DNA of 64,000 nt from an uncultured archaeon (GTDB lineage: Archaea > Asgardarchaeota > Thorarchaeia > Thorarchaeales > Thorarchaeaceae): NCBI GenBank assembly GCA_964558645.1, contig CAZLEV010000005.1, forward strand, positions 64,001-128,000, written 5' to 3'. This document shows, one piece after another, positions 1-64,000 of this stretch. Both the position numbers and the translations under genes were made by a program. The notes beneath the pieces are model-generated. The model was not told the DNA's origin. It searched no databases and saw only the letters and a list, made by a program, of their open reading frames with translations. How positions within the stretch are numbered: the first letter of the stretch is position 1; the number at the start of each line of letters is the position of its first letter.

Positions 1-771
1 TTTGAAGCAGTCACCAAGCTCCCGATATAGAGTGCTCATGGCATGATAGGCAATATCAAGCCCCACGAAGTCACCCAAGGTGAATGGACCAGCCGGAAAC
101 TTCGCCTTTGTGGTCATTGCGGAGTCAATCTCCTCTTTGGTTGCCACCCCGTCCTCATACAGGAGTATTGCCTCTCTAAGAACGGGCATGAGAATGCGAT
201 TCACTATGAAACCCGGGCTGTCCTTGGCCTTCACAGGAATCTTTCCCTGCTTTTTGCCCACAGCCATGGCGGTTTCGATTGTTTCATCACTGGTCTTCTC
301 ACCAATCACCACTTCAATCAGCTTCATGGCCGCGACTGGAGAGAAGTAGTGCATACCAATGAACTTCTCTGGTCGCTTTGTTGCGCTAGCCAGCTCATCG
401 ATACTAAGTGAAGAGGTATTGGTAGCAAGTATGGTCTTTTCGGGAGCCTTCTCATCAACCTCAGCAAAGACCTTCTTCTTGACCTCCATATTCTCAAAGA
501 TGGCCTCAATCACGAGATCTGCATCTTTGACTGCTTCTTCTGTGTCAGTCGTCGCATGGAGCTTGCTCATCAAGCTCTCAGCCTCCGGAAGGCTAATCTT
601 GCCCTTTTCAATGCCCGTCATGACATCAGAGCGAATCCGCTCCATGCCCTTGTCCAGTATGTCCTGTTTAATGTCTACCAGTGTGACATCGTAGCCCTGC
701 CACGCCGAGACATAAGCAATTCCTGAACCCATGAGGCCGGAACCTATGACGGCAATGCGTTTTACATCCAC
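1..771 (-). CDS. hbd: 3-hydroxyacyl-CoA (3-hydroxybutyryl-CoA) dehydrogenase, 3' end runs off the window
   Basis: Not in the ORF track. Manual translation gives (M)DVKRIAVIGSGLMGSGIA (Rossmann GxGxxG), DADLVIEAIFE, LATNTSSL, GMHYFSP, PGFIVNRIL and GPFTLGDFVGLD. GGAGG SD at 780-784 lies upstream of GTG at 771. Confidence 0.93.
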   Translation of the reverse strand, partial: MDVKRIAVIGSGLMGSGIAYVSAWQGYDVTLVDIKQDILDKGMERIRSDVMTGIEKGKISLPEAESLMSKLHATTDTEEAVKDADLVIEAIFENMEVKKKVFAEVDEKAPEKTILATNTSSLSIDELASATKRPEKFIGMHYFSPVAAMKLIEVVIGEKTSDETIETAMAVGKKQGKIPVKAKDSPGFIVNRILMPVLREAILLYEDGVATKEEIDSAMTTKAKFPAGPFTLGDFVGLDIAYHAMSTLYRELGDCFK

Positions 772-783
772 GCTCAGCACCTC

Positions 784-1143
784 CTAGAAAGCGCCGGTCA
801 TGGCTTCAAGGATGAGATTTGCCAAAGGATTGCTTTCATGAGCATTGCCGATAACAACAAGACTGCCATCCTTCATGGTATCTCTGAACGGGGTTTCTCC
901 TGTGAAGATTCCCAAGATAGTCTCCGCACTGGCCTTATAGACCACGTCAGGGCTTGGATACACACCATCATGGAGGGTCATCCCATCTTTCGTGATGACT
1001 ATGTACTGATCGCCCTCGTTCGTGTGAAGCTGCAGTACCTTACCATCGTATGGCCCTACCCATTCTGCCAGGGTTTCCTTGAGATTTGGCTTGTCGCGGA
1101 CTTGTGCCATCAGGAATTGGAAGAATTCTTGTAATTGTGTCAC
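784..1143 (-). CDS. SCP2 sterol/lipid-binding domain protein
   Basis: 119 aa with the SCP2-like C-terminus PDVVYKASAETILGIFTGE...MKDGSLVVIGN; adjacent to a beta-oxidation gene. Confidence 0.75.
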   Translation of the reverse strand: MTQLQEFFQFLMAQVRDKPNLKETLAEWVGPYDGKVLQLHTNEGDQYIVITKDGMTLHDGVYPSPDVVYKASAETILGIFTGETPFRDTMKDGSLVVIGNAHESNPLANLILEAMTGAF

Positions 1144-1148
1144 TTTTC

Positions 1149-1421
1149 TCAGTCCTCCTTTTGCATCCAGTCTTCAATTGCCTCGTGGACTGCAGCATCT
1201 ACTGAACTTGCCCACATGTTTCCCATCCGTTCCTTGATCTTTTCAAGAAATGCGTCATACTTGTCGCCTTCCATGAGCAGAACAATCCGGCCCTTTCGGT
1301 CGTTAAGAAAGGCCTGGTGAGCCATCTTCTTTGTTGTCCAATACTCGTGCTCAATGTCACCTTCCTTAAGTCTTGGGTAGAATGGCCATTCTCCAGTGGG
1401 ATGATCTCTGTACTTCGCCAT
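1149..1421 (-). CDS. Small hypothetical protein: N-terminal WPF motif plus C-terminal RHH-like segment
   Basis: ATG at 1421 overlaps the upstream stop (TAATG) and has a GGAGG SD. C-terminus RIVLLMEGDKYDAF...AAVHEAIEDWM is RHH-like. Confidence 0.65.
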   Translation of the reverse strand: MAKYRDHPTGEWPFYPRLKEGDIEHEYWTTKKMAHQAFLNDRKGRIVLLMEGDKYDAFLEKIKERMGNMWASSVDAAVHEAIEDWMQKED

Positions 1422-1684
1422 TATTCCTTCCTCCATTTTTCAACAAGGTCGCCTGTAGCTTCCATGAAGCCGGGTCTGAAAGGCCACTGCACAACGTAGC
1501 GCATGCCCTTCACGCCATCAACCTCACCCTTGGACCATCTGCCCGTATAGACACGAGATCCTGTGTTGTTACAGAACATATTCATTACGACTTCAATGAA
1601 GCCCTCCGGCGTCAGATTTGCCTCATCAGCTAGCTCTACCATCTTCGCCTCTGTTTCTTTGTCAAAGTCAACCTCCATGCTCAT
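1421..1684 (-). CDS. Small hypothetical protein: N-terminal RHH-like segment plus C-terminal WPF motif
   Basis: ATGA overlap with the nitroreductase stop and a GGAGG SD. MEVDFDKETEAKMVELADEANLTPEGFIEVVM resembles a CopG-type RHH. Confidence 0.65.
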   Translation of the reverse strand: MSMEVDFDKETEAKMVELADEANLTPEGFIEVVMNMFCNNTGSRVYTGRWSKGEVDGVKGMRYVVQWPFRPGFMEATGDLVEKWRKE

Positions 1685-2448
1685 TCCTCCTTCCTGAATG
1701 CCATCCGCTTGTATGGATAGCCCCAACGCTCCTGGTACATCAGGCCCTCCAATGGGGGTCTGCTCGGACCAAGCTGCCGTGCCTGTATAGGCACTCCAAC
1801 ACAGAAGGCTGTCAGGGGCGTCCAGATAGGTGGAAGCCCAAGACGATCTCGTAGCAGCTCAGCATGCCTTGGATCTGAACATACAAGCGCCTCATATCCA
1901 CAGCCATAGCCAAGCTCTGTGGCAACCAGCCACATGTTCTGAACAGCCATTCCTGCAACGACCGATCCAAAGAGCTCGTTGGGATAGAGATAGCCAGCAT
2001 CATGCCACGACTCGCTAGCACATACCACAATGCATGTGTCGCTTTTTTCCGGATAGCGGAAGAGCTCGCCATCTCTGAGACGAGCATACACTGCAGCACG
2101 ATAGGGGTCAGTGATGAACCAGTTGCGGCCGCTTGTGAGCTCAAAGGGAGCTCCGCCAAAGGCCGTCTGTGCCATCTCTTGTGCGATGTCGGCCAAGAAT
2201 TCCTTTGTTTCTTGGTCGTCGCGAATCACGACGAACCTGATCATCAACATATTCTCCGGACTTGGCGCATGCCGCGCAGCATCGAGAATCATCTCAATGT
2301 GTTCGTCCGGGATTTTCTCACCTGTGAACTCTCGGATAGAACGCCTACTTCGGACAAGCCTGACCGAATCAAGCTCCTGAACGGTCTGCGTGTCATCAAT
2401 GGGTTCTCCTGAAGAGTCCGTCTTTTTCTCTGTGGTTCCTCCAGACAT
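1681..2448 (-). CDS. Nitroreductase family flavoprotein
   Basis: RRSIREF, ARHAPSPEN and MAVQNMWLVATELGYG are nitroreductase FMN-binding motifs. Confidence 0.9.
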   Translation of the reverse strand: MSGGTTEKKTDSSGEPIDDTQTVQELDSVRLVRSRRSIREFTGEKIPDEHIEMILDAARHAPSPENMLMIRFVVIRDDQETKEFLADIAQEMAQTAFGGAPFELTSGRNWFITDPYRAAVYARLRDGELFRYPEKSDTCIVVCASESWHDAGYLYPNELFGSVVAGMAVQNMWLVATELGYGCGYEALVCSDPRHAELLRDRLGLPPIWTPLTAFCVGVPIQARQLGPSRPPLEGLMYQERWGYPYKRMAFRKEE

Positions 2449-2485
2449 ATGATAAGACCACCTTAGTGTATCTAGTCGAATAACT

Positions 2486-2500
2486 CCTCGTTCTACGAGG
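2486..2500. promoter_or_regulatory. Inverted repeat CCTCGT-TCT-ACGAGG, candidate operator of the nitroreductase-hbd operon
   Basis: Perfect 6-bp inverted repeat between an AT-rich TATA-like box (about 2504-2516) and the ATG at 2448. Confidence 0.3.
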
Positions 2501-2707
2501 GCACATAAATGTATATCGAGAAGAGGTTAGTGAGGGGGAAACGCAGTTGAAGCTCGCGGTAAGAAGAAGAAAAGGTATCGAAGCATGAAAGCTCCCCCAG
2601 ATCTCCGAGAATAACAGAGACCCAGATGTAGGTATTGCTGAGAATATAGGCAGAGTATTGGTTCAACTACACAAGCTGAAATATGGAGCGAGAATGTCGA
2701 TTTTTCG

Positions 2708-2738
2708 GGGCGCACTGGACTCCCGGCCCCGTGCGCTC
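2708..2738. terminator. GC-rich hairpin downstream of the acd/pta-like operon
   Basis: GGGCGCAC...GTGCGCTC stem flanked by T-runs on the + strand; function not established. Confidence 0.3.
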
Positions 2739-2790
2739 TGCTTATTTTGAAAGAACAGGACCATCCGGTCCAGTCTTGATACAGTGGGGA

Positions 2791-3855
2791 CTAGACACCG
2801 AAGCATTTGAAGTCAATTGCATTACCCACTATCCGCTGAACAACAGCAATCTTTTCCTTATCCGCAGGATGAACAGAGCCTATGAGACCATCCACAATCT
2901 GGCCTGTGGAATAGGTATCCTTGTCTGTCATCATCACCGGTATACCAAGCTCACGGGCTCGAGCCACGGTAGAGAAATCAGGCCCAAGTCCACCAGTCAG
3001 AATGAGAAGATTCGTATCAGTTTCCAAAGCTGCCTGACATAGGTCAGCACGATCTCCACTGGTTATGACAGCCTTGTCCTTTGCCCGTCGGAACCATTTC
3101 AATGCGTTCTCAGGAATCATGCTTCCCACCACAAACTCGGGAATCAGAACGTCCAGCTTTTCTTCACCTAGAATCATCTGCCCATCAAGGGCGCGAAGAA
3201 TATCCCGAATTGAAGGGCTAAACAGCTCCTTCTGGTGATATATTACGCCGCAGAAATGAACACCACTATCTTCAAGGAACTTGCTGATCTTCTCAGTTAC
3301 AGTATTCTTGAGCATGGGCGGAACCATGTTGAGAATGACGCCAATCTCTTCTACACCATGCTGTTTGAAGAAGTCCCGTTGCAAGAGCACATCATCGATT
3401 GCACTGATATCAGGAAAGTGGACAAGGCAGACAACTGAGGCATCTAGATTATTGGCAATCTGCGGAGTTGAGAGTCCAACGTGAAGAAGATCCCACGGGG
3501 CAGCCGTCCCCTCTATAAGGACATAGTCAGCACTCTTAGAAACCTTCTCGTAGCACCCCAAGATTCGCTCCAGTAGTTCGTCATGTCCCACTCGTAGCAG
3601 CTCGTCGTAACTGGACAGGCTACGTACAATCGGGCAGATACAATGCAGGTCTTCATCCATTTCGAGGACTTCTTTCATGAGTGCTGCATCCTCGTCAACA
3701 GCATGCTCGGTATCACTCAGAGTATAGCTCTTCTCACCAGCGGGCTTGAAATATGACACTTTCTTACCCTGGTCAGTCAGTTTCTTAGCAACAGCCAACG
3801 CAACAAGGGTCTTCCCGCTAAGGGTCTCTCCGCTGATCACTATGCTCTTTGCCAT
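2791..3855 (-). CDS. Phosphotransacetylase N-terminal-like protein (BioD-like P-loop plus DRTGG domain)
   Basis: SGKT P-loop, YFKP, LIEG, ITSGDRAD and LILTGG; typical partner of ADP-forming acetyl-CoA synthetase. Confidence 0.88.
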   Translation of the reverse strand: MAKSIVISGETLSGKTLVALAVAKKLTDQGKKVSYFKPAGEKSYTLSDTEHAVDEDAALMKEVLEMDEDLHCICPIVRSLSSYDELLRVGHDELLERILGCYEKVSKSADYVLIEGTAAPWDLLHVGLSTPQIANNLDASVVCLVHFPDISAIDDVLLQRDFFKQHGVEEIGVILNMVPPMLKNTVTEKISKFLEDSGVHFCGVIYHQKELFSPSIRDILRALDGQMILGEEKLDVLIPEFVVGSMIPENALKWFRRAKDKAVITSGDRADLCQAALETDTNLLILTGGLGPDFSTVARARELGIPVMMTDKDTYSTGQIVDGLIGSVHPADKEKIAVVQRIVGNAIDFKCFGV

Positions 3856-3856
3856 T

Positions 3857-5983
3857 TCATTCGCCCCCGATTGTTATCTTCACGTCAACCGCACAGATTC
3901 CCTCTCCTTGTTCGTAACCAAAGAGAGGGTTGATGTCTAGTTCGACAATCTCTTCGAAATCGGTCACCAGCTGACTGATCCTCAGTATCGTGTCATGGAG
4001 AGCCTTGAGATCACTAGGAGGCTCTCCTCGAACGCCCTTCAGAAGAGTCCCAATCTTGGTCTCGTCCACTAGCTCCTCAGCATCGGTACGAGTCATAGGA
4101 GCAAGTCGGAATGCCACGTCTTTCAGATAGTTTACGAAGATTCCACCTGCTCCAAACATGATGAGCGGGCCAAACTGAATGTCGCGAGAGCATCCAACGA
4201 TGAGTTCCTTTCCCTGCTCAGCCATCTCCTGCACATCTACTCCATAGATGATCGCCTTTGGTCGTTGTGACTTGGCGTTGTTGAAGATCTGGCGGAAGGC
4301 ATCCTCAACCTCCTGGGGAGTCTTAAGCCCTATTCGAATCCCGCCTATGTCACTCTTGTGTACAATATCTGGGCTTGCAATCTTCATGACGACAGGGAAA
4401 CCAAGCTCCTCTGCGATCCCCTTTGCTTCTTCCGGGCTGGTAGCCAGACGCATCTTTGCAACAGAGATGCCGTATGCCTCAGCAATGGCATGAGCCTCGC
4501 TTCCAAGTAGAACACGCCGTCCATCTTCGCGGACTTTCTCAATGATTGCCTTCACAGCCTCTGTGTCGGCCTTGAAATGGGGAATTGCCTCGTCCTTCAG
4601 ACTGTCACGCCTTACTGTGTAGTGGTACAATTCAGCAAGAGCATTGACAGCCCTCTTCGGGAAGTCGAAATCGGGAATCTTCCCCTCGGTCAGTACTATT
4701 CGCGGGTACACCATGCTGTTCCCGCCCATGAATACTGCAAGCAACGGCTTTTCAGGATACTTCTGGTTGGCTTCCACCAGTGCTTGAGCGGTCTCAGTCA
4801 CCTGAGTCATTGCCTGAGGGGTCAGTAGAACAATGACTGAATCAACGTTCTCATCTCTGAGCGCTGCCTCTACACAGAGCTTGTAGTCTTCTGCACTTGC
4901 AGTCCCGAGAGCGTCGATAGGATTGTACACCGCAGCTGCAGGAGGGAGATTCTCTTTGAGATGCTTGATTGTGACTTGCGAGAGCTGTGCGACCTCTAAC
5001 CCGCTGGCCTCGCACGCATCAGTAGTCAATATGCCCGGGCCACCTGCATTGGTCACGATAGCAACCCTATTTCCTGCTGGAAGAGACATCTCATCGTAGA
5101 CGTTGGCTACATCGAAGAGCTCGGACATGCTGTCTGCTCGGCTGACTCCCACTTGCTTAAATGCAGTTTCATAGGCTGTATCACTGCCGGCCAGAGAACC
5201 GGTGTGGGACGAGGCGGCTCGTGCCCCGGCCTCACTAACCCCAGATTTCACCACAAAGATTGGCTTCTTGGGAACCACTTTCTTACAGACTTCCATGAAC
5301 TTCCTACCATCAACAACCGATTCAATGTAGAGAAGAATGAAGCTTGAATTGGGGTCTCGTCCAAAAGCCTCTATGAAGTCAGCTTCGTCAAGATGGGCCT
5401 TATTCCCCAAGCTGACAAACTTCGAGAACCCAATCTTCTCCATAAGGCTCCAGTCGAGAATTCCTGTCATAAGAGCTCCGGACTGTGAGGCAAACGCAAT
5501 GGTTCCCTTCAGAGGGGTACCTGCTGAGAACGAGGCATTGTAGGGTCGATGCATATTCATAAACCCAAGACAATTTGGACCTTGAATGACCATGCCATAT
5601 TTCTCAGCCAGCTCCACTAGCTTCTTCTCTGCCTCTTGCCCCTCGTGCCCAACCTCCTTGAACCCAGCTGAGATTATGACTAGGGCCTTTACTCCCTTCC
5701 TTCCGCACTCCTCGACAACAGTCAAGACAAACTTGGCGGGAATGACTATTACAGCCACGTCTACGTCGCTGGAGATATCACTTACCTTGCGATGTACTTG
5801 GTGATTAAGAATCTCTCCGCCCTTTGGGTTAATGAGATACAACCTGCCGTCAAACCCGCTGTCAATTATGTTTCGGACGACATCGTTACCCAGCTTTCCC
5901 CTCGTTGAAGATGCACCAATCACTGCGATCGACCGGGGATTGAATAAAACATCAATTCCTTCTTGCCTGTTCACGTCCGACAC
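3857..5983 (-). CDS. acdAB: Acetate--CoA ligase (ADP-forming), fused alpha/beta
   Basis: PRSIAVIGAS, GPNCLG, SQSGA, SHTGSLAG (phospho-His), NAGGPG, HKSDIGG and ELDINPL. Confidence 0.95.
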   Translation of the reverse strand: MSDVNRQEGIDVLFNPRSIAVIGASSTRGKLGNDVVRNIIDSGFDGRLYLINPKGGEILNHQVHRKVSDISSDVDVAVIVIPAKFVLTVVEECGRKGVKALVIISAGFKEVGHEGQEAEKKLVELAEKYGMVIQGPNCLGFMNMHRPYNASFSAGTPLKGTIAFASQSGALMTGILDWSLMEKIGFSKFVSLGNKAHLDEADFIEAFGRDPNSSFILLYIESVVDGRKFMEVCKKVVPKKPIFVVKSGVSEAGARAASSHTGSLAGSDTAYETAFKQVGVSRADSMSELFDVANVYDEMSLPAGNRVAIVTNAGGPGILTTDACEASGLEVAQLSQVTIKHLKENLPPAAAVYNPIDALGTASAEDYKLCVEAALRDENVDSVIVLLTPQAMTQVTETAQALVEANQKYPEKPLLAVFMGGNSMVYPRIVLTEGKIPDFDFPKRAVNALAELYHYTVRRDSLKDEAIPHFKADTEAVKAIIEKVREDGRRVLLGSEAHAIAEAYGISVAKMRLATSPEEAKGIAEELGFPVVMKIASPDIVHKSDIGGIRIGLKTPQEVEDAFRQIFNNAKSQRPKAIIYGVDVQEMAEQGKELIVGCSRDIQFGPLIMFGAGGIFVNYLKDVAFRLAPMTRTDAEELVDETKIGTLLKGVRGEPPSDLKALHDTILRISQLVTDFEEIVELDINPLFGYEQGEGICAVDVKITIGGE

Positions 5984-6143
5984 AACCTATTGAACGATAC
6001 CACACACGAAGTGCCAATGAATAGCAGATATAACTTCTCTCCTGACGGCCATGTCACTTAACCAAATAGAATGAATGAAGAGGAGACTCTTTTCCTCAAA
6101 CTTCAATCGTGCCACCTGTGTGGTTTTGCTCTCACCAAGACCA

Positions 6144-6192
6144 AGTATTAACCCGGTATTACTAGCATCCATATTGGAGTATGACAGTCATA
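6144..6192 (+). promoter_or_regulatory. Promoter region of the RHH gene: AGTATTA, GGTATTA and the palindrome TATGAC-A-GTCATA
   Basis: AGTATTA at 6144-6150; GGTATTA at 6155-6161; perfect inverted repeat at 6180-6192. Confidence 0.35.
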
Positions 6193-6269
6193 AGACCGAG
6201 ATGAGTACCGGGGTGACCCCTCAATGATGCTTCCTTGTGAAGGACACCCCGAACGTAAGGTGAGAGAAC

Positions 6270-6410
6270 ATGAAGCTAGTGACATTGCACGTACCTGAGA
6301 CGTACATTGACGGTCTAGAGAAACTTGTTGACAGCAACCTCTACCCCAACAGGTCGGAGGCCATCAGGATAGCGATCAGAGATCTGCTCAAGAGAGAACT
6401 CTGGGGCTAG
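6270..6410 (+). CDS. Ribbon-helix-helix (CopG/Arc/MetJ) regulator, CdrS/aCcr1-like
   Basis: Below the ORF-track cutoff. Translates as MKLVTLHVPETYIDGLEKLVDSNLYPNRSEAIRIAIRDLLKRELWG; AGGTGA SD upstream. Confidence 0.9.
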   Translation: MKLVTLHVPETYIDGLEKLVDSNLYPNRSEAIRIAIRDLLKRELWG

Positions 6411-6549
6411 GCGTCAACCGGGGCCAATCAAAGTTCACGGGATGCTGAGCTAGGAAATATTAATAGTGTATCTTAGCTCATAGTATATCTGGTGGGGTTC
6501 TGAAATTTCAATTGAGAACCCATGCCAGAATGCTATCGAGTTCCTAGCT

Positions 6550-7527
6550 ATGAACGCGACCACCCCCCTGCTCGTCCAGTCAGAAAATGGTCTGATGCGC
6601 CTGGTCAGGGGATGTCCCTGTTACATGGAATTCGGAAGAGAGAAGGTCTGCATCAATGACGACACCATAAGCCCTATCCGATCGATAGAAGTAGACCCTT
6701 CACTCATAATCAACTCATATTCGCTGAGAGATATCTTGGGCGGCAATGGAGAACCTAGAGAAACCTGCTATCTTCTAATTCATCTCGAAGACAGTGACGA
6801 TACGGTGTACTGTGTCAGTCAGTCACGCATGATAACAATAAACAAGACTCCAGTCAAGGCCACAGACATAGAGCAAGGTCTCGAGTTCCTAGCAAGAACT
6901 GAACCAACCGATGACGGAGTACTGTGCTCTACATGCCTCTACAAGTATCTGAAGACCACGAGCAGCAATTTCAACAACATCGTTTCTGATGAGGAAAAGA
7001 CTGAGGCCCTGTGCAGATATGTCAAGAGATTCTCGACCATGATGGCCTCTGGAGGAACTAACATCAATTATTTTCCCGACAACCCCGGCACGAATGCAGT
7101 CGAACAACGCATCAAAGAACTCAGAATCGAGAAACAAAAGATCTCATCTAAAGCATTGGGCACCGAGAAGGAAGGCCAAGTTCTTGCTGTATTGAACAGT
7201 GTTGTTCGTCTGGAGTCCGTCTTCTACTACCACGTTCTGGATGTCTGGGAAACCAGAGATCCTGCCGATATGGTAGAGGGCCTTCATGTTCTCAACAGCA
7301 TAACAGAGAGTCTGATGTCCACCGCGGACGAGGCCTGCAGAACAATATCAGATTCAATCAGCGATGAGAACCTTAACCTTGGTGATGTATTCCACCTTCT
7401 CTCTCGGAAGCAGGAAGAGGCAAAGAGAAACACCCGACAACTAAGGGGATTGAGCAGCATGCTTTCGGGAGCTGGCTTTTCAGACACAGGCAAAAGTCCT
7501 AATACGCTGGATGCAAGAAGGTCATAG
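6550..7527 (+). CDS. Uncharacterised Cys-rich protein (paralogue 1, RGCPCY family)
   Basis: 325-aa ORF that shares multiple motifs with the downstream ORF. Confidence 0.8.
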   Translation: MNATTPLLVQSENGLMRLVRGCPCYMEFGREKVCINDDTISPIRSIEVDPSLIINSYSLRDILGGNGEPRETCYLLIHLEDSDDTVYCVSQSRMITINKTPVKATDIEQGLEFLARTEPTDDGVLCSTCLYKYLKTTSSNFNNIVSDEEKTEALCRYVKRFSTMMASGGTNINYFPDNPGTNAVEQRIKELRIEKQKISSKALGTEKEGQVLAVLNSVVRLESVFYYHVLDVWETRDPADMVEGLHVLNSITESLMSTADEACRTISDSISDENLNLGDVFHLLSRKQEEAKRNTRQLRGLSSMLSGAGFSDTGKSPNTLDARRS

Positions 7528-7547
7528 GCACAGAGGAGGTCAGAGCG

Positions 7548-8519
7548 ATAGTCTTAGGAGAGAATGAACCCCAGAAGACTGAGTCCATCAGGCTAGTTCG
7601 AGGGTGCCCTTGCTACAAGGTATTCGGGGACGAGAAGCTCTGTGTAAATGATGACATCATCAGAGAGATGAATGTCATTCCAACCCATCCTAATCTGTTT
7701 GCGTTTCATTCGGACAAGGAGGGAATGGAACAAGAAAGGGCAGAAGAAGAGGACATCTGCTATTGCTCGATCTACATCAACTATCCAGACAATAGAGTAT
7801 ACTGCATCTCACAGGGGTGGGTCATCCGAATCCATGGGAAAGACGTACCAGCCTCAGACCTGGAAGATGCCCTACAATTCCTCTCCACGAAGGATTTGAA
7901 CGATAGCGCAGAGATATGCTCAGAATGCTTGTACAAGTTCCTCCTCACGCTTGCAGATACATTTGCAGATGCCATGACTCGGAAGGAGAAGACTGACGAG
8001 ATCAAGAGATACGTGGACAAGTTCTCGCTTATGATAGCAATCAAACACAGCCAGATGGACGAACAGATGGAAACAATCGGCAAGGAGGAGGACATCGAAG
8101 AAGACACCGATCACTTTGCCTTCCTCAGAGGATACCTGGTGCAGTTGATGGAGCAGCAGAACCGGTTCTCAAATCTACACAGTGATCTGAGATCTGAGGG
8201 AGCTGACCAATGGGTACTTCAGCTGGTAGAAATGCGAGAGAAGTTGGCTCGTCTTGAGTATCAGTTCTATAGCCAGACTCTATTACTGCGAGTCGTCAAT
8301 GACTTTAATCTCCTTCTCAAGATGCTATCCTTCATTCTGAAGACATCAGATGAGATACTACATATCAACGAGAGAATCCATGAAGAGATTCTATCAGAGA
8401 GGTTCAATGCCTTGGTAAGAAAGGACAAGCGCTTCGTGGGGCTCAAATCCTACGCTGAGAAGAGCCGCACAGTTGAGCACAACTTCGGTAACATACTCCA
8501 GATCCTATCAAGACTCTAA
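7548..8519 (+). CDS. Uncharacterised Cys-rich protein (paralogue 2, RGCPCY family); probable ATA start
   Basis: The track starts it at 7668, but the same frame upstream encodes IRLVRGCPCYKVFGDEKLCVNDD, homologous to paralogue 1. GGAGGT at 7535-7540 precedes an in-frame ATA at 7548. Confidence 0.78.
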   Translation: MVLGENEPQKTESIRLVRGCPCYKVFGDEKLCVNDDIIREMNVIPTHPNLFAFHSDKEGMEQERAEEEDICYCSIYINYPDNRVYCISQGWVIRIHGKDVPASDLEDALQFLSTKDLNDSAEICSECLYKFLLTLADTFADAMTRKEKTDEIKRYVDKFSLMIAIKHSQMDEQMETIGKEEDIEEDTDHFAFLRGYLVQLMEQQNRFSNLHSDLRSEGADQWVLQLVEMREKLARLEYQFYSQTLLLRVVNDFNLLLKMLSFILKTSDEILHINERIHEEILSERFNALVRKDKRFVGLKSYAEKSRTVEHNFGNILQILSRL

Positions 8520-8538
8520 TTGAAAGCGGCCGTGTTTC

Positions 8539-9486
8539 TCATGTGGATGTGCCGAACTCAGATGAGAGCCAGCGCACGTATTCTCTCACACCTCTTTCCA
8601 GAGGCGTCTTTGGCGCCCAACCCATCGACTTGAGAAGTGAGATATCTATATCAGTGATTACAACGTCCCCAGCCCATCCTCTCTCGGTACCCGTGTATTG
8701 GATGTCTGCATCTAGTCCAAGTTCATCAATCACGAGCTCTGCAATCCTTGAAACTCTGAGACGCTCGCCAGAGCTGACATTGATTGGCAGATGACCCTGC
8801 GTGGCAGTTTCACCTAGCAGGATTATAGCATCAATGGTATCGTCTACGTACATGTAGGCTTTCTCTTGAGTTCCGTCGCCTAAGACCTCTAGTCTTGAGG
8901 GATCCTGTTGTAGCTTGATGAAAAAGTCGTATATGACCCCGTGAGTGGAACGGGGACCGATTATATTACCGAGGCGAAGACTCACTGCATCAATTCCATA
9001 TAGCTCCGAGTACGAGTTCAGGTACATCTCAAAGGCCCCTTTGGCAGCGCCGTAGTTACTGATGGGTCTGAATGGCGTATCTTCGGGAGTAGGGAAGACA
9101 GCAGTCTCTCCATAGACTGTTCCACCAGAAGATGCAAAGAGGATACGTTGTACGTCGAATTTTCGGACCGCCTCTAGGACTTGCATGCCTCCTGCAACGT
9201 TGATCCAGAAGTCCGATAGGGGATGCTCCACGCTGAGGCGAACGTCAGGTTGAGCAGCGAGGTGGAAAACCAAATCCACGCCCTCCATTGCCCCCTCGAC
9301 TGTTTCGGAATCCGTGATTGAACCCTCAATGAAGACAAAGTCGGGTCGCTCGAGGTGATTCTTGATGTTGTCAAGGGACCCTCCCGACAGATCATCAAGG
9401 ACCTTCACATCATGCTTCTTCACAAGCCGGTCCACAAGATGACTTCCAATGAAACCAGCTCCGCCAGTGACCAGAACATTTGCCAT
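8539..9486 (-). CDS. galE: NAD-dependent epimerase/dehydratase (UDP-glucose 4-epimerase-like)
   Basis: MANVLVTGGAGFIGSHL, HLAA and YGAAK (SDR YxxxK). Confidence 0.9.
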   Translation of the reverse strand: MANVLVTGGAGFIGSHLVDRLVKKHDVKVLDDLSGGSLDNIKNHLERPDFVFIEGSITDSETVEGAMEGVDLVFHLAAQPDVRLSVEHPLSDFWINVAGGMQVLEAVRKFDVQRILFASSGGTVYGETAVFPTPEDTPFRPISNYGAAKGAFEMYLNSYSELYGIDAVSLRLGNIIGPRSTHGVIYDFFIKLQQDPSRLEVLGDGTQEKAYMYVDDTIDAIILLGETATQGHLPINVSSGERLRVSRIAELVIDELGLDADIQYTGTERGWAGDVVITDIDISLLKSMGWAPKTPLERGVREYVRWLSSEFGTST

Positions 9487-9520
9487 TCTGTTTCCCGATT
9501 CTGCAGAATGTTCAGTTTTC

Positions 9521-10132
9521 TTAAGTCTTGCTGGAACAGTCAGGTACCAGTGAGAGAATGCTACGGATGAAGCCTGCAGCCGTTGGACTCTCTTCAGTCT
9601 GATTCCATTTCTTGACAACAGCCCGATGGTTCCCAAGTACTGTCGTTATCTCTGTACCTAATCGTTCCAATTCTTCACGAGAGATCTTTGACCCTTTCCC
9701 CAGACCGGGGCATATATCACTCTTGGCGTTCAGACCCCAATGAAGTGTTTTGTTCTCTAGAGAGAAGTAGAAAGGGAAGGCTCTACATGCCATCGGTCGA
9801 ACTGCATGTATCATGCAGATGTCATCGTCAAGGAAGATACATTCCTCATTGGGTTGCTTCTTCAGAGCGATGTATGCAGAACCTTGTTCTGTATTGACAG
9901 ACGGAAAATCACGCAGTCCCTCTGGAACCTCGCCACCTTCTGGAAGCACATAGAAGTCTATGGCGCGAAGCAACCCGTTTGTGCCCAGTCCCAGACCCTG
10001 ACTGAGTTGTGCAATATCGAATGCTGTCAGAGTCACAACTATCTCTTCATCTCGACAACAAGCACCACACTGCTGGCATTCAAAACGTACACTCGAATCA
10101 AGAGGGGGTCGTTGGGATGGCAGTTGCTGCAA
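9521..10132 (-). CDS. YkgJ/CxxCxxCC family Zn- or Fe-S-chelating protein
   Basis: CQQCGACC, CIFL..DICMIH..RPMACRAFPF and CPG. Start position is approximate. Confidence 0.85.
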   Translation of the reverse strand: MQQLPSQRPPLDSSVRFECQQCGACCRDEEIVVTLTAFDIAQLSQGLGLGTNGLLRAIDFYVLPEGGEVPEGLRDFPSVNTEQGSAYIALKKQPNEECIFLDDDICMIHAVRPMACRAFPFYFSLENKTLHWGLNAKSDICPGLGKGSKISREELERLGTEITTVLGNHRAVVKKWNQTEESPTAAGFIRSILSLVPDCSSKT

Positions 10133-11303
10133 CTCCTTTCCTGAGGGTCCTGAGGTAGTTCTCAAGAATCGCCAGACCCTCCTCCATCTCTTCCATCGAC
10201 GCGGCATAGGTGAAGCGTAGATGATGGTCGAAATCGGCCCCGAATACTCTCCCAGGTGTGCATACAACACCAGTCTCTCTCAGAATGCGTTCGGCAAGCT
10301 CTTCACTACCTATGCCATAGGCTGAAAAATCAGGAAACACGTAGAATGCCCCAAGTGGATTTACACAGGCCACATCACCCATACCGCAGAAGATGCTCTT
10401 CATGCGGTCTCTTCTCCGCTGGTATTCTTGCCGCATCATCTCGACAGAGCTCTGGTCGCCAGTGAGTGCCTCAACTCCAGCAACCTGCACGAATGAGGTG
10501 GCACATGAGGTCGTATTCTGTTGGATTCGAACCATATTGTCGATTGTTTCCGAGTTTCCCACGGCATAACCCAATCGCCAACCGGTCATTGAGTATGTTT
10601 TCGAAAAACCGTTGACCACGAGGGTGCGTTCCATGGCCGGATCAATCTCCAGCATGGACACCTTTTCAGTCTCCTCGTAAATCAGACTCTCGTATATCTC
10701 ATCACTGAACACGACAAAATCGTGATCGCAAGCAAGTTCGTGGATTGCACGGAGATCGTTGCGACTCAAGACGCCCCCAGTGGGGTTGTTTGGACTATTG
10801 ATAACTAGGCCCCTACAGTCTGGTGTTATCTTCTCCTTCAGTGATTCAACATTGAATGTATATCGGGAATCTGTGGGTACGTCAATAGGTCTTCCACCGG
10901 CATTGCGTATCATAACTCGATAGCTTGGCCATGCTGGAGTTAGCATGATGACGTCATCACCAGCATCGATGGCGGATAGTATGCCCATGAATAGAGCCAT
11001 CTTGGCTCCCGGTGTCACAATGACGTTCTTTCGTCCAGCAATGCCGATTCCCCTCTCAGCATACAAGTCAGAGATGGCATCCAGCAAGGGGGGTATCCCG
11101 CGTGAGGAGACGTATTTCGTGACCCCGGCCTTGAGAGCACCAATCGCAGCATTGGTGATATTCGCAGGAGTAGGAAAATCTGGCTGGCCAACTTCAAAAT
11201 GGTAGATTCTTCTACCCTCTGCCTCTAAGCGAGATGCTAGCTCAAACATCCGCAGAGTTCCAGATGCGGGGATTCTTTGCATGTGATGCGAGGTCCAATC
11301 CAT
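10098..11303 (-). CDS. aspC: PLP-dependent class I/II aminotransferase (aspartate aminotransferase-like)
   Basis: GQPDF, NSPNNPTG, SDEIY and GFSKTYSMTGWRLG. Confidence 0.92.
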   Translation of the reverse strand: MDWTSHHMQRIPASGTLRMFELASRLEAEGRRIYHFEVGQPDFPTPANITNAAIGALKAGVTKYVSSRGIPPLLDAISDLYAERGIGIAGRKNVIVTPGAKMALFMGILSAIDAGDDVIMLTPAWPSYRVMIRNAGGRPIDVPTDSRYTFNVESLKEKITPDCRGLVINSPNNPTGGVLSRNDLRAIHELACDHDFVVFSDEIYESLIYEETEKVSMLEIDPAMERTLVVNGFSKTYSMTGWRLGYAVGNSETIDNMVRIQQNTTSCATSFVQVAGVEALTGDQSSVEMMRQEYQRRRDRMKSIFCGMGDVACVNPLGAFYVFPDFSAYGIGSEELAERILRETGVVCTPGRVFGADFDHHLRFTYAASMEEMEEGLAILENYLRTLRKGVAATAIPTTPS

Positions 11304-11378
11304 CGGCTTATCACCGCATTACTGACAAGCGGGGGGAATACCATTGCCAGCATAACAGCCCAGCAAAGAAACGTTATA

Positions 11379-12218
11379 TTACTTGTGGATGCGTACATGC
11401 TCTGAGAAGCTCTCAAACAGCCGCTCTTTCTGATTTTCGGTGCCCAGCACTCTTATCCGATCGGGCATAGCCTCACCCAACCCCTCTTCATATGCCCTTC
11501 GAACATAGGGTACATCCATGGGATCCAGTCCAAATAGACCTGAACAGAAAGCATCAACAGCAACGGGGTCTTCTCCTACAATGACACCACCAACGTGTAC
11601 TTTGTTTCGATCAATGCGGTCTCCCACAACTACATCCGTCAAGTCGACAATCGTCAGAGACGGCCTGAAAGCGACAAGTAGATCGAGAAGCACCTCGGTC
11701 AGGCGCTCATGATGCTTCGATTTGTCCTGCTCAGGAAGAAGGCCAAGTAGGTTCTTGATCGATGCACCGAGTCCAATCGAGGGGTCGGTTTTCGCAGTAC
11801 AAACGTTAACAATGAAGGGATTGAGAGCAAGAATATCAGGGATGGGCCTCTCGAAAAAAGCATGACCAGAGAATCTTGCAGGGACTGTATCGAGACTTGA
11901 TAGATTCACCAATCTAAAGCCCTCAAGCTGAAGCTGTGTATACTGCATCTGTTTGAAGGCATCTTCAGCCGTTCGTTTCGGGTTATCGCTCTCAATTATA
12001 GACACGTTTGCCGCATGCTTGAATATTCGAGCGACAGCCCTTGTCATCTCTAGTGATGTGTTGCCGGGAAGTGAAGGGGCATAGATGGAGGGTTTGACCA
12101 ACACCTGGCTGAGCGGAGCATCAAGGCGAATTGGCGATGAGAGTCTGGAAAGAGCGGCACCAAGGGTTTCCCAAGGGGTTCGCCTCACAGCGACTGCAAC
12201 TTCAGCAGATGTTTTCAT
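11379..12218 (-). CDS. DUF362 family protein
   Basis: VLVKPS, SIKNLLG, RPSLTIVD and DPVAVDA. Confidence 0.8.
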   Translation of the reverse strand: MKTSAEVAVAVRRTPWETLGAALSRLSSPIRLDAPLSQVLVKPSIYAPSLPGNTSLEMTRAVARIFKHAANVSIIESDNPKRTAEDAFKQMQYTQLQLEGFRLVNLSSLDTVPARFSGHAFFERPIPDILALNPFIVNVCTAKTDPSIGLGASIKNLLGLLPEQDKSKHHERLTEVLLDLLVAFRPSLTIVDLTDVVVGDRIDRNKVHVGGVIVGEDPVAVDAFCSGLFGLDPMDVPYVRRAYEEGLGEAMPDRIRVLGTENQKERLFESFSEHVRIHK

Positions 12219-12407
12219 AGGATGTAGTCATGGAGTTGAGCCTTTAAGTCAGACGTAAGGAGCGAAAGTCGCGAATGATTTCTTAGTACACCTCAACGAG
12301 GAGGAGGGGCAATCCAGTTGCCGGACTGATTGTGTTTGATAGGCTCTGTTTGAGTTTATGCTTCCCCGGATCCGAAGGCTCACAATTGTGTGATGATCTG
12401 TGGTCAT

Positions 12408-13793
12408 TCAGGCTCCAAAGAATAGCCTTCGTGCTCTCCGCCGACGTTCTTCCTCGCTCTCGTCGGATTCTGGCGGCGGCGGAGGAGGAGGAGTCTTTGC
12501 TTCCTTTGATTCGGAAGGCTCCGTTTCGTCCTCTTCCTCCTTCTCTCCGAACTCCTCTGAATCTTCAGAGTCAACGGTCGAGGGTTCATCATAAGGAGTC
12601 CAAAGGCTGGGTTCTTCTGATTCATCCTCTACAGGGCCGACTTCTGTCGGATCAGGGGGCTTCAAATCGTCTTCGTCGACATAACCTCTATGTGGTCCTT
12701 CGTCGACCTCAGCATCTTCATCGGGGTGAGTGACCTCATCCGCATCTGGTATCACCGATCGTTCATAGTCATGCCATGTGAATGAGCCAGAATCATCCGC
12801 CGCATCCTCAGACGCATCGTCTTCAGTGGTCTCGGCATCGGCCTCCACTTCGTCAGTGAACTCGTCCTCTTCAGATGGATGAGGCGATATCTCAACCCCA
12901 TATGATGAGAAAGCACGCTCCAGTTGATCAAGGGCTCCAGAAAGCCGCGGGTCTTCTCCTTCTGATGGCTCTTCGTCGTCGGTTTCGTCCCATTCAACCT
13001 TGGGAGACTCTGCCTCAGAAGAGGTGGATTCGATATCTACTTGAAAAGAGGCCTCATCTTCGGTTTCAGGCACCTCAGGTTCGTCGGGCACAGGTACAGG
13101 GGCTGAGTGTGCCTCCGATTCATGCTCTGCGTCTTCAATAATCAGATCTTGGGGTTCAGATAACTCGAACTCCTCGGAGAAGTCCCGTTCTGCATCGAAA
13201 TCTGGCTCTCGGCTCGCATCTTCGGATGTTCTCTCGATGTGGTCTATCGATGCCGACTCAACATCATCAAAGGCAGGTTCGATTCTCTCCTCTGCTTCCG
13301 CGTCTTCGGAGTCTTCATGAAGAAGGGGAGAGTCGGGAAGCTCCGCATCATCAGGTGCAACATAGTCGTCTTCAGGCGGTGCCTCAGTAGCAGAATCATC
13401 TGCAGGGTGGGTCTCACCAGAATACAAGTCCCCAGGGTCTGTAAGCGTTCGTGCAAGGGGAGAGTCCTCTACCATCGACTCTGCCTTTTCAAAGAAGTCC
13501 ACTCCAGAACCTTCTGTATGTGATGGTTCCTCTTCTCCTTCAGAGGAGAACTGGATACCCAATGCGTGACTAAGACATGACTCACACCGCTTGGCCGCGG
13601 CAATGAGAGCCTCGTGCATGAACTGATCTAGGGGCTTTGCCTTGTTTGGATTCCTGCTCCTCCACTTCAAGAAACTGTCAATCATGCGCAACGCGTCACG
13701 TACTCCGAGCCAGTACGACTCGTCTTTACTACTGAAACTCAACTGGAACACCAATACTGAGATGTCGGAATTGGAGAAAAGGCTTTCCGTCAT
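12408..13793 (-). CDS. Highly acidic, largely disordered protein with a small N-terminal helical domain, C-terminal polyproline and basic tail
   Basis: 461 aa, D/E/P-rich; ends KTPPPPPPPESDESEEERRRRARRLFFGA. Confidence 0.8.
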   Translation of the reverse strand: MTESLFSNSDISVLVFQLSFSSKDESYWLGVRDALRMIDSFLKWRSRNPNKAKPLDQFMHEALIAAAKRCESCLSHALGIQFSSEGEEEPSHTEGSGVDFFEKAESMVEDSPLARTLTDPGDLYSGETHPADDSATEAPPEDDYVAPDDAELPDSPLLHEDSEDAEAEERIEPAFDDVESASIDHIERTSEDASREPDFDAERDFSEEFELSEPQDLIIEDAEHESEAHSAPVPVPDEPEVPETEDEASFQVDIESTSSEAESPKVEWDETDDEEPSEGEDPRLSGALDQLERAFSSYGVEISPHPSEEDEFTDEVEADAETTEDDASEDAADDSGSFTWHDYERSVIPDADEVTHPDEDAEVDEGPHRGYVDEDDLKPPDPTEVGPVEDESEEPSLWTPYDEPSTVDSEDSEEFGEKEEEDETEPSESKEAKTPPPPPPPESDESEEERRRRARRLFFGA

Positions 13794-13811
13794 GAGATGG
13801 TCTGAACACGG

Positions 13812-14249
13812 TCATTTCTGCCTTTGTTCGAGCATCTCACCGACCAGGTCTCTGAAGATCTCCGCCAGCTCAGCGCACTTCGTCTGGTCCAGGCGACCAT
13901 CCGCCGTGAAGACGCGAGTTGGATATCTTTCACCCAGATTCTCACGCACATCATTCCTGTACTTTGTTTCTAGCTCGGGTGTGGACTCGGGAAGCACAAT
14001 CAAAGCAGCGGTCGCACCCTTATAACTCAAAGAAAAGAGGAGATCCATTGCTGTGTCCTTGGGAGACATGATGAGCGCACGCACATCAGAATCTAGAGTC
14101 TTCATGTCTGCCGAGCCTATTCGTATACCATCAACGACAATCGTCTGATCCATTAGAGCCGTAAGGACTCCCTCCAATAGTTCATCATCAGGACCGACTA
14201 TGGTTATCTTGAACGAGTACCTCGATTTCTTCGCGGGCATGCTCATCAC
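13812..14249 (-). CDS. Degenerate small-GTPase-like (Rab/Ras fold) protein lacking G motifs
   Basis: YSFKITIVG, GIRIGSADM..DSDVRALI, SYKGATAALIV and RENLG..YP follow the Rab order, but GxxxxGKS, DxxG and NKxD are absent. Confidence 0.6.
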   Translation of the reverse strand: MMSMPAKKSRYSFKITIVGPDDELLEGVLTALMDQTIVVDGIRIGSADMKTLDSDVRALIMSPKDTAMDLLFSLSYKGATAALIVLPESTPELETKYRNDVRENLGERYPTRVFTADGRLDQTKCAELAEIFRDLVGEMLEQRQK

Positions 14250-14393
14250 CTGTTCAGACTTGTTGCAAGAGTGATAGATACTTAGAGCTGACGAACTGTT
14301 GATATGTCTTATGAATACCTCAACCGCAGTAGGGAATCATGCAGCCATAGATTATTAAGAAAAGGGCAAGGGGCTTGATTCTAAGGGATTAGG

Positions 14394-14741
14394 TTGACAA
14401 CAAAGGCAGAAGTGTTCAAAACGTTAGAACCCGTTCAAGACCCTGAACACCCGGTATCCATTACTGACCCAAGGATGGCGATAGTAACCATGGACTACAT
14501 CAGTGTCGATGAGGATACTATCAGAGTAGAGTTCAAACCAACGGTTCCCTACTGTCCCATGGGCGGACTGATTGGGATTCTTATCAGGCACAGGTTAGAA
14601 GAAGTCTATCCTGATGCAGAGATCGAGGTCAGGGTTTTGCCGGGATCTCACAGTCAGGAAGAGGCAGTCAATAGCATGATAAATGACAACGCGAAGTATC
14701 AGAATGTTGTGGAACAACTGAAGCAACGAGATATGCTGTAG
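14394..14741 (+). CDS. DUF59/MIP18 Fe-S assembly protein, Cia2/CIAO2 (FAM96)-like
   Basis: DPEHP, FKPTVPYCPMGGLIG and PGSHSQEEAVN. Confidence 0.85.
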   Translation: MTTKAEVFKTLEPVQDPEHPVSITDPRMAIVTMDYISVDEDTIRVEFKPTVPYCPMGGLIGILIRHRLEEVYPDAEIEVRVLPGSHSQEEAVNSMINDNAKYQNVVEQLKQRDML

Positions 14742-14762
14742 AGAACTGCAGAGGTATCAAGA

Positions 14763-15110
14763 TTGAAGACCTCCGATTACATTTTGGGGGCAGGAGGCAT
14801 TCTGCTCATCGTCGGAGCAGTCCTAGTGGCATTTGCTGGATGGCAAGGAGAGAGTTTCATCATTTTGTTCCCCTTCTTCATCGCTGGAGACTTAGGCCCA
14901 ATCGTTGTCGTCTTCGTGGTTATCAGCTTACTACTACCCCTGATGCTTTTCGCACTGTTTCTGAGAAACGCCTCACAGGTGAGTAGGGGCCAGGTTCCTG
15001 ATTGGCGCCAGGGAGAAACATGCCCCGGCTGTGGAACTACTCTTCCACAGCAAGCAGAATTCTGTTACAAGTGCGGCCGACCTCTACACGAGAAACACGA
15101 TATGCGCTGA
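14763..15110 (+). CDS. Membrane protein with C-terminal zinc ribbon
   Basis: Two to three hydrophobic segments followed by CPGCG...FCYKCG. Confidence 0.8.
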   Translation: MKTSDYILGAGGILLIVGAVLVAFAGWQGESFIILFPFFIAGDLGPIVVVFVVISLLLPLMLFALFLRNASQVSRGQVPDWRQGETCPGCGTTLPQQAEFCYKCGRPLHEKHDMR

Positions 15111-15147
15111 CAAGTCATCAGTTAGACACCTTTGAGTGTGCAAAGCG

Positions 15148-15606
15148 TTGAAACGGAAGATACGATTCCTGAAGCCTTCAGATTTGGATGATGTGGAGAG
15201 AATAGAGAGCTTGTCATTTCCCGAGCCGTGGGACTTCGAGATTTTTGAGATTCTGGCGTCGTACCACGGCAGGGCGAAGAAGAGAGGGGGCGAGAAACTG
15301 TACATGTATGTGCTCGAAGAGAACGGCGTGACGGGGTATGTGGTCTGGGAAGAATCTGCAAACGAAGGACATATTCTAAACCTAGCAGTTCGAGAAGACA
15401 AGAGAGGCAGTGGTCGTGGAAGAGAACTGCTTCTCTTCGCCCTCAGAAGACAAGAGCTTAGTGGAATGACTTCTTGCATCCTCGAATGCAGAGAAAGCAA
15501 TGCAATTGCACGACGTTTCTATGAGAGCGTTGGCATGACCCAAGTGGATCGTGTCGCCGGATACTACGGAGATCAGGACGCCATCATCTACAGATGGGAC
15601 TTCTAG
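15148..15606 (+). CDS. rimI: RimI/Ard1-like GNAT N-acetyltransferase
   Basis: IESLSFPEPW, HILNLAV, RGSGRG, LECRESN..ARRFY and YYGD..DA. Start (TTG) is approximate. Confidence 0.88.
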   Translation: MKRKIRFLKPSDLDDVERIESLSFPEPWDFEIFEILASYHGRAKKRGGEKLYMYVLEENGVTGYVVWEESANEGHILNLAVREDKRGSGRGRELLLFALRRQELSGMTSCILECRESNAIARRFYESVGMTQVDRVAGYYGDQDAIIYRWDF

Positions 15607-18600
15607 CTGCGTCTTGATTCGACCAGACGCGGCCCGAGTACATCGTGATACAGCCTCAGATAGGCAGGGTCAGATGAAACCAACGCAACTGGACGACCTC
15701 CGTCTGTCGAACCACCTAGTAACAACTCCTTCTGGTCACAGAGCGCCATATCATACGGGTGGTCAGTTTCCCAGACTCTCCAGCCGGCAAGATTCTTGAG
15801 AGCAGCGGGTTGTTCTTCCGATCGGGGAACCACCAGAACCTTTCTTCGCGGAGTATTCACCTTCGCGAGCTTCTTAAGATCCAAGCTCTCAACGTTGACA
15901 ACAGATACGAGTACGGATTCTTCTGCACGCTCAGCCATCTCTACCATGTGAGCATAGATTTCATCTGCACCTGACACATACCACGTCTTCTCGCTCGGCA
16001 GAGTCAGTACAGACTTGCTTGCTGTGTGGATTGCGTCCAGAACATCCTTAGTATTCGTTGCGAGTTCCTTAGCTGTGTTGACGCTCTCCTCGATTCCCTG
16101 CTTGAGTTCCTTGCCGTCGTTTCTTATTGACGAAAGCAAGGTCTTTGCTGACTTGTCAGTGTCACTCTCAAAATGGTTGAGCAGATCATTGCGTTTCTCT
16201 GTCAAGGTTGACGTCTTGGTAGAAGCGTCGTTATTGGCCTTGGTGACGACTTCTCTCAGCTCCGTACCTTTCACACCCAGCTCGTTCCGCATCTCCTCGA
16301 CGAGCTGATATGCATCATTGCTCAGCTTGGTCTTGAGTTCGAGAGCAAGATTCTCAAACCTTCGAGACGCCGTCAGATTCGAGGACACAACTGCCTCACG
16401 GGTCTTCTCAAAGAGATCTTCACGGCGCCGCTCTAGCCTATTTGAGGCGTTCTCGACCAAGGATGTGTAGTCTGTTGTCAAAGACTCAACAGAATCCAAG
16501 TACTCCTCTCTGTCAGAAGTGAGAGACTCGATTATATCGGACTTTCTCTCCTGTGTCCAGACTCCCGCATCTTCGAGGTTCGCTTCAACCGTAGCTGTCA
16601 GTTTCTTTTCGAGGTTGGATACAGCCTCCGTTCCTGTCCTCAAGCGAGTCTTCGTGGCCTGTTGGAATTCATTAAGTCGGGCCTTGAATGACGAGCTGGT
16701 CTTCTCCAACAAGGTGTTTACTGACTTCTCGAACTGCTCCACTGTATGTTCGCCTCGATCACTGATACCATCCGAAACTTCCTCTGATGCTTTGGTTAGA
16801 TTCTGGCTTGCAAGCTGGATATCCTCAGTCAACTTGTTTCCCAAAGCCCCCGAGGAGGTAGACACATTCTCCAGCGCGTTTTCAACCCATTGCGCGGCTG
16901 CATCGAACGCTTCGTTTGCCTCGTCCCTTCGTTGCTCAATGGCTGCAGATATCTCGTCATTCACATCCCTGCGGATATCAATGATCTCCTTTTCACGCGC
17001 GACGAGCTGTTCCTGGTATGACTCCATACTTTCGATAGACCTATTGCTGATTTCAGTTGATAGTCTGTCAATCTTCTTGGTTGTGTCTGCAAGCAGACGC
17101 TGTTTGGCGTCAGCCTGCTCTGAAGCGTAGTTGTCCACAGTTGACCGCATACTCGCTGAAGTGCGAGCAAAGGAATTCTTGACTGATTCCCGAGTATCTG
17201 CGACTCTGTCCTGGATGTTGGACTGAGCACCCGTGACTGAGGTCTCGAACTCGCGAGACGTCTGGACAAGGTTTTCGCCCATCTGTTTTATCGTTCCGTG
17301 CCGTATCTGATCAAGATTGTCCTCTACAGCTTGGAGATTGGACTCGATCATTGAATGGGTACCGGCTAGTTTCTCAGATAGCTGAGCCTGCTTTTCGACA
17401 CTGAAGTCATTCAGGCTCTTGCGAGTCATGCTAACAGAGTTCACAATATCGTCAATACGGAGAGCAATCTCTGAAGTATACTCCTGCTGCAGCTTGAGGG
17501 AGTCTGCCTGTAGTGCTTCAATCTCTGTCTTGATGGAATTCTTGAATTCAGTATGAGCAGAGCTGATCAGATCGCGTGATTCCATCGTCTGACTGGTGAT
17601 AAGACCATTAAACGTTGATTCAAGGCTCTGGGTCAGGGCAATGAATTGACGAGTCATCTCCTCAAGATTGAGATGAAACTCGCCTCGAATCTCTTCGGCC
17701 TGACGGTCGATGCGTTGAACTTGATCATCAATGGTCGAATCAACCTCTTTCTGCACTCTATCGGCCTGAGAAGCGAGTGTTGATACGCTCTGTGCTAACC
17801 TGTCATCCAGTTGGGAGTTCAGCGTCTGGTAAAGATTCTTTGTTTCTTTGATGTTCTTCTGGATCTTTGAGCTGATCTCCGTGACAGTCTCTTCGAGTGT
17901 TTTGCCGAACCCGCTCTCCAAGTCGTTGACAAAGCGTGATACACCCGACAGGACTGTTTCATTCTTTGTCTTCACCGAGCTCTGTATCGTTCCGAATGAG
18001 GACTTGAGTCTGCTACTCATACTGCTCGTCAAGGACTTGAGCTCATCAGCCTGAACAGACAGAGTGTCATTGACATCGTTGATAACACCCTCCAGATTGG
18101 AGAAGACATCTTGTTCGCCTTCTTCAGCCCAAGAATCAAGCTTGGCCTGTAGCTTTGCCCTGACCTCCTCGATGCTTGCTTGCTCCGAAGCATTCTGCTC
18201 ATCGAGTAGTCTGATCACTTCAGCACGAGCTTCTGTAACATGTGCTCCAAATCTATTCTGCATACCAGCGACCAAGGTCTTCAGTTCATCATGATTCTCT
18301 GAAATCATAGACGCAAGACGTTCGAGATGACTTCCCAGTGCATTCTTGATGTCCTCCAAGTAGGCCACATCTGTGGCCTTAATCTGCTCAAACTGTGCAG
18401 CTATCGACTGACCCGAGGAGGCCATGTCAGCTTCCACTTCATCTTTCCATTTCTCAACCTCGTCAACAAGCTCGTCGGTTAAGGTCGCCGTAGTACCTAT
18501 TCTGTTCCCTGCCACACCAGCATATTCGCGAAAGTGTTCCCTGTTCACGTCAACAAGCTCGCTCAACGACTTCTCCGCGCTGACACGATTATTGCGAAGT

Positions 18601-19511
18601 TCCTCCGAGATATTCTCGACAACTTGGGCCAGACCCTCATCTACAGAGCCTAGGTTCTCAGTTGTACGTGAGACCGAATCCTCTATGGAAGACTTCATGT
18701 TTGCAGACATCTTCTCCAAAACACTCTGTAACGCCACCTGGGAATCAGTCATTGCTTTCTCGACCACCGTCTTGGCCTGGTCAACCAAGGCAACCGCCTT
18801 TTCTCTGAGTTGAGATGCATTCTCTGATGCACTTGTCTTGTCCTTGTCCAGTGTTTCTGAGAATAAACCCTCGATCTCCTCCAGAGAGGAATGCATCGTC
18901 GCCTGAATGGAATCGAGCTCAGCCTGCAGCGTGGAGAGCTGCTCGCCTAGGTCACTATCGAGGGTAGCACCCATTGCGTCCAATACGGACTCTACTCGCT
19001 CGGAGAACCCTGTCAAGACTTTGTCAGCAACACTGCCAACAATCTCAATCTGGGATTGTACATTGTCAAGCATCTCGTCTTCATATACATCGAGTTCGTC
19101 CTTTAAACCGGCAACGGCCGATTTCCGACCTTCCGTGAAATCCGTGGATGTTTCTTTAGCCAACTCCAGTTGCTTGTCGATCCTGTTCTGTATTTGGTCT
19201 TCAAGAGAACTGGCCTCTTCAACAAAGGATGACAAAGTGCTTCCGACGGCCAAACTAGGTGAAATGGCCTGATAGACGGGCACAATCCCCTCAATTTCTG
19301 TAACAAGCCCCTTCTTCACCAATCGGCTTAGCGTTCTCTTGACACTGCTGAGGGTGTCACCGGTTATCACTGAGAGAGCTCCGGCCGTCATGTTGCCACC
19401 AACATAGACTGGTAACAATACTTCAGCCTCTTTCTTCGTTACTCCCAGATTCTTCTCTATCGTCGACATTTGTTTCTCCAATGCTGTATCTCCACTCATA
19501 CTGCATTCCAC
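15603..19511 (-). CDS. TrmB-family protein: wHTH, about 1,080-aa helical rod, and C-terminal TrmB effector/PLD-like domain
   Basis: N-terminus LGVTKKEAEV...LSRLVKKGLV...VYQAISP; C-terminus WYVSGADEIYAHMVEMAERAEESVLVSV. Confidence 0.8.
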   Translation of the reverse strand: MECSMSGDTALEKQMSTIEKNLGVTKKEAEVLLPVYVGGNMTAGALSVITGDTLSSVKRTLSRLVKKGLVTEIEGIVPVYQAISPSLAVGSTLSSFVEEASSLEDQIQNRIDKQLELAKETSTDFTEGRKSAVAGLKDELDVYEDEMLDNVQSQIEIVGSVADKVLTGFSERVESVLDAMGATLDSDLGEQLSTLQAELDSIQATMHSSLEEIEGLFSETLDKDKTSASENASQLREKAVALVDQAKTVVEKAMTDSQVALQSVLEKMSANMKSSIEDSVSRTTENLGSVDEGLAQVVENISEELRNNRVSAEKSLSELVDVNREHFREYAGVAGNRIGTTATLTDELVDEVEKWKDEVEADMASSGQSIAAQFEQIKATDVAYLEDIKNALGSHLERLASMISENHDELKTLVAGMQNRFGAHVTEARAEVIRLLDEQNASEQASIEEVRAKLQAKLDSWAEEGEQDVFSNLEGVINDVNDTLSVQADELKSLTSSMSSRLKSSFGTIQSSVKTKNETVLSGVSRFVNDLESGFGKTLEETVTEISSKIQKNIKETKNLYQTLNSQLDDRLAQSVSTLASQADRVQKEVDSTIDDQVQRIDRQAEEIRGEFHLNLEEMTRQFIALTQSLESTFNGLITSQTMESRDLISSAHTEFKNSIKTEIEALQADSLKLQQEYTSEIALRIDDIVNSVSMTRKSLNDFSVEKQAQLSEKLAGTHSMIESNLQAVEDNLDQIRHGTIKQMGENLVQTSREFETSVTGAQSNIQDRVADTRESVKNSFARTSASMRSTVDNYASEQADAKQRLLADTTKKIDRLSTEISNRSIESMESYQEQLVAREKEIIDIRRDVNDEISAAIEQRRDEANEAFDAAAQWVENALENVSTSSGALGNKLTEDIQLASQNLTKASEEVSDGISDRGEHTVEQFEKSVNTLLEKTSSSFKARLNEFQQATKTRLRTGTEAVSNLEKKLTATVEANLEDAGVWTQERKSDIIESLTSDREEYLDSVESLTTDYTSLVENASNRLERRREDLFEKTREAVVSSNLTASRRFENLALELKTKLSNDAYQLVEEMRNELGVKGTELREVVTKANNDASTKTSTLTEKRNDLLNHFESDTDKSAKTLLSSIRNDGKELKQGIEESVNTAKELATNTKDVLDAIHTASKSVLTLPSEKTWYVSGADEIYAHMVEMAERAEESVLVSVVNVESLDLKKLAKVNTPRRKVLVVPRSEEQPAALKNLAGWRVWETDHPYDMALCDQKELLLGGSTDGGRPVALVSSDPAYLRLYHDVLGPRLVESRRS

Positions 19512-19534
19512 TCCATTGCTCAGAACGTATAGTT

Positions 19535-20350
19535 CTATTCGCTTGACCTCTCTCCCACTAGTTCAGAGATCTTCACAAAGACCTTGGCAAGAACGCCCGT
19601 TTCGATCGATCTGTCCGGCCCTTCGCTTATCGTCTCGACTATCACATGTGTGCTATCATCTAGGCGCTGCACAACGAAACTCTCGAAATGCGACTCCAGA
19701 ATCTCACCAAGTTCCTTCTCCATGTCGGAGGGGGGCACATCGCCCGCATTGATGTCCAACTCCCACCAGTTGATTGTCAGATCAGTAGACTCTGCTTCCA
19801 GATCGTAATATCGTGCAAACAGGTCCACGTACATACGGAATGTGTCATAATCGTCGATAGCATATTCTTCAGGATTGAGAACAACAATTCCACGAGAGAA
19901 ATCGAAATGGAACAAGAGGTCATCGCCCATGATAAGGAAGAGGTCATTGGCTCTCACTCGGGCCATTCGACTCCATATCTTGGTGAATCTTGATGTGAAC
20001 TGCCTTATCGAACTCATCCGCAGCGCAGAAAGCATGTCCTTTATGGGAAGACGTCTGTCACTCATACGTCGACCCTTACGCTCGAGAATGTACCTTCGCA
20101 GCTGTCCAAGGTACTGTGAATAGCAGAATGACGGCAGATCCTGAGTCTCTACACCGAGTTCGATGAACATGTTCAAGAGGTTTCTGTCTTTGCAGGATGG
20201 CCGAACAGTACAGCTCAGCCTGTCTTCTTGGCAAGCCTTGCACTTCTCCTCATAAAGGGAGATCAGCTCGGCAGCTAGCTCATTGTCTGCCGACTTGCCA
20301 AGGAGTCTAACGCGTTCAGCTAGTTCGTCTTTGTGCTGTTTAAGCTGCAT
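19535..20350 (-). CDS. Hypothetical protein with an N-terminal Cys cluster (putative Zn site)
   Basis: CKAC-x6-C-x5-C and FCY; ends 23 nt before the start of the TrmB-rod gene. Confidence 0.75.
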   Translation of the reverse strand: MQLKQHKDELAERVRLLGKSADNELAAELISLYEEKCKACQEDRLSCTVRPSCKDRNLLNMFIELGVETQDLPSFCYSQYLGQLRRYILERKGRRMSDRRLPIKDMLSALRMSSIRQFTSRFTKIWSRMARVRANDLFLIMGDDLLFHFDFSRGIVVLNPEEYAIDDYDTFRMYVDLFARYYDLEAESTDLTINWWELDINAGDVPPSDMEKELGEILESHFESFVVQRLDDSTHVIVETISEGPDRSIETGVLAKVFVKISELVGERSSE

Positions 20351-20487
20351 CTATTCTCAACTCAGGACTGTTTGATGACATATACAAATACTCTTGAGAG
20401 AGTGTTGTAGCACAATACCTAGGGTCTTGTGGTCAAGCTCTAAATGATGATAATATCAACGAAAAGATAAATCTATGGACATGTAAT

Positions 20488-21507
20488 CTAGTCGTCACTG
20501 ACTTCTTTCAGCTTTGTAGTCCATGTGCGTATGTCCTTGTTCAGTCTTGCAATGTCATTCTCATTCAACGTAGCAGTTGGCGGGTATGACTTCAGCTCTC
20601 GCGCCACTTTCCCGACTTGATGCAAGACAGGTGTGTGCATTGAAATCAGCTCTGTAAGCTCATCACGCACCCGTTCAAGAGCAGAACCCATATCTCTGGC
20701 CTCAGTCTTCGAATCGACCTTCTTCAGAAGGGTATCCATAAGTTCATCAACTGTTGATTCTGAAACGACCTTACTAGGCTCCGCGGGCTCCTTGGGGCTC
20801 TTCTTTTTAGCCTTAGACTTTTTTCCCGACTCTCGCGGTGATGACTCTGCAGAGTCGGCAAGTTGTTGAACAGATGAAATCACTTCATCAATCTTGTCAA
20901 GAGACTTGTTGTACTTCCTTTCGAGATCATCAAGCTGACGGACAAGGATTCCAACGATCTCTTTCGTATCTCCCTGCGCACTGGCCAGATCCTTCACTCT
21001 CTCTTCTAGAGTGGAGAGGCTGGCCACATATTGCTGCAAATCATCGATCTTCTTCCCCAACACCTCCGACTCCTTGCTCTCGCTGAGCTCCTCAACCTTT
21101 GACTGGAGCTCTTCTAGAAATTCGCTCATGCTCTCAATCTTTGCCTCAACATCAACGAGTTGTTTCTGGGTCTGATCTTCTGCCATCTTGGCGAGGATAC
21201 TCTGGAGCGATGATGTCACTGCGTTGACTTTTTCATCTATCTCTTCAATCTCCTTAGAGTTGTCCAGAGATGAAAGCTTCTTGTCAAGCTCCTTCATATT
21301 GTCCAGAAGATCATCCACTTTGGAGAGAGCTGCTACTTCTTTCTGTACGGCCTTGACCTCATCTGTCAGGGAATCAACAGTCTTGCTCATGTCAGCTAAA
21401 TCCGAGAGTGGTTTAAGTTCCTTGAATAGCTTATCTACTTCTTCAGACAGCTTGTCGACTTTTTTCTCAAGATTGTCCATTTGCTTTGACTGGTCTGTCG
21501 ACATCAT
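20488..21507 (-). CDS. Coiled-coil protein with a C-terminal helical domain
   Basis: About 220 aa of heptad-like K/E/L/D sequence, a basic linker, then a helical bundle. Confidence 0.8.
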   Translation of the reverse strand: MMSTDQSKQMDNLEKKVDKLSEEVDKLFKELKPLSDLADMSKTVDSLTDEVKAVQKEVAALSKVDDLLDNMKELDKKLSSLDNSKEIEEIDEKVNAVTSSLQSILAKMAEDQTQKQLVDVEAKIESMSEFLEELQSKVEELSESKESEVLGKKIDDLQQYVASLSTLEERVKDLASAQGDTKEIVGILVRQLDDLERKYNKSLDKIDEVISSVQQLADSAESSPRESGKKSKAKKKSPKEPAEPSKVVSESTVDELMDTLLKKVDSKTEARDMGSALERVRDELTELISMHTPVLHQVGKVARELKSYPPTATLNENDIARLNKDIRTWTTKLKEVSDD

Positions 21508-21611
21508 TTCCCCTCATTTCTGTGGAGCCAGTCTGAGAAAGAACACGAGTCAGTATTTAGCCTTTCGGGGGTCTTATGCGAAAAGAAGAAACAAGAAACA
21601 TGCAAGGAGTG

Positions 21612-22439
21612 TTACCCCTCCCGGATTATTTCAATACCCAGCTGTTCTAGCATCGGAATGAACATATCACGTTGCTTTGCATTCGTTCCCTTCCAGTCAA
21701 CTACGGCGGCAATGACCTTCTCTGCGGACCGATGAATCATCTGATCCACGACCTCCTCCGTTATGCCGTCCAGAGCATACTTGGGAGCCATATGCCCGAC
21801 CCTGTATTCCCCCGAGAGAACTAGTTTGTTGAACTTGCTAGCGTAGTGAGTGCCCCCAAATCCTATGACGCTTGCAGTCCCAATGGGAGCATCCGCACAC
21901 CTCATGACAGCCTCAGCAACGACACTTGCCCCCTCTTCATGCGTCCAGTAGTGTTCATCACTACCGAGCTCTACAAAGAGCATTGGTGTATCAAGTGCGG
22001 TGGGTCCGTGATGAGTTACCTCAAGCGAAACGTCGAAATCCGAGAGATTGCGCTCGTTTCTCTCGTGGTAAAGGGTTTGAAGTGCTACTGAGACCAAAGA
22101 TGCAACTGATACAGACAGCGAGTAGGGACGGCCTCCAAATGCAGCCTCAGCTCCAAGATTACCCGTGCTGTGAACAAGCAGAGATGGTTTTCCTGATTCG
22201 GAGCGATGACGAGAACAGAAAATGAAGACCTCAGCTTCCAAGTATCTCTCAAGATGGTCGGAATAGATGAGATCGCGATTAGACGTGACGAGCTGAACTG
22301 AGCCATTGTGCGCCATGACAGGATGACCGTCGAATTCACTCTCGGTCTCAGTGAACCCATGTTCATCTATGAGAGCTTGTCTTATCGTCTGGCTGGCCAA
22401 GTCATGCTCAGACGTCACGAGTATCCTCAGAACCAACAC
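21612..22439 (-). CDS. dtdA: D-aminoacyl-tRNA deacylase (archaeal DTD2/GEK1)
   Basis: SRHRSESG, VHSTGN, EVTHHGPT, FVELGS, GFGGTHYA and GHMAPKY. Confidence 0.93.
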   Translation of the reverse strand: MLVLRILVTSEHDLASQTIRQALIDEHGFTETESEFDGHPVMAHNGSVQLVTSNRDLIYSDHLERYLEAEVFIFCSRHRSESGKPSLLVHSTGNLGAEAAFGGRPYSLSVSVASLVSVALQTLYHERNERNLSDFDVSLEVTHHGPTALDTPMLFVELGSDEHYWTHEEGASVVAEAVMRCADAPIGTASVIGFGGTHYASKFNKLVLSGEYRVGHMAPKYALDGITEEVVDQMIHRSAEKVIAAVVDWKGTNAKQRDMFIPMLEQLGIEIIREG

Positions 22440-23697
22440 CTTCAGGTAAGTTAACGATGCACTCCTTGAGGAGGGGCTCCAGAGTCACACCCAGATCAAT
22501 CGTGACTTTCTTGCCCAGATTCTTGGCTATCTCAGCCTCAATGCGCCTCTTGAAGTCCTCAGCTTTTTCGAGCTGCTTCTTGATGTCGTCGCGAATTCGA
22601 AGCAGGTCGTTGTTATGATACTGAACATTCTTCTCTGCTTCTCGGACCATTCCCTCAAGTTCCGCGGTCTTACGGTATATCTCGGACCCGGCATACTCCT
22701 TCCTCTTGCGGTCTATCTCCTTTGCCTTGTCCTGGTATTCCTGTAGCTCGCCTTTCTTGATGAGCTCTATCTCCTCTATAGCCCTTCTTGCCAATCGATC
22801 TTTCAATGGGAATGCATCGCGCTCGATGGCGGTCTCCATCGCCTGCAAACCCTCCAGTAATCCCGGACAGCCATCGGGTTCCTCCACGATAGCCTCGAAG
22901 GGGTCATCGAAATAGTCTGTCAGGGCCTTCTGGCCAGATGGACTCACTCGGACACCGGTATCGTGCTGCAGAAACTTCTTGATAGGCTTCTTGAGTGTGT
23001 TCAGTTTCATCCTCAGAACGCTGCCGATATGCTCGGACTCTTCATCAAGACTGAGAACCTCAGAGACATTGGATTCGTTCTTGAACTTCTCCAGTTCTTT
23101 CTTTGCAGCCAGATAGTCCTCTTCCGCCTGTTTGATTTTCATCTTCGTCTGGCGTATGTCTTCCTGAATAATGTCCTTGCTGAAGGTGAGTTCCCGTAGG
23201 GTTTGGATGCGTTCAGCCGTACGTTCCAAGTCTTGTACCCAGCTGTACTCGTACAGGAGCTTCCCAATGATCTTCAGTTCCTTGCTCAGCTCTTTCATGT
23301 AATCATCCAGCTGCTTTATGGTGCCCTTGTGCTTCTTGTCCATGCGCTTGATCCAGCGAGCACCAGCCCCCCAGAGTTCTTGGATGAAGTGTTGAATCTC
23401 CTCCATCATCTGCTCAGTACTCTCGTAAGATATCTCTTGGCTGACGTCAAAATCCTCAACGACACTGTCAATCTTCAGGGCAAAACGTACTGCTATGCCT
23501 ACTGACTCTTGGTCTTCATCTTCGGCACTTGCTTCCCTCAGTTCTGATGCAACTGCCTGAACGTCCTTAAGGGCCCTGTCAACATTGCGGTAACTCCTCT
23601 CAGCCTTCTTCCTGAAGTCCTGCGACTTCTTCTCCAGTTCTCTGTTGTACCATAATTCCAGCTGCGCAAGAGTCAGTTCCGTCATTCCCGAAGACAC
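22408..23697 (-). CDS. Coiled-coil-rich hypothetical protein
   Basis: 429-aa K/E-rich helical ORF whose stop overlaps the dtdA start. Confidence 0.8.
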   Translation of the reverse strand: MSSGMTELTLAQLELWYNRELEKKSQDFRKKAERSYRNVDRALKDVQAVASELREASAEDEDQESVGIAVRFALKIDSVVEDFDVSQEISYESTEQMMEEIQHFIQELWGAGARWIKRMDKKHKGTIKQLDDYMKELSKELKIIGKLLYEYSWVQDLERTAERIQTLRELTFSKDIIQEDIRQTKMKIKQAEEDYLAAKKELEKFKNESNVSEVLSLDEESEHIGSVLRMKLNTLKKPIKKFLQHDTGVRVSPSGQKALTDYFDDPFEAIVEEPDGCPGLLEGLQAMETAIERDAFPLKDRLARRAIEEIELIKKGELQEYQDKAKEIDRKRKEYAGSEIYRKTAELEGMVREAEKNVQYHNNDLLRIRDDIKKQLEKAEDFKRRIEAEIAKNLGKKVTIDLGVTLEPLLKECIVNLPEGVGSEDTRDV

Positions 23698-23984
23698 CTA
23701 GACAAGTAGTCGCCTTCTGTGTGATTTATCAACTTTGCGAACTACTCAACTGCGCACCGGACTCCAACGTGCAGATAATGTTATTCATGCCACAGATTAC
23801 GTTTATAACACTCCAAAAGAAGGGATAGTCAGTAAATGAAACGTGGTCTCTAATGACGGAAATCATGGAAACCGGCCGACGCTTCCCACGACTGGACATT
23901 GCGTATGCAATCGAATGTATGTCATGAGGCAAAGGTCGCACAGGTTTCTACATCAAGAGGCTGAGTTACATAGACTCCGACTCA

Positions 23985-24656
23985 ATGGAACAACTGCTAC
24001 TCAAGAATCCAGCTGATAATCAGAGTGGGTTCTGGGTGTCATACAAATACAATGGTCAGCTATGCAGGGTGAGCTCCACAGAGACCGAGTGCTTCTCAGA
24101 TGTCAAGACGGCACCCGACGGCGAGAAGCTTATCGTGACCTTGGACCACACTCCTCTCGATTCGGTCGAGAAAGTCATGCGATTCAAAATAGAGCTCTGG
24201 AGCTTCGAGAAGCCTATGCTATTCATCAAGCACACATCGGCGAACATGAGTAAGGCACCTATCGAAGATCTAAAGCTCTTTAACCTCATGGACTTCGACC
24301 TCGGAGGACCAACTAGCTATAAAGATGACATGGGAGCGTTCGATGCCAAAGGCGGAGTCATGAGGGTCTGTGATGACACACCACTATGCGTAGTTCTGAC
24401 GTCTAGACCCACTCCCGATGGCTGGGAGATCTCGGCTCCAACGAAACTGCGACTTTCCGAGACTGACCGGGACCTCAAGAATAATCTTGAGCTTGGCCCA
24501 CAAGACGTTGCCACAGGGCTGCAATGGAACTTGGGCAACATCGATGCAGGCGAATCGAAATCAGTGTCCCTAGTGATGACGGTCGGACAGAATACTGAAG
24601 AGGCGGATAAGCTCCTTCCAAAGGCCTGGGAAGAGTTCGACACGAAGATACGATGA
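23985..24656 (+). CDS. Hypothetical beta-rich protein
   Basis: 223-aa ORF with MDFDLGG and GLQWNLGNIDAGES; no confident family. Confidence 0.7.
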   Translation: MEQLLLKNPADNQSGFWVSYKYNGQLCRVSSTETECFSDVKTAPDGEKLIVTLDHTPLDSVEKVMRFKIELWSFEKPMLFIKHTSANMSKAPIEDLKLFNLMDFDLGGPTSYKDDMGAFDAKGGVMRVCDDTPLCVVLTSRPTPDGWEISAPTKLRLSETDRDLKNNLELGPQDVATGLQWNLGNIDAGESKSVSLVMTVGQNTEEADKLLPKAWEEFDTKIR

Positions 24657-24743
24657 CGTCGGTGCGTAAAGCACTGCAGCACCGACCGAGAAAGGGAAGC
24701 CCCCTTTATCTTCTACGTGCGTGTCCCCTAGAGAAAAAAGTCA

Positions 24744-24771
24744 AGACGGGAAATCAAGAGACCTCCCGTCT
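24744..24771. terminator. Hairpin between convergent genes
   Basis: AGACGGGA...TCCCGTCT; an A-run at about 24734-24739 gives a U-tract on the minus strand. Confidence 0.45.
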
Positions 24772-24775
24772 CAGT

Positions 24776-25198
24776 TCACATGCTGTGTTGCGTTTCAAGG
24801 TGATGCACCAAGAGTCGTGCAGAAGAGCTTAGTTGAGCACTACGCCCTCTGTTCTCGGAATCACCACCATCCAACAGCCCCAGGTCCATGAGCGACCGCA
24901 AGTTCCACTTCGTCGTGGAATATGGCACATCTGTTCTCCTTGAGACCATGTCAGCCAAGGCCGTCACAGTCACATCATGATGGCGTAACAGTGAGGCACT
25001 CACTCTCAGAACCAGTTTCTGAGTGTCGCTCAACCTGGCCTCTGCTAGCTTGAGGAACGAAGCCACAACACTCTCGAAGGAAGGCATCTGATAGAAATAG
25101 CTGTCTCCGAAGACCTCACGGTCACTTGAGAACACATTCACCTCTGGGGTGAATTTCATTGTCACCCTTTCGGTCGCTGACCCGACACTGATGGGCAT
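24776..25198 (-). CDS. Winged-helix DNA-binding protein
   Basis: LSDTQKLVL..., TVTALAD...VPYSTTKWNLRSLMDLGLL and AQLS. Confidence 0.75.
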   Translation of the reverse strand: MPISVGSATERVTMKFTPEVNVFSSDREVFGDSYFYQMPSFESVVASFLKLAEARLSDTQKLVLRVSASLLRHHDVTVTALADMVSRRTDVPYSTTKWNLRSLMDLGLLDGGDSENRGRSAQLSSSARLLVHHLETQHSM

Positions 25199-25307
25199 CT
25201 GTTGCTGAATTGGTACCCATTTCGCTTTTTCACCTCATTCTCTTATTTGGGTCAGGTTTAGGTCTGCAGAATTCGCACTTAAACCTTGAGGAAAAGAGTA
25301 CGCGACA

Positions 25308-25802
25308 TCAGGTCATCTCTTCAGGAATCTCAAGACCTAAACTCTTGAGTTTGGCGAAACCCTTGCTGTAGAGGCTCATATGGTGACGTATGTCTTCCTC
25401 AGTGTCCGCGATGGCTTCAAGTGCACCTGCAATGTCGTCAAGTCCTCCAGCCCGGTAGTCATCCATCATCTCGGCAACAATGTCACTCATTCGCAACATT
25501 GCATCCTGTATCACCCCGCTCAGGCTGATCATTGACTGTACCGTCTCACGAGTAGAAGGGTCTGGCATATACGGGAGGAAATCCTCAAGCGCAATGCTTG
25601 CCTGTCTGCAACTCTCAATCCTGCCAGGTATCAGTTCGTCCTGCATCTTCTGCATCCATCCCAGCCGCTCTTCACTGGTCAAATCGCGAAGACTGGCGGG
25701 GGAGAAGTAGGTAGTCCAAGGGCCAAATTCCTCGGTCTCATAGTAGATCCAGTTGTCAAAGGCTGACAGCACTGTCTTCCATCCCACAGACATCTCGGAC
25801 AT
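25308..25802 (-). CDS. Hypothetical helical protein
   Basis: 164-aa ORF that fills the intergenic space. Confidence 0.7.
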   Translation of the reverse strand: MSEMSVGWKTVLSAFDNWIYYETEEFGPWTTYFSPASLRDLTSEERLGWMQKMQDELIPGRIESCRQASIALEDFLPYMPDPSTRETVQSMISLSGVIQDAMLRMSDIVAEMMDDYRAGGLDDIAGALEAIADTEEDIRHHMSLYSKGFAKLKSLGLEIPEEMT

Positions 25803-25844
25803 TTTTGTTCACATACTGGTATTTGCTTCATGTTTTAAAGTAAC

Positions 25845-26534
25845 GTGGAGGACATGGGTTATGACATGAACGACACAATTCAGCACATCCTTGGGCTGTT
25901 AAAGGAGAGTAAGGACCGAGATGTAGTCCTCCTTGCAGATACTGTAGATATGAGGTTGCTCCGAGAGCTAGGTATGAGAGATTTTGACGATGGACAGTGG
26001 ACCGTTACAAGGGAAGAGCGGATTGACCTCGCCGCGACAGCGGTCTCACATGGTATCGATGTGGAGAGAGTTGTGAAACTGATGAGTTGGAAAGACTTCG
26101 AGGGTTTCGTGGGGAGGGTCTTGGACGAGAATGGCTACATATATGCAGAGAGCTTCAGGAAGAGGGGAACTGACGAGACCGAAGGGATGGAGATCGATGT
26201 CGTAGGAGTGAAGGGGAACAGAATCCTCTCGTTGGATGCGAAGATGTGGGGAGACCGGTCAGGCAAGACATCAGCGCTTGCAGCTGCAGCAGAGAAACAG
26301 GCAACACGAACCAGCAAACTGGGGACCGAACTGGAGCGGCTTCAGAAGAAGATTGGAGTCTTGAGACCGGGTGAATACAATCTCTTACCTGCAATCGTGA
26401 CCTGGCTTGTTGAAGATATTCAGTTTCATGAGGGAGTGCCTATCGTACCGATATTCAAGCTCAATGCATTCCTTCTCGAGCTTGACAGGTTCACCCATTC
26501 CATGATAGGCTACAAGATCAAGGTGGATTCATAG
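25845..26534 (+). CDS. Restriction-endonuclease-like (Mrr/PD-(D/E)XK) domain protein
   Basis: WKDFEGFVGRVL..NGY and EIDVVG....ILSLDAKMW. Confidence 0.75.
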   Translation: MEDMGYDMNDTIQHILGLLKESKDRDVVLLADTVDMRLLRELGMRDFDDGQWTVTREERIDLAATAVSHGIDVERVVKLMSWKDFEGFVGRVLDENGYIYAESFRKRGTDETEGMEIDVVGVKGNRILSLDAKMWGDRSGKTSALAAAAEKQATRTSKLGTELERLQKKIGVLRPGEYNLLPAIVTWLVEDIQFHEGVPIVPIFKLNAFLLELDRFTHSMIGYKIKVDS

Positions 26535-27581
26535 TTTCAGTGTTTCTTTCGTCTTCTCGGGAAGAAGCAGCGTATTCTTTACCGTATCCAGTAGAAGCAC
26601 GGTGACCAACGTGTCAATCTCTGCTTCAAGTCCCTCTCTCATAGAAGGGTAGCTATAGAGATTTCGCTTCGTGGCCTCTGCCAATGATTCCACACGTTTC
26701 TCAGGACAATCAGGAAGCTCCTTTTCGAGTGCAGAAGCATCATGTGCAAGTCGCTTGATTACCGTGCCCAATATCGGGTCATTGACCGACTCTGCGGTCA
26801 TGCATGCCTTCCCAGCACCACAGGCCGGACCATCACAGTCAAAGCTACCATGAGCAAATATCAGCACGCTCCTATCTTGAGGAGTCCCTTCCAGCCAGAC
26901 TTCAAAGAAGGAGTCCAACTGCTGGGTCTCATCGGGTCTACCGCTGTACTGTGGGATGTGCCCACCGAGCGACTCGATAGCCATGGGCAGTCCTTCTGGT
27001 GTGGGAGGCGGCTCGACACGAGAGTCAGAGCAGACTGTCGCCAATACCTTCGGATCGATGTTTCTTGGCCGCTTCGTTTTGGCAGCAAGATCGGCCTCCA
27101 ACGAGAGGTCGCGGAGACCATCGTGGTCCAAAGCCTCAACCACTCCCCTGGTATAGTCAGCACTGAAACAAACAATGGGGATATTCTGAGCACCCGGATG
27201 GCGGACGAGGTTCCTCACGGACTCGTCACAGATTGACGGGTCTTCATTCTTGTCAAATGTCATGATGATGGCACGATGACGCGGAAAACCGCTGTTATAG
27301 GCAACAGGTCCACCGTAAAGGAACAGGGAGTCCTCCACGGGAAGAAGGGGAAATCCAGGAACTCGCGTTCCATGGAATGCGTCGCCCTGCAAAAGGGAGA
27401 GAAGTTCCAGGTCCTGCAGGCTGTGAGTGATGGGAGATATCAGCATATACTCGGGCGACTGGCCTCGTCTAGCAGTGTTCATCCTACGGACCAGTTCTGG
27501 ATCAGACAGTTTCTTCTGCAACTCTCGGTCTGCTATGGCCAGAACCTCGTTAATCACAACTCTACACCAAGATGCACGCAT
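26529..27581 (-). CDS. Divergent tandem beta-carbonic-anhydrase-like protein
   Basis: C-terminal half has VCSDSRV and H...CGA; N-terminal half RGQSPEY...GDAF is a degenerate copy. Confidence 0.55.
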   Translation of the reverse strand: MRASWCRVVINEVLAIADRELQKKLSDPELVRRMNTARRGQSPEYMLISPITHSLQDLELLSLLQGDAFHGTRVPGFPLLPVEDSLFLYGGPVAYNSGFPRHRAIIMTFDKNEDPSICDESVRNLVRHPGAQNIPIVCFSADYTRGVVEALDHDGLRDLSLEADLAAKTKRPRNIDPKVLATVCSDSRVEPPPTPEGLPMAIESLGGHIPQYSGRPDETQQLDSFFEVWLEGTPQDRSVLIFAHGSFDCDGPACGAGKACMTAESVNDPILGTVIKRLAHDASALEKELPDCPEKRVESLAEATKRNLYSYPSMREGLEAEIDTLVTVLLLDTVKNTLLLPEKTKETLKL

Positions 27582-27675
27582 ACAGTGCCTGACTTAACCG
27601 TTACGCCTCAGCAACATGTTCTTATGCTCCGTCTTGAGTGAGACCTCAGATTAGAGCACCACAGAGTGATGAACA

Positions 27676-28563
27676 ATGTTCCTGGGTATCAGCTATCATG
27701 AGAACATCAACAACTGGGCAACTAAGACTTTGTTGGAGGCGATGAAGGCCAAAGGTCATGATGTCTTGGCATTCAGGCTGCCGGATGTGGCTGCGGAGAT
27801 ACCCAACAAGTTCACTCATCTCGAAGACGAAGACATAACGCACATGGATGGGTTGATTGTTCGCACGGTAGGATTCGGAACAGGGGACCAGATAACTTTC
27901 CGCATCAGCCTCTTGGAGCACTTTGAGGACGCGGGCATCTACGTGATGAACCCAGCTTACTCCTTCAGAAGAGCCAAGGACAAGTATGCAACACTTACTA
28001 CTCTCAATAAGGCGGGTATCAGGGTACCGAAGACGTACATCGGCGAGAACCTAGAGGCGGCCATTGAGTTCGTGGAAGAAGTTGGAGATGTTGTTATCAA
28101 GCCGTTGATAGGTGCTAGAGGACTGGGAGCGATAAGGGCTCAACAAGAAGAGCTCACGTATCGTGCAATGAAGTTCATTCATCAGCTCGGGCAGGTCTTG
28201 TATGTACAAGAGATGATTGAGAAACCTGACCGAGATATTCGCGCGTTTGTGATAGGGGATCAAATGGTTGGCGCGATGTATCGGTATCTCCCTGAGGGGG
28301 CTGAAGATGAATGGCGAACCAACGTTCATGGTGGCGGACGCGCAGAAGTGGCAGACCTCGATGATGAATACATCGAGTGCGCAATCAAGACTGCCAAAGT
28401 GATGAAACTGGACTACACTGGTGTAGACATCATAGAATCACCTGATGGTCCATGTGTCATAGAAGCAAACGCAGCCCCTTCATGGAGTGCGCTATCGAGA
28501 GTCACAGACTTGGATGTGGCCTCGATGATTGTGGACAGATTGGTTGACCGGTGCAAGAGATGA
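27676..28563 (+). CDS. RimK/LysX/MptN-family ATP-grasp glutamate ligase
   Basis: KDKYAT, VIKPLIGARGLG, YVQE, DRDIRAFVIG, WRTNVHGGG, GVD and EANAAP. Confidence 0.9.
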   Translation: MFLGISYHENINNWATKTLLEAMKAKGHDVLAFRLPDVAAEIPNKFTHLEDEDITHMDGLIVRTVGFGTGDQITFRISLLEHFEDAGIYVMNPAYSFRRAKDKYATLTTLNKAGIRVPKTYIGENLEAAIEFVEEVGDVVIKPLIGARGLGAIRAQQEELTYRAMKFIHQLGQVLYVQEMIEKPDRDIRAFVIGDQMVGAMYRYLPEGAEDEWRTNVHGGGRAEVADLDDEYIECAIKTAKVMKLDYTGVDIIESPDGPCVIEANAAPSWSALSRVTDLDVASMIVDRLVDRCKR

Positions 28564-28586
28564 TTCTACTCCATCTCTACAAGGTT

Positions 28587-29342
28587 CTATTCTGTCTTCT
28601 TGGCAGCTGCCTCGACTTTCTTGACAAGGGCATCTACCTCATCGTCTGACAGAATGCGGAATCTCATCTCTTCAGAGTCAATCATTCCAACTTCGATCTG
28701 TGTACCCGAGTCTTCGTCAGAAGCGGAGCGGTCACCTGAAGCCTTCCTTATACCTGCCAGAGCAAGGTCAACAGCTTGATCTAGCTTGATTTTCTTCTTG
28801 TACTTGTCTTTGAAGAAATCGCGAACCATATCAGAGTCCTTGCCAATGGCTGTCGCCTTCCAGCCCCAAAATGACCCTGAGGGGTCGGTAGTGTATAGTT
28901 GTGGCCCGCTCTCGTCTATACCACCAACAATCAATGAAACGCCAAATGGCCTGACACCACCATACTGCGTGTGAAGCTGTTTGGTGTCACAGATGTCAAC
29001 AACGAGTGAATGAATCGATATAGGTTCATCATAACTCAAGCGATTGACTTGAGCCTGTACACGTGCCTGGTCAATGAGTTTTCTCGCGTCGGCATGCAGC
29101 CCTGCAATTCCTGTACCGACGTGGTCATCAATGATGAGGATTTTCTTCAGCGTGTCCAAATCAACCAGTGAATGGGGGGATCGCTTCTCGCCCGCGAGTA
29201 CAACTCCGTCTACAGCCTTCACACCAACAGCAAGAGGACCGTGCCGCACTGCCTCTGTTGCATATTCGACTTGGTAGAGTCGACCCTCAGGACTGAAAAC
29301 TGTGATTGCCCTATCGTAACCCATACTCTGTTGTGGAAACAT
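28587..29342 (-). CDS. psmA: 20S proteasome alpha subunit
   Basis: GYDRAITVFSPEGRLYQVEYA, RPFGVSLIVGG and TDPSG. Confidence 0.96.
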   Translation of the reverse strand: MFPQQSMGYDRAITVFSPEGRLYQVEYATEAVRHGPLAVGVKAVDGVVLAGEKRSPHSLVDLDTLKKILIIDDHVGTGIAGLHADARKLIDQARVQAQVNRLSYDEPISIHSLVVDICDTKQLHTQYGGVRPFGVSLIVGGIDESGPQLYTTDPSGSFWGWKATAIGKDSDMVRDFFKDKYKKKIKLDQAVDLALAGIRKASGDRSASDEDSGTQIEVGMIDSEEMRFRILSDDEVDALVKKVEAAAKKTE

Positions 29343-29453
29343 GCTTAGATATCACTCCAAGAGTGTCTAGCCTTCTGGCTGACTTGGTCAAAGAAACGAC
29401 AAGTGCAGGCAGTTTAAAAGGTTGTCTGTGTGTTTGTTTGACAGTTTGGAGTT

Positions 29454-30149
29454 CTATCGCCACTCCAGTCTCACATCAATTCCAGAGGGTGCCGAAGACA
29501 CAACCGAATCGAGCTCTTCCACATCGGGAGCTGTGAAGTCTTTGACCTCTTCAGGTCGAGTGCCATCAGAAGCCCGGTAGTTCTGGACCAGGTATGTCCC
29601 CTCGAAGCCCATGAATGAGAGTGTTTCCATAATGCCTGCAATGTCTTCGGGGGTCATGAGTGTGCCAACGTAAGTTGTTCGAGGCCAGAATGCCACGTCT
29701 GAGTCCATGAGCATTGTGATGCTTTTCTTCACCCTTGGCCACGGGTCCCCTCTGGTTCGGGCAATGGCCCGATACTTCTGAGGTATGGTCTTGAAATCAA
29801 GCCACACCGAATCCAGATAGGGCAAAGATCTCTCAAGGACAGTCGGAACTGAACCCTGAGTATTGAGGTTGATATGCTTGTCGGGATCCAGTGCCAGAAT
29901 CTTGAGCAGGTCAGGTAGATCCTTGTATACAGTTGGCTCTCCTCCCGTTATACAGTACCCGTCTGTCAGGTGCCCTTGAGCCTCGACAGCAATCTGTTCG
30001 GGAGTTCGCTCAATACCGGAGTCAAGGGGTATGAGCTCTGCATTCTGGCAGTATGGACAGTCAAAATTGCATCCTGCAGTGAAGATGACCGTAACCGGGA
30101 TATCGGGAACATCTACCAGGCTAATGTCTATCACTGTCCCCAGTCTCAT
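29454..30149 (-). CDS. Radical SAM protein, glycyl-radical activase (NrdG/PflA)-like
   Basis: GCNFDCPYCQN and ITGGEPT. Confidence 0.85.
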   Translation of the reverse strand: MRLGTVIDISLVDVPDIPVTVIFTAGCNFDCPYCQNAELIPLDSGIERTPEQIAVEAQGHLTDGYCITGGEPTVYKDLPDLLKILALDPDKHINLNTQGSVPTVLERSLPYLDSVWLDFKTIPQKYRAIARTRGDPWPRVKKSITMLMDSDVAFWPRTTYVGTLMTPEDIAGIMETLSFMGFEGTYLVQNYRASDGTRPEEVKDFTAPDVEELDSVVSSAPSGIDVRLEWR

Positions 30150-30385
30150 AGAATCAACACCCGCTACTGGATGCTGTATCTGATGGCATTTATTTCGCGT
30201 GGTATGGTCGAGCAATCTAACCTCTCAGTAGTGGTATATTCCGAGTCTTGGGTTTGTTAGTGCTAGAGTTGTGTAGTATCTCGGTCTTCCTACTGGTCAC
30301 CATATGAGGAAACGCCTCGGAACGCCAACATATGAGTAGTAACTCATAGGAGATATTCGGTCAATCTTACTAGAATACTTAACTA

Positions 30386-30688
30386 ATGCCCTCGAGGTAT
30401 CCTTGGTTGGGACCGGAAATGGAAAGTGCTGCCATAAACAGAGACCAGATTCTCAAGAGTACCTTGTTTCACATCCAGATTAAACGATGCGAATACATCG
30501 ATGATTTCCCAGAGGCTGTCACATCGATCTTCCAGAAGATGATTGATGAGAATGGCATTAAGGACTACAAGGATATGAAACGCAGACTGTACCGAATCGA
30601 TACCAACTTCTTCAAGATCAACCAGGACAAGGTGAAGAAGAAGGGCTTCTTTGAGAGCCTTTATGATAGGATAGCCAAAGCGGTCTAG
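30386..30688 (+). CDS. Small hypothetical protein with a C-terminal amphipathic helix
   Basis: 100 aa; ends KKKGFFESLYDRIAKAV. Confidence 0.7.
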   Translation: MPSRYPWLGPEMESAAINRDQILKSTLFHIQIKRCEYIDDFPEAVTSIFQKMIDENGIKDYKDMKRRLYRIDTNFFKINQDKVKKKGFFESLYDRIAKAV

Positions 30689-30880
30689 ATAGGATATCCT
30701 ATACCCCTCTTGCTCATTTGGTGCAAGGCTTTGATCTGCTAGCTCTGACGCCAGTTGTGGAGCAAATCAGAATCCACATGGAAGTTGTTCAGCAAAAGCA
30801 TAGTGCTGTCATGGGAAAACAGCAAGACTAAACTCATACCCCTGCTCTCACCAGGTTGCATCCCGCGGAGTGTTCTCTCT

Positions 30881-32494
30881 GTGCAAAGCCATTTGGTAGT
30901 ATTCGAACCTGAAGGACTCAGATTGTCTGTCCAAGATGGAACCACCGTGCTTGAAGCAGCAAGGCAAGCAGGGCTTCAAGTGGAATCACAGTGTGGTGGA
31001 AGGGGAACCTGTGGCAAATGCAGAGTATTCCTCAACCCAGCTGATAACCCAAGTGATGCAGAGGCCTCCATGCTGAGCAGACAGGAACTGGCACAAGGCA
31101 TGCGACTGGCATGCATCCAAGAGATACACAGTGATATGCGCATCGTGTTTCCCCAGGCGCTTGAGAAAGCCAAGATACTCACAGAGTCCGCCGGATGGGA
31201 TGCCCATGGAGTCCGACCAGATGGAGCCCGAGGGGAGTATGGTATCGCCATTGACTTGGGAACAACCACTGTCGTCTGTTATCTCGTGGATCTCCACGAA
31301 GGCACCCAGCTCGGACAGATGGCTTGCCTCAATCCTCAGATAATCTATGGCGAGGACGTGATGTCGAGGATAACCTACTCTCTCGAGAATGATGACGGGG
31401 GATGGCAACTTCAACAGCGAATCACCAAGAGAATAGACCAGATGATTGGAGACCTCTGCCGCGAGGCCTCTGTGGTGCCCCAGTCTGTGACCCGACTCAC
31501 AGTAGTTGGGAACACTGCGATGCATCATCTCTTCTTGGGGATAGACACCAAGACTCTAGGATTCTCACCCTATGTACCTGCAGTCTATGATGCCATGCAG
31601 ACGTCTGCCTTGGAGCTGGGAATCACAACACTCGATGCGGCAAGTGTGTACTGCCCCCCGAACATTGCAGGTTTCGTTGGCGGAGACACCGTATCGTTCA
31701 TTCTCTCCCAGAGATTCGACCAGAATGAAGGACACGTAGTCGGCATCGATATTGGCACCAACGGAGAGATCGTGATTGTGGATGAGGGGGACATCTACTG
31801 CTGTTCTGCAGCTGCCGGGTCCGCGTTCGAGGGAGCCACCATACATCAGGGAATGAGAGGACAGGAGGGAGCCATTGAATACGTCAAAATCAGGAATGCT
31901 GACGAGGCTCCTGAGATAGCAACAATTGGACGAACGAGTCCGCGGGGAATCTGTGGGTCAGCAATCGTGGACCTGGTGGCAGAGATGAGACTTACCTCGT
32001 TGCTCGATGAGAGTGGGAGATTCGGGAGATCTGAGAGAATTGAGCAGGACGAGTCCCTCGGCCGAGTCTATATTGTTGCAGATGCAGACGAGAATGGTGC
32101 CGAAGAGCGAATAGTATTCACACAGAAGGATGTCAGACAGGTTCAGCTAGCTAAGGCAGCCATCCAAGCTGGGACCAAGATTGGGCTGGCTGCTGCAGAT
32201 GTGGATCCCGAAGACATCGACATGATCTTCCTTGCAGGTGCCTTCGGCAACTACATCCGCCCCGAGAGTGCCATTGAGATAGGGCTGATTCCCTCTCTCC
32301 CTCGGCAGAGAATCTTGCCGGTGGGCAATGCGGCGGGAGACGGTGCTCGCAGGATGACACTGTCTCGCGAACAGAGAAGGATTGCCGAGAGAATCGCCGG
32401 AAGTGTGCAGTATATCGAACTAGCAGGTAGAGAAGGTTTCCAAGAAGAGTTTCTGGCCTCCACAGTGCTCAGACCTTGGGTGCTTGGCAACTAG
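30881..32494 (+). CDS. ASKHA-type ATPase with an N-terminal [2Fe-2S] ferredoxin (RACo/RamA-like corrinoid reductive activator)
   Basis: CGGRGTCGKC..RLAC, IDLGTT, YGEDVMSRI, DIGTNGE, GICGS and AGAFG. GTG at 30881 follows GGAGTG. Confidence 0.92.
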   Translation: MQSHLVVFEPEGLRLSVQDGTTVLEAARQAGLQVESQCGGRGTCGKCRVFLNPADNPSDAEASMLSRQELAQGMRLACIQEIHSDMRIVFPQALEKAKILTESAGWDAHGVRPDGARGEYGIAIDLGTTTVVCYLVDLHEGTQLGQMACLNPQIIYGEDVMSRITYSLENDDGGWQLQQRITKRIDQMIGDLCREASVVPQSVTRLTVVGNTAMHHLFLGIDTKTLGFSPYVPAVYDAMQTSALELGITTLDAASVYCPPNIAGFVGGDTVSFILSQRFDQNEGHVVGIDIGTNGEIVIVDEGDIYCCSAAAGSAFEGATIHQGMRGQEGAIEYVKIRNADEAPEIATIGRTSPRGICGSAIVDLVAEMRLTSLLDESGRFGRSERIEQDESLGRVYIVADADENGAEERIVFTQKDVRQVQLAKAAIQAGTKIGLAAADVDPEDIDMIFLAGAFGNYIRPESAIEIGLIPSLPRQRILPVGNAAGDGARRMTLSREQRRIAERIAGSVQYIELAGREGFQEEFLASTVLRPWVLGN

Positions 32495-32512
32495 AGGGAC
32501 GTAAGGCTGTTT

Positions 32513-33598
32513 CTAGGGCTCTAATCCGTGAAGCGGAAAGACCAGTTTCTTCAACAGAGCGACATTCTTCCGCATGATGTCCCAGGTCTCCCTGTCATCA
32601 TGTTCGAAGGGAGGGGTCTGTGTCGGGGGAACATAGTCATTGCCAGTCAGTACTGCTAGAACCACACAGGCGCCCCACGCGAGAGAATCAGGATCATATC
32701 CACCACCAGAGAGGACGCCAAGCCTTCCGTCAGAGTATCGGTGTGCAAAGTCGTGAATCTGTTCAGCAACATACCGGATTGTGTCCATACTGAGATTCAT
32801 ATGCGTCAGGGGATCCCGATAGTGGGCGTCGAACCCCGGAAGGAACAATATGAACTCAGGCTGGAATGAATCAACGAGAGGCGGCACGAGTTCGTCGAAG
32901 GCAAACTTGTAGACATCGTCACCTGAATCCATCGGGAACCACATGTTGATGTTGTAGCCTCTGCCCTCACCCTCACCAATATCCTCTATATGCCCATCAT
33001 GGGGGTACATCCATTCAGGGTCTTCATGAAACGAGATCTGCATGACATTGGGTGATTCGTAGCAGTAGGTCTGCGTACCGTTTCCATGATGTGCATCGAA
33101 GTCTGCAATGAGAATCCTCTCGAATCCATTCAAGGTGAGTTCGTGGACAGCTGCCGCAATATCATTGAAGACACAGAAACCACCACCAGCGTCATATGTT
33201 GCGTGATGGAATCCCCCGGTTGGTGAGAAGAAGTGGTCAATAGAACCGGACAGGATAGCCCGGACTCCCCAGACGGTGGCACCGGATACGCTGAGTGCGT
33301 TCTCATAGACACCCTTGAAACCGGGAGTATCGACAGCTACATCGCCCACTCCTGACACCGATATCTCTCTGACACGGGTGATATACTCCTGGGAGTGGAC
33401 AGCCTCTAGAATGGCCCGGGGCAGTATGTCGGTCTCGATGAGTTCAACAAGCGATGGGTCAAAACACCCCGCCTCCTCTACACTCTCCTTGATGTAGGTG
33501 AAGCGATTCTTCCTGATAGGATGGCGGCGTCCGTAGTCGTGACTGTCAAATGTAGAAGACCAAAGGAAACCTGTTCTGCAGCTGCGTCCGTCTTTCAT
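32513..33598 (-). CDS. Histone deacetylase/AcuC family protein
   Basis: GGFHHA, GFCVFND, DFDAHHGNG, GFDAHYRDPL and GGGY. Confidence 0.93.
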   Translation of the reverse strand: MKDGRSCRTGFLWSSTFDSHDYGRRHPIRKNRFTYIKESVEEAGCFDPSLVELIETDILPRAILEAVHSQEYITRVREISVSGVGDVAVDTPGFKGVYENALSVSGATVWGVRAILSGSIDHFFSPTGGFHHATYDAGGGFCVFNDIAAAVHELTLNGFERILIADFDAHHGNGTQTYCYESPNVMQISFHEDPEWMYPHDGHIEDIGEGEGRGYNINMWFPMDSGDDVYKFAFDELVPPLVDSFQPEFILFLPGFDAHYRDPLTHMNLSMDTIRYVAEQIHDFAHRYSDGRLGVLSGGGYDPDSLAWGACVVLAVLTGNDYVPPTQTPPFEHDDRETWDIMRKNVALLKKLVFPLHGLEP

Positions 33599-33760
33599 CG
33601 CACGTCATTTCATTGACCGTCTTATATCGGTTGACATGTAGTCAGCCAGAAGAGTGAGGAAACTCAGAAGATGTGTCGGATCAGACGACCTTTGACAATC
33701 CTTTTCTCTCTCTGTGCCAGAAGAGCACCGTGCTGGTCGCAGTATACGAGAGGATGTCAC

Positions 33761-34564
33761 ATGGATGAACAGACAGTACAAGAGAAGTTCGGTGCGGTAC
33801 GGGATATGCTCCGAGAGAAGAGAATCGTCGTTGCATTCAGCGGAGGGGTCGACAGTACGGTACTGGCACATATTGCACGGCAAGCTGCAGCTGAGACCCT
33901 TCTCCTCACGGTCGATATGCAGACAGTTCCCCAGTTTGAGATTGAACAGGCTGTTGAGCTGGCTCAGCGTCTTGGAATAGAGCACAAGGTCATCAGATTT
34001 GACTGGACAGCCGACGCATCTCTGTCAGCCAATCCGCCAGACAGGTGCTATCACTGCAAGAGAAGTCTCGCTCGGCTCTGGTTGGAAGTCAGAGATGAGC
34101 GAGGGATGGATATGGTGGTGGAGGGAACCAATGCGAGTGACCTCAAGGGACACCGACCGGGCCTGCATGCACTGGAGGAGATGGGAGTATCTTCACCATT
34201 TCTCGCGGCAGGAATCGGAAAAGGGGAGATCCGAAAGTACGCACGTGAACACGACCTTGGCATAGCAGAGAGACCGCCTCAAGCCTGTCTAGCCACCAGG
34301 TTTCCACCAACCACCGAGATAACAGAAGAACGCCTAGCCATGATAGAAACAGTAGAGAACAAGATACGAGAGTTGTACGAACTAGACTGTGTCCGTGCAC
34401 GCTATCACGGAGAGATTGTAAGAATCGAGGTGCCTCCAGAGTACATCTTTCAGTTCGGATCTGGCTCACAGGCGCATCAACTGGTCCAAGCGGCCAAAGA
34501 GGCAGGTTTCAAGTATGTAACATTGGACCTGGAGGGCTATCGTTCGGGTTCAACCAGCGTCTAG
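33761..34564 (+). CDS. larE: ATP-dependent sulfur transferase LarE
   Basis: PP-loop AFSGGVDS, CYHCK, EGTNASD, RPG, ACLATRFP and DLEGYRSGS. Confidence 0.92.
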   Translation: MDEQTVQEKFGAVRDMLREKRIVVAFSGGVDSTVLAHIARQAAAETLLLTVDMQTVPQFEIEQAVELAQRLGIEHKVIRFDWTADASLSANPPDRCYHCKRSLARLWLEVRDERGMDMVVEGTNASDLKGHRPGLHALEEMGVSSPFLAAGIGKGEIRKYAREHDLGIAERPPQACLATRFPPTTEITEERLAMIETVENKIRELYELDCVRARYHGEIVRIEVPPEYIFQFGSGSQAHQLVQAAKEAGFKYVTLDLEGYRSGSTSV

Positions 34565-34579
34565 CGGCCGTCATCTGAG

Positions 34580-34741
34580 TCATTCAGAGCTCACTTCTTC
34601 CTCCTCTGTCCATCGCTTCACCATCCCGTAGAGGAGCTCGATCTGCTCATCAGAGAGCATCGGCAGCTTCGATACAATGAGATTCCGTTTCATCTTATGG
34701 GACACGAATTTCGCACGTAGCTCCTTACCTCTTCCAGTCAC
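34580..34741 (-). CDS. Small hypothetical protein (53 aa)
   Basis: Not in the track. GGAGTG SD, then GTG at 34741: MTGRGKELRAKFVSHKMKRNLIVSKLPMLSDEQIELLYGMVKRWTEEEEVSSE. Starts just after the peptidase stop. Confidence 0.6.
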   Translation of the reverse strand: MTGRGKELRAKFVSHKMKRNLIVSKLPMLSDEQIELLYGMVKRWTEEEEVSSE

Positions 34742-34757
34742 TTCAGCACTCCCTTCT

Positions 34758-35954
34758 CTATTCGATACATATCAGCTCGGTCTGGGGATGGGAGAGAAAC
34801 TCGCATCCCTTGGAAGTCACAACTATGTCTTCCTCAAGACTCACCTGACCATAGTTCTCTGTGGTGACATAGAGCTCCAGCGTAAAGACATTGCCCTTTT
34901 CAAGAACACCCTTCGGACTATCACCATAGCGATCCCAGAGAGGGCCCAACAACGTGCCACCATCATGAGCCTGTCGTCCAACTTGGTGGCCCAGGGCATG
35001 TTTGTATTCGTCATACCCCTGGTCTTGGACATGACCACGAGCTATGGCATCAACCTCATGCCCGACTTTGCCTGGTGCAATGAAGCGTGCTGCCGATTGG
35101 ATGGCATCCCTCACTGTCTCAAAGGCGGTTTCTACCTCTTCAGGAACGTCCTTTGGATTCCCAAAGAAGAACATTCGCTGAATGTCCGAACAGTAGTCAT
35201 TCCATCGCACTCCAAAATCGAAGTGTAACAGATGGCCTACCTTTGTCTTGTTTTCAGTGGGTCCCGAATGCCCAAACTCTTTGTCTGGACCAGCATCTAC
35301 CGCAGGATTGTGATCAGGATTCCAAGCGCTGCTAACGCCACGAGTCTCCATTGCAGCGTGGAACATCTTGTATATCTCGAGTTCGGTCATACCAACACGA
35401 ACCTTCTCCCTCATCTCATCATAGATCGACTCAGTGATCTTGACGGCCTTTCTAATCCGCTCTACTTCTGATATGGTCTTTCGACCACGGAGCTTGCTGA
35501 CGAGCTCCTCGGCACTGACTAGTCGATCATCCATCAGTGCTTCTGACAGGTAGCCCTTCAGAATCCGAAACATCCCCACAGTCAGTCCATCAGCGGCCAC
35601 ATCATTCTTGCTGTAGTTGACTGCAATCTCCTTAGGATTGAGGCGTCTCAGCTCCTCGATCAGTGGTGCTCCAACGGACTCCACGTAAGGAACCACTCTG
35701 TCGAACAGGTTCTTTGATCGTATTGCATCCGCATCGAAACTCCCGACAATTGCCACCTTCTCACCTGTCTTGGTGAAGAGCAAGCCCGATTGCCAGACCA
35801 GATCGCAGTCCAAGACCAATGGCAAGACAGGGTCTTTGATCTGTGAGGTTTCGCGAACCCATACCAGCCAAGCATCAAGCCCCAGCTCCTTCAGTATATC
35901 GCAGGCCTGATTGACCTTCTCACTCTCTATACTCGCCATTGCCGGATCACTCAC
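34758..35954 (-). CDS. pepQ: Xaa-Pro aminopeptidase/dipeptidase (M24)
   Basis: HFDFGV..YCSDIQR, HALGHQVG..AHDG, FTLE and LEEDIVVT. Confidence 0.9.
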   Translation of the reverse strand: MSDPAMASIESEKVNQACDILKELGLDAWLVWVRETSQIKDPVLPLVLDCDLVWQSGLLFTKTGEKVAIVGSFDADAIRSKNLFDRVVPYVESVGAPLIEELRRLNPKEIAVNYSKNDVAADGLTVGMFRILKGYLSEALMDDRLVSAEELVSKLRGRKTISEVERIRKAVKITESIYDEMREKVRVGMTELEIYKMFHAAMETRGVSSAWNPDHNPAVDAGPDKEFGHSGPTENKTKVGHLLHFDFGVRWNDYCSDIQRMFFFGNPKDVPEEVETAFETVRDAIQSAARFIAPGKVGHEVDAIARGHVQDQGYDEYKHALGHQVGRQAHDGGTLLGPLWDRYGDSPKGVLEKGNVFTLELYVTTENYGQVSLEEDIVVTSKGCEFLSHPQTELICIE

Positions 35955-36046
35955 TCCATCTGAGAGATGAACCCTCTGAATAATCTTCTCGAATAGAAGA
36001 ACACGACAGACTGATTAATCATACGTGAAGAACCGACACCTGAGGC

Positions 36047-36460
36047 TTGACGTTGACAGAAGACTTCACACTTCGACTTGATGCAATTCAACCAAGTCAA
36101 CTCTACATAAGCAGACTGAAGCTATCCATGGTCGAAGAGATGATAGACACACGAGGAATCGAGAAGCTTGAGCCAATTCCCATCAAGCTGCTACGGGGAC
36201 TCCTGATGGCAACTGATGGTCATACTCGCGGAGTAGCGCTGCATCGTCGAGGCCATGAAGAGGTCAAGTGTTGCTGGGAAGACACCAAACTGGACTGGAG
36301 GGCGTATTCAATATGTGTGGACTGGTGCCTTGAAGAGGGGATAACGTCTATGCTAGACCTGAACAATCGGATTGTTAATCATGATGACTTTGAGACTCTC
36401 TGGCTCGAACGCTGCCGAGTCATGCACGAAGAATTGACCAGTGATAACACTGAACAATAA
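36047..36460 (+). CDS. Stand-alone ParB/sulfiredoxin-fold protein
   Basis: IQPSQLY, PIPI and TDGHTR. Confidence 0.7.
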   Translation: MTLTEDFTLRLDAIQPSQLYISRLKLSMVEEMIDTRGIEKLEPIPIKLLRGLLMATDGHTRGVALHRRGHEEVKCCWEDTKLDWRAYSICVDWCLEEGITSMLDLNNRIVNHDDFETLWLERCRVMHEELTSDNTEQ

Positions 36461-36596
36461 CTCAGAGCCACAGAAACCGACCTCCTTGCAGGTCCATCTG
36501 ATTGAGATAGCATGTGAGCCCAATCACAGAGGAGGCTGCGGTACTTGCCTATTCTGTACACTTCCTCGAACCACATCTGGTTCCGTATACACATAG

Positions 36597-37394
36597 CTAC
36601 CGGTCTTCATCAAGATATCCCATAATATGGGCAATCTTCCGATAACTCTCTGGGAGCTCGTATTCTGGCTGAATTCTGCGGCCATGCGGCAGGCCTGAAC
36701 CAGTCTTCTCAACATGCCTAAGCCCTTCAATCAGAGAAGGCAATCTCTCTCGTGGTGCTGAGAATATCATCTCGTCTGCCTCTGCTGCAGCCGACCAACG
36801 GTCTCCGCGGCACGGTACGGCAACTTGGCAGTTTCCACTCTTAATGGCCGGAACCACAGCGTAGACACAGGCGGCGTGACTAGATAGAGAACAGGGAAGA
36901 CTATAGCCCTCCTTGTACTCCCTTGCCAGAAGCAACAGATTCAGTTGCTCAGAATTGCAGTAAATCATGATAAGGTCAGGTTCAAAGCTTGCCGATTTGA
37001 GAGGGGCCGAGACCACACCAATGTACTTGCCGAGCTCCAATCGAGGAAACTGCTCCGCATAGTGCCGACCTGCCTCCAAGGTCTCCACATCCACAGGGAA
37101 GCGATTGTGGCCCTCCAGGAAGTATTCAGGAGGCTCGGCCAGCCCATATCCTACAACAGGTTCGAAACACCAGTTGTCCTCCTTGAGCATTACAATCTCT
37201 GTTCCCTCACGTCGAGACTTCTGGTAGGCTTGACAGAGCGACAGATGATTACCGGAATCCCGGAGGGGCCTGTACGCACTCGTCGGAATGTCGCTCTCTG
37301 TCTTCAGTAGCTTCAGTGCCAGTGGATGAGACTGCAATCTCAGTTTCGCTTCAAGCTCTTCCCCATAGTTCCTGTAGTTCTCAGCTATTCCCAT
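36597..37394 (-). CDS. DUF169 family protein
   Basis: PLALK, LCQA, FEPDLIMIY, HAAC and PCRGDR. Confidence 0.85.
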   Translation of the reverse strand: MGIAENYRNYGEELEAKLRLQSHPLALKLLKTESDIPTSAYRPLRDSGNHLSLCQAYQKSRREGTEIVMLKEDNWCFEPVVGYGLAEPPEYFLEGHNRFPVDVETLEAGRHYAEQFPRLELGKYIGVVSAPLKSASFEPDLIMIYCNSEQLNLLLLAREYKEGYSLPCSLSSHAACVYAVVPAIKSGNCQVAVPCRGDRWSAAAEADEMIFSAPRERLPSLIEGLRHVEKTGSGLPHGRRIQPEYELPESYRKIAHIMGYLDEDR

Positions 37395-37462
37395 GTTTGC
37401 TCCCGTCTTTCAAGTACGAAGAGCAGTATGTGGCCCATAAAGGTACTCCCATACGATGCGGG

Positions 37463-38209
37463 TTATTCCGGATACACTACATTCTCTGTGATTGCTTGGT
37501 AAAAGTCATCTATTGGAGTAGTCATGAGCCCATTTGCATTCAACCAGTAGCCTGTTTCAGCGAAACCTGTGATCTCTGGATGGTCATATTCGGTGAACTG
37601 TCCAGTCCACGTACCATTCTGCAGAAAGACCATCTGATCCGACTCGGTATATCCGATGTAGAAGAATGTGTTGTCGTCGAAGAAGATGCTGACGTAGAAG
37701 TCTATTGGCCAAGTCGATGGAAAATCGGCCGGATGCTCGGTGGCGTCCGGCATCTGAGCGATTGCGTCATCTACCAGAGAACCGCTCAGAATGTCCCATT
37801 CGTCTGGGGATATCTCGCCGTGACCTGTTATGTCTGCAGTGTATGGTGCGAAGAGAACATCGATGGTGCTGGTTCCTGCATGTCTTGACATCTTGACCCC
37901 ATCAACGAAAGCATCAGGTGCAGTCTCTTGATAATGCTGTGTGAGACGCTCATTAACAAATGACGAATTACACATCCAGTAGAATACGACATCATCCCGT
38001 CGGCTGTTGATATACTCTGCCGCCCTTGCCCCAAGACCTTCCTGTGTTCCGTCAGGGACTCCTGTCTGGTCAGTTGGTCGAAAGATGGATAGAGCGAGAA
38101 AGCCCGATATCACAATCACTGCAATAATGATTGATGCAGTTGTCACCTTCCCCAATGTAGTTTCATACCACTTCAGTCTCAACACCTGACCATACATCTT
38201 AACAAACAA
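37463..38209 (-). CDS. Membrane-anchored extracellular hypothetical protein
   Basis: N-terminal TM (ASIIIAVIVISGFLALSIF) followed by an acidic soluble domain; start uncertain. Confidence 0.75.
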   Translation of the reverse strand: MFVKMYGQVLRLKWYETTLGKVTTASIIIAVIVISGFLALSIFRPTDQTGVPDGTQEGLGARAAEYINSRRDDVVFYWMCNSSFVNERLTQHYQETAPDAFVDGVKMSRHAGTSTIDVLFAPYTADITGHGEISPDEWDILSGSLVDDAIAQMPDATEHPADFPSTWPIDFYVSIFFDDNTFFYIGYTESDQMVFLQNGTWTGQFTEYDHPEITGFAETGYWLNANGLMTTPIDDFYQAITENVVYPE

Positions 38210-38331
38210 ATATCAATCTACGCTTTGAATAGGCTGTTCAAGAGTTTGAACAGTACCTTATCCTCGCTGGCACAGTTCCACTAACGAGGAGTTGAAAACT
38301 GAGGAGAATCGGTAAACACAATGATAGGGGC

Positions 38332-38438
38332 TTCACATTGATCGTGGGGATCCCGGTGCTTTTCTATGTCATGAGGCCTATTTAGAGGTATACCGGGATG
38401 ATTCCCCATAAGACGTGAATCACCACCTTGAATAGGCT
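38332..38438 (+). ncRNA. Candidate structured RNA (long hairpin plus possible H-type pseudoknot)
   Basis: Nested stems TTCAC/GTGAA, GTGGGGA/TCCCCAT, TCCCGGT/ACCGGGA and TTCTA/TAGAG. The loop GGCCTATTTA is complementary to downstream TGAATAGGCT. Confidence 0.35.
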
Positions 38439-38480
38439 CCGCGGATAGGATAGTCTGTGGAAATGCAGGAGAGGTGAACG

Positions 38481-38882
38481 GTGATCCGGATTCCCATTGA
38501 GTATCTCTGGCTAGCCATAATCACCGGGGGATTGTATCTCTATCTAGAACACAGGGACGTTCGATTCGGAAATCTGCCTCTGACTTTCATCCTAGCCCTC
38601 ATCTGGTCTGCGTGGAGCCTCTTCATTGTCATCTCCGTCGGACCACACCTCACAGGCCCGTTTGCTCCTGATCCGCCGGGTCTGACTCCAAGCCCTTCAC
38701 TGATAAGAGCCACCATCTTCACATTCATGATTGCTCCCACTGTCCTCCTGCTTTGGTTCATGGTAGAGACCCAGCTTCTGACATTGCTAGAGCACAACAG
38801 AGATAGTAACTCGAACCATAGAGTTAAATATCTTCACAATAGTTATTTCGTGAAGGTCAGGTGCGACCGAGATGACAGATAA
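38481..38882 (+). CDS. Small membrane protein (about 3 TM)
   Basis: Hydrophobic segments; GGAGAGGTGA SD before GTG. Confidence 0.6.
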   Translation: MIRIPIEYLWLAIITGGLYLYLEHRDVRFGNLPLTFILALIWSAWSLFIVISVGPHLTGPFAPDPPGLTPSPSLIRATIFTFMIAPTVLLLWFMVETQLLTLLEHNRDSNSNHRVKYLHNSYFVKVRCDRDDR

Positions 38883-39111
38883 ACCTGTGACGACCATTGA
38901 TTGTGTAGGACTCTACTGTCCACAACCCATCTTTCAGACAAGAGAGGGAATCGAGTCAGTAGAGATCGGTGAAGTAGTGGAGATTCTTGCAGATGACCCA
39001 GGAGCGGAGTCCGACTTGAAACGGTTCACAAAGAGGACTGGCCATGAGCTCGTTTCATTCCAGAAGCTGGAAGATGGAGTCCTCCGATTCCTGATCAGAC
39101 GAAAGAAGTAG
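38872..39111 (+). CDS. tusA: TusA/SirA sulfur carrier
   Basis: IDCVGLYCPQP (CPxP) and LADDPGA..DL. Confidence 0.92.
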   Translation: MTDKPVTTIDCVGLYCPQPIFQTREGIESVEIGEVVEILADDPGAESDLKRFTKRTGHELVSFQKLEDGVLRFLIRRKK

Positions 39112-39126
39112 TGGAAGGAAGAGAGA

Positions 39127-40305
39127 ATGAACAGCGTCTACCTGGACTATCACTCGTCGAAACCGACAGACAAGAGAGTAATTGACGAGATGATGCCCTA
39201 TTTCACAGAGCTATACGGGAACCCATCGTCGCTTCATAAGATAGGGGACCTCGCCTCCGATGCGATGGAGGCAAGCAGAAAGAAAGTGGCGGATTTCATC
39301 AATGCAGATGAAGACGAGATTGTATTCACAGGTAGTGCCACTGAGGCCACAAACATGGCGCTCATCGGCTATGCGATGAAGAACAAGCGGAAGGGCAAGC
39401 ACATCATCATAACCGAGGTCGAGCACATCTCAATCCGCAACATAGCCAAGTATCTTGAAGCGAATGGCTTCGATGTGTCACGGGTCCCTGTGGACCAATA
39501 TGGCATGGTGGCACCGGACAAGATTGAACGGAGGATTCGCGATGACACTATCCTCATCAGTGTGATCTATGCCAGCAACGAGATAGGTACAATCCAGCCA
39601 ATCAAGGCCATAGGTGAGATTGCAGCTAAGCATGATGTTGCATTTCACTCGGACGCTGTCGCAGCCGAGGGACTGGTCCCTCTCGATGTAAGACGTGACG
39701 GCATCAACCTGATGACACTGTCAGCAAATGATTTGTATGGCCCTCGAGGGGTCGGGGCGCTCTACATGCAGAAACGCTACAGGGTGAATCCGATTATAAT
39801 CGGCGGGGGACAAGAGAGAGGACTGCGGTCCGGCTCTGAAGACGTTCCCGGAATCGTTGGGATGGGAGCAGCCGCAACGCTTATGCAGAGGGAGATGAAG
39901 GACGAACTGAAGCGCATGGAGTCATTTCGAAACAGGACTATAGATACAATCCTTCAGGAAGTGCCCGATTCCTATCTGAACGGTCATCCAACTGAGAGAC
40001 TGGCAAGCAACTCACACCTCAGGTTCGACGGTATTGAAGGAGAGGCATTGCTACTCTCATTCAAAGATCACGATATTGCAGTGTCAACGGGCTCGGCGTG
40101 TACCTCAAAGACCCTTGAGGCATCCCACACACTCATTGCCACTGGTCTGACCCACGAAGAGGCCCACGGGTCACTGCAGCTGACAACCGGAAGATTCACT
40201 GAAGACTCTGACATTGATAGAGTGCTTGATGCGACCCCTGACATAGTTAGCAATCTCAGAAGACTGTCACCCATCTACAACGAGAAGAAGGTGTTTGTAA
40301 GATGA
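39127..40305 (+). CDS. iscS: IscS/NifS-family cysteine desulfurase homologue with the PLP Lys replaced by Asp
   Basis: VYLDY, YGNPSS, SNEIGT, RSGS and STGSACTS. It has LSANDLYGPRG in place of SxHKxYGPKG. Confidence 0.9.
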   Translation: MNSVYLDYHSSKPTDKRVIDEMMPYFTELYGNPSSLHKIGDLASDAMEASRKKVADFINADEDEIVFTGSATEATNMALIGYAMKNKRKGKHIIITEVEHISIRNIAKYLEANGFDVSRVPVDQYGMVAPDKIERRIRDDTILISVIYASNEIGTIQPIKAIGEIAAKHDVAFHSDAVAAEGLVPLDVRRDGINLMTLSANDLYGPRGVGALYMQKRYRVNPIIIGGGQERGLRSGSEDVPGIVGMGAAATLMQREMKDELKRMESFRNRTIDTILQEVPDSYLNGHPTERLASNSHLRFDGIEGEALLLSFKDHDIAVSTGSACTSKTLEASHTLIATGLTHEEAHGSLQLTTGRFTEDSDIDRVLDATPDIVSNLRRLSPIYNEKKVFVR

Positions 40306-41081
40306 AACCTACCAAATATTCAGACAAAGTATTAGACCACTTCAGAAACCCACGTAATGTCGGCGTACTCGAAGGCGATGATGTCTCAGTAGGGAGGGTT
40401 GGAAATCCGACCTGTGGAGACCAGATGGAGGTCTTCATCAAAGTACAAGACGACCGCATCGTGGACGCAAGATTCAGGACCTTTGGCTGCGGCTCAGCTA
40501 TTGCAACCAGTAGCATGGTCACGGAGATGGCAAAAGGGATGACATTGGACGAGGCCCTTGACATAGAAAGAGCAGATGTCGCAACAGAGCTCGAGGGTCT
40601 ACCACCAATAAAGATGCACTGCTCAAACCTTGCTGCTGACGCACTTCATGAGGCAATCAAGGCATACCGGGCCAGAGAGGGAAAGGAACTGTCCGAGGCG
40701 ATCGAAGATAATGGTCCGGAGCCCTCGTGTCTCATTGGCAAAGACGAGTATCTTGACAAGGGAGTCTACCTGGATGTTGCGGATACTGATGATTTCTCGG
40801 GCAAGAGAGTCATCGTTCTCCACACGGGCGGCGAGTCAGTAGATGCTGCACTAGAGCTCACGTCCCAGACCGACCGCGTTGTTCTGATAACACCAGAGAG
40901 AAATATAGTGACAACTGAGGATCTTGCAGAAGAGCTACGCAGGTCGTCGGTCAAGGTTATCACTGAGTCAAGAGTTCTCGAGGTCTTGGGCGACTACGAA
41001 GTCGAAAAGGTCCGTGTGCATAATCTAGACGAGGATGAGGAATACGACCTCTTCGTAGACGCAGTGGTCATCATCGAGTAG
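40302..41081 (+). CDS. iscU: IscU/NifU scaffold fused to a degenerate TrxB NADPH-binding domain
   Basis: HFRNPRNVG, GNPTCGD, FGCGSA and KMHCSNLA, followed by about 115 aa resembling the thioredoxin reductase middle domain. Confidence 0.9.
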   Translation: MKPTKYSDKVLDHFRNPRNVGVLEGDDVSVGRVGNPTCGDQMEVFIKVQDDRIVDARFRTFGCGSAIATSSMVTEMAKGMTLDEALDIERADVATELEGLPPIKMHCSNLAADALHEAIKAYRAREGKELSEAIEDNGPEPSCLIGKDEYLDKGVYLDVADTDDFSGKRVIVLHTGGESVDAALELTSQTDRVVLITPERNIVTTEDLAEELRRSSVKVITESRVLEVLGDYEVEKVRVHNLDEDEEYDLFVDAVVIIE

Positions 41082-41224
41082 AACGACTGGGCTTCACGTT
41101 GACCCGTTCACAGAATATACTGGAAGCATGACCTCATCAGGAATCGAAGGTATCTCGCTGAATACTAGGACACCAATATTCATAGATTACTCATATAAGT
41201 CGACCAAAGCTGCGTGGAAGAGCC

Positions 41225-41689
41225 ATGAACACAATACGACGAGCAAGAGAATCAGACCATGCTGCGCTCACGAATATGTATCAGGACGACATCGAGTCTG
41301 ACGAGATGGCGGCTCAACGATTTGCTGACGACCTCATCTACAAGATGAATACACTCCTCTGCCTCGAAGAAGAAGAGATTCTGGGGACGGTGAGCTGGGA
41401 GGTTAGAGGCGGGCTTGAGGACGGAGTCATTGAACTGATAGGATTGGGGGTAGATCAAGAATCTCGTCGCAAGGGCATTGCCACAGACCTTGTCAACGAG
41501 CTCATCAGAGATGCTAAGGAGTACTATGAGTCCATGGGACATACGCTAAGGTTTGTCTATCTGTTCATGGAGGCCAGTAACGAGGCGGCACGCTCTTTCT
41601 ACCTACAAGTTGGGTTCACCGAAGTCTCCGAGATACCGAATATGTTCATCCACGATGACGGAAGTATATGGACGAAACTCCTGGAATGA
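41225..41689 (+). CDS. GNAT acetyltransferase
   Basis: LGVDQESRRKGIA and SNEAARSFYLQVGF. Confidence 0.88.
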   Translation: MNTIRRARESDHAALTNMYQDDIESDEMAAQRFADDLIYKMNTLLCLEEEEILGTVSWEVRGGLEDGVIELIGLGVDQESRRKGIATDLVNELIRDAKEYYESMGHTLRFVYLFMEASNEAARSFYLQVGFTEVSEIPNMFIHDDGSIWTKLLE

Positions 41690-41694
41690 CACGC

Positions 41695-42507
41695 TCAAGG
41701 CGTGACTCGCGTCATCCGAGTACTTCTACGTTCTAGGGCAGCTGCGAGTTGACCAGGTTGCATCATCGAGAGAAGAGATATCTCCAGACCTCTATCCAGC
41801 CGGCCTGCTAATGGTAGTAGCGAACGCAATTTTCCCTGCATCGCACCACTTGCGTCCCGTCCGGCCCGTGCATCGATCTGTTGGAGAACTGCATCAATCT
41901 CTTTCAGACTGATCTCGGATATAAGAGAAGCCGCATCGTCCTTCGTGGGATCCCCATCATAGACTCCATCTACGTCCATGGCAAAGAGGAGACGCTGTGC
42001 ATCCAGTTCCTTTGCAAGAATGACTGCCAGTTGGTCCCCGCTTCCCACACTGAATCCCATCGCTCTATCGAAGATCATGTCCCCACCGAGCAGAATCGTC
42101 ATCCCGAGCTCAAGATAACCTCTCAGTGATTCAAGGAAATACTCCTCCATCCGCATCTTGTTTGAGACTACCATTGACGACGGATGGAAGAGGTTGACGG
42201 GTATCTCTGCTACCTGAAACGCCCCGACTATGTCCATTCTGAGTTCATTCACTGTTGTCTGGGTCTTCGAGATCGGGAGCAACTGTTCAGGTGACTCGAA
42301 GCCCTTGTGAAGTCGATGCTCGATGACTGGCGGATGCCCAAAGGACCCAACACCGTGGACGACGATGAGGGACTCGAGTAGACCCGCATCAAGACAGTGA
42401 CGAATCTCCTGGACTACCGCCTTCAGAGTATCTTCTCGCAGTGTGTACGGCTTGGACTTGTCTGTCAGGAGAGAGCCACCCAGTTTCAGGACAGTAAGGT
42501 CCTTCAT
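41695..42507 (-). CDS. ipk: Isopentenyl phosphate kinase
   Basis: LKLGGSLLTDK, HGVGSFGH (IPK His), SGD, DVDGVY and DASGAMQGK. Confidence 0.9.
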   Translation of the reverse strand: MKDLTVLKLGGSLLTDKSKPYTLREDTLKAVVQEIRHCLDAGLLESLIVVHGVGSFGHPPVIEHRLHKGFESPEQLLPISKTQTTVNELRMDIVGAFQVAEIPVNLFHPSSMVVSNKMRMEEYFLESLRGYLELGMTILLGGDMIFDRAMGFSVGSGDQLAVILAKELDAQRLLFAMDVDGVYDGDPTKDDAASLISEISLKEIDAVLQQIDARAGRDASGAMQGKLRSLLPLAGRLDRGLEISLLSMMQPGQLAAALERRSTRMTRVTP

Positions 42508-42517
42508 TCTGTGACCC

Positions 42518-43318
42518 TCAGAGAATGGTCAAGAGTGGGAATGGCCACAATGCCGGAGCAAAGAGGAACATCATCGCCAGAACCACTGCTATTCCGAGAG
42601 AGACCGTCCAGTTATCAAGATTCGGCGGAGTGATAGCCTCAAGTATCATGGCAATGACACTCAACAGAATCACAGGAAGCAATAGTCCCGCAAGGTCATA
42701 GGAATACTGGATAGAATAGATGGCCATCAGTGTGAAACTGAAGAGGAACGAACCAAGAAACATACCCACCGAGCCGGCCAGAGTCTTCTCCGATCCGCCA
42801 ATGCCGAACTTTCTGTCGCCCCCGTACTTGCGGCCAATGATATCAGCAAGCCCATCACCACCTGCAAGACAGCCAAAGATGACAAGCGCATTTAGATTGC
42901 CGCTTGGTTCAGTGAACCAGAGTATTGTCGTGATCACTATGATGATGGCATAGTACAGTGTCCCCTTCAGAAGCTCAGCGGGGTCCCCCGAGCGCGACAT
43001 CGAAGCGACAAATGCCTCATTCTCGACCTTGCCGGTCCCTATACCTACAAAGAGTAGGACGAATAAGATGGGAACGACGGCAGCCAGATAGCGGCTGAAG
43101 AAAGTTCCCGAGTACAAGAGCCATGTCGCCACAAAGACCGGGGCCGCAAAGATGTGCACCAGCTTTCGGGTCACATCCGAAGAAAGCTTACCGCTCTTCT
43201 GGATTGCACCATTGATCTGCACCACCATCATCACTGCAATGATGGAGATGAACATCGCTATGAGGTCCCAGACAATCGCCAGACCTTCACCTAACGGATT
43301 GAACACCATACTTCTCAT
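42518..43318 (-). CDS. CTP-dependent prenol kinase (phytol/farnesol/dolichol kinase family)
   Basis: TRKLVHI, SRSGDPAELLKGTLYY, GDGLADIIG, KTLAGS and DN. Confidence 0.87.
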   Translation of the reverse strand: MRSMVFNPLGEGLAIVWDLIAMFISIIAVMMVVQINGAIQKSGKLSSDVTRKLVHIFAAPVFVATWLLYSGTFFSRYLAAVVPILFVLLFVGIGTGKVENEAFVASMSRSGDPAELLKGTLYYAIIIVITTILWFTEPSGNLNALVIFGCLAGGDGLADIIGRKYGGDRKFGIGGSEKTLAGSVGMFLGSFLFSFTLMAIYSIQYSYDLAGLLLPVILLSVIAMILEAITPPNLDNWTVSLGIAVVLAMMFLFAPALWPFPLLTIL

Positions 43319-43462
43319 CTCCAGAGGAAATCTTCTGCAGAGTTGTGCCTTGTCCGTGCTATAAGTGTGTTGCAGAAAGCGAATTGTTCTTCGTCAAGAG
43401 TCGAGCTGTGAGCCTATCACCAGATGAACCAGCAGTGGATTGCTCAGAAGCAACTCTTCATG

Positions 43463-43747
43463 TTATGCAATCTTCAGGTGTAGTCGGTTTAGGGTCCGCC
43501 AGTTATCGCGAATGGCAGATATCTCGTGAAGCCTCTCCGGGTTGGCCACATACTTCTGTGATCGCATATCCTGAAAGTCTGGAACCGCCCTGCAAATCTT
43601 GTGCTTGCATAACCGTCGTATTGCAAAGTTGACTGTTCGTCGAGCAAGCTTGGAGGACTCGGATATCTCGATTGACGACAGCGGCCCCTCCTCAGCAAGC
43701 CTGTCCAGCACAACCAGACAGCTCTTGGACAACAACACTTCTGTCAT
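43463..43747 (-). CDS. Small winged-helix regulator
   Basis: EGPLSSIEISESSKLARRTVNFAIRRL...PDFQDMRSQKY. Confidence 0.8.
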   Translation of the reverse strand: MTEVLLSKSCLVVLDRLAEEGPLSSIEISESSKLARRTVNFAIRRLCKHKICRAVPDFQDMRSQKYVANPERLHEISAIRDNWRTLNRLHLKIA

Positions 43748-43800
43748 GATTATCACAACCGCATCTGTAATCTGTGGGAGCCAATCTGACAACAAATACA

Positions 43801-43876
43801 GCAATATTTTTGCTTCCTGTTGCCAGTTTATGACTCCTGATAGCAAGTATGGCAACATTTATTTTAAATTTTGCCA
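43801..43876. promoter_or_regulatory. Divergent promoter with GGCAA/TTGCC inverted repeats
   Basis: TGGCAA(43850)-N15-TTGCCA(43871) surrounds a TATA-like TTTTAAA. TGTTGCCA (43818) mirrors TGGCAACA (43850). GCAA-N5-TTGC occurs at 43801. Confidence 0.5.
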
Positions 43877-43961
43877 CCCTAGCAAGAGAGTGACAGGCAT
43901 AGAAACATCCTTCATAGCCATTCGCATCGTAACGCTCTTTGAACATCAAGGAAGTGCTCAT

Positions 43962-45056
43962 CTGAAGAGACCGAAGATAGACGAAGAAGACCTGAAGATT
44001 CTCGAGTTATTGGACCGACTGGGTGCGAAGGCCTCTGCGCGAGAGATCAGTCAGCACCTTGACAAGGCTCCAAGAACTGTGAGATATCGTCTGAACCGAC
44101 TGAAGGAAAAGGGGTATCTGATAGGGATGCGCCTCCAAGCCCACGAGCGAAGGCTAGGCCTCGGAGAGAACATTCTCTTTCTGGAGGAAAAGAAGGGCAA
44201 AGCGAAGGAGCTTCGGGCTCTCATCGAGAAGATACCCTGTTTCTATTGGTACTCTCCCACGTTCGGTCGCTATAACGGATACATGGTTCACTCTATGTAC
44301 CCACTCACGACGCCAAACATGAATCGCGACCTAGCACAGGAGATGGAGAGAGGGGGACTAGTCGAGCGCTTTGACGTCTTCGACATTGTTGACTATCACC
44401 TGAAGAGAGCAGACCTCAGATACTATGATCAAGAGGAGGGTTGGCAGTGGGACTGGAATAGATGGTATCACCAGCTCCACGAGGATATCTCTGCACAGAG
44501 AGAGAACCCTTTGCCGATGAATCTCGGGCCGCCGCTCAGCGATTTCGATCACATTGATGTGCAGATTCTGAAGACTCTCACAGCAGAACCGGAGATGACG
44601 CTCCGAGACCTCAGCGGAACAGTAGACCTCTCTGAGTCGCAGGTCAACAAGAGAGTCAAACGTCTCGAACGGGAAGGTATCATCAAGGAGTACAGGCCAA
44701 TCATAGACCTTTTCGAAGATATCATGCATGTCACGTTGATCATCGAGATGCACAATGATGCAGGTTCACTCATTCACGCACTGAACCGACTCCCATTTAG
44801 AAGTGGATTTGCAGTGGACCCACCGGACCGCTGGTCAGTGAAGATTGAGCTCTCGGCGGAGGACACGTTACATCTTCTTGAAGGCCTGGATGGAATCAGA
44901 GACCTGATTGATGACTATATGTTCCAGATTGAGATACCTGTGAAGAAGACAGAGCACGAGAACTTCTGTGACAGGTTCAATCCTGACACGAAGACATGGG
45001 ATCTGCCCGTGATGGAATATGTGTCCATTATTCGTGAATACGCAGCGAGTCATTGA
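43962..45056 (+). CDS. Tandem Lrp/AsnC-family transcriptional regulator; probable CTG start
   Basis: Two HTH units: IDEEDLKIL...PRTVRYRLNRLKEKG and DHIDVQIL...SESQVNKRVKRLEREGII. Confidence 0.85.
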   Translation: MKRPKIDEEDLKILELLDRLGAKASAREISQHLDKAPRTVRYRLNRLKEKGYLIGMRLQAHERRLGLGENILFLEEKKGKAKELRALIEKIPCFYWYSPTFGRYNGYMVHSMYPLTTPNMNRDLAQEMERGGLVERFDVFDIVDYHLKRADLRYYDQEEGWQWDWNRWYHQLHEDISAQRENPLPMNLGPPLSDFDHIDVQILKTLTAEPEMTLRDLSGTVDLSESQVNKRVKRLEREGIIKEYRPIIDLFEDIMHVTLIIEMHNDAGSLIHALNRLPFRSGFAVDPPDRWSVKIELSAEDTLHLLEGLDGIRDLIDDYMFQIEIPVKKTEHENFCDRFNPDTKTWDLPVMEYVSIIREYAASH

Positions 45057-45133
45057 TGCGCACAGCGGAGTACCAGAAGCCAGTTCCCAGCGAGAGTGGT
45101 GATTTGTACTTACATGCTGCACCTGGCAGAGAT

Positions 45134-46339
45134 TCAAAACAGCATCTTCAGCCCCGTTAGTGTATGTCGCGTTACCACGCGTTTCATGATGGCCATTCTT
45201 AGGTTGGAGTAAGGTCTGAGTCCACCTATGAGGTCAGTCATGTGCTCTCTGATGACCTCATCCTCTGCGGCCATCTGTACAATGCGCTCCATGTTATCCT
45301 GGGAGTTGAAGAGGAGGTTGGCAAGGAAGTTCGCAGCCCCGAGTTGCTTGCCAATATCTTTCTTCCAGCGGCGTTCGTATTCACGGGTCCCGTCTGCACG
45401 GCCTGTCGATATGTCCTTGACAGTGTCTGCGGCAATCTGGCCAGTCTCGATGGCGTAACATATCCCCTCACCTGTGGCGGGGGACACGAAACCAGCAGCA
45501 TCGCCAACCAGCATGATTCTCTTTGTCACCGTATTCCCGATTGGGCCCTTAAGAGGAACACGCATGGCGGTCTCCTCGCTTAGGTTCAGTCTGATATCAT
45601 ATCGCTCCTCAAACTCGTGGGTGAATACAGACCAGGCATGTCTCAGATCACCCGCAAAGGGCATCAAGCACCCCATTCCAAGCGATGCCTCACCCTTCTT
45701 TGGGAAACACCACGCATAGCCGTGCTCAAGGCCACCGAAGTAGATTTGGATGCATATCCGGTCAGACTCATAGGGGCCATGGGTGATTCGGAGGATATCA
45801 TCATCATCCATCGGGACACGAGCCTCGATGCACAGGCCGATCTCATCATCCTTCCAGCGTTTCTTGATTCCCGAAACACGAGCAACCCGACTGTTCACCC
45901 CATCGGCACCCACGAGATATGATGCTCGGTAGGTCTTCCCGTCATCACCGAAGACAGCCACATCGCTGCTACTCTCCGATACTTCGATGACCTTGACACC
46001 TGTGACCACTTCCGCTCCGGCCTCAACAGCCTTCTCCAACAGGTAGTTGTCAAAGACTCTGCGTTTCACGGTATAGCCCGTGACCTGATCTTTCGCACAG
46101 ATGACCTTTCTCCGGGATGGGGAGAATACATGCGATCCACAGGCAATCCGATCGATTGCGGGTGCGATATCGAAGTCTAAAAGGTCAGGAAGACCAGCAC
46201 GGAATCCACCACCACAGGCCTTCCTCCGGGGGTGGGTAACCTTGTCCAACAGGAGAACGTCCAGTCCATGCTGAGCGGCGCGCCTGGCGCAGGATGAACC
46301 AGCAGGGCCGCCGCCAGCAATTACGACATCGTATGTCAA
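45134..46339 (-). CDS. Geranylgeranyl reductase family FAD oxidoreductase
   Basis: GGGPAG, KACGG, GADG, YAWCFPK and LVGDAAGFVSPATGEGI. Confidence 0.9.
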   Translation of the reverse strand: MTYDVVIAGGGPAGSSCARRAAQHGLDVLLLDKVTHPRRKACGGGFRAGLPDLLDFDIAPAIDRIACGSHVFSPSRRKVICAKDQVTGYTVKRRVFDNYLLEKAVEAGAEVVTGVKVIEVSESSSDVAVFGDDGKTYRASYLVGADGVNSRVARVSGIKKRWKDDEIGLCIEARVPMDDDDILRITHGPYESDRICIQIYFGGLEHGYAWCFPKKGEASLGMGCLMPFAGDLRHAWSVFTHEFEERYDIRLNLSEETAMRVPLKGPIGNTVTKRIMLVGDAAGFVSPATGEGICYAIETGQIAADTVKDISTGRADGTREYERRWKKDIGKQLGAANFLANLLFNSQDNMERIVQMAAEDEVIREHMTDLIGGLRPYSNLRMAIMKRVVTRHTLTGLKMLF

Positions 46340-46446
46340 TGTATGTCGCTTCCTCTTCGGCTCGTATGCTACCGACCGACTATTATCTGTTTTCAACAAA
46401 AGCCTAAGCGGTATACGACACCTGCCGAAGTATAGATGAGGAATCC

Positions 46447-48831
46447 TCAGCCACGACGCGAGCGAACCACAGGAATACCAAACACAATGATCACCACAAG
46501 GGAACCCAGAGTTACCAGTAGACTACCAACCGAGAGGAGGAAGCCAGGCGGGATCAGGCCGCCACTTCTCTCCCATACAGTCACAAGAACAGTATCGGAC
46601 ACCTCATGGCCGCCCACATCAGTGACGACAAGCGTGAAATTATAGATGCCGCGGGTGAGTCCATCGATACCTACTCGAATGATGCTCCCGTTCCATCTAC
46701 CAGAATCCAACTCTGTACCATTTCGAAGAATCCAGTAGCGCGCTGGATACTCGTCTGTGGCATTCCATCCAATCTCGACGCCTGTTTCATTCTCCCTGAC
46801 TGAAATATCAGGGTGATCAAGTATGGTGGGAGGAATCGTATCATTCACAACCCTGACTGTGGTCGTGCCTTCTGCAGCTAGGCCCCCGATGTCCTCCACA
46901 ACCAGACGGTATTCGTGAACACCCAAGCCCAACCCATCCACGCTGCATTCAATGGCGCCGCCGCCCCATGCTTCTCGCTCCATGACAAGCCCGTTACAGT
47001 AGACCGTGTAGCGAACTGGATGCTCATCGAATGCGGACCATGACAGACGGTGACCGGTCGTTCCAACCTGGTATATCAGATCTTCAGGAGATGAGAAAAT
47101 CTCCGGGTACGCACCATCGTAGTGATTCGCACCAAAGTAGCTGGGGTTGCGAGTCAGCTCTGTGAATTCACCTGCAATATAACGTGACACATTGAATGGA
47201 CCAGAGGTCACCATCGGCTCATCGGGAGGTTGAGGGTTCCATAGGTTCCATTGATCAGGGGGCATGTCCTCGAACACATGCATCGGAATCACAGGTTTGT
47301 ATCCCACAACGTGTAGATGCCAGAAAGACTCAGTGTTGAACTCGATAACAAACCTGTACGTTGACAGGGTATACACCGCCGCCATCTCTTGCAGGTCAGT
47401 CCCGTACGGGTTTCCATACCCCTCACGGTAGAAATTGAGCGAAAATACCACATCAGATGCCGTGAGAGGCACTCCATCTGTCCAGGTGGCGTTCTGGACC
47501 ATGTTGAATGTGAACCGTGTATGACCAACAGGAACCGCCGGATTGTCCTCATTGGTCTGAGCAGTATAGCTCTCTACAAGCCAGAGAACGTCTCGCCCGA
47601 CCGGCCCTCTTCTTATCAGGCTGTCATATAACTCGTTGAGCATGCCCATGGTGTATGACCAGCTTGCCACCATGAAGTTGAAGGTCTCAACATCGAGTGG
47701 ATTGCTCAGGCGGAAGGTGCCGCCAAAGGGGCCACCCTCAGCCTCTCTGAGATGAACCCTGTAGTTGGTCCACCACCCGTGCACGCCCTCACTCACATCA
47801 TTGACATGGCCCTCGAATCGGTCGGTTCGGTAGGCAGAGAACACGACACTCTCATAGCAGACAATCACGGGACTCGAATGGACCCATATCTCCTGCATGG
47901 CGAACGCTGCATCATAGACCTCCTCGTAAGAGGTTGAGTGAAGCAGCTGGTCCCTCCAGCCATCATAGGTCGCATTCTGCCAGCAGGGGAAGTTATAGTA
48001 ATCCTCATCAGCGTTCTCAGACCAGTAGTCGTAGGCCAGCCAGTCAACGTCGAAATCTGTGAAACTGGCACCAAGAAAGACCATGTCGTAGTCTCCGTGA
48101 TAATGGAGTCGCTGGAGGATGTCGTAGAAGTCTGTTGGTACACAGGTCGCATCGATATGTAAGTCCTGAAGGGCCTCCGCTACGATATTCCCTACACCGA
48201 TTCCAGTACTCGAAGTCTGGGCCACTTCGATGATAACGTCAAACGCGTCACCATTTGGTGCGTCCCGAAAACCATCATTGTCCCAGTCGTGGAACCCAGC
48301 CCGATCGAGTAGTTGATTGCCAAGTTCGATGTTTCCGTCATAGTAGGTATAGGGCAGGTGACCCTCGACACTAAAGGGGTTGATCTTCGGAACGCACGAG
48401 TCCAGTGGGTCAGCCATTCCTAACCATATCTCTTCGCAGATTCTGTGCTTGTCAGTGGCAAAAGAGACAGCCCTTCGGAAGGCAGTGATATTGAAAGGAT
48501 ACTTGTCGCATTTGATGGTGATGTAACCATATCCGTTCCGAGGCGTGCGTGCAACTCGAATATTCTCGGCAGCCTCCAGAGTGGGCAGGAAGAATGGGTC
48601 AACCATGTCCCCAACGATGTCTATCTCATCATCTTGGAGTGCGAGCACCTGCTGTTCACCACCCTCAATCACTTTGTAAAGAAGCTTGTCGACATAGGGA
48701 CCGGAAGAGGCTGGGGTCTGAGCCGCCGTCGAGGGTGCAAGTATGAATCCAGTTGCGAGTATTCCAATAACCGCAACAAAGGCGAGATGAGTCGCGTGCC
48801 GCATTGCTTTCACGATTGCCTGACCTTTCAT
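46447..48831 (-). CDS. Family 5 (peptide/nickel) ABC substrate-binding protein with two Ig-like repeats and a C-terminal TM anchor
   Basis: Signal peptide, FRRAVS, WTDGVPLTASDVVFS and SGPF; two repeats of W.A.DE.P..Y...NG....W.G..I...DGL..G.Y...LVV.D.GG; terminal TM plus RSRR. Confidence 0.88.
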   Translation of the reverse strand: MKGQAIVKAMRHATHLAFVAVIGILATGFILAPSTAAQTPASSGPYVDKLLYKVIEGGEQQVLALQDDEIDIVGDMVDPFFLPTLEAAENIRVARTPRNGYGYITIKCDKYPFNITAFRRAVSFATDKHRICEEIWLGMADPLDSCVPKINPFSVEGHLPYTYYDGNIELGNQLLDRAGFHDWDNDGFRDAPNGDAFDVIIEVAQTSSTGIGVGNIVAEALQDLHIDATCVPTDFYDILQRLHYHGDYDMVFLGASFTDFDVDWLAYDYWSENADEDYYNFPCWQNATYDGWRDQLLHSTSYEEVYDAAFAMQEIWVHSSPVIVCYESVVFSAYRTDRFEGHVNDVSEGVHGWWTNYRVHLREAEGGPFGGTFRLSNPLDVETFNFMVASWSYTMGMLNELYDSLIRRGPVGRDVLWLVESYTAQTNEDNPAVPVGHTRFTFNMVQNATWTDGVPLTASDVVFSLNFYREGYGNPYGTDLQEMAAVYTLSTYRFVIEFNTESFWHLHVVGYKPVIPMHVFEDMPPDQWNLWNPQPPDEPMVTSGPFNVSRYIAGEFTELTRNPSYFGANHYDGAYPEIFSSPEDLIYQVGTTGHRLSWSAFDEHPVRYTVYCNGLVMEREAWGGGAIECSVDGLGLGVHEYRLVVEDIGGLAAEGTTTVRVVNDTIPPTILDHPDISVRENETGVEIGWNATDEYPARYWILRNGTELDSGRWNGSIIRVGIDGLTRGIYNFTLVVTDVGGHEVSDTVLVTVWERSGGLIPPGFLLSVGSLLVTLGSLVVIIVFGIPVVRSRRG

Positions 48832-49031
48832 ATATTTGCCAACATTCTAGAAAAAGCCTTCCGTACTGAGGATTGCATCTCGATGGAGAAAGCTTGTGGA
48901 GATACTGGTCTGTCTTCTCTGTCCTGACTCGCGGACAACTACTAATGTCAGCACGGCAGCAGATGCCGACAGAAACCATAAGTGTGTGAAAGACCATTAG
49001 AAAGATTAGAGAAGTAGGTTGGTTAGTCCAA

Positions 49032-51878
49032 GTGAGATACCGCGTCCACGTCCTGATTATCGTCTGTATGCTCGCCAGTGTGATGTTTATCGCAACTGAC
49101 GTGCAGCGGACATCTGAGAAGAGAGTCCTTGAGGAAGAGAACGAGACAGCCCTCGATGCTGAGTCTACAGTATCGATCCGCTTTCGGAAGGAGCTATCCC
49201 AGCAGGAGATGCTGTCCTTTGAGAGGATGGGAATCCGATTTGGACCCGAGCCCAAGCATATCGGAGGGGTGTATGTGGTAGAGGCATCCCAACGCGCCAT
49301 AGAGCTGGCTCGGAGTCATGCACTCTTCGAGAACGCAGAACCTCTGACACGGCAAAAGCTGGTCCTTCCCAGAGATGTGTCAGCCCAGCAGACCTATGCA
49401 GACTTGGCATGGAACCTTCAGGACCACTATGGCGTGAACACGACTGGAGAGGGAATCCTCATCGCAGACCTCGACACCGGTATCCAGTGGACCCATCCTG
49501 ACTTCTATTTTGCTGATGGCACGCCAGTCTCCTGGACAGATGTCAACACGAACGGCGTCTTCACGCCAGCAGTTGACGGTGTTGAATACAATGGCGTCGG
49601 CGGTATTCAGTCGGACGAGCTACTTCGGATGATTGACGTGAACAATGACGGCTCCTTCCAGACAGACATCGACTGGCTCTGGATAGACAACGGTACAGTC
49701 CCTGGAGTGCTGGATAAGAGTGACACCAAGTTCGTTGCTGAGGATACAGATGGGGACACCGTACTCGATCTCACCGAGCAATTGGTACCGATGTTGACCC
49801 CGAAGACGAAGTATCTCGTTCACAAGCCCTCCGCTATTCAGTGCTGGGAGCGAGGCGTGAACCTCACATCAACCACCTTCAAGGACACAGATGGCCACGG
49901 TACCAGCGTAGCGGGGATTCTGAACGGTGGACAGCTTGGCTATCACAAGTACTTGGGTCTCGCACCAATGGCAGAACTCATGGCCATCAACATCTTCGGA
50001 TCAGACGGACTAACGGTGGAAGAAGGGCTGATCTGGGCCAAGGACCACGGGGCCGATGTCATTCTCATCGAGATCGGAGCCTGGAGCTACGAGTACCTCG
50101 ATGGGACGAGCAATGTAGAGGTCATGATTGACCAGCTGGTTGCTGACGGCATCCCGGTCATCGTGCCTGCCGGAAACCTGTACGGGCAGAAACGACACGC
50201 AGAGCTGCATGTTCAGCAGAACACCAACGCGATTGCGCATTTCGTCGCTCCAAGCTCGGCAGGGACTATCACGAAGCTGTACATCACAGTACTCGCAAAC
50301 GTCTCCCTGAGCAATGCAATTGTGGATCTCTTTGAACCGACGGCGACTGGCAGCAACCACATACCCCTGACAACCATCGGAAGTGGATACAAGAACTGGG
50401 CCACATTGGTGACAGCCAATTTCACTCTAGACTCCTTCAGGTCGGCCTCTGCACGGGGTACGCACATGTTGGCGTTCCACCTCTCCGGCACCATCATGCA
50501 TGACAAGGCGTGGCTCCTCAACATCAATAATAATCTCGCAACCAACTATCAGTTCTATATAGCCGACGACCAGACAGGATGGGGAGGGGGAGCCGAATGG
50601 CAGAATGGCTTGTCTGATGCTCACACCATCTCATGGCCATCTACGGCGGACTCTGCCATCAGTGTCGGGGCTTATAGCTCACGGGGATTCTCTGGAACCA
50701 GCCTAGGAGATATTGCGCCCTATTCATCCGAGGGGCCTCGGGTGGACGGATCGGTGAAGATGTCCGTTGCTGCCCCGGGAAACTGGGATGTCGTTTCGTC
50801 ATACTCGAATGACTCGACCTGGCCCAGCTGGGTGACACAGGGCTACAACGGTCTACCCGTATACTCGGTACATGGAGGAAACCTACTGTTCTCAGGCACT
50901 TCCGCCGCAGGGCCCCATGTGGCAGCGGCCGCGGCACTCATGCTTCAGGTGAACGGCAGATGCGGGAGTCTGGTCAAGCAGATAGTCGAGGCAACAGCAT
51001 ATAACGACACAAACGTGGGCTCCGTACCCAACTCGAGGTGGGGTTATGGTAAGCTCAACGTCTGCGCTGCGGTCGAGGAGGCGCAAAACCTCCCGGTCAT
51101 CAAGAGCGTGAGTATGCTCCCAGAAGGTCCGATGTATTATGAGACTGCGAATGTCTCTGCTAGGGTGGTCTACGCTGACTCTGTAGACATCGTGTATTCA
51201 AACGACTCTTGGTCCAGCAACGCCACCGTGACGACCACACATGCTGGAGAGTGGTATAATGGGAGTATCTCGATGCATCCCTACCTTACACAGGTGGACT
51301 GGAAGATTATCGCGACGAACTCCTCGGGCATCGCACCCCTGATCGTGTCAGGACAGTACATGGTGGGGGACAACCTGCCACCAGTGGTCCACAGCATACA
51401 GAGGAACGCAACGACTGTCTATAGTGGAGATGTGGTCGAGGTGACAGTCAATATCACGGAACCCGGGTCTGCAAGCGGCATCGCGTCGGTGCTTCTGGAG
51501 TACTCAACCAACAACTGGACCACCTACACGCAGCTTACTATGAGTCTGGACTCAGGATTCTACGTCGTCATTCTGCCGTCGTTTGCGGCCGGTAGCAATG
51601 TCAGTTATCGTGTCTGGTCAATGGACTCAGCAGGTAACAGCATGTACTCATCGTCCGACTGGTATGTGGTGCAGTCCTCAACAACAACCACAACAACAAC
51701 CACGACGACCACTACCACAACAACCACAACAACTGCCACCACGAGTACGACTACAACAACCACAAGCACCACAACGCCACCAGCCACGCTTCCAGACAGT
51801 TCGTTGTATCTCGCCGTTGGCTTTGCCGTTGCCATGGTGATTGCAGTCATCCTTGCAGTGAGGAAACGCCGGCGATGA
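49032..51878 (+). CDS. Membrane-anchored S8 subtilisin-like serine protease
   Basis: Catalytic triad DLDTG / DGHGTSVAG / FSGTSAAGPHVA, AGN oxyanion motif, Thr linker, TM and RKRRR. Confidence 0.92.
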   Translation: MRYRVHVLIIVCMLASVMFIATDVQRTSEKRVLEEENETALDAESTVSIRFRKELSQQEMLSFERMGIRFGPEPKHIGGVYVVEASQRAIELARSHALFENAEPLTRQKLVLPRDVSAQQTYADLAWNLQDHYGVNTTGEGILIADLDTGIQWTHPDFYFADGTPVSWTDVNTNGVFTPAVDGVEYNGVGGIQSDELLRMIDVNNDGSFQTDIDWLWIDNGTVPGVLDKSDTKFVAEDTDGDTVLDLTEQLVPMLTPKTKYLVHKPSAIQCWERGVNLTSTTFKDTDGHGTSVAGILNGGQLGYHKYLGLAPMAELMAINIFGSDGLTVEEGLIWAKDHGADVILIEIGAWSYEYLDGTSNVEVMIDQLVADGIPVIVPAGNLYGQKRHAELHVQQNTNAIAHFVAPSSAGTITKLYITVLANVSLSNAIVDLFEPTATGSNHIPLTTIGSGYKNWATLVTANFTLDSFRSASARGTHMLAFHLSGTIMHDKAWLLNINNNLATNYQFYIADDQTGWGGGAEWQNGLSDAHTISWPSTADSAISVGAYSSRGFSGTSLGDIAPYSSEGPRVDGSVKMSVAAPGNWDVVSSYSNDSTWPSWVTQGYNGLPVYSVHGGNLLFSGTSAAGPHVAAAAALMLQVNGRCGSLVKQIVEATAYNDTNVGSVPNSRWGYGKLNVCAAVEEAQNLPVIKSVSMLPEGPMYYETANVSARVVYADSVDIVYSNDSWSSNATVTTTHAGEWYNGSISMHPYLTQVDWKIIATNSSGIAPLIVSGQYMVGDNLPPVVHSIQRNATTVYSGDVVEVTVNITEPGSASGIASVLLEYSTNNWTTYTQLTMSLDSGFYVVILPSFAAGSNVSYRVWSMDSAGNSMYSSSDWYVVQSSTTTTTTTTTTTTTTTTTTATTSTTTTTTSTTTPPATLPDSSLYLAVGFAVAMVIAVILAVRKRRR
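51681..51776 (+). repeat. ACN-codon low-complexity tract (poly-Thr linker)
   Basis: acaacaaccacaacaacaacc... encodes about 30 Thr. Confidence 0.9.
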
Positions 51879-52005
51879 CCATCTGACAGGAACAGGGGCA
51901 TACCAAGGAGAATCTGCAAGAGGCTAGCGACGCATATGACCGGGCCCGTGACCTGTGTGTCAGCCTGTGATTAGTCACTGTACAATACTGCCTGCGTCAG
52001 ATGGC

Positions 52006-52878
52006 TCAAGAGTCGGCGGATGAAGTGTCCAGTTCCTGAAACCTGCTCAAGAAGACGACACCAAACATGCCGCAGATGAGGCCTAGAGCATAGAACGGCA
52101 CACTGGTCATGGTCTGCCCGAATATGTAGAGTCCGCCAAAGATCACAGCGAACATACTGATTGTGCCGGTGATAGCGTTGAATCGGGCGGCTGGGTTGCG
52201 CTGGAGACCTATCGAGACCGTGTAGACCCCTGCAGAAAAGGTGAAGACGCCCAATAGGACGAGGGGAATGAGTCCGTTGATGAAGCCTTCAATGATGTCC
52301 GAGCCTGTGAACAATGCCAGCGTGAACCACTGAGTGTACTGTGAGGCCAGGGCCTGCAAGACAGACGTGATAGGAGCCCAGAGCATTGCTGCCCTGCGGG
52401 TGGCGGGCACCATCACTCCCACGGCAATCAGCATGACAACAGAGTAGAGGAGAATGCTGTCGTACGAAGTGAACATGGTTGGTTCCGTGACCCCTCCGAG
52501 GGCGATGAATACGGGAGTGAGGATGAGCATGAAGACACCGATGATCGTCCGAGAGTCTATCTCTTCACCCAGTCTGCGGTTTGATAAGACTACGAGCGCG
52601 ATGAGGCCCACATTCATCAAGGGCTGGACCACAACGATTCCCGCCATCTGGGTTGCAAGAAGATAGGCGAGTCCTCCAGCCAGTGACATCAGGAACCCGA
52701 GAAGCCATCTCCTGTTTCTGAAGAGAGCTCCCGTCTGGCCTATGGCGCCAGATATCTCGATGTCCTCCATGGTACCGAGGGCCTCTTTCTGGATGATAGG
52801 GGCAATATTCCACATCAGGGATGTGATGATAGCGAGGAGGATTCCAAGGAACACACCGGTCACAATGAACTGCAACAT
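52006..52878 (-). CDS. DMT/EamA-superfamily membrane transporter
   Basis: About 9 TM; IVVVQPL and LGEEI. Confidence 0.75.
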   Translation of the reverse strand: MLQFIVTGVFLGILLAIITSLMWNIAPIIQKEALGTMEDIEISGAIGQTGALFRNRRWLLGFLMSLAGGLAYLLATQMAGIVVVQPLMNVGLIALVVLSNRRLGEEIDSRTIIGVFMLILTPVFIALGGVTEPTMFTSYDSILLYSVVMLIAVGVMVPATRRAAMLWAPITSVLQALASQYTQWFTLALFTGSDIIEGFINGLIPLVLLGVFTFSAGVYTVSIGLQRNPAARFNAITGTISMFAVIFGGLYIFGQTMTSVPFYALGLICGMFGVVFLSRFQELDTSSADS

Positions 52879-53185
52879 CAGGCATCATGGGCACGGCGTC
52901 GCTGGATTCCTAAAAAGATATGGCATCGACTGGAGATGGGTCCGAGTCAGAAAAGCAACAGAGGAAGGAACGCATAAGACGAGGCAAAGTGGAACCTGTC
53001 CCCACCACATTCCGTGCCACTGCTTCTCATTAAAACCAGCTCCTAGCACTCTACTACCGGGGTACTATTGTGCAACTCCCCGCACAAGGTTTGCGAACCA
53101 TGTACAGCATTGCTCATAACACTCATATGGCTGCTCATGCCATATCTATTGAGGAAGCGTTCCAACTATGGGAGATGGGTAACGA

Positions 53186-53599
53186 ATGCGCTTCGAAGGC
53201 AGTGAAACGATCGAACTACCAGAGTCCACCGAGTGGCAGACGGTCCGCGACAGGATTGCCACGTGGCGGAACACGCGGGCGGGTCACGAGTATCGCATCG
53301 TTGAGAGCGCTCCAGGAAGGGTGGTCTTGGAGAGGACATGGACATCAACGACGAGCGTAGTGTGCATCGTCCTCACGGTGGTGTTCATGCTGTCCACCCA
53401 TTTCTTCACCCTCCTGACCATCGGGCTACCCCTGGTCATCGCGATGGTATACCTCATGCAGGACAAGATCCGAATCGAGGTGCTCTTTGCGGACTCAAGG
53501 GTAGATCTGCACCTAGGGGCCACACAGCGAGCGGAAGCAGAGTGGGACCTTGACTCATTGGTGAATGCACTCGAGGACCTGAAGACGTGCAGTAGATGA
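53186..53599 (+). CDS. Hypothetical membrane protein (2 TM)
   Basis: Central hydrophobic hairpin. Confidence 0.6.
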   Translation: MRFEGSETIELPESTEWQTVRDRIATWRNTRAGHEYRIVESAPGRVVLERTWTSTTSVVCIVLTVVFMLSTHFFTLLTIGLPLVIAMVYLMQDKIRIEVLFADSRVDLHLGATQRAEAEWDLDSLVNALEDLKTCSR

Positions 53600-53612
53600 C
53601 CTGACAGTAGAG

Positions 53613-54398
53613 TCAAATAAGGAAGAGCCGCAGAAGTGTCACAAGGCCAAGTAAGACTGAACATGTCCCAACCACTCTTCGCGCCCTTCTGTCATCAAGC
53701 TTACGCACAAACAGTGCTCCCACAGGGGCTGCCAGTGCGCCAGTCACCACCATGATGAGGGCCGCCTGCATGACAAGCGTCACCTGATAGATGTCAGAGA
53801 GTACAACGTACATGAGGAACGCGATGGAGGAGATGGTTGCCTCTGAGAATTGAGTGATGCCCACCGAACTCTTGACCTCGCTGCCAGTCATGATCTGCAC
53901 ACTGGTCACAATGGGACCGTAGCCGCCGCCAGAGATGGCCTTGTTGAAACCGCCAAGGCCGCTGGCCAGATAGAGTTTCCACCACCCGCCGCTGAAGCTG
54001 ACTTTGAAGCGGACAACGATGCCGACAATGAGCATCATCAGCCCGATGTACGTGAGCATGAACCAATCTGGAAGGGTCACAGCCAGGGTCGCTGAGATGA
54101 CTGCGCCAATGACACCGATGGTCGTGAAGAGGAGGTAGATTCGGGCCTCTCGCTGGTCAGGCGACGTGAATTCGATGTTTCTGAACAGGCGATGAAAGAT
54201 GGAACCGCTGAGTCCTGCCACTGTCTGAGAGAGAAGCAGCAAGGGCACAACTATGAGGGGGTCGAACCCGATGAGGATGAAGATGGGGGTGAGAAGGCTG
54301 TAGCCCATGCCGAAGGCGTTGTCCACGAAACTTCCAATGAAGCCGAGGATGATTATGGCAAGCAGAAGGGGTGTGCCCGGGTCGGTCAGGACCTGCAT
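53613..54398 (-). CDS. TSUP/TauE-SafE sulfite exporter family permease
   Basis: VDNAFGMGY..LTP and GFNKAISGGGYGP. Confidence 0.88.
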   Translation of the reverse strand: MQVLTDPGTPLLLAIIILGFIGSFVDNAFGMGYSLLTPIFILIGFDPLIVVPLLLLSQTVAGLSGSIFHRLFRNIEFTSPDQREARIYLLFTTIGVIGAVISATLAVTLPDWFMLTYIGLMMLIVGIVVRFKVSFSGGWWKLYLASGLGGFNKAISGGGYGPIVTSVQIMTGSEVKSSVGITQFSEATISSIAFLMYVVLSDIYQVTLVMQAALIMVVTGALAAPVGALFVRKLDDRRARRVVGTCSVLLGLVTLLRLFLI

Positions 54399-54726
54399 GG
54401 CTATCACAGTCCGACTCGGCTTCTTGAAGCTTCTTCTTTTTGGTTTTACGTTTCCCCTCGTACTCCCCCCGAAACGGACAGGCATCAATGCATATGCTGG
54501 TCCTGAGCCATGGACTCGGCTTTCTCGTCAGAGCAGTCGGCTGCTTGAAGCACGAGAGAGAGGGCAAGAAGAGCGTTCAGTGATACTCTAAGAGGAACCG
54601 TGAGTGAGTCGCTCGCGGAGTATCATACATCCAGGGATTCCTGGCCTTGCATCAAGGCAACCTCCAAGGGATTTAGCATCTACGCTGTTTGATCAGGTAT
54701 CTTCCTCGTGATTTGAGTATGCACTG

Positions 54727-55773
54727 TCATATCCAGCCAAAGAGAGCCACATAGGCCACTCCCGCTATGAGAGAAAACAGGAAGAAGATAACCGTATAGA
54801 TGAGAACGCCTCTCCATTTGAAGAACCGACTGTTCGGGGCCATTGATACAAAGTCATAAGGCTGTCCCATCATGAAGGCCAATGCAGTTGACCGCGACAT
54901 TCCCTTTGCAAGAAGCGTACTTGTTAGTACAATCTCAACAAGCGTGGGTGTGTAAAGGGGACCACCAAGAAGCGATCCGAAAAATATACCCAACCACCCA
55001 GTGAAGTACGAAACAATCCATTCGCTAGGAAGAAAAGCAGCAATGTAGCTGACGATAATCAGCCCGATGAGTAGATAAGCAAGAATCGATTTCATCAAGA
55101 ACCATATATTGTTGTATACATTTCGAACTCGATCATTAATTGTCTTTGTCAGTAGTAGCTTCTTGGCTTTTCCTACTCGTACATCATCATACTGCTTCTG
55201 AAGATCTCTTGCGAGCTTCGTTCGATCAAATACAAATCCACACAAAACAGCAGCGATCATGGAAAAGAACAGTCTGAACAAGCCAAGATCCCAACCCAGA
55301 TAATCGCCTGTCAAAAGAATGGTGATCAAATTGGCAGCTGGAGCCATCAGAAAGAAGGTCATCGCAACGCCAACAGTTGCGCCACTCATTAGAATTGAAA
55401 CATAGATGGGTATTACCGAGCAACTACATGTTATGAACAGGGGGGATAGGAGTGCAGCAAGCAAGTAGTTCCTTAGACCGTGAGACCCAAGATACTTGAC
55501 AATCATATCCTCTTTTACATACTCCTGGATAGCCCCCCCAATGAAGAAGGCCAACAATAATGAAGACCATGCATTCCTTCCGTAATCAATTATGTACCTT
55601 ATCGGAATCTCGTACAATGGAAATTGACTGTAATCAATGGTCTGAGAAGGTGGTGGTGTAGATAAGAGCTCTATCTTATTGATGACGAACGCACACACGA
55701 CCGCACCAAACACAATGATTAGCAGAATAGTAGTGAGATGAATTCCATCAGTACTCTCTGACTGCTCTTCCGT
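54727..55773 (-). CDS. ArsP/DUF318-family permease; probable ACG start (track start 55713)
   Basis: TCSCSVIP, AMTFFLMAP and GMS...ALAF. The in-frame N-terminal TM extends upstream of GTG 55713. Confidence 0.82.
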   Translation of the reverse strand, partial: TEEQSESTDGIHLTTILLIIVFGAVVCAFVINKIELLSTPPPSQTIDYSQFPLYEIPIRYIIDYGRNAWSSLLLAFFIGGAIQEYVKEDMIVKYLGSHGLRNYLLAALLSPLFITCSCSVIPIYVSILMSGATVGVAMTFFLMAPAANLITILLTGDYLGWDLGLFRLFFSMIAAVLCGFVFDRTKLARDLQKQYDDVRVGKAKKLLLTKTINDRVRNVYNNIWFLMKSILAYLLIGLIIVSYIAAFLPSEWIVSYFTGWLGIFFGSLLGGPLYTPTLVEIVLTSTLLAKGMSRSTALAFMMGQPYDFVSMAPNSRFFKWRGVLIYTVIFFLFSLIAGVAYVALFGWI

Positions 55774-55815
55774 ACTGGTTCTCTCCTGTCAATTCAGACT
55801 TAGGCACAAAAATGC

Positions 55816-56112
55816 TTATCCTGACAAGATTTGCTTAATCGCTCGATTTATTTGTTTCTGGGTCGGAACATCGCCTTCTGACACAACATACTCATTGATG
55901 ATGACAGCAGGTCCCTTCAAAGATCCGTACGTCTCCAGTGTTGTCTTATCTGTTAAGGAAATATGTTCAATCGAACTGTCATAGTCACCAAGTGCTGCTA
56001 ATGCCTCCTCGATGTTCTTCTTGGTCTTTCTGCATCGGTCACAAGGAGTCTCTGGGCCAGCAATCTTAACGATGATCTTTTGCATGTTGGTTCTGTGACT
56101 GGAGTCGTTCAT
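55816..56112 (-). CDS. Small thioredoxin-like protein (MTH895/thioredoxin_3 family)
   Basis: PCDRC (CxxC), YG...PAVIIN and GDVP; classic partner of ArsP permeases. ATG at 56085 is an alternative start. Confidence 0.85.
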   Translation of the reverse strand: MNDSSHRTNMQKIIVKIAGPETPCDRCRKTKKNIEEALAALGDYDSSIEHISLTDKTTLETYGSLKGPAVIINEYVVSEGDVPTQKQINRAIKQILSG

Positions 56113-56651
56113 TGTGACTAGTCTACGGAGATAGAACCTATTTGAGCTTTCTTACACTTCAAGACGTTGCCGCCCATCTTTGTGATGAGAGGAGTGGGGG
56201 ATGTACTGGTATCGATGAAGGAGTGACCGAGTATGCTGGAGACATGGAAGGATATAGCCAGAGCCGGGTCTGCACTGCTCTCTGTGATTCTCGTGCTTCA
56301 GGCTCCGATGGTATGGGTGTATCTGGAAACGCCAACCTCGTACTAATGGTGCGTCTAAAGGTTGTTTCCAACAAGAGAATCTGGGAACCGGTGTGCTCAT
56401 ATGCTTGAAGGATGGCTTGGTCAGTGTGATTTGCCGCAGATATCGTGGATTGAGCAAGAAGGATCCTTTCTGTAGTTCAATATGGCAAAAGATGACAAGG
56501 GATCACATCTGGGTAACAGGAGGGATTGTGTAACTACATCTTTCTGTCATTCGACTACTGCCCACGTGGTCGTGTTTAGGCCGTGCGCGGACGATGCTCA
56601 CCGATAGACTAAATATAGACTATCTCTCGATTAGGCATAGGGTGTTGAGAT

Positions 56652-58544
56652 TTGGTTTTAAGAGGAGATGACGCGGAATATCAGGAAGCAATCCGGTTCT
56701 GGGAGGGGCAAAGCGATACAAACAAACGAATAATCCTTCAGACCCTTGTAGAAAATAGCTGGGACTTCGAGGGGGTTACAGAGGAGTATGGTAGCAAGAT
56801 AGCTCGTATTCCCCTTTCTGTCTTGCAGGCGGAGTATAAGAGGCTGAATCTGACTCCTAGGCGATTGGAGAAAGAATTCCGAGATCCGTTGAAGGCAACT
56901 CCTTTGAAGAATACTCTGAAGCGTTTGAGTCAGACCTGTACCGCAGAGGAGGCGATCGCAGAGTTAGTAGACAATGTCTTCGACAACTTTGCGAGGAAAC
57001 GTCATGAACGTACAACGGATCTCTTGGAAATCGGCATTCACTTCCTCTCTCGTGAGGGGGAACACTACGACGAGATAATCCTCAGGGAGAATAGTGGGGG
57101 GGTCAGGAATGATGAGCTTCTCCCGTTGGTTCGGTTGGGGGACTCGGCGACTGCCGGAGCACGCACGATCGGTGCATGGGGACAAGGATCGAAGATTGCA
57201 TGCTTTGCCCTAGCAGATGAAATAGAGATTTTTACCCATCATCCTGCCCATCGTCCGGTCTGTATTCATTTCCCAGACGGATGGCTAAAGGAAGAACACC
57301 CACGATACAAAGACTGGGAAGTGAAAGTATACGAAGCTGAGGATGTACCTAGTGGGACAACGGTATTTCGTTTCTGTAACTTGAAGACAACGGCAAGAAC
57401 GGCTGACCTGACAGCTATCAAGAAATACCTTGAGAGAATCTATTCCTACAAAATCCAGGATTGGAGAGAACAGGGTACCACGATTGATATCCGATTAGAA
57501 GATACACTGAGCGATGTATCCTATGAAATTGAACCCGTTTTCACTGTTGATATTCTCGAGGAAGAGAGGGGCTTCTGTTGGTTTCCTGATTATGCACCAT
57601 TGGAGGTGACTCATGTGCTCGAAAGCGAAACGCCGTTGGGTGAGAAGATCGAAGTCAAGGTAAGGATGGTTTGTGGTATACTGAGTGATTCGAAGTCGGA
57701 CCTAGGGGGAGTATATATGTACGGTAATAAGCGACTCTTCACACCAAAGCCGGAAACTGATGAAAGGGTGGGTTACGGTCTAGATGTTCAGGGAAGGAGA
57801 GGCAAGATTCAGAAATATCGGCCCTCGCTCTATCGTCTTTTGACATTTGTCTTCTTCGAAAGCGAGGAACAGGAGTCTGAGTATATACCTTGGGCTGCAC
57901 CTCTCAAGAACCGGTATAATCCAAGTAACGTCTTTCATGATGAAATAATCCAGATTCTCTACAGAATAGTCTATCCGTATAGTCTTGTATGCGAAGGTCT
58001 AGAGAGGGAAATGCTACCATTCTTTTCCAAAAGATGGGACGCTCTTGGCCGCCAAGAGAAGAAGAACCTAGTGGAATCATTCTTTGGCGGAGACGTGAAT
58101 CCCGAGGAAGTAGTCAAATACCATATCATTGAAGGCAACCTGGACAATCTTCGTCAGTTCCCTTTTGAACAAGTAAAGGGAATCAGCGACTTGCCCTTCG
58201 GGCAAGTAAAATCTTCAACAGTGAAGAAGTTCCTAGAAAAAGTCAAAGATGAGAAGTTCAACGTTGGAAGGAGAGAGTTCTTCTTGGCATTCTTCTCGGG
58301 CACGGTGAATCGACTAGTCGGTGAAGGAGTGCTCGACATAGACTTACCCGCACCAGATCCAGATCATATCAATATGGAGTACATAGAGAGTTGCCTTGAG
58401 CAGATGGAGCAGCTGTACGAGTCGGGGACAATCAAGCTTGAGATGGATGAGAAGGAGAAACTACAGAAGAAACTCAATCTACCAGAAGAGGCATCTGTAG
58501 CTGAGATTATCGATGCACTTGCAAAGAAAGAACTCGGCATCTAG
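56652..58544 (+). CDS. GHKL (HATPase_c/MORC-like) ATPase
   Basis: AIAELVDN (motif I), ENSGG (II), IGAWGQGSK (III) and SGTTV (IV); S5-like GVYMYGNKRLF. Confidence 0.85.
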   Translation: MVLRGDDAEYQEAIRFWEGQSDTNKRIILQTLVENSWDFEGVTEEYGSKIARIPLSVLQAEYKRLNLTPRRLEKEFRDPLKATPLKNTLKRLSQTCTAEEAIAELVDNVFDNFARKRHERTTDLLEIGIHFLSREGEHYDEIILRENSGGVRNDELLPLVRLGDSATAGARTIGAWGQGSKIACFALADEIEIFTHHPAHRPVCIHFPDGWLKEEHPRYKDWEVKVYEAEDVPSGTTVFRFCNLKTTARTADLTAIKKYLERIYSYKIQDWREQGTTIDIRLEDTLSDVSYEIEPVFTVDILEEERGFCWFPDYAPLEVTHVLESETPLGEKIEVKVRMVCGILSDSKSDLGGVYMYGNKRLFTPKPETDERVGYGLDVQGRRGKIQKYRPSLYRLLTFVFFESEEQESEYIPWAAPLKNRYNPSNVFHDEIIQILYRIVYPYSLVCEGLEREMLPFFSKRWDALGRQEKKNLVESFFGGDVNPEEVVKYHIIEGNLDNLRQFPFEQVKGISDLPFGQVKSSTVKKFLEKVKDEKFNVGRREFFLAFFSGTVNRLVGEGVLDIDLPAPDPDHINMEYIESCLEQMEQLYESGTIKLEMDEKEKLQKKLNLPEEASVAEIIDALAKKELGI

Positions 58545-58559
58545 TGGAGAAAGCAGCAG

Positions 58560-59060
58560 ATGCGATACAGAAGTGTGACGGAAAAGGACATTCTGTTCAT
58601 TCTTGAGGAATCGATTAGTAAGTTGCCGCATCATCCTTGGATCCAGACCGAGAGTGACATAAAATGCGCACTTTATACCGCGTTTTACAATATGATTTCA
58701 GTCCGAATAGCCAATCTCGAGAGCTGTGGTTGGCGAGTCATTACGGAGTATCCATTACCCGACGGCAAGTATGTCGATTTTGCTGTTCTCCACAACGGCC
58801 ATCCGTGTTTGTTTGTTGAGATAAAATACATCAAGAATTTCACAACTAAGGAAATCGCGGATATTCGGGAGGACTACTTGAAGAGAAAATCCTTTCTGAT
58901 CAGCGAAGAAGTCAAGCTGCTACAGCTTGTTGCAAGTGAGTTTGACGGGGACTACGAAGAGGTGATTTGCGAGAAGATGATAAGAGCATATGGCGAACTC
59001 TATGAGGGGGGTCTGGGAGGAAAGGCATACATCATATATATTCGGATTCCAAGTGGCTGA
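58560..59060 (+). CDS. PD-(D/E)XK-type nuclease
   Basis: TESD, EYP...YVDFAVL......FVEIKY and a downstream helix DY.KR. Confidence 0.72.
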   Translation: MRYRSVTEKDILFILEESISKLPHHPWIQTESDIKCALYTAFYNMISVRIANLESCGWRVITEYPLPDGKYVDFAVLHNGHPCLFVEIKYIKNFTTKEIADIREDYLKRKSFLISEEVKLLQLVASEFDGDYEEVICEKMIRAYGELYEGGLGGKAYIIYIRIPSG

Positions 59061-59085
59061 GGCAGAAACTACAGAAAGCGCATTG

Positions 59086-59472
59086 CTACTCCGTTAGTAC
59101 ACTCTTCTGACGACTGTCAAGCAAAAGCAAGAAGTCATCAAGCGATCTGATCCTCGTGTGGATCAGGGATATGCCTCGGTTAAGGTGAGCCTTGAGATAG
59201 GCTTCAGCCTTTTCGAAGTCGATTTCATCTGCAGATAACCGTTCGATCAGAAGAGATCTGAAAGCATTATCCCATTTTCCCGTTAAAGAGTACCTATTCA
59301 GTTCTTTGCCATCTTCATCGAAGTCGAAACTTGGAAACCCCTCTTTCTCCATCGAATAGCAGAGAGCAACTCGACACAGAAGATTCGGTGTTATTCCTGT
59401 CCTCCGCCTCAAGACAGTTAGTTTGGAGGTTGACGACCGACTGACCTTGATTTTCTTGAATTCCAGCTTCAT
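59086..59472 (-). CDS. dndE: DNA phosphorothioation protein DndE
   Basis: TGITPNLLCRVALCYS, GKELNRYSLTG and KAHLNRG; ATGA-coupled to dndD. Confidence 0.93.
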   Translation of the reverse strand: MKLEFKKIKVSRSSTSKLTVLRRRTGITPNLLCRVALCYSMEKEGFPSFDFDEDGKELNRYSLTGKWDNAFRSLLIERLSADEIDFEKAEAYLKAHLNRGISLIHTRIRSLDDFLLLLDSRQKSVLTE

Positions 59473-61460
59473 CCGCAGGTCCTCCTGGTCGTTGCTATTG
59501 TACGGCGTTCGGCACCATCAAACTGAAGATGGTATTCCTGAGATATGATGGGGCGGATCTTCTTTCCAACCTCTTCGGTAACTTCAGTTTCCGTAGCGAA
59601 CATTACTATCTGTGGACCTGCAAGTGGAATGAATTTCGAGATCACAGAGGCACGATGTTCCTCATCTAGTCGGGAGAATGGAGTATCAATGAAGACTGGC
59701 AGACTTCTCTTCGATATTTTAGAGATGGCGCCCAGTAGTGCATATATGTAGATTTGTTGTTCTCCTGAAGAAAGGACCGACGAGCCGGTTGTCCTGCCAT
59801 CGCTATGCTGGATACTGACATCAAGTGCATCCCTTCCAATTTCAACGGCACGGAGTCGTTTGTTACGGGGTCGCATGTTGTTGTAAATCTGCTTGAACTC
59901 TGCAGTCAGTTCTTCTGCATAAAATGAATGAAGTTCTCTCTTGAATTCTTTGACTACCCCACGGAGTCTGTCAACTAGTGCAAGTTTCCGTTTGTGCTTC
60001 TCGGCCGCCTCTGTTTCTTTCATTGCCTTGTTCTGACGGTTCCTAAGCTGCTCAATGTCAACAATGAGCGAATCAAGCTCGTCCTGAAGCTCGTTTTTCT
60101 CCCGTTCGATCTTCTCAAGGTCCCGTATAGAATCACGCAAATCGCTCACAAGAGGTTTGAGACTCTCATCTGTGGGCATTCGAGAGAGGTCATCGCGTAC
60201 TTGCTCCAGTGAGGCTTCTACTTGGCCGTATTCGCTTACATAGTCTCTGAATTCCTGAAGAGCTGTCGGCGCATCATGGGTAAGTAGTCTGACTACCCGG
60301 TCGGTTTCGAAAGAAGATAGCTTGTGACGAAGCGGAATATTGTGACTATTCTCAAGTCTGCTGGATATCGCATCCAGAATGTCCTCAGCTATGCGCTCCT
60401 TCTGGGAAGAGGATAAATCAAGTGAGTCGAACACGCCATCGGAAGCCATTGAGCTAGCAAGTTCCTTCTTGCCATCCTTCATCTTTCTGACTACTGCATT
60501 AGATGATATTATATCCGCTTCTCTCTTTAGAACCTCGACGGTCTTCTTCTTCAACGATGGGGCGAAAACAAACGGGAGAGCATTTGAGAAAAGCTCTAGT
60601 ATTGCTCGCTCTAATGTTTCTTTCTCAACAAGGAGATGTCGCTCTTGACGGTGAAGCTCGTTCCTTTGCTCAGCATACTCTGAGCCCTGCCTCGAAAGCC
60701 TTAGCTCCTGTTCCGTAATGGAAGCCTGGATATCGATGAGAAGGCCGTCGATTTCGGCTAGTCTCTCATGAATCCACTCGCTCCTCTCAGTCAACTCATT
60801 TATCTCATTCTCTAGCTTCTCGAACACAGAGAAGTCGGCCTGAATCTCCTTCTTGTTCAACCAGTACATGTATCTAGGCAAGTCGGAATCCAGTTGATTG
60901 ACAACATCGATTCCCACCAGAGTTTCAAATCCGTCTCTGAAAATCTTCTGTGGGCCGCGGGCTCCAGATAGTCGGTCTATTCGTTCCCCGTCGAAGAATA
61001 TCAGCTGGGCGAGTCCTGCAGGCACAAAATTCAGAAGGAATTCCTGAGGATAAGTGAGTTCCTTCTCTGGTTCTCCTCCCTGTAGAATTGATGCTCTGAG
61101 GTCCTCAATCACACCACCGTCTCTTTGAGTCCATGCGCGGGATATCCGGAGACGGTAATCGATACCTCGCTCAGCATAGGCTATTTCCAACTCTATTGAT
61201 GAAGTGTCGGCGGAGTTTCCGCCTGATATTCGCTGCTTGATGAAATCCTGGTAATCCGCTTCTTTCATCTTGATCCCTCGGAAGAAAGGGCCGTAGATGC
61301 AAAGAGAGATTGCCTGAAACAGTGTGCTCTTACCGGCGCCATTCTTCCCAGTGAAGAGAATCAACGAAGGTGATTGTTTTTCGTCTTCACAGGACAGACT
61401 GAAGCTATAAGATCCTCGATATGGACCGAAGTTCCGAATGTCTACAGAACGCACCCTCAT
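59469..61460 (-). CDS. dndD: DNA phosphorothioation SMC-like ATPase DndD
   Basis: NFGPY, GKNGAGKST, FFDGERI, coiled coil, LSSGEQQ, FIDTPFSRLD and ATETE. Confidence 0.95.
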   Translation of the reverse strand: MRVRSVDIRNFGPYRGSYSFSLSCEDEKQSPSLILFTGKNGAGKSTLFQAISLCIYGPFFRGIKMKEADYQDFIKQRISGGNSADTSSIELEIAYAERGIDYRLRISRAWTQRDGGVIEDLRASILQGGEPEKELTYPQEFLLNFVPAGLAQLIFFDGERIDRLSGARGPQKIFRDGFETLVGIDVVNQLDSDLPRYMYWLNKKEIQADFSVFEKLENEINELTERSEWIHERLAEIDGLLIDIQASITEQELRLSRQGSEYAEQRNELHRQERHLLVEKETLERAILELFSNALPFVFAPSLKKKTVEVLKREADIISSNAVVRKMKDGKKELASSMASDGVFDSLDLSSSQKERIAEDILDAISSRLENSHNIPLRHKLSSFETDRVVRLLTHDAPTALQEFRDYVSEYGQVEASLEQVRDDLSRMPTDESLKPLVSDLRDSIRDLEKIEREKNELQDELDSLIVDIEQLRNRQNKAMKETEAAEKHKRKLALVDRLRGVVKEFKRELHSFYAEELTAEFKQIYNNMRPRNKRLRAVEIGRDALDVSIQHSDGRTTGSSVLSSGEQQIYIYALLGAISKISKRSLPVFIDTPFSRLDEEHRASVISKFIPLAGPQIVMFATETEVTEEVGKKIRPIISQEYHLQFDGAERRTIATTRRTCG

Positions 61461-62860
61461 CGATCAAGCTTCCTCCTAGTAGCAAGCACTTCCTCTTTCG
61501 ACCGCCATTCCTCAGAGAAGACTCGGTCGATATGTTCCATCATCGAAGATCTTCTCGCTAGACCCTGCTTCAACGCCTCCAAATCAAGTAATTTCTTGAC
61601 AAGATCTAGTGGCACATTCTCTTTCTCACAGAGGCTCTGAAGAATATCCTGCTCTTTCATTCCGAAGGTGACTATGTCGTCCGTCTTCCACTCCAAGTCC
61701 TTATCCATCTCTTCTCGATATATTTTTGGAACACGATCAAGCCAATCTGCACGCTCCAATCGCCAGATACGGCGGATTGCATGTAATTCATCAGAGCGAA
61801 TAACCACGAAGGTATCCAGACCTGTTTCATCTATCTTCTTCTGAACTCTTAGCACCATTCTTAGTATCTTCTCACACACATCAAGCCTGTATGGGCCTGG
61901 AACGATGGCACTGGAATCATTTCGCATGAAAGAAACACGGCCGTTTCGTCTTTTGTACTGGCGATATTCCTTCTTCTTCTCCGGATTAGTAGTCATATGC
62001 AAGAAGTCCCTTATCTCGAGAAGATCACTCATCCAACCTCTTCTGGTGTCAATTAGATGTTCCATGGATCTATCGCTTTCCACGAGCGTACAGACCCAGC
62101 ATCCGAAACGCGAGTTACCACAAGGAGGCGTCTTTGTGTCAACAACCATAGGGCACTCTCCGCCCTCGGCATCTTTATAGAGATCAAACAGGGCGTAGTT
62201 ATCACCGCCCCAAGGGGAACTCTCTTCCAGTAGATAACCCCAAACTTCGTCTACACTAAACTCCTTGATAGGAGCATAGACATAAGCTCCCGCAAAGTGT
62301 GTATGTTTGAGGAGCTTCGGCCTTTTCGTTTCTCTCAAACTGAGTACTTGATCGCGTGTGGCACTTTCACCCTGTCTGACACCCAATACGATTATCACTT
62401 CGCCATGATACGCAATCTTCTCCTCAATGAATCTGTTCGATGGTCGTATCTTCAAACGATCCGTACACCAGCGAAATTTCTGGGTTGGAGCAGGATATCC
62501 TCTCCCAATAAGGTTCACCCAGAAACTATCATTTATGGCGGGCTGAACCAATGCAATCTCAAATGGGAGATTCGCATCCTCGGCCGCATTCTTCATTCTT
62601 GAGAGAGAATCGCGTAGGTAGTCGAGGACAACAGGGTTCTCTACGAATGTATCGGAGGATATGACATAGAGCTTCTTTTGCAGCTTCTTTCTCGGCAATT
62701 CGGACAGTGCAGACCAGACCATCTGTAAAGCCGCTGTGGAGTCCTTGCCCCCGCTGTAACCAACTATCCACGGGCGGTCGTCCGCAAGAAATAAGCTTCT
62801 GATTTCCTCGTATATGTTACTGAGCCGCCACTCATCTATGATCACCGATGTTTCACTCAT
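61457..62860 (-). CDS. dndC: DNA phosphorothioation sulfurtransferase DndC (PAPS-reductase family, Fe-S)
   Basis: GYSGGKDS, FWVNLIGRGYPAP..FRWCTDRLKI, ECP and CGNSRFGCWVCT. Confidence 0.96.
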   Translation of the reverse strand: MSETSVIIDEWRLSNIYEEIRSLFLADDRPWIVGYSGGKDSTAALQMVWSALSELPRKKLQKKLYVISSDTFVENPVVLDYLRDSLSRMKNAAEDANLPFEIALVQPAINDSFWVNLIGRGYPAPTQKFRWCTDRLKIRPSNRFIEEKIAYHGEVIIVLGVRQGESATRDQVLSLRETKRPKLLKHTHFAGAYVYAPIKEFSVDEVWGYLLEESSPWGGDNYALFDLYKDAEGGECPMVVDTKTPPCGNSRFGCWVCTLVESDRSMEHLIDTRRGWMSDLLEIRDFLHMTTNPEKKKEYRQYKRRNGRVSFMRNDSSAIVPGPYRLDVCEKILRMVLRVQKKIDETGLDTFVVIRSDELHAIRRIWRLERADWLDRVPKIYREEMDKDLEWKTDDIVTFGMKEQDILQSLCEKENVPLDLVKKLLDLEALKQGLARRSSMMEHIDRVFSEEWRSKEEVLATRRKLDR

Positions 62861-63169
62861 TGACGACGACCCCGACTTCCAAGACGCTCTGCCATTTTCT
62901 CTCTGAGTTCATACTCCCTGAAATGCCTTTTCCTTTCGGGCCTCAGATTCGCAAAGGAACAGCACTCATGGGAGTATCTGTTACTCCTATGTGAGCATCT
63001 GTACATCAAGCTTCCCAATTCCATTTCCCTCATCATGTGTGTTCCACTTGCTGCAATAAAAGGTCGTCAATTCCCTGAATCTCTCATCATTGATTTCGAA
63101 GAATCATGAGATCATGTAGCTCTGCTTGTCTTCTCATACACTATACCTGGTGATTCCCCAAGAGCTCGT

Positions 63170-63802
63170 CTATTCGTACTCATTCGACAAGAACTGCTTG
63201 GGTATTTCTGCAAGTACCTTCTTCTCGAACTGCTCTCTGACTCTAACAAAGTCAAGAGCAATGTACTCAGGCGCGTGTGACCTCATCTTCCACTCTACAA
63301 ACCTGCTGCTCGCAAGTTTGTCGATGAAGGATATGTCCCCATCTTCTCTTGCGGCATCAGAGTAGTACGGAAACACGACATTGGTTACGAAATCGTCATC
63401 GAGGATTATGTCAAGAAAGTCGTAAAGCTTCCGCCTGTATTCAACTTCCCTTTCTTGATCCAGATCCTCGTTCCTTGATAACCACAGGAGAAGAAGTGCA
63501 TTGCGAAGCATGTTTACTTCTTTCTCTACATTGGCACTGAACTCATAGCTGCCGTCGCAAGGGAACTCGTCAACTTCCAACGGAGGAAGTTTGACGGTTG
63601 AGTAGAGCCCGTAGAAGACTGTTAGAAGGAGGATGTCCACCTTCCTGGGTCCGCTAAGGTAGTCAGTTTCGTTGTACTGATCACGTCCCTCCTTCCCGGC
63701 TGCTGGAGATTCAGCAGTCTGCTCACCCACCGCCTTCAGAAGACTCTCAAGTTGTTTCGGCATTCTGATATTACCTTTTAACTGCATGTTCCCAGACCTC
63801 AC
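63170..63802 (-). CDS. Dnd-associated hypothetical protein (PbeD/DndE-like candidate)
   Basis: GTGA-coupled to the upstream ABC/SMC ATPase and located directly upstream of dndC. Confidence 0.6.
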   Translation of the reverse strand: MRSGNMQLKGNIRMPKQLESLLKAVGEQTAESPAAGKEGRDQYNETDYLSGPRKVDILLLTVFYGLYSTVKLPPLEVDEFPCDGSYEFSANVEKEVNMLRNALLLLWLSRNEDLDQEREVEYRRKLYDFLDIILDDDFVTNVVFPYYSDAAREDGDISFIDKLASSRFVEWKMRSHAPEYIALDFVRVREQFEKKVLAEIPKQFLSNEYE

Positions 63803-64000
63803 TTCGGATTCTCGATTTTTTCGACCTCTGCAGAGAAATACTCAGCAAAATCATCAAGCTCGGTGGGCAAACAAAGCAGCATGACTTGTGGATGATTGTT
63901 CACCAAATGCTTTGCAAGGGCAGCTCTGTGACTTCCAACATTGCCCACAGGCGTGTCGATAATGATGGGATCAACCTGGCTCATTGCCTCCGCGAAGAGA
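63799..64000 (-). CDS. C-terminus of a second SMC/DndD-like ATPase (PbeC-like candidate), partial
   Basis: Frame is open to the window edge: LFAEAMSQVDPIIIDTPVGNV..HR...QVMLL..PTE, a Walker B/D-loop region parallel to DndD PVFIDTPFSRLD...QIVMFATETE. Confidence 0.7.
   Translation of the reverse strand, partial: LFAEAMSQVDPIIIDTPVGNVGSHRAALAKHLVNNHPQVMLLCLPTELDDFAEYFSAEVEKIENPK

Follow-up and report, generated by a model that had tools for sequence, protein, structure and literature searches.

Does an archaeal gene that keeps the layout of a Rab GTPase, with the nucleotide-binding motifs gone, encode a working protein, and with what could that protein interact? The question is raised by one open reading frame (ORF) of the window, by which we mean the whole 64,000-nucleotide stretch of thorarchaeal DNA analyzed here. 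In this ORF, listed at 13812-14249 on the minus strand, an earlier note made from the letters alone had recognized the Rab layout, read the G1 motif as GPDDELL and G3 as MSPKD, noted G4 as absent, and pointed to a gene for an acidic polyproline protein 18 nt away. The ORF and its translation do carry the quoted segments (YSFKITIVG, GPDDELL, GIRIGSADMKTLDSDVRALI, MSPKD, SYKGATAALIV and VRENLGERYP), and 18 nt separate its stop codon from the next gene on the same strand, which starts at ATG 13793. Three candidate starts are available, namely, GTG 14249, ATG 14246 and ATG 14240. The last is the likely one, because GGTGA stands 5 nt upstream of it and the 142-aa database entry uses the same start. 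The product, referred to here as pseudo-Rab, is not recognized by Pfam or NCBIfam, the Pfam search at E-values up to 1 returning a chance match to GARS_N alone, and it is absent from the 28 PF00071 (Ras) matches of the genome. The features of pseudo-Rab and of the acidic protein are collected in Table 1.

Divergent from pseudo-Rab are the genes for a DUF59/Fe−S assembly protein (Pfam FeS_assembly_P; 14394-14741, plus strand) and for a small membrane protein with a C-terminal zinc ribbon (14763-15110, plus strand). The DUF59 gene adjoining pseudo-Rab was undetected in 5 of the 15 loci read, the sister-family locus included. Positions 15603-19511 of the minus strand encode a protein of 1302 aa that is TrmB-like at the N-terminus and helical over its long middle. 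Its length (~1300 aa) and position are kept in nearly all loci read, again including the sister family; at one locus it is apparently split into two ORFs.

Table 1. Positions in the window of the pseudo-Rab gene, the adjoining acidic gene and their main features.
Feature	Position	Strand	Remarks
Pseudo-Rab gene	13812..14240	-	142 aa from ATG 14240; stop codon 13812-13814; from ORF and translation
GGTGA, putative Shine-Dalgarno-like box	14246..14250	-	5 nt before ATG 14240; read from the sequence
β1 and degenerate P-loop, YSFKITIVGPDDELL, residues 8-22	14175..14219	-	No Lys-Ser/Thr
VDGIRIG, residues 36-42, switch I/β2 position	14115..14135	-	Invariant, or a close variant, in the family
LIMSPKD, residues 56-62, end of β3, G3 position	14055..14075	-	From alignment
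SYKGATAALIV, residues 72-82, end of α2/β4	13995..14027	-	Matches Rab YYRGA..IV
α3 (YRNDVRENLG, conserved) and β5 (PTRVFT), then ADGRLD	13887..13961	-	ADGRLD in the place of NKxD
Single C-terminal helix, residues 119-141	13818..13886	-	No α4-β6, no SAK (G5)
Acidic protein, candidate partner, 461 aa	12408..13793	-	32% Asp+Glu, pI 4.05; directly downstream
N-terminal helical hairpin of the acidic protein (YWLGVRDALRM ... AAKRCESCL)	13560..13730	-	From alignment and AlphaFold model
WTPYDEPS motif in the acidic disordered region	12579..12602	-	Conserved
Polyproline run of the acidic protein	12471..12491	-	7 Pro; about 5-10 in most orthologues listed
C-terminal tail of the acidic protein, EEERRRRARRLFFGA	12411..12455	-	Unique in the genome

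The likeness of pseudo-Rab to Rab proteins was assessed first by sequence. When all 22,334 ORFs from the six frames of this genome were searched with the HMM of the pseudo-Rab family, it retrieved pseudo-Rab itself and then only six Ras-family GTPases (E-values from 6.6e−5 to 0.1), all of which are among the best PF00071 matches of this genome. Profile-profile comparison by hhalign of the family with 14 Rab-like proteins from the same genome gave a probability of 95.2% and an E-value of 2.5e−8 over residues 5-121. A profile search of PDB sequences retrieved Ypt32, Ypt31, Rab22, Rab5 and Rab21 among mixed weak matches, the best Rab having an E-value of 0.034 and the top match being a non-GTPase, CaBP4 (E-value = 0.017).

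The structure prediction agrees with these searches. The AlphaFold model of pseudo-Rab (pLDDT 76.5, pTM 0.73), built on a shallow alignment of 16 sequences, has five strands and four helices arranged, according to DSSP, in the order β1-α1-β2-β3-α2-β4-α3-β5-helix. The matches listed by Foldseek for this model are almost all Rabs, the top one with an E-value of 5e−7. When the model was compared with 48,161 chains by VIA, independently of Foldseek, the best 50 matches were all G domains of the GTPase fold (TRAFAC class), mostly of small GTPases; Rab23 came first (Z 15.3, rmsd 2.5 Å, 135 residues aligned), followed by Ypt32, Sec4, Rab3C and Rab32. With its antiparallel β2-β3 hairpin and its profile similarity, the predicted model has the Ras-like G-domain fold. 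Thus, on three independent lines (family HMM, profile-profile comparison and structure), the likeness to Rabs exceeds chance.

Features of the Rab family proper are fewer. Rabs are marked by the motifs RabF1-F5 (IGVDF, KLQIW, RFRSIT, YYRGA and LVYDIT) and by a C-terminal Cys prenylation motif. Only the RabF4-like SYKGA and the YxFKI of β1 are clear in pseudo-Rab, the other RabF motifs being degenerate. SYKGATAALIV aligns both with YRGA.GAL.V of the Rab-like proteins of the genome and with Ypt32. Pseudo-Rab has no C-terminal Cys prenylation motif, and Asgard Rab-like proteins likewise lack one (PMC10933270).

Inspection of the alignments revealed that each of the five G motifs is affected. In place of GxxxxGK[ST], the P-loop of pseudo-Rab reads GPDD and is four residues shorter, and hhalign sets a gap of four columns against VGKT of the Rab-like proteins encoded in the genome. 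Residues G16, P17 and D19 are invariant in the pseudo-Rab alignment, and GP[DEN][DE] is present in every row from Thorarchaeia. The column of the switch-I Thr (G2) is occupied by Asp or Gly of VDGIRIG, and DxxGQ of G3 is replaced by an invariant MSP (MSP-K-D) in Thorarchaeia and by W-x-P-H/K in relatives outside the class; the hhalign register may be one residue off at G2 and G3, and no register brings either motif back. At the position of NKxD (G4), ADGRLD is found here and VGSDID in many orthologues. The DSSP assignment of the model has only one helix after β5, and hhalign ends at residue 121. Since there is this single helix, and since the superposition with Rab23 reaches chain residue 175, the end of α5, with ~36 Rab residues left unmatched, the α4-β6 unit carrying G5 appears, as far as the model goes, to have been deleted. 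By comparison, the Rab-like proteins of the same genome (n = 14) have GxxxxGK[ST], the switch-I Thr, DxxGQ, NKxD and a SAK-type motif. The loss is not a peculiarity of this sequence. All 50 distinct orthologues are devoid of any G motif, with GK[ST] in none of them, and they share GP[DEN][DE], VDGIRIG or a close variant, MSP and YRNE.R.N.G..PTR.

To define the family, we considered its distribution. A word-indexed database search yielded 16 pseudo-Rab clusters, assigned to Candidatus Thorarchaeota wherever a name was given, and an exhaustive search of representatives yielded 13 clusters with one false match and no true GTPase. The 1402-aa protein P0029 was rejected as a family member, being a low-complexity false positive. 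At the level of genomes, pseudo-Rab was found in 76 of the 87 genomes of the class Thorarchaeia (23 of the 24 of high quality) and in all 17 genera, and it is single-copy in nearly all carriers. Comparison with two orthologues from the same genus gave dN/dS of 0.06 and 0.10. Pseudo-Rab is a real gene under purifying selection; a decaying pseudogene is rejected by the class-wide conservation and by dN/dS of about 0.06-0.10. Many orthologues have a polybasic N-terminus (median of 7 Lys/Arg within the 16 residues that precede β1), which could make contact with membranes or with the acidic arm of the neighbouring protein.

Outside the class, 6 of the 313 genomes of the phylum match the pseudo-Rab profile, and these belong to three other Asgard families. 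One of the three has a tandem pair of pseudo-Rab paralogues. Both tandem copies are matched by a profile made from Thorarchaeia only (E-values of about 1e−20 to 1e−21), which, judged on sequence, makes them one family with pseudo-Rab of Thorarchaeia. The tandem proteins have GP[DN]D and VDG at the same positions and W-x-P at the position of MSP, but differ from the thorarchaeal ones in being only about 30-35% identical to them, in forming two adjacent paralogues and in having no acidic hairpin neighbour. W-x-P at the G3 position of the relatives outside the class recalls the Trp in β3 of Rabs. The other two Asgard families have longer relatives with a C-terminal extension and a Lys-rich tail. 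In L076 (7544-8359, minus strand), L077 (8012-8584, plus strand), L078 (7370-7951, minus strand) and the protein P0030, this extension has a conserved G.P.[FY]..D..G ... G.[IV]PLF motif, and an acidic stretch lies between this motif and the Lys-rich tail. A search made for longer or fused forms of pseudo-Rab found none, which is weak evidence.

Taken together, these results bear out most of what could be read from the letters alone. The assignments of G1 and G3 and the absence of G4 hold in the translation, in hhalign and in the 50 orthologues. The Ras-like fold that the earlier note expected is the one predicted, the loss of motifs that it proposed to look for in orthologues is general, and the named homologues agree with its Asgard origin. 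The proximity of the acidic gene also recurs in other genomes, as described below. Going beyond that note, the domain is truncated, with no α4-β6 in its model, the family extends beyond Thorarchaeia, and the family of the presumed partner also occurs alone.

The acidic protein itself consists of a conserved N-terminal hairpin and a conserved tail around an acidic disordered middle of variable length. Mean column identity in the alignment of the hairpin is 61%, and its AlphaFold model has two helices of ~25 residues each (pLDDT 76). W[ST]PYDEPS or a close variant is found in most of the 15 orthologues listed, though its surroundings vary. Among the long ORFs of the genome (>110 aa), a run of at least 6 Pro is unique to this protein. 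The tail is almost invariant, RRLFFG[ATVD] being common to 14 of the 15 listed orthologues from family f1. The hairpin returned nothing from Protein Atlas, only chance matches from a search of PDB sequences, and nothing from Foldseek at E-values up to 0.001; its VIA matches (Z of 7 or less) are generic dimerisation hairpins and are uninformative. A Pfam search for profilin gave no match, and as the controls were equally without a match, this result has no bearing on a polyproline reader. The second helix of the hairpin contains a CxxC motif (KRCESCL) that is nearly invariant in Thorarchaeia and absent from the sister-family version and from some of those in outgroups; on dimerisation, it may form a metal or disulfide site.

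How closely are the two genes tied? In 40 of the 43 genomes whose pseudo-Rab locus was read, the acidic gene lies directly downstream on the same strand, the hairpin motif beginning 61-121 nt past the pseudo-Rab ORF. In the sister family (one genome) pseudo-Rab is inverted and still adjoins a short partner homologue of 156 aa. In one of the 43 genomes a contig ends between the two genes, and in G039 they are on different contigs. In this last genome, which is 99% complete, the gene that comes after pseudo-Rab (L055, G039:C26, 1477-1992, plus strand) is unrelated and oppositely oriented (2054-3430, minus strand), and the split represents either a true rearrangement exactly between both genes or an assembly artefact. 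Synteny extends throughout the class over the whole region, from an aminotransferase gene to the one encoding the 1302-aa coiled-coil protein, so that adjacency by itself is modest evidence. Pseudo-Rab and the acidic gene are missing from an identical set of 11 genomes of Thorarchaeia. The flanking Fe−S assembly gene was likewise not found in 5 of these 11, and in G059, a closed-looking genome without both genes, the region is rearranged. These shared absences probably represent missing regions and are not counted as co-loss. At the corresponding locus of G059 (L089, G059:C1, 10236-10796), the DUF362 neighbour matches only residues 82-267 and contains two TAG stops, and synteny breaks there.

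Outside the class, the two families also occur apart. Three other Asgard families have pseudo-Rab and no acidic partner, and two others have the acidic-hairpin family with no detectable pseudo-Rab; since each occurs alone, neither strictly needs the other. In one other Asgard family, 18 of the 19 genomes encode an acidic-hairpin protein and no pseudo-Rab. Such pseudo-Rab-free proteins, at L079 (6018-6731), L080 (5977-6735) and L085 (5964-6746), all on the plus strand, have the same hairpin, a Pro/Glu-rich middle and the C-terminal sequence EEEEPKRRTFFF. At L079, genes for an Arf-like true GTPase (8812-9345, minus strand) and a Roadblock/LC7 protein (7895-8272, minus strand) are located downstream at a distance of 1-2 kb and are convergently oriented. 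The same family as L079 has, in addition, a second paralogue of 70-80 aa that consists of the hairpin only (L083, 5995-6237, and L084, 5999-6211, both on the minus strand), and most whole-genome matches to it have one in-frame stop nearby.

The explanation that we consider probable is that pseudo-Rab is a shortened Rab/Ras-like class-i pseudoGTPase serving as a constitutive protein-binding module, with the downstream protein as its most likely ligand. The two parts of this explanation are not equally secure. That the protein is a pseudoGTPase is very likely; in its predicted fold and in its sequence we find what defines class i, a GTPase fold with the G motifs gone. That it binds the downstream acidic protein is put forward more tentatively, at slightly less than even odds. 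Pseudo-Rab is predicted from its sequence to bind no nucleotide. A GTP switch is not expected, because there is no Lys-Ser/Thr, because an acidic loop stands instead, and because the base-recognition motifs and β6 are missing, a line of reasoning that follows established G-domain biochemistry. The protein would have descended from Rab-like GTPases of Asgard archaea and subsequently lost both GTP binding and hydrolysis. Its most conserved residues are those of the former P-loop, β2/interswitch, the start of switch II and α3. In real Rabs, these elements form the effector face, and the position of the conserved residues on it suggests that a binding surface has been retained. The two genes are probably co-transcribed. 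Pseudo-Rab might then bind the acidic protein constitutively through the N-terminal helical hairpin of the latter, as in Rab-effector pairs; alternatively, the Arg-rich tail of the acidic protein could dock into the acidic GPDD pocket. The acidic region, the polyproline run and the C-terminal motif would then recruit further factors. We regard as unlikely a more elaborate version, a eukaryote-like Asgard scaffold pair in which a nucleotide-free Rab-fold head would sit permanently on an effector-type hairpin. In this version, cytoskeletal or membrane-remodelling factors would be recruited by motifs of the acidic arm (the Trp-containing acidic motif, the polyproline run and a C-terminal helix of basic-aromatic character), and the pair would be a prokaryotic forerunner of the CENP-M/AAGAB hubs.

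The acidic neighbour could instead be a syntenic bystander, pseudo-Rab acting on the real Rab-like GTPases of the genome or on their regulators, which it might do by pairing with a G domain that is active or by serving as a decoy to a GEF, GAP or effector. Pairing of this kind is known in septins, where pseudoGTPase subunits pair with active G domains. The 28 Ras-family matches in the genome would offer possible targets, the tandem paralogues of one Asgard family suggest G-domain-to-G-domain pairing, the family lives without the acidic partner in three Asgard families, and with the whole region syntenic, adjacency may lack functional meaning. However, the two genes have stayed adjacent in the sister family despite the inversion, every locus of family f1 that has both genes shows short intergenic gaps, and the conserved neighbourhood contains no active-GTPase gene. 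On balance, we find this explanation unlikely.

A rebuilt pocket for a nucleotide or for some other ligand, phosphorylated or small, which would make pseudo-Rab a non-canonical or class-ii/iii GTPase-fold protein, is less probable still. Nowhere is the protein more conserved than in the pocket region (GPDD, VDGIRIG and MSP), which shows that the site is still used for something. Nevertheless, it offers no Lys-Ser/Thr for phosphates, the invariant D19 (after the D/E/N position) makes the loop acidic, there is no NKxD or SAK for a base, and the region of β6 that bears G5 is missing. Finally, a convergent likeness, with pseudo-Rab being another three-layer α/β domain such as a CheY-like receiver, is highly improbable and was rejected for its wrong topology in the predicted model: VGPDD and LIMSP loosely recall, by eye only, the DD and D-x-x-MP motifs of receivers, but the antiparallel β2-β3 hairpin without an intervening helix is G-domain topology and not (βα)5, neither Response_reg nor any other Pfam family that would speak for it matches at E-values up to 1, and the best 50 structural matches are all GTPase-fold G domains, with sequence matches in the own genome solely to the Ras family.

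As a pseudoGTPase, then, pseudo-Rab may be compared with several known systems. Closest are the Asgard Rab-like (RasL) GTPases such as Thor-Rab (Tran et al. 2024, PMC10933270) and the 14 Rab-like paralogues encoded in the genome, which have the same fold and order of elements, share Y-x-F-K-I..G in β1 and Y-[KR]-G-A...I-V in α2/β4, and are the only detectable sequence relatives of pseudo-Rab; neither has a C-terminal prenylation motif. Unlike them, pseudo-Rab has lost the five G motifs and lacks α4-β6, is 142 aa long versus about 175-190 aa, and, in contrast to the Rab-like GTPases of the genome, scores below the Pfam Ras threshold. Tran et al., who solved the structure of a genuine Thor-Rab, make no mention of dead relatives (PMC10933270), and a survey of the Asgard Ras superfamily left divergent sequences unannotated. 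Because pseudo-Rab scores below the Pfam Ras profile, surveys of Asgard small GTPases have probably missed this family.

Most of what is known about pseudoGTPases concerns scaffolds and assembly factors of eukaryotes. Class-i representatives, namely, CENP-M (PMC4080450), the psGD of AAGAB (PMC12490416) and pG1/pG2 of p190RhoGAP (PMC5593906), are fixed interaction or assembly modules. Like pseudo-Rab, they have a small-GTPase fold without nucleotide-binding motifs, whereas pseudo-Rab is a stand-alone archaeal protein of 142 aa in which the domain is further truncated. CENP-M, AAGAB and p190RhoGAP are absent from the PDB profile, Foldseek and VIA matches listed, a distant relation being possible. 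Pseudo-Rab is probably an independent case of motif loss in an archaeal Rab-like lineage. The Ras-like domain of the dynein light intermediate chain (PMC4359372) likewise uses a Ras-like fold as a structural adaptor; it is eukaryotic and has large insertions, and no relation to pseudo-Rab was detected. PseudoGTPases have been said to range "from bacteria to human" (PMC12490416). In the literature searched, we found nothing linking a pseudoGTPase with Asgard archaea and no archaeal example described; where pseudoGTPases and archaea are mentioned together there, it is in general reviews on pseudoenzymes and pseudokinases only. The pseudo-Rab family is an undescribed one and very likely an archaeal pseudoGTPase.

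Together with the motif-bearing disordered protein, pseudo-Rab would provide a small and easily expressed two-protein system in which partners of an Asgard GTPase fold can be tested. A dead Rab that is near-universal, mostly single-copy and strongly selected in Thorarchaeia, with relatives in other Asgard lineages, would mean that the closest prokaryotic relatives of eukaryotes had already gone from a switch to a fixed binding module.

What the first reader, a model, noticed from the sequence alone, without database searches (positions are those of the whole stretch)
15603..19511. TrmB regulator stretched by an ~1,080-residue proline-free helical rod
Seen: a TrmB-type wHTH (aa ~15-85) and a TrmB effector/PLD-like domain (last ~130 aa) are separated by an amphipathic helical region with no Pro and no Cys. 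Known: in canonical TrmB these domains are joined by one short dimerisation helix. Inference: a rod roughly 80 nm long if folded back, or 160 nm if extended, linking DNA binding to a distant sensor. Candidate chromosome-organising, tethering or intermediate-filament-like protein.
Basis: partly seen in the sequence, partly recalled or inferred. Interest (0 to 1): 0.7.

Follow-up and report, generated by a model that had tools for sequence, protein, structure and literature searches.

The report
Giant fixed-length TrmB-headed helical rod
A Thorarchaeota (Asgard) gene encodes a relative of the archaeal chromatin protein TrmBL2 whose short pairing helix has grown into about 1,070 residues of unbroken 11-residue-repeat helix. 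Its two halves pair head-to-tail into a strut whose length is conserved to the residue across Asgard lineages, and I found no paper describing it.

Summary
The gene (window 15603-19499, minus strand, 1298 aa from the ATG) has three parts:
- a TrmB winged helix;
- a helical stretch of 1086 residues with no Pro or Cys;
- a C-terminal PLD-like domain whose best structural match is TrmBL2.

The rod is not a heptad coiled coil. It is about 96 hendecads (period 3.665) with one skip residue.

Sixty-two orthologs at 17-90% identity show no net indel in the rod. The wing-Tyr to C-domain-Trp spacing is exactly 1097 residues in Thorarchaeota, a sister family and Helarchaeota-type homologs.

Several lines show that the two halves pair antiparallel about F619 (i+j = 1238-1239): coevolution replicated in two disjoint sequence sets, charge complementarity, matching of the hydrophobic stripes, and the position of the AlphaFold helix break. 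This is the pairing mode of TrmB's own short dimerisation helix, and the dyad sits at the same offset from both domains.

So the two end domains lie together, not at opposite ends. The protein is either an ~80 nm hairpin or an ~160 nm swapped dimer with a head at each end.

Function is untested. I read it as a fixed-length nucleoid-associated strut that works with a conserved upstream 271-aa partner.

This scan met the same Asgard-wide family earlier on other genomes.

The parts
15603..19499 (-). Whole gene, 1298 aa from the ATG at 19499 (stop codon 15603-15605). The ORF is open back to a GTG at 19511.
   Evidence: All 62 orthologs align from the MS... start.
19257..19451 (-). TrmB-type winged helix-turn-helix, residues 17-81. 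The TrmB DNA-reading pair Y50/D51 is replaced by K54/R55. The wing Tyr is Y76.
   Evidence: Pfam PF01978 scores 34.1 bits. The ungapped alignment to TrmB 3qph has E 9.4e-6.
17655..19244 (-). Rod arm 1, residues 86-615: hendecad (a, d, e, h) amphipathic helix, net charge -53.
18495..18602 (-). Region of the single one-residue register shift (skip) in arm 1, about residues 300-335.
   Evidence: The hendecad phase jumps by about +98 degrees here and nowhere else. The stripe match moves from c=1239 in the outer arm to c=1238 in the inner arm.
17544..17690 (-). Central block, residues 604-652, the most conserved part of the rod. It holds a Phe ladder F608/F619/F630/F652 at 'a' positions and N631-G632. 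F619 is the symmetry centre.
   Evidence: The AlphaFold2 helix break at 616-622 has pLDDT below 50. The coevolution centre is 619-619.5.
16044..17633 (-). Rod arm 2, residues 623-1152: hendecad helix, net charge about -28, which pairs antiparallel with arm 1 (i+j = 1238-1239).
15606..15992 (-). C-terminal PLD-like domain of TrmBL2/TrmB type, residues 1170-1298. It has no sugar-binding subdomain and no conserved HxK motif. The anchor Trp is W1173.
   Evidence: Foldseek top hits are TrmBL2 5bpd/5bpi/5bqt/5box, then PLD-fold proteins, then TrmB 3qph and 2f5t. Nine of 23 family C-domains hit PF11495, best E 2.4e-6. The profile's top PDB hit is 3qph.
19535..20350 (-). Conserved upstream gene 'up271': 271 aa, four Cys at 37-53, a well-folded alpha plus alpha/beta protein with no recognisable family. 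It is the likely partner.
   Evidence: It is directly upstream in all 30 ortholog loci with enough flank, and also next to rod genes in other Asgard families. AlphaFold2 pLDDT is 88.6 with no clear fold match.
20488..21507 (-). Conserved upstream coiled-coil gene 'cc339': 339 aa, with a basic linker and a small C-terminal helical domain.
   Evidence: It is found upstream of up271 in 28 ortholog loci. Pfam gives only sub-threshold coiled-coil matches. Its hydropathy period is about 3.33.

Best explanation
SHOWN. The protein is a member of the TrmB/TrmBL2 lineage. The family's short pairing helix (about 25 residues in TrmB) has been expanded symmetrically into a rod of about 1,070 residues. The rod is acidic (net about -81), free of Pro, and built of about 96 hendecads plus one skip residue. 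Its two halves run antiparallel and in register about F619 (residue i faces residue 1238/1239 - i). Core positions pair a with a', e with h' and h with e'. A ladder of invariant Phe (608, 619, 630) sits on the symmetry centre.

Any single indel would put the two halves out of register. That explains why the rod has no net indel in 62 orthologs, and why the Tyr76-to-Trp1173 spacing is exactly 1097 residues in lineages that share under 20% identity.

INFERRED TOPOLOGY. The same contacts fit two forms. I give about 55% to a TrmB-like two-chain antiparallel dimer. This would be a strut of about 158 nm with a head at each end, made of the wHTH of one chain and the PLD-like domain of the other. I give about 45% to a closed hairpin with an arm of about 79 nm, a conserved Phe-rich tip and both domains of one chain at its base.

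INFERRED FUNCTION (about 40%). By descent from the non-specific DNA-binding chromatin protein TrmBL2, the heads hold DNA, using Lys54/Arg55 in place of TrmB's sequence-reading Tyr/Asp. The stiff acidic rod acts as a fixed-length spacer or bridge in the nucleoid. It would hold two DNA segments, or DNA and a partner bound at the conserved centre, a set distance apart. It probably works with the co-transcribed 271-aa protein and the 339-aa coiled-coil protein. It is not a sugar-responsive regulator.
For: Domains:
- PF01978 is above the gathering score.
- The N-terminus aligns to TrmB 3qph at E 9.4e-6, ungapped.
- The C-domain's best structural matches are TrmBL2 at E 2e-6, then PLD-fold proteins and TrmB.
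- Nine of 23 family C-domains hit PF11495, best 2.4e-6.

Hendecads:
- The spectral peak is at 3.665 with power 764, against 1.65 at 3.5.
- The phase is constant from residue 82 to 1130 except for one +98 degree step.
- Core positions are a, (d), e and h.

Length:
- There are no net rod indels in 62 orthologs.
- The spacing is 1097 in 36 of 39 anchored Thor orthologs, in L033, L034 and L036, and in 28 of 77 anchored proteins of the wider family.

Antiparallel pairing:
- The summed MI on antidiagonals peaks at i+j = 1239 (z 9.6-10.5, background sd about 2.2).
- Two disjoint sequence subsets each pick 1238 out of 1900 candidates (z 6.4 and 7.1).
- Separate windows along arm 1 pick 1235-1248.
- The per-sequence charge product is most attractive at 1237-1242, with a minimum at 1239 (z -3.25).
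- The hydrophobic stripes face each other at 1239 in the outer arm and 1238 in the inner arm.
- AlphaFold2 breaks the helix at 616-622.

TrmB precedent:
- TrmB dimerises through an antiparallel coiled coil (F81/I91', F84/L88') with swapped DNA-binding domains (PMC4158304).
- The offset Y+W-c is 12 in TrmB and 10-11 here.

Centre:
- Phe is present at 608, 619 and 630 in at least 51 of 57 proteins of the 1097 class.
- Pro clusters fall at the predicted centre in other length classes.

Operon: up271 and cc339 are conserved upstream.
Against: - No experiment exists for any member of the family.
- DNA binding is only inferred. The wHTH is weakly basic (net +1, pI 8.0). TrmB's DNA-reading Tyr is lost here. 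From my manual reading of the sequences, several distant homologs have acidic or neutral residues at those positions.
- Hairpin and two-chain dimer cannot be told apart by coevolution. The AlphaFold2 model is of low confidence (pLDDT 67, pTM 0.26) and its coordinates could not be inspected.
- Individual coevolving pairs are noisy (Neff 28). Only sums along antidiagonals are significant, and some windows prefer 1257-1264.
- The tip profile is not recognisable in the most distant homologs.
- The partner protein gave no functional clue.
Confidence: 0.6

Rival explanations
1. Extended parallel in-register coiled-coil dimer of about 160 nm, with both wHTH domains at one end and both C-domains at the other.
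For: Most long homodimeric coiled coils are parallel. Parallel in-register contacts (i with i) cannot be seen by coevolution, so they are not directly excluded. The helix propensity is continuous through the centre.
Against: - The replicated antidiagonal coevolution at i+j = 1238-1239 has no explanation in a parallel dimer.
- Neither does the charge complementarity at the same register, or the special centre that falls exactly midway between the domain anchors.
- A parallel dimer would tolerate 11-residue indels, yet none occur.
- TrmB's own pairing helix is antiparallel (PMC4158304).
Confidence: 0.08
2. Apolipoprotein-, perilipin- or synuclein-like lipid-surface helix. On this reading the 11/3 amphipathic helix lies flat on a membrane or lipid particle, perhaps as an antiparallel 'double belt', and the TrmB domains are adaptors.
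For: - Pfam Apolipoprotein A1/A4/E (PF01442) scores 114 bits against a gathering score of 90.
- The family profile hits ApoA-IV 3s84 at 1.6e-7 and also ApoA-I and ApoE.
- An 11/3 periodicity is typical of lipid-bound helices, and ApoA-I belts also pair antiparallel (general knowledge).
Against: - The hydrophobic stripe is narrow: three strong positions plus one weak one in every 11.
- The rod's net charge is about -81 and its pI is 4.6.
- There are no Pro punctuations and no class-A arrangement of Lys at the polar/apolar border.
- Core positions face core positions at the coevolving register, as expected for helix-helix packing.
- The apolipoprotein match can be explained by shared periodic composition.
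Confidence: 0.07
3. An ordinary sequence-specific TrmB-type transcription factor whose long coiled coil serves only for oligomerisation or as a physical sensor (temperature, ionic strength), with no ruler or structural role.
For: Both TrmB domains are present, and some databases label members as TrmB regulators. Coiled-coil thermosensors exist (general knowledge).
Against: - The sugar-binding subdomain is absent.
- The sequence-reading Tyr50/Asp51 are replaced.
- Conservation of a 1097-residue spacer to the residue, at under 20% identity, is hard to explain by oligomerisation or sensing alone.
- The closest structural relative is the chromatin protein TrmBL2 rather than a specific regulator.
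Confidence: 0.15
4. The middle folds as a compact globular helical repeat (spectrin- or bundle-like) rather than as a rod.
For: There are weak sub-threshold Pfam matches to spectrin-like repeats. AlphaFold2 puts one extra break at 513-526.
Against: - One coherent hendecad phase runs over about 1050 residues with a single one-residue step.
- No longer-period repeat appears in the spectrum, and there is no internal sequence repeat by self-BLAST.
- AlphaFold2 gives three helices of 413, 89 and 540 residues.
- Pairing follows one antidiagonal along the whole length.
Confidence: 0.03

Closest known systems
TrmBL2 (TK0471 / PF0496; PDB 5bpd, 5bpi, 5bqt, 5box), a nucleoid-associated protein of Thermococcales
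   Same: The domain order is the same: wHTH, then pairing helix, then a PLD-like C-domain without the sugar-binding subdomain. TrmBL2 is the best structural match of the C-terminal part (E 2e-6). It binds DNA non-specifically and shapes chromatin (PMC4158304; PMC11840125 abstract).
   Different: TrmBL2 is 264 aa; this protein is 1298 aa, with about 1057 extra residues in the connecting helix. The DNA-reading Tyr is replaced by Lys. DNA binding is untested here. The C-domain belongs to a separate subfamily of only 565 representatives, almost all on long rods.
TrmB of Pyrococcus furiosus (PDB 3qph, 2f5t)
   Same: The N-terminus aligns without gaps (E 9.4e-6). The antiparallel pairing of the connecting helix is the same, and the dyad sits at the same offset from the wing Tyr and the C-domain Trp (12 against 10-11 residues; PMC4158304).
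   Different: TrmB has a sugar-binding beta-barrel subdomain (G320, E326) and sequence-reading Y50/D51. Its two wHTH domains sit side by side on a palindrome. Here they would be either about 160 nm apart or on separate hairpins.
SMC / Rad50 / MukB arms and chemoreceptor (MCP) signalling hairpins
   Same: All have long antiparallel coiled coils with terminal domains brought together, discrete length classes with matched arms, and a most-conserved distal tip or centre (general knowledge). There is also a weak Foldseek match to MukB.
   Different: This protein has no ATPase head, no hinge or zinc hook, and no Walker motifs in it or in its neighbours. Its rod is pure hendecad rather than heptad-based. 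These are analogies, not homology.
Apolipoprotein A-I / A-IV / E (PF01442)
   Same: Both have 11/22-residue amphipathic periodicity, and the Pfam score is above threshold. Apolipoproteins show antiparallel helix pairing in their dimers and belts (general knowledge).
   Different: The rod has no Pro-punctuated 22-mers, is much more acidic, has a narrow hydrophobic stripe and carries TrmB domains at both ends. The similarity is most likely convergent.

Membership tests
TrmB family (DBD PF01978 plus EBD PF11495) | N-terminal TrmB-type winged helix-turn-helix | tested here: met
   PF01978 scores 28.1 bits on the whole protein and 34.1 bits on the isolated N-terminus, against a gathering score of 25.6. 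The 3qph hit has E 9.4e-6.
TrmB family (DBD PF01978 plus EBD PF11495) | Amphipathic helix after the wHTH that pairs antiparallel | tested here: met
   Coevolution, charge and stripe matching place the register at i+j = 1238-1239. TrmB pairs F81/I91' and F84/L88' (PMC4158304). The offset from the domain anchors is 10-11 here and 12 in TrmB.
TrmB family (DBD PF01978 plus EBD PF11495) | C-terminal PLD-like (N-terminal) half of the effector domain | tested here: met
   This protein alone scores only E 0.05-0.07 against PF11495 positions 3-93. However, 9 of 23 family members hit it (best 2.4e-6), and the AlphaFold2 model matches TrmBL2, TrmB and PLD folds with probability 1.0.
TrmB family (DBD PF01978 plus EBD PF11495) | Sugar-binding C-terminal subdomain (G320/E326 of TrmB) | tested here: not met
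   The protein ends about 125 residues after W1173, and PF11495 is matched only over positions 3-93 of 233. TrmBL2 also lacks this subdomain (PMC4158304). The protein is therefore filed with the TrmBL2-like branch, not with the sugar-sensing TrmBs.
TrmB family (DBD PF01978 plus EBD PF11495) | DNA-reading Tyr50 (and Asp51) in the recognition helix | tested here: not met
   The ungapped alignment puts K54/R55 at these positions. MreA, an accepted family member, also lacks the Tyr (PMC4158304), so this does not exclude membership. It does mean that sequence-specific reading like TrmB's cannot be assumed.
TrmBL2-type chromatin protein | Non-specific dsDNA binding and high abundance on the nucleoid | not testable with these tools
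   This needs EMSA, ChIP or proteomics of a Thorarchaeon.
SMC / Rad50 / MukB | ABC-type ATPase head split between the N- and C-termini | tested here: not met
   Pfam and NCBIfam give no ATPase match. The end domains are a wHTH and a PLD-like domain.
Exchangeable apolipoproteins (PF01442) | Pfam score above the gathering threshold | tested here: met
   The score is 114.3 bits against 90, over 7 stretches. I judge this to reflect compositional and periodic similarity.
Exchangeable apolipoproteins (PF01442) | Pro-punctuated 22-mers and a class-A amphipathic face that binds lipid | tested here: not met
   There is no Pro in the 1086-residue stretch. The stripe is narrow, with no Lys enrichment at the border. 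The net charge is about -81. Lipid binding itself was not testable.

The most novel reading that the evidence does not exclude
The family is an Asgard-wide, nucleotide-independent molecular ruler for the chromosome. On this reading a TrmBL2-derived DNA clamp at each end of a rigid 160 nm strut (or at the base of an 80 nm arm whose conserved Phe-rich tip docks the 271-aa partner) sets a fixed distance between DNA segments, or between DNA and a cell structure. That would make it part of the still unknown nucleoid-organising or segregation machinery of the closest archaeal relatives of eukaryotes.
Probability: 0.25. Interest if true: 0.88.

Novelty: new variant of a known kind. Interest (0 to 1): 0.76.

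Why it matters
How Asgard archaea organise and segregate their chromosomes is unknown. This is a near-universal gene of Thorarchaeia: 79 of 85 genomes of the family have it, one ortholog per genome in most, alongside a shorter paralog. It has relatives across Loki-, Hel-, Hod- and Baldr-archaeal lineages.

It joins a chromatin-protein head to a strut that spans a sizeable fraction of a small archaeal cell. Its length has been held to the residue over deep divergence, which points to a distance-setting role.

For structural biology it may be the longest and most regular hendecad coiled coil so far noted: about 96 repeats, one skip and no indels. It is also a clean natural example of a short antiparallel dimerisation helix expanded symmetrically about its dyad. 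If the function is ordinary, the protein is still a useful model for ruler-type coiled coils.

Tried and rejected
- Heptad coiled coil: rejected, because the power at period 3.5 is about 1.7 against 764 at 3.665.
- Internal sequence repeats or recent duplication: self-BLAST found none, and no longer period appears in the spectrum.
- Hairpin apex at the invariant N631-G632 (i+j = 1263), my first idea: the main register is 1238-1239, and 1257-1264 appears only as a shoulder in some windows.
- Symmetry of conservation peaks about the centre: not clear.
- Tip profile searched in distant homologs: recognisable only in the sister family.
- Quantisation of length classes in units of 11 or 22: not general. 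The spacings 883, 1029 and 1329 do not fit, although 1097 = 40 + 96x11 + 1 and 1559 = 40 + 138x11 + 1 do.
- Partner up271: Pfam, PDB sequence search, the ESM Atlas, Foldseek and VIA-align gave no family or convincing fold.
- The search for related loci with the C-domain alignment failed for lack of a conserved stretch.
- The 726-744-aa proteins of family f22 that matched the rod's N-terminal part are a different family.
- STAND ATPase operon reported by earlier notes for Heimdall-group homologs: there is no Walker A motif in the three upstream genes here.
- Literature searches found nothing on this family. The term sets were TrmB + coiled-coil + Asgard; apolipoprotein + Asgard; hendecad + archaea; and Asgard + winged helix + chromosome segregation.

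Full report
WHAT IS THERE

The window comes from a Thorarchaeota-type Asgard genome; the named homologs are Candidatus Thorarchaeota. An uninterrupted ORF lies at 15603-19511 on the minus strand. Every homolog starts at the ATG at 19499, which gives 1298 aa, and I number from there.

Pfam finds a TrmB winged helix, with 28.1 bits on the whole protein and 34.1 bits on the isolated N-terminus against a gathering score of 25.6. It also finds an above-threshold Apolipoprotein A1/A4/E match spread over the middle (114 bits). The N-terminus aligns without gaps to P. furiosus TrmB (3qph, E 9.4e-6, residues 15-91 against TrmB 11-87). A stretch of 1086 residues has no Pro or Cys.

THE C-DOMAIN

On its own it only grazes PF11495 (E 0.05, profile positions 3-93 of 233). 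I aligned 23 C-domains from across Asgard genomes (A2). Nine of them hit PF11495 individually, the best at 2.4e-6, and the profile's top PDB hit is TrmB 3qph.

I ran AlphaFold2 on residues 99-1298 with 63 orthologs. The C-domain folds as an alpha/beta domain with pLDDT 72-86. Foldseek ranks TrmBL2 first (5bpd, 5bpi, 5bqt and 5box; E 2e-6 to 1e-5), then PLD-fold proteins (NucT, Zucchini, PLD3, Nuc, FAM83), then TrmB 3qph and 2f5t.

The domain stops about 125 residues after W1173, so the sugar-binding subdomain of TrmB is absent, as in TrmBL2 (PMC4158304). The only columns conserved in at least 90% of the 23 sequences are T, W, R, D, E and P. None forms an HxK motif, so I read the domain as a non-catalytic PLD-like module.

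THE ROD IS HENDECAD, NOT HEPTAD

The hydropathy spectrum of residues 96-1170 has one peak, at 3.66 residues (11/3), with power 853; the next peak is 83. On the alignment-averaged profile the peak is 764 at 3.665, against 1.65 at 3.5. The local phase is constant from about residue 82 to 1130, apart from one step of about +98 degrees (one residue) near 300-335.

Per 11 residues the core has three strongly hydrophobic positions, a, e and h (Leu, Ile, Val, Phe), and one small or semi-hydrophobic position, d (Ala, Thr, Leu). The rest is Glu, Ser, Thr, Asp and Lys. The rod carries a net charge of about -81 and has pI 4.6, while the wHTH is near neutral to slightly basic. Self-BLAST finds no internal sequence repeat, so only the periodicity is repeated, not the sequence.

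LENGTH CONSERVATION

A search of 400 Asgard genomes found a full-length ortholog in 79 of 85 genomes of the window's own family. It also found one in the sister family of the same order, at 22% identity by that search. I collected 62 orthologs, most at 25-37% identity and the sister-family one at 17% in the alignment. None has a net insertion or deletion between residues 86 and 1168; all length variation is at the extreme termini or in the C-domain.

I then took two anchors that align to TrmB: the wing Tyr (Y76, equivalent to TrmB Y72) and the C-domain Trp (W1173, equivalent to TrmB W112). The spacing between them is exactly 1097 residues in the following:
- 36 of 39 Thor orthologs in which both anchors could be found;
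- the sister-family protein L033;
- two proteins of another Asgard family, L034 and L036, one at 19% identity. A 1316-aa representative of this length class is labelled Helarchaeota;
- 28 of 77 anchored proteins of the wider family.

Other length classes exist, with spacings of 883 (a Thorarchaeal paralog, also present on contig 12 of this genome), 1029, 1329, 1559, 761-769 and others. All of them show 3.66-3.68 periodicity.

THE TWO HALVES PAIR ANTIPARALLEL

I computed reduced-alphabet mutual information with average-product correction on 58 gap-free orthologs (Neff 28). I summed it along antidiagonals (i+j = c), using all other values of c as the empirical background.
- The sum peaks at c = 1237-1239, with z 9.6 against a background sd of 2.1. 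The next unrelated peak is 4.7.
- A 12-class alphabet gives 1239 with z 10.5. Two disjoint sequence subsets each pick 1238 as the best of 1900 candidates (z 6.4 and 7.1).
- Separate windows along the first half mostly pick 1235-1248 by themselves.
- An independent statistic, the per-sequence product of charges on antidiagonals, is most attractive at 1237-1242, with its minimum at 1239 (z -3.25 among 1100 values).
- At these registers the hydrophobic stripes face each other, pairing a with a', e with h' and h with e'. The best match is c = 1239 for residues 92-300, and there is a local maximum at c = 1238 for 340-600. That is exactly the one-residue skip seen in the phase track.
- AlphaFold2 breaks the helix at 616-622 with low confidence.

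The centre (619-619.5) lies in the most conserved block of the rod, 604-652. Invariant Phe at three successive 'a' positions (608, 619, 630) are arranged symmetrically there: 608+630 = 619+619 = 1238. They are present in at least 51 of 57 proteins of the 1097 class, and within one residue of the predicted centre in the Helarchaeota-type homologs.

In other length classes the centre predicted from the two anchors coincides with rare Pro residues. Four of the five rod prolines of L049 lie at 434-443 against a predicted centre of 444. P590 lies against 587 in L044, and P872 against 873.5 in L038.

LINK TO TrmB

The TrmB review (PMC4158304, summarising Krug et al. 2013) states that TrmB dimerises through a coiled coil of helix alpha5 with the pairs F81/I91', F84/L88', L88/F84' and I91/F81'. 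These pairs are antiparallel, with i+j = 172, and the DNA-binding domains are domain-swapped.

In TrmB, Y72 + W112 - 172 = 12. Here, Y76 + W1173 - 1238 (or 1239) = 11 (or 10). The symmetry centre therefore sits at the same place relative to both domains.

The Asgard rod is best described as TrmB's own pairing helix expanded symmetrically about its dyad. The extra length is 1097 - 40 = 1057 = 96 x 11 + 1, which matches about 96 hendecads plus the one skip observed. This arithmetic could be a coincidence and does not hold for every class.

WHAT STAYS OPEN

The contacts i+j = 1238 fit two forms equally well: a two-chain antiparallel dimer (about 1066 residues x 0.148 nm = about 158 nm, with a wHTH(A)+C-domain(B) head at each end) and a closed hairpin (about 79 nm).

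For the dimer:
- the TrmB precedent;
- a helix-compatible, strongly conserved centre with an 'a'-position Phe exactly on the dyad;
- the low confidence of the AlphaFold2 break.

For the hairpin:
- all known very long antiparallel coiled coils (SMC, Rad50, MukB, chemoreceptors) are intramolecular;
- register setting is easier for a hairpin;
- some other length classes have Pro- or Gly-rich centres.

I put the odds at about 55:45.

FUNCTION (INFERENCE)

The closest relative, TrmBL2, is a non-specific DNA-binding chromatin protein and an SMC roadblock in Thermococcus (PMC4158304; PMC11840125 abstract). Here TrmB's DNA-reading Y50/D51 are K54/R55, which is compatible with backbone binding but is not proof of it.

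The rod is too acidic to lie on DNA or on membranes. Its length is conserved to the residue across lineages that share under 20% identity. I therefore read the protein as a fixed-length nucleoid-associated strut or bridge rather than a metabolite-responsive regulator.

The gene order cc339 -> up271 -> rod, with a convergent GNAT gene downstream, is conserved in all ortholog loci with enough flank. up271 homologs occur in 298 of 400 Asgard genomes and lie directly upstream of rod-family genes in several other Asgard families. This makes up271 the prime candidate partner. It folds confidently (pLDDT 88.6) but resembles nothing informative.

DISTRIBUTION AND NOVELTY

The C-domain profile finds only 565 representatives among 1.84 billion proteins, almost all at the C-terminus of long proteins. 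All named members are Asgard: Thor-, Loki-, Hel-, Hod- and Baldr-archaeal, plus 'Promethearchaeota'. They are annotated as hypothetical, HTH-domain or TrmB proteins, or mislabelled as RmuC or SbcC. Four literature searches found no description of the family.

After finishing the analysis I looked up this scan's earlier notes. The same family had been met in several other Asgard genomes, and their follow-ups reached compatible readings: a TrmBL2-like, fold-back or antiparallel hendecad rod, found only in Asgard. Those are unchecked AI notes, not independent evidence. The STAND-ATPase operon they report for Heimdall-group members is not present here.

This protein is a member of the TrmB/TrmBL2 lineage with an unprecedented architecture, so I class it as a new variant of a known kind.

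Noticed in passing
window 19535-20350 (-): A 271-aa protein with CxxC-x6-C-x5-C (residues 37-53) and a confident AlphaFold2 fold (pLDDT 88.6) matches no Pfam family and no convincing PDB fold. Homologs occur, mostly as a single match, in 298 of 400 Asgard genomes and are often directly upstream of the rod gene.
   Followed up: partly
window 20488-21507 (-): A 339-aa acidic coiled-coil protein is conserved upstream of up271. Its hydropathy period is about 3.33 (10/3) rather than 3.5 or 3.67. It has a Lys-rich linker (GKKSKAKKKSPKEP) and a small C-terminal helical domain.
   Followed up: partly
G000 contig 12, about 113379-116600 (-) (loci L002, L003): This is a paralog in the same genome with the same architecture but a shorter rod (open frame 1181 aa). 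Its relatives in other Thorarchaeia have a Tyr-to-Trp spacing of 883.
   Followed up: partly
window 22408-23697 (-): A 429-aa, largely helical, charged protein with no Pfam family lies upstream of the D-aminoacyl-tRNA deacylase gene (21612-22439). It has no Walker A motif.
   Followed up: no
loci L041-L043 (another Asgard family, f22): Proteins of 726-744 aa begin with a CxxC-containing N-terminus (MYLFK..YTCKLC) followed by a coiled coil. They matched the first third of the rod only through coiled-coil similarity. They lack the TrmB C-domain and have weak periodicity, so they are a different family.
   Followed up: partly
window 15136-15606 (+): A GNAT acetyltransferase gene converges on the 3' end of the rod gene, with the stop regions overlapping. 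It keeps this position in about 59 ortholog loci, including the sister family.
   Followed up: partly

What the first reader, a model, noticed from the sequence alone, without database searches (positions are those of the whole stretch)
39127..40305. IscS whose PLP Schiff-base lysine is replaced by aspartate
Seen: LSANDLYGPRG (GAT codon at 39730-39732) in place of SxHKxYGPKG, and DAVA in place of DAxQ, while the Cys loop GSACTS is intact. Known: Archaeoglobus fulgidus IscS has the same Lys-to-Asp change, reportedly lacks desulfurase activity and supplies a Cys ligand to the IscU cluster. Inference: a sulfide-fed, desulfurase-independent Fe-S/persulfide system, here unusually retaining TusA.
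Basis: partly seen in the sequence, partly recalled or inferred. Interest (0 to 1): 0.7.

Follow-up and report, generated by a model that had tools for sequence, protein, structure and literature searches.

The report
Lysine-less IscS linked to TusA
This Asgard (Thorarchaeota) gene is a well-conserved member of the known "dead" cysteine-desulfurase type first seen in Archaeoglobus fulgidus, and its neighbour TusA is a regular partner of this type rather than an oddity, which hints at where such iron-sulfur assembly systems get their sulfur.

Summary
ORF 39127-40305 (+) encodes a 392-aa type-I IscS/NifS homologue with LSANDLYGPRG (Asp202, GAT at 39730-39732), HSDAVA, and an intact GSAC Cys loop.

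Its best solved relative is A. fulgidus IscS2 (4EB5, E 2e-131), which has the same changes. The substrate-carboxylate Arg is also lost (Q351).

The signature K12/A179/N201/D202/Q351 occurs in 118 of 119 nearest homologues. dN/dS is 0.05-0.08. The N-D-x-Y-G-P-[KR]-G motif occurs in 229 of 400 Asgard-phylum genomes. So this is a conserved, working pseudo-desulfurase and not a local oddity.

The claim "unusually retaining TusA" is wrong:
- TusA lay upstream in all 42 Asgard loci that could be judged.
- TusA lay within 3 kb in 9 of 9 lysine-less metagenome loci, against 0 of 62 lysine-bearing ones.
- Most relatives also carry a DsrE gene between tusA and iscS. This genus has lost it.

The genome also holds lysine-bearing desulfurases (a SufS-like gene and a NifS-SelD fusion), so the cell as a whole is not desulfurase-free.

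Most likely the protein pairs with the genome's only IscU and lends its Cys loop, with sulfur coming from a TusA(/DsrE) relay or from sulfide.

This scan has reached the same reading before on other DNA.

Verdict: new variant of a known kind; moderate interest.

The parts
38481..38882 (+). ORF133, a hydrophobic 133-aa ORF whose end overlaps the tusA start. It is of uncertain reality and may belong to the operon.
   Evidence: Open frame. tblastn found it only in the two same-genus loci, at 62-78% identity. No Pfam family. No similarity to the DUF5400 membrane protein of the second TusA locus.
38872..39111 (+). tusA, a 79-aa sulfur-carrier protein with the C-x-G-L-x-C-P motif.
   Evidence: Pfam PF01206 at E 6.9e-23, 80.7 bits. 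Sequence. It lies upstream of the lysine-less iscS in all 42 evaluable Asgard loci.
39127..40305 (+). iscS* (MisS/IscS-like), a lysine-less type-I cysteine-desulfurase homologue of the A. fulgidus IscS2 type.
39160..39162 (+). Lys12 codon. This lysine is specific to the clade and replaces the second Thr of the A-A-T-T-P pocket motif.
   Evidence: K in 96% of clade A against T in 95% of lysine-bearing representatives. A. fulgidus IscS2 also has K here (alignment).
39661..39663 (+). Ala179 codon, in place of the PLP-O3'-binding Gln (E. coli Q183).
   Evidence: Q is 100% in the lysine-bearing set by selection; A is 100% in clade A.
39727..39732 (+). Asn201-Asp202 codons, in place of the His-Lys of SxHK (the Schiff-base lysine).
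40099..40101 (+). Cys325 codon of the retained mobile Cys loop (S-T-G-S-A-C).
   Evidence: S320, G322, S323, A324 and C325 are at least 90% conserved in both the lysine-bearing and lysine-less sets.
40177..40179 (+). Gln351 codon, in place of the Arg that binds the substrate carboxylate (E. coli R354; the numbering is from my own knowledge).
   Evidence: R in 100% of 129 lysine-bearing representatives; Q in 98% of clade A; L or V in clade B. A. fulgidus IscS2 has L.
40302..41081 (+). iscU fusion. The IscU scaffold (residues 1-~130, with C38, D40, C63, H106, C107) is followed by a degenerate TrxR/FNR NAD(P)H-domain-like C-terminal domain (~145-259). Its start overlaps the iscS* stop (ATGA).
   Evidence: Pfam NifU_N at E 1.2e-49. 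PDB sequence matches. Model with pLDDT 82.8 and Foldseek matches to 4eb5_C and to TrxR 2zbw/3f8d at rmsd 1.5-2.6 A. Conserved in 22 aligned orthologues. It is the only NifU_N gene in the genome.

Best explanation
The gene encodes an A. fulgidus-IscS2-type pseudo-desulfurase. It is a type-I IscS/NifS-fold protein that has lost four active-site residues: the Schiff-base Lys (D202), the neighbouring His (N201), the PLP-O3' Gln (A179) and the substrate-carboxylate Arg (Q351). It therefore cannot mobilise sulfur from cysteine itself. It keeps the fold, the other cofactor-pocket residues (H100, N151, D176, S199) and the mobile Cys325 loop. It is under strong purifying selection. It is translationally coupled to the genome's only IscU. 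The sequence changes, the selection and the coupling are shown here. By homology with the solved A. fulgidus complex, I infer that it forms an (IscS*-IscU)2 complex in which Cys325 reaches the IscU site as a cluster ligand and/or sulfur carrier. In most relatives a DsrE-family carrier would also take part. TusA could be loaded from sulfane sulfur or by the cell's lysine-bearing SufS-like or NifS-SelD enzymes. Direct use of free sulfide is the alternative entry route.
For: Identity and motifs. Closest solved relative is 4eb5/4hvk (E 2.1e-131, 441.6 bits, residues 4-385), which shares K12, A179, N201-D202 and a non-Arg at position 351. Literature: AfIscS is inactive, binds PMP/PLP non-covalently, the D199K variant still binds PMP, and Cys ligates the IscU [2Fe-2S] cluster (PMC7585200; PMC8918507; PMC13066941). 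Differential conservation: Q179, H201, K202, R351 and A10-T12 are replaced, while H100, N151, D176 and C325 are kept. The signature KANDQ occurs in 118 of 119 homologues. dN/dS is 0.047 and 0.076. The protein scores below the NCBIfam cut-offs for NifS (451 against 530.75) and IscS (388 against 643). There is only one IscU gene in the genome. TusA linkage: 42 of 42 evaluable Asgard loci, with DsrE (PF02635, E 1e-14) between in 30 of 42. In metagenome loci, 9 of 9 lysine-less against 0 of 62 lysine-bearing have TusA within 3 kb. A second gene order, iscS*-iscU-dsrE2-tusA, occurs in clade B loci L108 and L145.
Against: No biochemistry exists for this protein. Inactivity is inferred from A. fulgidus and from the residue losses. 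The TusA association is genomic only and says nothing about the direction of sulfur flow. Related genomes are not independent samples. The AU test does not reject a single origin of lysine-less clades A and B (p 0.185), so the linkage may reflect one ancestral event. In this window the DsrE member of the cassette is absent, and only a 31%-identical paralogue lies elsewhere. Lys12, a clade-specific lysine in the pocket motif, could not be placed relative to the cofactor because no coordinates were available.
Confidence: 0.7

Rival explanations
1. The IscS*-IscU pair builds clusters directly from free sulfide. TusA is not a donor but a downstream acceptor or an unrelated carrier that happens to be kept.
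For: Sulfide as the sulfur source was proposed for A. fulgidus (PMC8918507) and for the MIS and SMS systems (PMC13066941). Thorarchaeota live in sulfidic sediments (my knowledge). This genus has lost the DsrE gene from the operon, so the relay is at least partly dispensable here.
Against: TusA is found beside lysine-less IscS genes and never beside the 62 lysine-bearing ones sampled. It is kept in two different gene orders. That pattern is hard to explain if TusA had no role tied to the loss of catalysis. Lysine-bearing IscS, which can load TusA in E. coli, shows no such linkage.
Confidence: 0.2
2. The protein still performs PLP- or PMP-dependent chemistry. It could use the clade-specific Lys12 or a non-covalently bound cofactor, either as a weak desulfurase or with a different substrate.
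For: The cofactor-pocket residues H100, D176, S199 and T72 are kept. AfIscS crystals contain PMP or PLP (PMC8918507). The replacement residues K12, N201, D202 and Q351 are themselves 96-98% conserved, which suggests a constrained new site and not simple decay.
Against: AfIscS has the same K12 and D and shows no desulfurase activity. The Arg that anchors the amino-acid carboxylate is lost in both lysine-less clades. In other clade A members the Lys site drifts to A, S or P and residue 12 to L, T, S, A or V. A catalytic residue would not drift like that.
Confidence: 0.05
3. The tusA-iscS*-iscU unit mainly serves sulfur or selenium trafficking to other acceptors and not Fe-S assembly. Possible acceptors are thiolation reactions, Moco, or the dndA-less DNA-phosphorothioation island 17 kb downstream.
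For: TusA also weakly matches the YedF selenium-metabolism models. The genome uses selenocysteine and has a NifS-SelD fusion.
Against: The gene is coupled to a complete IscU with all cluster ligands, and that IscU is the only one in the genome. A protein without Lys, Gln and Arg cannot replace DndA as a desulfurase. The NifS domain of the SelD fusion scores far better on the DndA model (404 bits) and keeps the HK motif.
Confidence: 0.05

Closest known systems
Archaeoglobus fulgidus IscS2 (AF0564) with IscU; PDB 4EB5, 4EB7, 4HVK; D199K variant 4R5F
   Same: Best solved match: E 2.1e-131, 441.6 bits, over residues 4-385. It shares the Asn-Asp in place of His-Lys, Ala in place of the DAxQ Gln, Lys at the position of residue 12, a non-Arg at position 351, and an intact GSAC loop. 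Its IscU partner is also the best structural match of the window's IscU domain (4eb5_C).
   Different: Residue 351 is Gln here and Leu in A. fulgidus. The IscU here carries an extra TrxR-like C-terminal domain. The host is an Asgard archaeon and not a sulfate-reducing euryarchaeon. TusA directly precedes the gene here.
Methanosarcina acetivorans IscS1 (one of three IscS/MisS copies)
   Same: It is reported to lack the catalytic lysine and was suggested to act like AfIscS (PMC7585200).
   Different: It coexists with a functional, lysine-bearing IscS2-IscU2 pair in the same organism. Here the only IscU is paired with the lysine-less protein. Its sequence was not compared here.
E. coli IscS-TusA and IscS-IscU complexes (PDB 3LVJ, 3LVL)
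   Same: The same three protein families (IscS fold, TusA, IscU) contact each other through the IscS Cys loop (PMC2854127, listed). E. coli IscS matches at E 1.8e-89.
   Different: E. coli IscS is catalytic and donates sulfur to TusA. Here the IscS-like protein cannot make persulfide from cysteine, so any flow is more plausibly from TusA to IscS*/IscU.
TusA-DsrE sulfur-relay pairs of sulfur oxidisers (e.g. archaeal DsrE3A-TusA, sHdr-associated cascades)
   Same: Small Cys-carrier proteins of the same Pfam families (PF01206, PF02635/PF13686) are encoded side by side. These are established sulfane or thiosulfonate carriers (PMC11094781).
   Different: Those relays feed dissimilatory sulfur oxidation (sHdr, rDsr). 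Here they are joined to an Fe-S scaffold pair. The window itself lacks the DsrE member.
MIS (MisS-MisU) minimal Fe-S system of archaea (Garcia et al. 2022, as summarised in PMC13066941 and PMC12442378)
   Same: An archaeal two-gene IscS-like/IscU-like pair, with no chaperone or carrier genes seen within the operon.
   Different: MisS is defined there as a cysteine desulfurase, and this protein lacks the catalytic residues. The primary paper is not held, so I could not check whether it notes the lysine-less subgroup.

Membership tests
A. fulgidus-type lysine-less IscS (inactive type-I desulfurase paralogue) | Type-I class-V aminotransferase sequence and fold, closest to AfIscS2 | tested here: met
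   PF00266 at E 6.6e-68. 4eb5_A is the top PDB match at E 2.1e-131; the next, lysine-bearing, match is at 9e-100.
A. fulgidus-type lysine-less IscS (inactive type-I desulfurase paralogue) | Schiff-base Lys replaced by Asp (S-x-N-D) | tested here: met
   Asp202, GAT at 39730-39732, aligned to Asp199 of AfIscS.
A. fulgidus-type lysine-less IscS (inactive type-I desulfurase paralogue) | Catalytic-loop Cys retained and an IscU partner encoded next to it | tested here: met
   Cys325 in STGSAC. iscU starts at 40302 and overlaps the iscS* stop.
A. fulgidus-type lysine-less IscS (inactive type-I desulfurase paralogue) | No cysteine desulfurase activity; non-covalent PMP or PLP | not testable with these tools
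   Needs an enzyme assay and cofactor analysis. Only the residue losses are shown.
Catalytic type-I cysteine desulfurase (IscS TIGR02006 / NifS TIGR03402) | PLP-binding S-x-H-K lysine | tested here: not met
   Asn-Asp at 201-202.
Catalytic type-I cysteine desulfurase (IscS TIGR02006 / NifS TIGR03402) | DAxQ glutamine and the substrate-carboxylate arginine | tested here: not met
   A179 and Q351. The Arg is 100% conserved in the 129 lysine-bearing representatives; the Gln is 100% in that set by selection.
Catalytic type-I cysteine desulfurase (IscS TIGR02006 / NifS TIGR03402) | Score above the curated NCBIfam cut-off | tested here: not met
   NifS 451.4 against 530.75; IscS 387.9 against 643.2.
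TusA sulfur carrier (PF01206) | TusA domain with the conserved Cys-Pro active-site motif | tested here: met
   80.7 bits against a cut-off of 28.6. CVGLYCPQP is present. The score is below the NCBIfam E. coli-type TusA equivalog cut-off (52.5 against 78).
tusA-dsrE-iscS*-iscU cassette as found in relatives | tusA upstream of, and iscU downstream of, a lysine-less iscS | tested here: met
   38872-39111, 39127-40305 and 40302-41081. The same layout occurs in 42 of 42 evaluable loci.
tusA-dsrE-iscS*-iscU cassette as found in relatives | DsrE-family gene between tusA and iscS* | tested here: not met
   Only 15 bases separate tusA and iscS* here. DsrE is present in 30 of 42 loci. The best match in this genome is a 31%-identical paralogue on contig 21.
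MIS (MisS-MisU) minimal system | Adjacent IscS-like and IscU-like genes in an archaeon | tested here: met
   The organism is placed in Thorarchaeota by the names of its homologues.
MIS (MisS-MisU) minimal system | MisS acts as a cysteine desulfurase | tested here: not met
   The catalytic Lys, Gln and Arg are absent. Activity itself is untested.

The most novel reading that the evidence does not exclude
Lysine-less IscS is not just a passive Cys ligand. It would be the receiving end of a TusA(/DsrE) persulfide relay. That would make this a cysteine-independent, carrier-fed route into IscU and the main IscU pathway of a large part of the Asgard archaea. The degenerate TrxR-like domain fused to IscU would serve as a docking or electron-entry module.
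Probability: 0.4. Interest if true: 0.75.

Novelty: new variant of a known kind. Interest (0 to 1): 0.5.

Why it matters
How A. fulgidus-type IscS-IscU pairs obtain sulfur without desulfurase activity is stated as an open question in the 2022 review of cysteine-desulfurase structures (PMC8918507).

This locus shows three things. The "dead" IscS is a strongly conserved protein, the motif is widespread in Asgard genomes, and here it partners the only IscU in its genome. In the loci sampled, it is accompanied by the sulfur carrier TusA, and usually DsrE, while lysine-bearing IscS/NifS genes are not.

That turns the open question into simple experiments: persulfide transfer from TusA to Cys325 to IscU, compared with sulfide.

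It also matters for annotation. These genes are named "cysteine desulfurase" in the public records, which overstates what they can do. That affects metabolic reconstructions of the closest archaeal relatives of eukaryotes, and any attempt to name the sulfur donor for the dndA-less phosphorothioation island in this same window.

Tried and rejected
Gene neighbourhoods had to come from the genome search and the search for related loci.
- The single genome-contig scan used a single-protein query. It returned mostly Thorarchaeota plus a few unrelated lysine-bearing genes, and no Archaeoglobus or methanogen locus. The A. fulgidus neighbourhood is therefore untested here.
- The primary MIS/SMS paper (Garcia et al. 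2022) is not held. Six literature searches found no paper describing a TusA/DsrE link to lysine-less IscS or the Asgard distribution. This covers only the held library.
- Independent loss of the lysine in clades A and B: the free trees need 5 changes, of which 3 are forced by well-supported branches. But the AU test does not reject A and B forming one clade (p 0.185). I therefore do not claim convergent loss for those two. Only the small Q-H-[L/M] group (P0167, L141, L146) is clearly separate.
- Pseudogene or decay reading: rejected by dN/dS of 0.05-0.08 and 96-98% conservation of the replacement residues.
- ORF133 as a relative of the DUF5400 membrane protein next to the second TusA: no similarity.
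- Bacterial-type promoter and terminator scan of the operon: nothing above shuffled expectation.
- NCBIfam gave no family for the operon-type DsrE of relatives. Pfam did.
- I did not model IscS* itself, because the tools return no coordinates. The distance from Lys12 to the cofactor could not have been measured.

Full report
1. OBSERVATION

The frame 39127-40305 (+) is open and encodes 392 residues. It reads HSDAVA at residues 174-179. It reads STGSACTS with Cys325 at 40099-40101.

Pfam assigns it to Aminotran_5 at E 6.6e-68.

2. WHAT THE PROTEIN IS

Against all PDB sequences, the best match is A. fulgidus IscS2 (4eb5/4eb7/4hvk; E 2.1e-131, 441.6 bits, residues 4-385). Its engineered D199K variant 4r5f comes next. 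The best lysine-bearing desulfurase follows at 9e-100.

In that alignment the A. fulgidus protein shows SSNDIYGPKG, DATA and GSAC at the same places. NCBIfam places the window's protein below the curated cut-offs of NifS (451 against 530.75 bits) and IscS (388 against 643).

AfIscS has Asp199 for the catalytic Lys. It has no desulfurase activity. It carries PMP or PLP non-covalently, and the D199K variant still binds PMP. It gives a Cys ligand to the [2Fe-2S] cluster on IscU (PMC7585200; PMC8918507; PMC13066941). M. acetivorans IscS1 is reported to lack the lysine too.

3. THE LOSS IS BROADER THAN ONE RESIDUE, AND THE NEW STATE IS CONSTRAINED

I aligned three sets:
- 129 lysine-bearing representatives from a search of 1.84 billion cluster representatives. 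I defined this set by having Lys at 202 and Gln at 179.
- 125 members of the window's lysine-less clade (clade A).
- 7 members of a second lysine-less group (clade B).

Some positions are at least 85% conserved in the lysine-bearing set but kept in under 20% of clade A. They include:
- the A-T-T of the N-terminal pocket motif, which becomes S-S/A-K;
- Gln179, which becomes Ala;
- His201, which becomes Asn;
- Lys202, which becomes Asp;
- Arg351, which becomes Gln. This Arg is 100% conserved in lysine-bearing proteins. By my knowledge it is the substrate-carboxylate Arg, R354 in E. coli.

Clade B also lost the Gln, the Lys and the Arg. In contrast, H100, N151, D176, the GGG-E-R-G region and S320/G322-C325 are at least 90% conserved in both sets, and S199 is kept in the lysine-less representatives examined.

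The replacement residues are themselves conserved. The combination K12/A179/N201/D202/Q351 occurs in 118 of 119 nearest homologues. dN/dS against two same-genus orthologues is 0.047 and 0.076.

The protein is therefore neither a pseudogene nor an error. It is a stable derived form that has given up cysteine binding and aldimine chemistry while keeping the fold, much of the cofactor pocket and the Cys loop.

Lys12 is a possible "other lysine". However, A. fulgidus IscS2 has it too and is inactive. In more distant clade A members, residue 12 and residue 202 both drift.

4. DISTRIBUTION

The names attached to the closest homologues are Thorarchaeota, with Hermod-, Hod-, Odin-, Sif- and Promethearchaeota further out.

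The DNA pattern for N-D-x-Y-G-P-[KR]-G matched as follows:
- 229 of 400 genomes of the phylum, almost always exactly once per genome;
- 62 of 90 high-quality genomes;
- 70 of 85 in the window's family, 108 of 135 in family f9, and none in several other families;
- zero matches of the reversed control pattern in the genomes listed.

Odinarchaeum LCB_4 has Ser at the Lys site. One clade B cluster carries bacterial names.

Trees with the trait columns masked need 5 changes of the lysine state, of which 3 are forced by well-supported branches. An AU test does not reject clades A and B being one clade (p 0.185). I therefore do not claim independent loss for those two groups.

5. THE NEIGHBOURHOOD, AND WHY "UNUSUALLY RETAINING TusA" IS WRONG

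In the window the order is:
- ORF133 (38481-38882, doubtful);
- tusA (38872-39111; PF01206 at E 6.9e-23);
- iscS*;
- iscU fusion (40302-41081; NifU_N at E 1.2e-49).

The start and stop codons overlap between neighbours.

In 54 loci from relatives' genomes, every one of the 42 with enough upstream sequence has tusA upstream of the lysine-less iscS. This set includes the window's own locus and a few contigs that were fetched twice. Of those 42, 30 have a 115-120-aa DsrE-family gene (PF02635, E 1e-14, conserved Cys) between tusA and iscS. These include the distant 49-51%-identical Asgard lineages.

The window's genus and a few other Thorarchaeota genera lack that dsrE. In this genome, which is 92.8% complete, only a 31%-identical paralogue exists. 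It lies on contig 21 next to a second tusA.

A metagenome scan seeded with generic IscS motifs gave a natural control:
- Of the 68 lysine-bearing loci, 0 of the 62 evaluable ones have tusA within 3 kb.
- Of the 11 loci with both the Lys and the DAxQ Gln replaced, 9 of the 9 evaluable ones do.
- Fisher's exact test gives p 1e-11. Relatives are not independent samples, so this overstates the significance.

Two of the lysine-less loci (L108, L145, in clade B) have a different order, iscS*-iscU-dsrE2-tusA. Two loci in which only the Lys is changed (Q-H-L, with the Arg kept) have no tusA.

TusA, usually together with DsrE, is thus a regular partner of this protein type.

6. THE REST OF THE GENOME

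The genome has one IscU gene, the one in this operon, and one SufB-type gene. It also has other class-V enzymes:
- a SufS-like protein with an intact HK motif and Cys (L001);
- a 742-aa NifS-SelD fusion with an HK motif and Cys (L002);
- a second SufS-like protein in which Ile replaces the Lys (L004).

The cell is therefore not free of desulfurases. Either lysine-bearing enzyme could load TusA.

7. MECHANISM

Shown here:
- loss of the four catalytic or binding residues;
- retention and constraint of the Cys loop and the fold;
- coupling to the only IscU;
- regular linkage to TusA/DsrE.

Inferred by homology to 4EB5/4EB7: an (IscS*-IscU)2 complex in which Cys325 reaches the IscU cluster site.

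Inferred from linkage: sulfur enters as protein persulfide through (DsrE to) TusA, then to Cys325 or IscU.

In this genus the relay is already reduced to TusA alone.

I put 0.7 on the overall reading, and about 0.4 to 0.5 on the relay step specifically.

8. THE IscU FUSION

This feature is the subject of a separate note of this scan. Residues ~145-259 fold confidently (pLDDT about 90). They superpose on the NAD(P)H domain of thioredoxin reductases and TrxR-type FNRs at rmsd 1.5-2.6 A and 26-31% identity.

In 22 orthologues the glycine-rich motif reads H-T-G-D-E-S. The stretch that aligns with the TrxR CxxC region holds no cysteine pair in the window's protein; that reading comes from inspecting the sequence against my knowledge of the TrxR motifs. 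A Cys in the linker is common.

The domain is present in the window's family and in family f9. It is absent from the more distant Asgard lineages. Its role is unknown.

9. COMPARISON AND NOVELTY

The protein is a new member of the A. fulgidus IscS2 kind.

Two things go beyond what I could find in the held literature: the system-level picture (the TusA/DsrE linkage, the Asgard-wide spread, and the IscU fusion) and the reduced tusA-only form in this genus. The primary MIS paper could not be read.

Earlier follow-ups of this scan on other genomes reached the same TusA/DsrE reading. I read those notes only after my own synteny and control counts.

Verdict: observation confirmed; interpretation partly supported; new variant of a known kind; interest 0.5.

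Noticed in passing
window 40302-41081: IscU is fused to a degenerate TrxR/FNR NAD(P)H-domain-like module. The conserved motif is H-T-G-D-E-S in place of GxGxxA. No CxxC is present, the surface is very acidic, and a linker Cys is frequent. The domain is conserved in the window's family and in family f9 but absent from distant Asgard lineages.
   Followed up: partly
L004:1429-2652 (own genome, contig 20): A second lysine-less class-V enzyme. This SufS-like 407-aa protein reads S-A-N-I where S-x-H-K should be, and its Cys (RTGFLCAHP) is retained.
   Followed up: no
L002:1483-3711 (own genome, contig 12): A 742-aa fusion of a lysine-bearing NifS-like desulfurase/selenocysteine-lyase domain with SelD (selD TIGR00476, E 1.5e-120). 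Open frames of 749-782 aa at the matching place in relatives G001, G002, G009, G013 and G014 suggest the fusion is conserved.
   Followed up: partly
L065:660-1854 (own genome, contig 21): A second sulfur-carrier cluster. tusA lies on the minus strand, followed by a DUF5400 membrane protein and a DsrE-family gene that is 31% identical to the operon-type DsrE of relatives.
   Followed up: partly
L064:1387-2523 (own genome, contig 1): Three consecutive small ORFs (153, 117 and 99 aa). Two of them match the DsrE family, so this may be a DsrEFH/TusBCD-like set.
   Followed up: no
L108:830-3781 and L145:2459-5522 (metagenome loci): An alternative gene order, iscS*(K->Q)-iscU-dsrE2(PF13686)-tusA. In L108 it is preceded by an Nfu-type NifU domain gene, and in L145 by a weak hemerythrin-like gene.
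   Followed up: partly
P0167, L141, L146: A tight group in which only the Schiff-base Lys is replaced (by Met or Leu), while the Gln, His and substrate Arg are kept. L141 and L146 have no tusA nearby. This may be a different, more recent kind of inactivation.
   Followed up: no
P0132: A possible intermediate. It keeps the H-K motif but already has Ala for the DAxQ Gln and Leu for the substrate Arg. It sits inside lysine-less clade B in both trees.
   Followed up: no
window 38481-38882: A hydrophobic 133-aa ORF that overlaps the tusA start. It was detectable only in the two same-genus genomes and has no family match. It may be a small membrane protein or not a gene at all.
   Followed up: partly
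window 56652-64000 (from earlier notes of this scan): A dndCDE/pbe island without dndA lies 17 kb downstream. Because the IscS* here lacks the catalytic Lys, Gln and Arg, it is a poor candidate for the missing desulfurase. The NifS-SelD fusion (DndA model, 404 bits) or the SufS-like gene fit better.
   Followed up: partly
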